15,468 nucleotides of DNA from assembly GCF_006345805.1 (NCBI RefSeq), contig NW_021825486.1, forward strand, positions 1 through 15,468. The letters are read 5' to 3'. The notes beneath the pieces were generated by a model, which had not been told where the DNA came from, did not search any database, and saw nothing but the letters and a program-made list of their open reading frames with translations. The stretch comes from Octopus sinensis. Lineage: Eukaryota. This document shows, one piece after another, positions 1 through 15,468 of this stretch (its first letter is position 1; each line of letters opens with the position of its first letter). Position numbers and translations under genes: made by a program.

Positions 1-704
1 AAATCAAATAAAAAAGCATGAATGACATATGGTTATTTCTCAAAATGGCTTATAGAATTGAAAAAACTAATTACTAATTTTACATAATAATGCTACTGTA
101 CACTCACATGATTTAGAATTCAGTAACAGCGAATTATCTTTAAATACAACATCGAAGTTACAACCATTTGAGCAAGGAATAATAAAATCATTCAAAGACA
201 GGTATAGACAACCTCTGTGCACACTTGATTAAATTTTATTCCAATGATGGCAATGGGACTGTACAGAACCTGACAGAAATAGAATAAATAGATGAGGAAA
301 ATTTTTTGATTCATGAAAATGATCAAATTGACGACGAAAACTTTATACAGAACTTTTTGAAAAAACTAAAACAGTAAGACTAAGTTAAAGAGAAAAATAA
401 AAATATTTATGTTCTAACACTATATGAAGCTAGTGAATATTCGAAGGCGCTTGAATTATGGTTTCTTGATGTACAAAAAGAAAAAGTATAAGAATTACAA
501 AAAAATTTTAAGAAATTATCAAACTAATCATTCTCAAAAAATCACCGATTACATGATTAAAATCTCTAAATAATCTTTTTAATTATACTTTAATATTGTT
601 TTTTGTTATTTTGATTCCTTGTTCTATTTTTTTGTTCACTATATCCAATATTGAAGATAATGTTTTTAAGTAGACATTTTGTTCACTATAGAGAGGGTTG
701 ACTA
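1..704 (+). mobile_element. 3' part of a degenerate pogo/Tigger (DDE_1, CENP-B-like) DNA transposon, including the probable right TIR
   Basis: Frame 1 from base 1 reads KSNKKA*MTYGYFSKWLIEL (consensus SNKKAWMT..F.EWL). Bases ~143-210 read NTTSKLQPFEQGIIKSFKDRYR (consensus PNTTS.LQPLDQGII..FK..YR). A Tigger-like tail QKITDYMIK lies at ~535-562. The end gttcactatagagagggttgacta (681-704) is followed by TA, and ttttgttcactata is repeated subterminally at 630-643 and 677-690. Catalytic Asp positions are altered. Confidence 0.8.
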
Positions 705-706
705 TA

Positions 707-2244
707 CAGTACCGGTCATATGTTTTAGACTTCTGAAAAAATCCAGTGTTTGATTTTTCTAAAGAAATCTTATTAAAAAATGCTTTTCATTAAGCATTAT
801 CCATTTTTTTTTAGTTATTTATTTTTTCCCAATCTCATCGTCACTGTATTTTCGACATTTGATCTTTTTATAGTTTTGTCGAAACTGGCCCAGTCATATG
901 TTTTAGACATTTACGATGCACATCCATAATCTAAAATTTTTAAAAGTTAAAACGAGTTTTTATTAATTAAAAAACACAGTTAGTATTTAGTTACATCTCC
1001 TTTTTCGATATTACATCATGTATTCTATTTGGGATCGACCAATACAAGTTTTGAATATAATCATCTCCCATCTTGTTCCATTCATCTTTTGCCATCTCCC
1101 ATAGTGCTTAACGTTCTGAGGGTTCTTTTCTGATTTTGCTCTTTAAATAATGCAGCAATTTTCTATTATGTTAAGATCTGGCGATTGTGCAGGCCAATTG
1201 TTTAAAAATTCACTCCTTTTTCAAGCAAATAATTTTTGTAGACCGTGAAGTATGACATGATGCACCATCTTGTTGGAAAATAAAGTTATCATCATATATC
1301 TCAGAAAGCCCTTGTTCCAAGATTCGTTGATATTCTACGGAATCTACATTTCCTTCGCCAATATCAAGGCACTTTTCCATCGTGTCTGATTACCGCCCCA
1401 AACCATGATTGAAGGTGCGAATTTCTGAGTTTTCGTTGTGTAGTTCGAATTGAATCTATTCCAGGAGGTCTCCTTACGAATTCTCGTGCTTTCGAAATTA
1501 AGTCGATGCGGCACTCGTCAGTAAAAATGACCTTATTCCAATCGAATGAAATGTTTCTAGTGCAGAATATTTTTCTCTTCTTGATATATTAGTTGAAAGT
1601 CTAGGTTTTTTGGCTGCTATTCTTACGAAAAGTCATTTTGCGTAAGATTCTTCGTACAGTTTCGACACTGACGGTTTCCGTAATATGTAGGTCTTTTCTG
1701 ATTTCATTCGCTGTTTTTTTGGGAAAACGTCGAGACTCACGTACAAGATTCCTTTGAGCACGTGCCGAAAGAATACAATTTCTTCAGTTTGGTCTGTCGT
1801 AAAACCCATTTCCATCCAAATACCGTTGGTAAGTGTGATTTACGGCGCATCTGGATATTCCAAGTAAAATCGATATTTCCTGTACGGTATGACCATTTCT
1901 CGCATAAAAACAATTCTATGACGCTGTTCAACAGAAAGTCGTGGCATACTGCTTTCAATTAATTTAAAACACGTTTCCGATACGAAAAATAGAAAAAAAG
2001 TATAAATTTTATTGAAATATAATGAATTTAAATAAATGTCTAAAACATATGACTGGGCCAATTTCGACAAAATCCTTAAACATATGAAGAAGTCGAAGAT
2101 AAAGCGAAGATAAGATATGAAAATGATAAATATATAAATAATATAGATAATACTTACTAAAAAACTTTTATTTTATTGGATTTTCTTTAGAAAAATCAAA
2201 CACTGGGATTTTTTCAGAATGTCTAAAACATATGACCGGTACTG
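707..2244 (-). mobile_element. Tc1-family DNA transposon with IR/DR ends (element 1, 1538 bp)
   Basis: TA target duplication at 705-706 and 2245-2246. Terminal inverted repeat of ~63 bp starts cagtaccggtcatatgttttagac and differs between ends only by three 1-nt indels. A 40-bp inner inverted repeat (874-913 vs 2033-2072, 1 mismatch) reuses the core gtcatatgttttagac. Internal transposase remnant. Confidence 0.95.
980..1947 (-). pseudogene. Tc1-type DDE transposase of element 1, multiply frameshifted
   Basis: Starts MPRLSVEQRHRIVFMREM (ATG at 1947). Read across frames it gives TVSVETVRRILRK, VIFTDEC, IMVWGG, FIFQQDGASCHT and NWPAQSPDLNIIEN, ending KGDVTKY* (stop 980-982). Confidence 0.9.
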
Positions 2245-2249
2245 TATTT

Positions 2250-3540
2250 GCATTCATTTTGAAATGAATTTGTTTTCTTTTTTCTAATTGTACATCTTTT
2301 AAGTAACTTACCATTATTTTGAAATACCATTCCAAAACAATTAATTTCAAAATTGTGCGAATTCAGATAGTAGACTCTTAGTTTTTTATCATTTTTCTTC
2401 CAAGATATATCCGTAACTGTGTATGGTCCTAGAAATAGACTTTTTGCTGAGTATCGGCATTTTATTTCAAATATTAGTTTGATCAACTCGCTGTGAATCA
2501 TCAAAATTCCATTATCTATTTGTTATTAAGATATCCTCAGTGAAGATAATTAAACGGCAGTTATAATGCGCTAGTTTTGGAATATCCACCACGTAAATTT
2601 GGAATTAAAGTTTTTATCTCTTAAAAAATTTCTGATCCAATTAAAAGATGTTAGGTTTTTTTTCGTCTTCGCAACTGACCAAAAGTTCTAAATTTCATAC
2701 ATTATCAAATAAATTCCTGATGTCCAAACAAATAGCAGTTAGTGTAATATCATTTGAGCTGTTAATAACAATCTTACGGTATAGTTCATAAAAGCAATCT
2801 CCATATGATTTTGTGGTCACAAGGAAATTATGATCAATAGTGAGGTTATTCTCTGTGTGGCTAGAAAATTTGTTAAGCACAATTATTTCCTTTATTCTTT
2901 CCAGTGTGCAGATAAAGATTAATTGGTCTGTAATAAAGCGAGTTGTTTTTACTTCTCGCGGGTTTTGAAATCATTCACAAAACATTTTGGTAAGTGGACT
3001 AAAAACCAACTTGAATTGAAAAACTAATAAAATCATGTCATAGCGAGATGAACTATTTTTGCACGTTTTGATCGCACTAACAATTCGATCTTTAATAATT
3101 TTCGCATTATTGATAAGTAAAAACTGTAGTGATTCTTCCAGTTTCCTATTATATCTTCAACAGTGTCTGATGAAACTAATTTTTCAGGGTTAATTCCTTG
3201 GATCTTTTTCAGATGTTTTCGGAAAAGAGGTGGAACATCTTTTTTAAATAAAGTGATCAACTTTATCTTTCAAAATTATATCCAACCCTTGCGTTTAAAC
3301 GGTGGTAAATTTTCCAGAATTTTGAATTTAATTGGCTGAGTTTAAACTATTCGCTCCGCTATTTTTTACAAGTCTCTTCCTTTGCTGCTAAATGGCTCTG
3401 AATTTAGACTTTAGTTCTTGCAATCAATACCATCTATACATCTTTTCAATTTATTGTATACCATACAATGTATACTATTTTTCCATTCTAAGTTTGTAAA
3501 TTTCTTTATTCTGTATTTTATTTTCCCTTTAACATTCCCT
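2250..3540 (-). mobile_element. Degenerate non-LTR retrotransposon (CR1/L2/Jockey-like) ORF2 reverse-transcriptase remnant; boundaries approximate
   Basis: RT motifs occur in the correct order on the minus strand: DRIVSAIKTCKNSSSRYD (~3095-3035); TTRFITDQLIFICTLERIKEII..HTENNL..FLVTTKS..TAICLDIRNLFDNV (2945-2698; cf. NYRPISL..LERI..H..NNL..QHGF..KS..YLDF.KAFD.V); NWIRNFLRDK (~2640-2612; cf. WI.SFL.DR); LIIFTEDILIT (~2552-2520; degenerate YADD); INCFGMVFQNN (~2345-2313; cf. KDLGV...N). Several stops and shifts; the GVPQGS motif is not recognisable. Confidence 0.7.
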
Positions 3541-3787
3541 AAAAATTACTTTTAATAAATATTTTTCTCAAATGCTCAAAGAATAACAACAGAGCAGGGA
3601 CCGAAACTTAACCAATTAAAGATTTAAAAAATAAAATCAAAAATTCATTGATTTAAGACACTATATACTGTGACAACATTCGTGGCATCATCTTTATTTA
3701 AATAATTTACATTTTTAAATTTAAAATTTTTCCAATAATAATTTACATACTCTTGACCTTTATTAATACAGTTTCTCGTGATACATA

Positions 3788-4632
3788 ATGTTCTTTACCA
3801 AATTTATAACTATATATAATATCATATCCTATTTGGTATTAATAATTATATAATGTTTAGGGAATATTGGCAATGTCTTTATTTTTTGTATATAAACTGT
3901 CTATGATGACAGAACTCGGCATTTCGCTCTTTATTTTGAAAATAATGTTAATCAGCATTTGTATATTGGCCCTTTTCGGGGTACTTAGTGGTAATATGTA
4001 TTTATTTTCTCGGAAAAGATTTACTTCTGTTTCGAATGAAAGCAGGTTTTTTTTTTTTTTTAATTCCTATCCATATGGCCATATGGCCTTACTTCTGTTT
4101 CGGTAAGTATATATAATTTTAATATAGTATGGAGTTGTAATTTTGATGAATATAGGACTTATCATTGGGACGTCAATTTATTTTTTTACAGAACAAAAAA
4201 TGGTTAAAAAAATAATTGTTTAAAATAAAGATTATTCATAAATTTGTAGAAAATATAAAAACAAATGTTGATGACTATGATGAGAATCATTTTGCACTTG
4301 ATTTATTGCAAGAATCTTTAAAATGTTGCGGATCTGATTCCTATGGCGACTATATTGATCTTTTGGAAAGTTTTCCTAAAAGTTGTTGTGACAGTGAGAA
4401 CTGTACAGAAAATAACATTTATAAAATAGTATCGTTATGTAACTATTTAAGGGTTGTCAAAATTCAGTTGAAATTTTCATGAAGAATTTTAGTTTGTACT
4501 TTATTAACATTATCATTATGGAAGCATTCATCGCCGTAATTGATTTGTTGATTAATCGTTAAGATTTCTGAATTTTTAATTCTTATTTTCAACAGGCGTA
4601 ATGAAATCGAACACTGCACGGAATTTTGGTAA
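3788..4632 (+). CDS. TSPAN: Tetraspanin (about 215 aa), six exons with micro-introns, interrupted in this sequence by a 68-bp insertion
   Basis: Exons 3788-3835, 3861-4034 (insertion 4035-4102 excluded), 4128-4202, 4231-4428, 4452-4535 and 4564-4632 total 648 nt and join in one frame. GT-AG introns are 3836-3860 (25 nt), 4103-4127 (25), 4203-4230 (28), 4429-4451 (23) and 4536-4563 (28). The product has four hydrophobic segments and the EC2 signature LQESLKCCG..PKSCC...C..IYKI|GC. The symbol is family-level only. Confidence 0.85.
4021..4102. repeat. 14-bp direct repeat flanking a 54-bp insert (T15 run plus palindrome) in tetraspanin exon 2
   Basis: ttacttctgtttcg occurs at 4021-4034 and 4089-4102. 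The insert contains a T run at 4047-4061 and the perfect palindrome ccatatggccatatgg at 4071-4086. Confidence 0.85.
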
Positions 4633-4706
4633 TTAACTATTTAATAATTTCTTGAATACTAACTTAATATATAAAATTTTTTATAACAAATATTTTAAAT
4701 TTATCA

Positions 4707-4860
4707 ATGATCAGAACAGATACTATTGTAGAAAACAACAACCCGGATATCTTTATGTATACAAAGACGTGCAATACGATTATGCTTATTGAGATTTTGG
4801 CAACTTTGCAAGTTTATTTGAAACAGTTCAAAGTAGAGAAAATTCACGTTCTGACGTTAC
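4707..4860 (+). mobile_element. Fragment of a non-LTR retrotransposon restriction-like endonuclease (REL; R4/Dong-like), first half
   Basis: IRTDTIVENNNPDIFMYTKTCNTIMLIEILATLQVYLKQFKVEKIH matches the REL pattern IRTD...N.PDI...DK....I.LIE.......L...E.EK, as recalled from family knowledge. Confidence 0.6.
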
Positions 4861-5440
4861 TACCTTTCACCTTATTACCTTTCAGAAACAATACATTATC
4901 AGTCAGATTAGACTGTTTATTTAACGAAAATAAAATTTGAGCATTCGTTAAATAAATTTAACCAAAAAATTTTGTTTAATTTAAAATGTGTTATGTTCCT
5001 TCTTTTTAATTTTCGACAATATATTTCTCAAATTTGTATTCAAGGAATATTTTGACTTTCGTAAAATGAAATTTTCGTTATTTTTTTTCGTTAAATGGAT
5101 CATGTACTAATTAGCCATGTCCTTTAATTTTCTTTAACAAAATTAATTAATTCTAATCAAAAATCCCATATTTTGAGAATTTACTACATTTATTTACCTA
5201 AAAGTAATAAAGCTACAAAAATATCCTGTCAAAATCTCTAATAAATTAATATAAAATTCATGCAATCTTTTTTGTTACTCTTAATTTGCTTTTTTTAAAT
5301 TTATCCAAAATCTGAAAACGATTATCTTTGAACCAAATTAATAGTTATTTAGTTTCCGTTTCGTAATTTGTAGTACCCTCTTAAGGCACACGTTCAGTGC
5401 ACGGATAGGCAAATATATGTCAACGCGCAGTCTAGATTAA

Positions 5441-5620
5441 GAAGCTATTTCCTCAAAAGACATTGATAACCCGTGTCTGGATATATGGCTTCACCCTATC
5501 CTCTACTTTGAGCGCTTCCAAATGGTTTTTGAAGAATTTTGACACAATTTCGTCTCAGGTCATAACGACAGGGTCGATCTTCAATTTCGCCCGGTGGATC
5601 GCTCTCAGTTCATTTGCTAA
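5441..5620 (-). mobile_element. Fragment of a REL non-LTR retrotransposon C-terminus, second half
   Basis: The minus strand reads LANELRAIHRAKLKIDPVVMT*DEIVSKFFKNHLEALKVEDRVKPYIQTRVINVF*GNSF, matching the recalled tail LANEL..I....V.I.P.VMTWDGIV.K..K.HL..L.....V..YIQ. The + strand ORF 5463-5663 is its antisense shadow. Confidence 0.6.
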
Positions 5621-6240
5621 TTTGCTAATTACCTTTATAAAATTAGTTTGTTTTATTTATTAACCTATAAAACGAAATTCTTAAGATTTATGAAATTTTT
5701 TTATGCTTCATTTTTTCTTAGTTTTTTTTATCATGATTCTTAGTTTTGAATTTTTCCTATGTCCCTTAAAAAAGCAACAGCTTCTCTAAAAACTCTGAAG
5801 GCCAGTACTAGTCAGACAAGGGAACGAAAAGGAACACAGGGAACTTTTAACCACATAGTGGCAAAATTCTATAATTTCAAAGCTTGCATTATGAGTTTAT
5901 AGTTTTTGCTTATTCATGGATTCAACATTCAGAGACAATTTCAACATTAGCAGTTCATAGATTCTAGTGGAAGAGTCTTTTTATAATTCTTGAACCTGCA
6001 GAAAGCAGACTTCAATGAAAATTTGCTTGATGTTAATAAATTGAGACGATTTTTTCCCAATGTCATGGATAAAGGGCGTTTGAGAGATTTCTGGCGATCT
6101 CTAGGTTTCGAATGCTACGAAAGCAAAAAGGTAATGGCCCGAAAGAATTTTGTATTTATTGATTTTAAACGCCCCGTCTTGTTTGCTACGTCTGCATGAA
6201 ATAAGACCGACAAAATAATGTTCGGCGATGAGAACATGTA

Positions 6241-7684
6241 CAGTGGGCGCAAAAAAATCCGGTTTTCTAATTTCTCTATTTTTTTATATTGTGCGATATA
6301 ATATTTTTTTTTAATCTTAAATTTTAGTGAAAAGTAACTCTTATTTTTTTATTTTGATTATTTTCATTATTTTTTTCAAGAGATATTCCAATTTAAATTT
6401 ACAATGCGCAAAAAAACCCGGTTTTAAAAAAATGTCAAATTAATATTTAATATGCCGTCCTTTAGCCAAAAAACATCGTACACCCTCTCGGCATGCTGTT
6501 TATGAGTTTCTGTATTAGATCTTTCGGCATATTTCCCAAATTTCGATAATTTTCTTTCAGCTCATGCATATTTTTTGGAGGATTTTCGTACAATTTACTT
6601 AATATATGCCCAAAGATGTTCTATTGGATTTAAATCTGGCGATTGCGTGTGCCCAATCCAATAGTTTGACGTCTTTCGGCAAAGAAATCTTTCGTGATCT
6701 TTGATGTGTGTGGAGGAGCCATGTCTTGTTGGAATATGAATTCATTCAAGCACATTTTCGCAGCGGACTCCCACAGATTATTTGATAATATGTTCACATA
6801 AGTTGCTGAGTTCATAGTTCCATTTATAAATACTAGATTGCCTACTCCATAATACCCGAAACATCCCCACACCATTATTTTCCCCCTCCAAATTTAACAG
6901 TTGGAGATAAGTGCGATTTTCTAGACGTGTGTGTTTTTCCTATAACAAAATTCCTTTTTTTGTGATTAAAAATTTCGAAACAGCATCATCACTAAAAATA
7001 GTTGATTTCCATGACGTCATATTCAGTGCGATAAATTTTTTGACAAGGAATATCGTTTTTCGATATTAATTTTAGACAGATACGGTTTTTTTTGACAACA
7101 CGTGAATATATTTCCTTTTGTTTCAGATAATTCCCAATTGTTCGTTTTGAGACGATTTTTCCTGTCAAGAATGAAGATCCTTTGACAGGCAACGGGAAGA
7201 TTTTTTCGGATTGTCAGAAACAAGCGTCAATAAAGTATTTATATCATCATTATTTAATGTCCTAGGTCTTCCAGAACGGACAGTCTCTGTGTTGTTCCAT
7301 ATTTTTGTATTTACGTATGTAATCTCCCACTGTTGATCTGGGAATTTCTACTTCTTCTGAAATTTGTTTATATGTCAATTAAGGAAATAAAGTTGAATAA
7401 TTTGTCCTTCACAATTCTGAAATACACGACATCCAACAACAACAAAAATGACAACAATTTCAAATTTTGGAGAATAAAAGACTCAATAATAAAAAAACCG
7501 AGTTTTTTTTGCGCATTTTAAAATTAAATTCAAGATATCTCTATGAAAAATAAAAAAATACTTAAAATAAAAAACATACTCGATTTACATTTCAAAATGA
7601 TACTAAATTAAAAAAAAATAATATAAAATTTATATTGAAAAATTCGAAAAAATAAGAAAACCGGATTTTTTTTTGCGCCCACTG
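6241..7684 (-). mobile_element. Tc1-family DD34E-type transposon with IR/DR ends (element 2, 1444 bp)
   Basis: TA duplication at 6239-6240 and 7685-7686. TIR cagtgggcgc(A7 or A9)tccggttttct. Inner repeats atgcgc(A)n..cggtttt at 6404-6425 and, inverted, ~7494-7516. Confidence 0.95.
6440..7432 (-). pseudogene. Tc1 transposase of element 2, frameshifted; start approximate
   Basis: ISEEVEIPRSTVGDYIRKY, SGRPR, KRTIGNYLK, IFSD, LSPTVKFGGEKIMVWGCFGYYGVG, FIFQQDMAPPHTSK and PDLNPIEHLWAYIK, ending AKGRHIKY* (stop 6440-6442). Confidence 0.9.
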
Positions 7685-8149
7685 TACGTGCAAGTAGCAT
7701 CGGTCGGCTATCACAGAATGGGACAATTATCAATTTGCCTAGTTGATTTCCGTCATCCCGATCTAGTCCGACCGGTTGCAAAATTGAAAAGAGGTTTGAT
7801 TTGATAATTGTTTTTAATTCGATAAATTAAAAGATTTAAAAATAAATAATTAGAATTCAATGTCGCCGATCCCTTTGTTTTCAGCTATTAACTTAATTTC
7901 AACTGGTTAACATTAATAAAGACTACCAGTGTACCAAAATTAAAACAAACTGCACATACCCATTTATTAGGAACTCCTTTTTTGATGACAAGACAGATAA
8001 TAATGATAAAACCCGCATAATAAATAAGATTCTAATTAATGACTTTAATTAACAATAATAGAAATACTCCAATGGCTGATTGGGCTTTCTTAATTCTTAA
8101 TTCCTCATATAGGTTAATTAGTGCTATAATGAATTTAATCCAAATACCA

Positions 8150-8415
8150 CAAGCGGTACTTGAGACAGCTGGGTGTAGATAAGACAGCTGGTGTAAGTCT
8201 CTACAGGCTTATATGTAGTCAACTGTTCTTAAGAGGACTCTGGAAAGTGTCTCGTTTGATGCTCGCTAATCCAGCCCTTTCCTGACGTTTAGTCAGCGAG
8301 AGGCGCTGGACTGCACCTTCTCGAAGGTCTACAGTACCAGAGAAGAGGAGGAATAAGTGGAGGAGGTGCGTGGAGTGTCATTCTCTGCTCACTTCGAAGG
8401 CTCTGGACTTGGAAA
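8150..8415. other. GC-richer non-coding island with short repeats, possibly a solo LTR or other repeat fragment
   Basis: Visibly more GC-rich than its flanks, with no ORF. Near-tandem agacagctgg(g)tgta at 8163-8177 and 8182-8195; purine tract at ~8339-8367. No partner LTR or TG..CA termini confirmed. Confidence 0.25.
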
Positions 8416-8556
8416 AATTACTTAGTTAATTAGTTTCTTTTTATTAGTAAACTAAATAACTGCCTTTAATTTAGAGTCACGCTGCTAGAATACTTATTTA
8501 CCCAAATTCCATAAATGACTTTTTTATTTCACCCAAGAATCACCAACATTCAATTA

Positions 8557-10014
8557 CACTAGGTGCAAAAAAAACCGTTTTTTTAAATACGGCATATTTT
8601 GCAAAGATAACCGTGATTTTTCTTTGTCGATATCGAAAGGGATCATTAAATTAACCCTAAATCAATTTTGTTATATTTTTTTTGTATTGTGTTATATGTC
8701 TAAATTAAAAATTTTAATTACACGAGCGCAATAAAAAACCGTTTATTTTGGTGAGTGTGACATTTTTTTTTTTTTTTAGAATTTTAAACTCGATAAAATT
8801 ACGAATGCTTGATGTAATAACAAAAGGAAAGATTCTAAGCTTGAATGCGTTAAATTGGACCACTAAAAAAATATCTGACGAGCTTAATATCCCGCGATCA
8901 ACTATCGCTGACTTCATCCGAAAATTCATTAAATATGGTACGACTGAAACAATGAAAGGTTCGGGGAGACCAAAAATGCTTAATAAGGACGATATCCTTA
9001 TTTTACTCAACCTGGTTAAAGAGGACCCCCCAAAAAAAGCTGATTGCTTAAGGAATGATCTCCGTAAAATAACCGGAAGAACAGTCGGTAAAAGATCCAT
9101 CGCAAATTATTTAAGAAGGGAGCAAATATATGCTCGTGTATGTAGAAAAAAACCATTATTGAACAAAATAAATAGTGAAAAACGCTATAACATGGCAAAG
9201 CATTTCATTACTGTGCCAAACACTGAATGGATGAGGACAATTTTCAGTGACGAATGCAGTTTCGAAGTTTTTAATATTAAAAAACGGCAATATTGTTATC
9301 GGAAAAACAATACAGGCCTTCAAAAAAGCAACCTTTCGCCTACTGTAAAATTTGGTGGGGGGAAGTTATGGTCTGGGGCTGTTTTTCCTATTACGGAATG
9401 GGCTCGCTTGCTTTTATACACGGGAATATGAATTCCGCACTTTATATCAACACACTATGTAACCATTTATGGGAATCTGCAAAAAAATGGAGCTTAGTGA
9501 CTTTATTTTCCAACAAGACATGGCACCATGTGATACTTCCAGATGACTATGCGATTTTTTCAAGAAAAGAAAGTAAACCTTTTACCATGGGCACCTCAAT
9601 CACCGGATTTAAATCCGATCGAACATATATGGGCTCATATGAAGAGGGAATTAAACACCTTTCATCCAAAGAATGTTTCGGAATTGAAAGAAAAAATCGA
9701 AAATATTTGGAACGAAATACCGATTAGTTTTATAAAAAAATTAATCGAAAGCATGCCGAATAGAGCACAAAAGCTTTTTAAGGCAAAAGGGGACCATATT
9801 GAATACTAACTTTAAATAATCAAAAATAAAACGGTTTTTTATTGCGTTTGATTTTTTGTTAGTTATAATTTGTTAAGTAAAAATGATTACAAGTTCAAAT
9901 ATAAAAATAAAACTAGTGTTAAAAAATGATAAATTATTCAATTCTTTAATAAAAACAATATAGTTGCATAGTAAATTTTTGATATTTCGAAAAAACGGTT
10001 TTTTTTGCACCTAG
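8557..10014 (+). mobile_element. Tc1-family DD34E transposon with IR/DR ends (element 3); right terminus truncated
   Basis: Left end is TA (8555-8556) then cactaggtgcaaaaaaaaccgttttt. The right end aaaaaacggttttttttgcacctag stops at 10014 without the final TG or the TA. Inner repeats cgcaataaaaaaccgttt(t)atttt(t)g at 8727-8750 and, inverted, 9821-9846. Confidence 0.93.
8805..9809 (+). CDS. Tc1 DD34E transposase (about 335 aa once three 1-nt deletions are restored)
   Basis: Runs MLDVITKGKIL (ATG 8805), HTH region, GRPK, TIFSDEC, VMVWGCF, FIFQQDMAP and WAPQSPDLNPIEHIW to KAKGDHIEY* (9809). The three ORF pieces are linked by -1 shifts at ~9362, ~9482 and ~9541, with no internal stop in the restored frame. 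D-to-E spacing is 34 after restoration. Confidence 0.9.
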
Positions 10015-10029
10015 AAAGATAATTGAGAG

Positions 10030-10560
10030 CTGTTTATAGGGCTAAGCTTTCAAATAATCCTTTTTCCCATATTTGTAAATAACAGAAAATAAAGTCACCA
10101 AAACAGACGATTAATGACGAAACTATTCTATTTTTAGATACGAATAATACAGAAAATGTCAATATTGACGCAAACAAATATGCAAATTATTAACTAGTAC
10201 ATTTCTTCTTCAGCTAATGAACTCGACAGTCTTTTCATCAGAGCATTTCTTCCACATTTCTGATATTTCGTCCTGTTCATCAAAATTGGTATGAACGATT
10301 CCCAGCTGGTAAACCCGTATTTGTATTATTGACTTAATCTACTTCATAGGGATAGGAAAAAATTGTGTCAAATCGGCGGTATCATGTTAATGATCTTTCA
10401 ATTATGTTAAATGACTTTTCAAAAATTTAAGACATTAGTCGATTGAATATAATCTGGATTTTCTCTTTTTCATGACATTAACTTAAACAAATCTGTTTCG
10501 TCATCCTCTGCAATAATTCTTTTTGATAAATGTATCAAATCATATTTTGATTGTATTTAC
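10030..10560 (-). other. Unidentified coding-like segment, possibly a micro-intron host gene divergent from TMC
   Basis: Protein-like open stretches IQSKYDLIHLSKRIIAEDDETDLF, VYQLGIVHTNFDEQDEISEMWKKCSDEK and IVSSLIVCFGDFIFCYLQIWEKGLFESLAL*. No consistent splice model and no family recognised. Confidence 0.25.
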
Positions 10561-10714
10561 TAAATAAGACAATATAATTTTTTAAATCTTAAAAATTGTT
10601 TTCGCTGAGTAAAATTTTATTCTTATTGGAATGCTAATTATTGATTGTGTTCTTATTTTATTGGGTTAACTATTTAAATTAAATTTAGCGACTTTTTCAG
10701 TTTTCGATTAACAA

Positions 10715-12828
10715 ATGGAACATACGTTAATCACGGATGACTACGAGCTTTATAAAAATGAAATTAAAAATGCCATTCAAATGGACAGCCATTTTGAGAA
10801 AAACGAAGTCTCAGTCTCATTTCTAAACGGCCTGATCAAAGATTTGCCATTAACAATAAATCAAAAAATATGTCTCAGGTTAATGGTTGAATTCATCTTA
10901 GAGACGAGCTGTACAATTTTCTTTTGAATCACTTTCTATCTCAAAAAAGAGAACCAATTCCAAACAAACGTCTAAATTTAGAAAAAATAGCAAAAATTAA
11001 CGGAAACTTTAACAAGTTCTTTCAATTTATTTACAGTTGTTTTAAAGTTGCTCATTGAAGGGACTTTTGGTTATGGAATGATGGTTTACTTCCACTTTCT
11101 GTGGGTGATCTTTGTTTTGAATTTAATTCAATTAATTTTTTTTATGTGCCTTTTTTTCGTACCACTCATAATTTCCAAAGTTCCACTCTTTTTAGCGCCT
11201 TTTACATTTTCTGACGTGTTGACGGCAAACGTAGACTTGTTTTACTATTTTAGGGTTTTATTGAAAATTCGTTCCTTTTTACGGAAACTATGACAAATTT
11301 ACGTGGAAATTTGATTTTTCTATTTTATACTATCCAATCATATTTTCAAGTTCTATTCTGCAACTGGCCTATCTTTTTTACATGTATTAATAGTATTATT
11401 AGCGATAGAGTCAACGAAAGCTATAAAGCAAAGGTTTCAGTGCAGAACTACAAGACTTTGAACGTCCACTTCATCAAAACTCTTTACGCACACCGAGGCA
11501 TATTCAGCTTAGAGTTCAAGAATAAACAAAAAGCAATTTTCTTTAGTTTAATAGTAATTTCTAAGTCAAAACATTTAGACAAAATTGGTCGACTCTAAGG
11601 AAAGGGAAAGGTGTTTGAAAACACGTGATAAACAAATTTATTACACGTTTATAAGAGCTCTAACGGGATTTGTTTCGGTAGTTCTGTTTTTTGTACACGT
11701 GATCGCTCTTTACTACGCCAATAAATTAACGATCGACAATCCTGTAACTTTGTGGGTAAAAATGAAAGGACAATCTTTGGTTGGAGTTTCTGACCTCGCT
11801 TGTGTATTTTATCGACGGATTATTATTGTCGTTGATTTCTAATTTTTTTGAAAAAGTTGAACTTTACCCCCCCGAAACAAAACTAAAATTTAAACTCATC
11901 AGGTTTGTTTTTTCTGATATTTTGATTAATTTCGATCAACATTTTTTCGGTTTACATTTATTTCTACATTCTGGTCAGTTCTGTGACTCAAAATATAATT
12001 TCTGGGATCCATGTTAGTCTTTCTAACTTACGTGACAGTGCTGGGAGAATTACGTCGGGAAAACATGTACAGACTCATTCTGGTTGAACTCTTGGGAATT
12101 CTGGGACATTTCATTTATTCTCTGTTTATCCTGTTTGATTAAATAAAATAACAAGTTTAGAAAGGTGTTTAAACGTAAAAAAGAATTTAACGTGAGTGAC
12201 AACATTGTTCAGCTCATTCAGTTCTACTCAATTGCCTCGTTTGTCTATCAAATATTTATTTAAGTTTGAGTGTGATTTTTGTGCCTCTGATCAGCATTCC
12301 AATACTTTTTTATTTATTCGGGATCTTTTTATTAAAATTTGTTTATCTAATTTTTCTAACAATTTAGATTCATATCAGTTTCTTGAATATTTCGTCGGGC
12401 AAACTTAACAAATACACTCAGTCTAACTTATTTGGAATTGTGTCCCTCATCATTGTACTTGGACTACACACCATTCCAAACTTTTTTGTTTATTTCAAGT
12501 AATAATTGATAAAACTGTATTCAGTCTGAAACCATCAGAATCGTGTGGCCCATATCGCAACACGACATTCATGTACGCATCTATGGTACAAATGATTGAA
12601 GTTGACGCGACGAGCAATAAAGCTATTTTAAGTTACAAGCATATTGTGCCTTCGTTTGCTATTTTAAATTTGTAACAATTATATAGTATAGTAGATTAAC
12701 GTGCATTTTTCTGATTATAATGGTGAAAAATATCAAAGTATCTTACAAAAACCTTGAAAAAAATATTGAAAAGGTATACCAAATTTTGTATTTTTTAGAA
12801 ACAACAAAAAAACTTAACAACTACATAA
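10715..12828 (+). CDS. TMC: Transmembrane channel-like (TMC) family protein (roughly 590 aa) with about 14 micro-introns
   Basis: The spliced translation gives TMC motifs in order: LPLTINQKICLR, LIEGTFGYGMMVYFHFLWVIFVLNL, DVLTAN|GFIENSFLFYGNY, NLWLEFLTSLV, VELYPPETKLKFKLIR, CWENYVGENMYRLI (TMC signature CWET.VGQE.Y), EFNVSDNIV, VIFVPLI and KPSESCGPY. Introns: 10879-10901, 11231-11253, 11384-11402, 11554-11578, 11744-11768, 12013-12038, 12133-12160, 12239-12264, 12341-12367, 12499-12524, 12672-12694 and 12774-12798; tentative 10970-10990 and ~11903-11934. One-nt restorations are needed at ~11280 and ~12058; junctions at 10920-10990 and 11900-12012 are unresolved; the stop is at 12826-12828 or ~12848. 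The symbol is family-level only. Confidence 0.9.
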
Positions 12829-13024
12829 CTTATATATTTTTTTTTTAAATAACGGGGATAATTCTTAAATTAAAAGTATATAGTACATGACCTGATAAAT
12901 AACCATTAGACCACAAATAACTAGTTTTAGAGCAAAAAATAAGAAAATCTGAGCCATCCAATAATCTTCGTGGTCTCAATAAAAAACGATCTCAGAGTGC
13001 AAAAAAGTGTAAAAGAACCTAATT

Positions 13025-13616
13025 CTTATTTTTCGAACGAGATTTTTCTTTTTTTAAAGATTCTAAAAATAATCGAGCAGCAATAACTCGATAAATATTT
13101 AGCGATCTCTCTATTTTTTCATTAATTTCTGCAACCAATTTCTTGACAATAGAATCAATCTCCTCAGTTATGTGGTCGGCCCTACGTTAGCATGAACTAG
13201 TAGTTGATCGGAAATAACATCAACAAGCTTATATCTTGATATTTTTTAAGTAATATCGATAGATTTGAGGTAGTCGCCTACGATTTATTGGATTTGTTGT
13301 TTTAGAGCTTTATATGTCTAAATATGTAGATAATAGTCGATTGTTGGTTCTAGAGATTTTAGACAGGAGCTTCTTAATTTGTCTAGCATTTCATTAAATT
13401 TTATGTTTGAAATAATCGCTTTCGTTTCTTCCGCATGCATATCTTGATTATAAAATAAGTAATGAGTAAATTTTTTGAAGATCAAATCCTTAAATAATTC
13501 TATTTTTTAATATTATGTGAACAAATGAAATTTTTTTGAATGATATTTGTATCATTGTTTCCTGACGAGAGAAATGGATTTGTAACAAAAAGTTGTATTA
13601 ATATAAAGTTCACTTC
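13025..13616 (-). pseudogene. Unidentified coding-like region, apparently continuous across the hAT insertion with 15011-15255
   Basis: Long protein-like stretches ELFKDLIFKKFTHYLFYNQDMHAEETKAIISNIKFNEMLDKLRSSCLKSLEPTIDYYLHI and DHITEEIDSIVKKLVAEINEKIERSLNIYRVIAARLFLESLKKRK, with several stops. The empty-site join reads in frame as YSFINNLLNCVGL-GEVNF. Confidence 0.3.
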
Positions 13617-13624
13617 CCCTAAAC

Positions 13625-15010
13625 CAGGGGTTCTCAACCTTTTTAGCTCAAGGGCCAAATCGATAATTAAGATTAGCTTCGCGGGCCGCACAAAAAATAT
13701 TTATATATTTTTATATTTTCCAAGCCGGTAACTCGCTTGCAATCCGAAGTGCAGCCACTGCTGATGGTAATGAGTTTTTGGACTCTGTTTTTTCTTTTTT
13801 TAATTTCCATTTCCTTATAAAGAATTACAAGCTAAAAAATCTAAAAAAAAGGCGTTGTAACTAAAAAGAAAGTATTATTTGTTTATTAAGTTTTTGAAAT
13901 CCGGAATAAGTAAAGTCGAAGAAGTTCGTAAAAGCTGACTCGAGTGATTATCCGTGAGATTGTTACGATATTTATTTTTTATGCGAATCATTTTCCTAAA
14001 TATTGATTCGCATAAAAAGTAGATCCAAACATTGATATATTCATATATGCATTGTGTGTTATATTTTTGAATTTGTCTTGAGGAATTAATTCGTAAAATT
14101 AATAATGGACGCTTTTTTGAACAATGCCGCCAGTTCTATATCATGTTGTAAATTAATGAGTTCTAGTTGAAACTTTGCAGGCGCATCCTTAATTTCCACG
14201 CTGAATGGAGTTGCGAATATTTTCATTAAAGGAAGGAATTTTTTAAAATTCTAAAAATTAAATTTATATAATGTACCCCAAAACGTGCTTCAAATTGATT
14301 AATTAAATCACCAATTATGGATATGTATTTTTCATAAGCAGCGCCTTCGTTGTTTTCAGATAGTGAATAAAAATGAGATGTATCTCCCTCTTTAACGGAA
14401 GTCATCCATAAATATAATTTTTCGATAAACAAAGAAATATATCATATACCTGATAACAGAGTTTGCCTTTTCCTTGTAATTCAACATTGAGATCCGACAA
14501 ATGCGTGGTTAAATCAACATAAAAAGCCAAATCGGCAATCCATCTTTCATCGTAAAGTTCATCGAAAATTACTCTGTCTTTGGTAAACTCCTTAATTTCT
14601 GGAAGCAATTTATAGAACCTTTAATAAAATATTAAGGCATTTCGAACGACTTAACCACCTCACTTCAGTATGAAAAATAACATCTCCATACTCAGCATCA
14701 ACTTCTTCCAAAAAAGATTTAAAATATCGGTGATTGAGCGCTTTTGAGCGTATCCAATAAACGATATTAACGACTTTTTTGGAAACATGTTCCATTTTAA
14801 TGGACTTGGCGATAAGATTTTCTGGTGAATTATGCAGTGATGCCATATTAATTGATCGAAACTATTTTCGGTTATATCTTTGGAACAATCAATAAATAAT
14901 TAAATTTTAACATTATTAAAAAATTAAAAAAGTTAGTTACTCTAGAGGGGCCGCAAAAAAAAATCCTGCGGGCCGCATGCGGCCCCGGGGGCCGCATTTG
15001 AGAACCGCTG
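13625..15010 (-). mobile_element. Internally deleted hAT transposon of the Buster/SPIN/Charlie group (1386 bp)
   Basis: Perfect 8-bp target duplication ccctaaac at 13617-13624 and 15011-15018, fitting nnnTAnnn. 13-bp TIR caggggttctcaa / cagcggttctcaa (1 mismatch). GC-rich subterminal gggccgca motifs at ~13683, ~14948, ~14970 and ~14989. Confidence 0.95.
13875..14846 (-). pseudogene. C-terminal half of a Buster/SPIN (GTF2IRD2/ZBED5-like) hAT transposase
   Basis: HCIIH(Q)ENL.AKS (~14839-14800), ALNHRYFKSFLEEVDAEYGDVIFHTEVRWLSR, WIADLAFYVDLTTHLSDLNVELQGK, and the dimerisation motif LCESIFRKM.IKNKYRNNLTD. The N-terminal half is missing and there are several frameshifts. Confidence 0.9.
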
Positions 15011-15412
15011 CCCTAAACCAACACAATTTAACAAATTATTAATAAAGGAATAACTAACTCATTCAAACGTAATTAATGAGTTATTTTATTTACCCATCAT
15101 CAGAAACATCATATAAATAAACAATTATAATTCTTATCTTTTTTGAAATATACACTCACAGGCGACGCCCGCGAATCGAGATGGTTTTTTGAGCGAATAT
15201 TTCTTGGATAGTGCGCTCTAACTCTTTCTCGATCGCGTCAGCCTCTCGTCACTAAAGAATTATTTTTTTAGATTACATCCATATTTGTTATTAAACTAAT
15301 AAAGTTTATCTTAGAAATAAACAATGGATGTTTTTCAATAAGTTCAAAGATAGAGGATGACTCGTATAAGAGTCATATTTAATGGACTCACGTACTTATC
15401 CTTACCCTAGTG

Positions 15413-15468
15413 CAGAGGTTTCCAAGCTTTTTTTTTACGCGCCTCCCTTAGAGAAAAATACAATCTTG
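15413..15468 (+). mobile_element. Probable left end of a second hAT (Buster/Charlie-like) element running off the window
   Basis: cagaggtttccaagcttttttt...gcgcctccctt resembles Charlie-type termini and is preceded by ccctagtg (15405-15412), which fits nnnTAnnn. The other end is not visible. Confidence 0.5.

Follow-up and report, generated by a model that had tools for sequence, protein, structure and literature searches.

The question raised by this window (the whole stretch of 15,468 nucleotides that was analysed) is whether a dense array of very short GT..AG segments on its forward strand consists of spliceosomal introns that conceal a gene of the TMC family. The first-pass annotation had claimed as much, listing twelve segments whose removal joins short ORFs into TMC motifs. 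All twelve were found at the coordinates and with exactly the lengths given there, and the two junctions quoted in their support, IDNP|DNLWLEFL and FN|LKPSESCGPY, were reproduced. We have kept the twelve and added a 13th intron at 11036-11060 (25 nt) that had been overlooked. The phase matching had been described as mostly exact, a description that hides three single-base breaks in the reading frame, at about 11280, 11945 and 12057. The gene as we model it extends from 10715 to 12828 on the forward strand and has 14 exons, 13 GT..AG introns and a CDS of about 1.79 kb; this amounts to 7.2 introns per kb, in agreement with the earlier figure of 7-8. Exon 1 (10715-10878) begins at the first ATG of a frame-1 ORF, a start codon that we can only infer because the N-terminus failed to align with the TMC profile. 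In the translated spliced model the last exon (12799-12828) ends with the stop codon TAA at 12826-12828.

When spliced and corrected for the frame breaks, the model specifies 597 amino acids, with no in-frame TAA, TAG or TGA in the 597 codons. This protein scores 31.2 bits against the Pfam TMC family (PF07810; E = 3.4e-7, gathering cut-off 25), which bears out the claim that removal of the segments yields a TMC protein, since the unspliced ORF pieces of the locus gave no Pfam match. An uncorrected model, with the ORF taken as it stands, scores 15.6 bits, under the cut-off. The spliced model also matches TMC-2 (8tkp, E = 6.5e-11) and TMC-1 (7usw, E = 6.6e-8) of C. elegans, scores 54.6 bits against a full-length TMC profile built from 38 sequences, with which it is colinear across profile positions 90-681, and is aligned with the TMC of Solemya velum in a single colinear alignment covering residues 101-585. 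The motifs FGxG..YF, FYGxY, PxxxL(K/R), CWExxxG(x)E, EF.V, SRSxNF and CGP(F/Y) occur in colinear order. A colinear architecture and intron positions are thus held in common with the TMC family, as represented by PF07810, the two nematode structures and two mollusc genes (P0160 and P0097). The protein is highly divergent, scoring 35-48 bits against any of the references, and it is short for the family, the N- and C-terminal tails being nearly absent. A word-indexed protein search with the spliced models returned no match, because low-complexity words filled the prefilter. The references were harvested with a segment of C. elegans TMC-2, and a profile was built from the TMC fragments retrieved; the reference set comprises the best 150 matches of this nematode-biased profile. 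The two references closest to our model are molluscs and lie near the bottom of that set. Since the set is biased, these best matches carry no information about lineage, and we dropped phylogenetic placement by this route as uninformative. As a whole, the comparisons support the assignment of 10715-12828 to a genuine animal TMC-family gene.

The mere presence of the GT..AG pairs is not evidence of splicing. Between 10879 and 12798 there are 45 pairs spaced 19-28 nt apart, and shuffled sequences contain 52.5 ± 8.5, so that the pairs are no commoner than expected and the evidence must lie in their placement. To align the profile to the DNA we used a spliced aligner with a flat intron penalty, allowing introns of 15-300 nt. 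The TMC locus scored 79 bits, and no control (the reverse complement, the reversed sequence, four other regions of the window and six shuffles) exceeded 25. The introns that the aligner chose at the locus measured 23, 25, 25, 28, 26, 27, 26 and 23 nt, plus one of 57 nt, so that eight of nine fall between 23 and 28 nt; those chosen in the controls ranged from 33 to 292 nt. Eight introns of our model are recovered robustly in this way. Retention of any one of the twelve introns listed earlier leads to a premature stop within 72 nt. A thread through the locus with a minimal set of introns also keeps the frame open and matches neither Pfam nor any homologue, from which we conclude that continuity of the ORF is by itself worthless in this sequence. 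The splicing of the TMC gene is thus an inference from comparative data only.

The 13 introns are 19-28 nt long, with a median of 25 nt; all have GT..AG termini, and the 26 splice-site dinucleotides are intact. The intron positions and phases of the Solemya and scallop TMC genes were derived exactly, and the introns of our model may be compared with them in turn. Intron 1 (10879-10901; 23 nt, phase 2, GTT..TAG) keeps the ORF open into exon 2 and lies at most one alignment column from phase-2 introns of both molluscs, in an N-terminal region where the alignment is weak. Intron 2 (11036-11060; phase 1, GTT..AAG) joins frame 0 to frame 1 with no correction needed, and its split codon is located 2 residues ahead of FG; introns of Solemya (259, phase 1) and of scallop (144, phase 1) have exactly the same placement. 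A model in which this intron is absent and the residues LLIEG are coding (model C) gains 5.9 bits, yet requires a fourth frameshift; we prefer 11036-11060 because it requires none and because it occupies an exactly conserved phase-1 position. Intron 3 (11231-11253; 23 nt, phase 0, GTA..TAG) was chosen by the aligner in most settings and agrees exactly in column and phase with introns of both molluscs.

Intron 4 (11384-11402; 19 nt, phase 2, GTA..TAG), which carries frame 2 into frame 0 just ahead of a TAA at 11388, is the least certain of the internal introns. It was not robustly picked by the aligner, it requires the frame to be corrected 100 nt upstream, and no stop interrupts frame 0 across it. 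Both molluscs have a phase-2 intron at this place, displaced by 4 columns in the MAFFT alignment. In each of the three sequences, a gap-free count gives 17 residues from the conserved tyrosine of TM2 up to the split codon, and the 19-nt intron gains support because this gap-free alignment of TM2 puts it at the conserved phase-2 position.

Most of the remaining introns were placed by the aligner. Intron 5 (11554-11578; 25 nt, phase 0, GTA..TAG) coincides exactly with a Solemya intron (405, phase 0). Intron 6 (11744-11768; 25 nt, phase 0, GTA..AAG) was found when introns down to 15 nt were allowed, and the nearest phase-0 intron of a mollusc is 7-8 codons downstream; a 31-nt alternative at 11756-11786 scored 3.5 bits lower and was rejected. 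Intron 7 (12013-12038; 26 nt, phase 0, GTT..CAG) connects ..SGIH with CWENYVG. The aligner's choice here varies with the penalties, and the intron adjoins one of Solemya (541, phase 0) that follows ..SGI. Intron 8 (12133-12160; 28 nt, phase 2, GTT..TAG) and intron 10 (12341-12367; 27 nt, phase 0, GTT..TAG) were both chosen by the aligner and have no counterpart in either mollusc TMC gene. Intron 10 is the sole one of the 13 with a length divisible by three, and it contains an in-frame TAG, so that its retention would end translation at 12365. Intron 9 (12239-12264; 26 nt, phase 2, GTT..AAG) matches exactly an intron of scallop TMC3 (563, phase 2), and intron 11 (12499-12524; 26 nt, phase 2, GTA..CAG), which directly precedes LKPS..CGP, matches one of Solemya exactly (681, phase 2). 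Intron 12 (12672-12694; 23 nt, phase 2, GTA..TAG), again from the aligner, has the same phase as introns of both molluscs and lies 1 codon away from them. Finally, intron 13 (12774-12798; 25 nt, phase 0, GTA..TAG) shares its phase with introns of both molluscs at a distance of at most 2 columns, and is dispensable for an open frame. Support for introns 1, 4, 7 and 13 would thus come mainly from the conservation of their positions.

Taken together, 5 of the 13 introns are identical in position and phase to mollusc introns where 0.15 would be expected, 7 match within 1 codon (0.46 expected) and 8 within 2 codons (0.77 expected). In 20,000 randomisations these counts were never reached. The introns at the corresponding positions of the mollusc genes are about 100 nt to 10 kb long. 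Most of the TMC micro-introns appear to occupy ancestral metazoan positions, and these positions, together with the long introns of molluscs, suggest ordinary U2-type introns that have shrunk rather than a new class of element. The AT content of the introns is 76%, compared with 67.5% in the exons. In a small sample of 16 candidate introns the donors are GTA (9) and GTT (7) and the acceptors TAG (9), AAG (5) and CAG (2); inspection of these 16 by eye, against a T-rich background, suggests that A residues cluster about 12-18 nt in from the 5' end and that T is common at -3 to -5. Removal may be the work of a conventional spliceosome for which GT(A/T), an A-rich branch region some 12-18 nt into the intron, and AG are almost the only signals. 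The conservation of position supports the idea that a dense array of spliceosomal micro-introns would hide a TMC gene here, and we consider it very probable that the locus is the TMC gene of an animal with miniaturised spliceosomal introns, organised as 14 exons and 13 GT..AG introns.

The TMC gene is not alone in having micro-introns, since a tetraspanin-like gene, of which the 3' part lies at 4128-4562 on the forward strand, contains introns of 28 nt (4203-4230) and 23 nt (4429-4451). Both have GT..AG termini, the protein has the CCG motif, and the spliced form scores 60.9 bits against Pfam Tetraspanin, where its largest exon by itself scores 41.9 bits. We had considered a 13-nt intron or a frameshift at about 4218, but the canonical 28-nt intron explains this junction. 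The two genes share a narrow mode of intron length, 19-28 nt (median 25) in TMC and 28 and 23 nt in tetraspanin. These tetraspanin introns, the spliced TMC model and the positions shared with molluscs support the proposal, made in the first-pass annotation, that the organism would possess a micro-intron splicing system. The window, with a GC content of about 30%, also carries Tc1/mariner elements and an hAT element, including decayed copies around the TMC gene; scans for tRNAs and with Rfam found nothing, and the translations of seven ORFs of the window matched no protein record exactly.

The three frame breaks of the TMC gene, each of a single base, are beyond repair by any intron. At the first, one base is missing from a run of five T (11276-11280), between ..SFLF and YGNYDKF. 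In Solemya the counterpart of GFIENSFLF (frame 0) followed by YGNYDKFTW (frame 2) is GELSNTIMFYGAYTDST, and in C. elegans TMC-2 it is LLFYGFYSKETF, neither alignment having a gap; there is no GT..AG pair able to bridge the two frames. Correction of this break (model A) improves on a straight reading of frame 0 by about 6 bits for the N-terminal domain and 3.4 bits for the whole protein. The second break is one surplus base within 11926-11950, most likely in the run of six T at 11943-11948, where frame 2 (KLIRFVFSDILINF..) has to pass into frame 0 (..SVYIYFYILVSSVTQNIISGIH); in this region TQNIISGI aligns with TQNITESGI of Solemya. The sole canonical option here, a 76-nt intron at 11903-11978, removes a transmembrane helix and was rejected. 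At the third break a base is missing from GGGAAAA (12055-12061), between CWENYVG and ENMYRL, and CWENYV-ENMYRL matches CWENEVGEEVFKL of Solemya residue for residue. The motifs FYGxY and CWE..GE are each broken by one such 1-nt change. The TMC gene and a Tc1 copy together contain six frame breaks, all of 1 nt, five of them lacking a base and the majority within homopolymers; like the TMC codons, those of the Tc1 copy include no nonsense codon. Programmed -1 frameshifting seems an unlikely cause. The Tc1 copy at 6840-6930 does have G GGA AAA in frame, but on inspection neither the second Tc1 copy nor the TMC sites conform to a slippery heptamer.

Two explanations of the breaks have to be weighed. 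We think it fairly likely that they are homopolymer consensus errors of the assembly rather than signs of decay. The absence of any break in the tetraspanin exons (about 400 nt) is a weak argument against a very high rate of assembly error. A possible but clearly less probable explanation is that the micro-introns are real and that the TMC locus is a recently inactivated pseudogene, the breaks being real mutations in a parasite for which the channel has become dispensable. The location of all three breaks inside conserved motifs, the decayed Tc1/mariner and hAT copies that surround the gene, and the loss of many sensory and neural genes in myxozoans and dicyemids (PMC13644364, PMC6736024) are consistent with inactivation. 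A decaying gene would, however, be expected to have acquired other lesions. Assuming a ratio of substitutions to indels of about 10, a rough estimate predicts some 2-3 disabling substitutions beside three indels, but there is no nonsense codon, although 4.9% of the possible substitutions create one, and every splice-site dinucleotide is preserved. Moreover, the breaks are uniformly of 1 nt and mostly in homopolymers, and one shared G-run/A-run is the site of a break in two diverged Tc1 copies, a pattern expected of systematic consensus errors. As assembled, the sequence does not encode the conserved protein; an accurate assembly would make the TMC locus either a pseudogene or an aberrant gene.

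It is very improbable that the assembly is correct and that the gene is expressed by a different pattern of splicing with no correction of frame (model Z). This pattern keeps frame 0 through 11254-11553 with no 19-nt intron, and uses introns at 11903-11978 (76 nt) and 12017-12038 (22 nt, in place of the 26-nt intron), giving an uninterrupted ORF of 579 amino acids with canonical GT..AG sites only. In both molluscs a conserved phase-2 intron interrupts the LA(R)/LI(R) codon, and the donor at 11903 coincides exactly with that position. But the product lacks a transmembrane helix as well as FYGxY and the nearly invariant motif CWE, and its Pfam TMC score is the sub-threshold value given above for the uncorrected ORF. 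All three lost elements are intact in the adjacent frame, where long-term use of such splicing would not preserve them, and threads that preserve an ORF are easily found in this sequence.

Under the preferred reading, that of a TMC gene with 13 micro-introns, we may ask which animal it comes from. The earlier list of lineages with very short introns included ciliates, nucleomorphs and dicyemids but lacked the myxobolid myxozoans, for which such introns have been published (PMC4986447, PMC13644364). Henneguya salminicola has a median intron of 27 bp, a GC content of 29.13% and a PacBio assembly polished with Racon, and the medians of T. kitauei and M. rasmusseni are 22 bp (PMC13644364); the median of 25 nt at our locus lies between these values. 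The genome of Thelohanellus kitauei, with a GC content of about 29%, has been described as having introns of 20-25 bp and as containing hAT-Charlie elements (PMC4986447). Where introns are this short, the 5' splice site is reduced to GTa and weak A residues precede AG (PMC13644364). The contention that 19 nt is near the known lower limit does not hold in view of these medians and of the introns of 15-16 nt in Stentor (cited in PMC13644364). Our sequence resembles those of myxobolids (Henneguya salminicola, Thelohanellus kitauei, Myxobolus spp.) in its multi-intron genes with GT..AG introns of about 20-28 nt at conserved positions, apparently also in a 5' signal reduced almost to GT(A/T) and in A residues clustered ahead of AG, and in an AT-rich composition (about 29% GC in myxobolids) with hAT and Tc1/mariner DNA transposons. 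Dicyema japonicum, with similarly short introns (cited in PMC13644364), a GC content of 36.7%, 6.2 introns per gene and a merged Illumina and PacBio assembly (PMC6736024), likewise combines introns under 30 nt, reduced splice motifs and many introns per gene with a repeat-rich parasite genome. The GC content of the window is nearer to that of the myxobolids (28.8-29.1%) than to that of Dicyema. We therefore regard a member of the Myxobolidae, for instance Henneguya or Thelohanellus, as the probable source, with a dicyemid as a rather unlikely second choice. Somewhat less likely still is a lineage beyond Myxobolidae and Dicyemida, which would represent a third independent metazoan origin of introns under 30 nt, with the 19-nt phase-2 intron spliced.

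The introns of nucleomorphs are 18-21 nt long and those of Paramecium about 25 nt. A source outside the animals, either a ciliate or a chlorarachniophyte nucleomorph, nevertheless seems very unlikely. The length class is similar, with 19-28 nt resembling Paramecium (a comparison made in PMC4986447), and introns of length 3n are scarce in these organisms unless they bear a stop, as does the one of 13 here. Unlike these lineages, the window has the standard genetic code, an animal gene set and introns at ancestral metazoan positions. Since TAA and TAG are absent in frame from the 597 codons, the code is not of the Paramecium or Tetrahymena type, and between a quarter and a half of the introns coincide in position and phase with those of the mollusc genes. 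The window also holds a CCG tetraspanin, Tc1/mariner copies and an hAT element, and a nucleomorph would not be expected to contain a transposon-rich stretch of 15 kb. The weakest proposal, that there is no gene and that TMC motifs have been read into chance GT..AG pairs in AT-rich DNA, could appeal to the shuffles, in which such pairs are as frequent, but it is already refuted by the spliced alignment score, the significant Pfam and PDB matches and the conserved intron positions.

Introns of this size in animals are already known from myxobolid myxozoans and dicyemids, and the TMC gene is a sound example rather than a new kind. As the phenomenon has been published for these groups, the value of the result is in annotation and method rather than discovery. 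Standard ORF finders and word-based searches miss micro-intron genes completely, and such introns can be validated without RNA by comparing position and phase with ordinary genomes. The single-base breaks serve as a warning about either assembly quality or gene decay at the TMC locus. For the biology of these genes, the comparison with molluscs suggests that ancestral intron positions can outlast a collapse of intron length to about 25 nt.

All twelve of the GT..AG segments that the first-pass annotation listed as introns of a TMC gene were found on the plus strand, with precisely the lengths claimed: 10879-10901 (23 nt), 11231-11253 (23 nt), 11384-11402 (19 nt), 11554-11578 (25 nt), 11744-11768 (25 nt), 12013-12038 (26 nt), 12133-12160 (28 nt), 12239-12264 (26 nt), 12341-12367 (27 nt), 12499-12524 (26 nt), 12672-12694 (23 nt) and 12774-12798 (25 nt). 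The list was incomplete, since a thirteenth candidate intron of 25 nt (11036-11060, +), which lies between exon 2 and the exon encoding FGxG, had been overlooked. Removal of all thirteen, with three single-base breaks in the reading frame corrected, yields a protein of 597 residues from exons of 30-244 nt, at a density of 7.2 introns per kb of coding sequence, in keeping with the 7-8 proposed. As had been predicted, this product is recognized by the Pfam TMC family (PF07810; 31.2 bits, E 3.4e-7, gathering cut-off 25), and it also matches the solved C. elegans structures of TMC-2 (8tkp, E 6.5e-11) and TMC-1 (7usw, E 6.6e-8). Single unspliced ORFs of the region have no Pfam match. Searched against a set of TMC references gathered with a segment of C. 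elegans TMC-2 as query, it scores 35-48 bits with many TMCs, and it reaches 54.6 bits against a profile of 38 full-length references (profile positions 90-681). Residues 101-585 form a single colinear alignment with the TMC protein of Solemya velum. On sequence grounds the locus belongs to the TMC family as an ordinary, though short and very divergent, member.

The mere existence of such segments is no proof of introns, because 10879-12798 shows no excess of GT..AG pairs of 19-28 nt (45 vs 52.5 +/- 8.5 in shuffles) and many different ORF threads are possible through this DNA. A thread with minimal introns was rejected as a gene model; it has neither a Pfam family nor a homologue. The window is AT-rich, with a GC content of about 0.26-0.37 and ~0.30 near the TMC locus, and the AT content of the TMC introns is 76% vs 67.5% in the exons. 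Donors are exclusively GTA or GTT, and acceptors are TAG, AAG or CAG. Retention of any of the twelve introns first listed brings in a stop codon, either within the intron itself or no more than 72 nt away; the only TMC intron with a length divisible by three (27 nt) has an in-frame TAG at its end.

A profile was aligned to the DNA by a purpose-written dynamic programme in which codons could be matched, inserted or deleted, the frame could slip by one base, and GT..AG introns of 15-300 nt were permitted in all three phases at a flat length penalty. The score on 10600-12950 was 79 bits, and the controls (the sequence reversed or reverse-complemented, four stretches from elsewhere in the window, and six shuffles) gave 18.7-25.1 bits. 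Eight of the nine introns selected, at 11231 (23), 11554 (25), 11744 (25), 12133 (28), 12239 (26), 12341 (27), 12499 (26) and 12672 (23), are 23-28 nt long out of the 15-300 allowed, and those chosen in the controls are 33-292 nt; the ninth is an extra 57-nt skip that is probably spurious. The 26-nt intron at 12013 was selected under some penalties only and the 19-nt intron not robustly. Introns 1 and 13 lie beyond the aligning part of the TMC protein.

We compared the intron positions with those in the genomic loci of two mollusc genes, Solemya velum TMC and TMC3 of the scallop Ylistrum balloti, for which the position and phase of every intron were taken from exact protein-to-DNA matching; the three genes and 38 references were placed in a single MAFFT alignment. 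The introns at 11036 (phase 1) and 11231 (phase 0) agree exactly in column and phase with both molluscs, those at 11554 (phase 0) and 12499 (phase 2) with Solemya, and that at 12239 (phase 2) with the scallop. Both molluscs have introns of the same phase one codon from 10879 and 12672 (each phase 2) and two columns from 12774 (phase 0). The intron at 12013 (phase 0) falls after ..SGIH and a Solemya intron after ..SGI. In this alignment the 19-nt intron is offset by four columns from the mollusc introns; counted gap-free from the conserved TM2 tyrosine, each of the three genes has 17 residues before a codon split in phase 2. For 11744 (phase 0) the nearest mollusc intron is 7-8 codons away, and 12133 and 12341 are without a mollusc counterpart. 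With the 13 positions randomised, 0.15 exact matches and 0.46 matches within one codon were expected; 5 and 7 were observed, and none of 20,000 trials equalled these counts. At the shared sites the mollusc introns measure about 100 nt to 10 kb. Judged from these alignments, most of the TMC intron positions are ancestral, and their conservation, an argument likewise applied to myxozoan RPS13 (PMC13644364), is the strongest RNA-free evidence. In addition, the arginine codon of KLI(R) at 11903 reads AG|GT and aligns exactly with a phase-2 intron of both mollusc genes. The sole canonical acceptor for this donor is 76 nt away and its use would remove a transmembrane helix; the site looks like a lost intron with an exon junction that is still donor-like.

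The claim that the exons join mostly with exact phase matching holds except at three sites, where the flanking conserved residues lie in different frames and no intron fits. On the plus strand, these are the T5 run 11276-11280 (..GFIENSFLF / YGNYDKF..; one base missing), a site within 11926-11950 (from ..RFVFSDILINF.. to ..SVYIYFYILVSSVTQNIISGIH; one base surplus), which is likely the T6 run 11943-11948, and GGGAAAA 12055-12061 (CWENYVG / ENMYRL; one base missing). The last region matches CWENEVGEEVFKL of Solemya residue for residue, and its correction contributes about 15 bits of Pfam TMC score; the uncorrected model scores 15.6 bits, below the cut-off.

These breaks are probably assembly errors. 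In the Tc1/mariner copy at 8718-9806 a complete transposase is tiled over three frames that overlap, interrupted by three 1-nt gaps and by no stop codon. Each of the six breaks in the TMC gene and this copy is of exactly one base, which is missing in five. Single-base breaks, mostly with a missing base, are a common signature of consensus errors in long-read or pyrosequencing data, and assemblies of candidate source organisms rest on such data. The Henneguya salminicola assembly was made with PacBio, NextDenovo and Racon (PMC13644364), and that of T. kitauei is a Newbler hybrid (PMC4986447). That the locus is a real, recent pseudogene seems to us rather unlikely. Among the 597 TMC codons there is no nonsense codon, when 4.9% of possible substitutions would create one, and all 26 splice dinucleotides are intact. 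The tetraspanin exons of the window (about 400 nt) have no frame break, which is compatible with assembly error and pseudogene alike. An alternative splicing pattern without frame correction, which stays in frame 0 through 11254-11553 and uses introns 11903-11978 (76 nt) and 12017-12038 (22 nt), does provide a continuous 579-aa ORF in the assembled sequence but loses FYGxY, one transmembrane helix and the CWE motif, and since these are still perfectly encoded in the neighbouring frame it cannot have been the long-term product.

The same loss of frame is seen in two diverged Tc1 copies (9350-9370, +, and 6870-6900, -) at VKFGGGK/(V/I)MVWGCF, a G-run followed by an A-run. In the minus-strand copy G GGA AAA is followed by TAA, formally a -1 slippery heptamer; the plus-strand copy does not fit. 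This shared break may be a frameshift signal, a defect inherited by both copies or an error made systematically in the consensus.

The window also holds a tetraspanin-like gene with a CCG motif (4128-4562, +), in three exons separated by introns of 28 nt (4203-4230) and 23 nt (4429-4451), with a Pfam Tetraspanin score of 60.9 bits when spliced; its largest exon by itself reaches 41.9 bits. Micro-introns thus occur in two of two genes, which argues for a genome-wide property. Upstream of the tetraspanin exons, in the 5' part (3855-4127) that would encode TM1-TM2, are another GT..AG segment of 25 nt (4103-4127) and a T17 run (4046-4062). Tc1/mariner-like elements with terminal inverted repeats occupy 704-2247, 6390-7530 and 8702-9871, and a local GC-rich island between transposon copies (8280-8430) has open frames on both strands that belong to no recognized family. 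The minus strand shortly after the TMC stop has two segments (13022-13506, -), open over 55 and 62 codons, that could represent exons of a gene convergent with TMC. A hAT-like region (13878-15020, -) has transposase fragments spread over five overlapping frames, one after another, at 13878-14861, and a GC-rich palindromic end at 14944-15020 (..GCGGGCCGCATGCGGCCCCGGGGGCCGC..TTGAGAACCGCTGCCCTA); the fragment searched against Pfam had no match. Exact protein look-ups with ORFs of the window had no match, and scans of the window for tRNA and Rfam families found none.

That the source is an animal, and not a ciliate or a nucleomorph, is indicated by its use of the standard genetic code, by intron positions shared with Metazoa, and by the presence of a tetraspanin and of Tc1/mariner and hAT elements. 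The suggestion that the 19-nt intron approaches the smallest sizes known was overstated, as nucleomorph introns are 18-21 nt long. Those of Stentor are 15-16 nt (cited in PMC13644364), and the median is 22 bp in two myxobolids (PMC13644364). Published animals with introns shorter than 30 nt are Dicyema japonicum, with a genome of 36.7% GC and 49% repeats (PMC6736024), and myxobolid myxozoans (PMC13644364, PMC4986447), among them H. salminicola (median intron 27 bp, GC 29.13%; PMC13644364) and T. kitauei (GC about 29%, introns of 20-25 bp, hAT-Charlie elements; PMC4986447). The TMC locus resembles the genome-wide ultra-short introns of myxobolids and dicyemids, and the GC content of the window (about 30%) and the median TMC intron of 25 nt fit myxobolids best, which would suggest a myxobolid affinity. 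The finding of a TMC gene with micro-introns is correct and instructive, and the phenomenon is already known. It would be important under one reading only, which we regard as quite improbable: that the sequence comes from a third, undescribed animal lineage with introns shorter than 30 nt.
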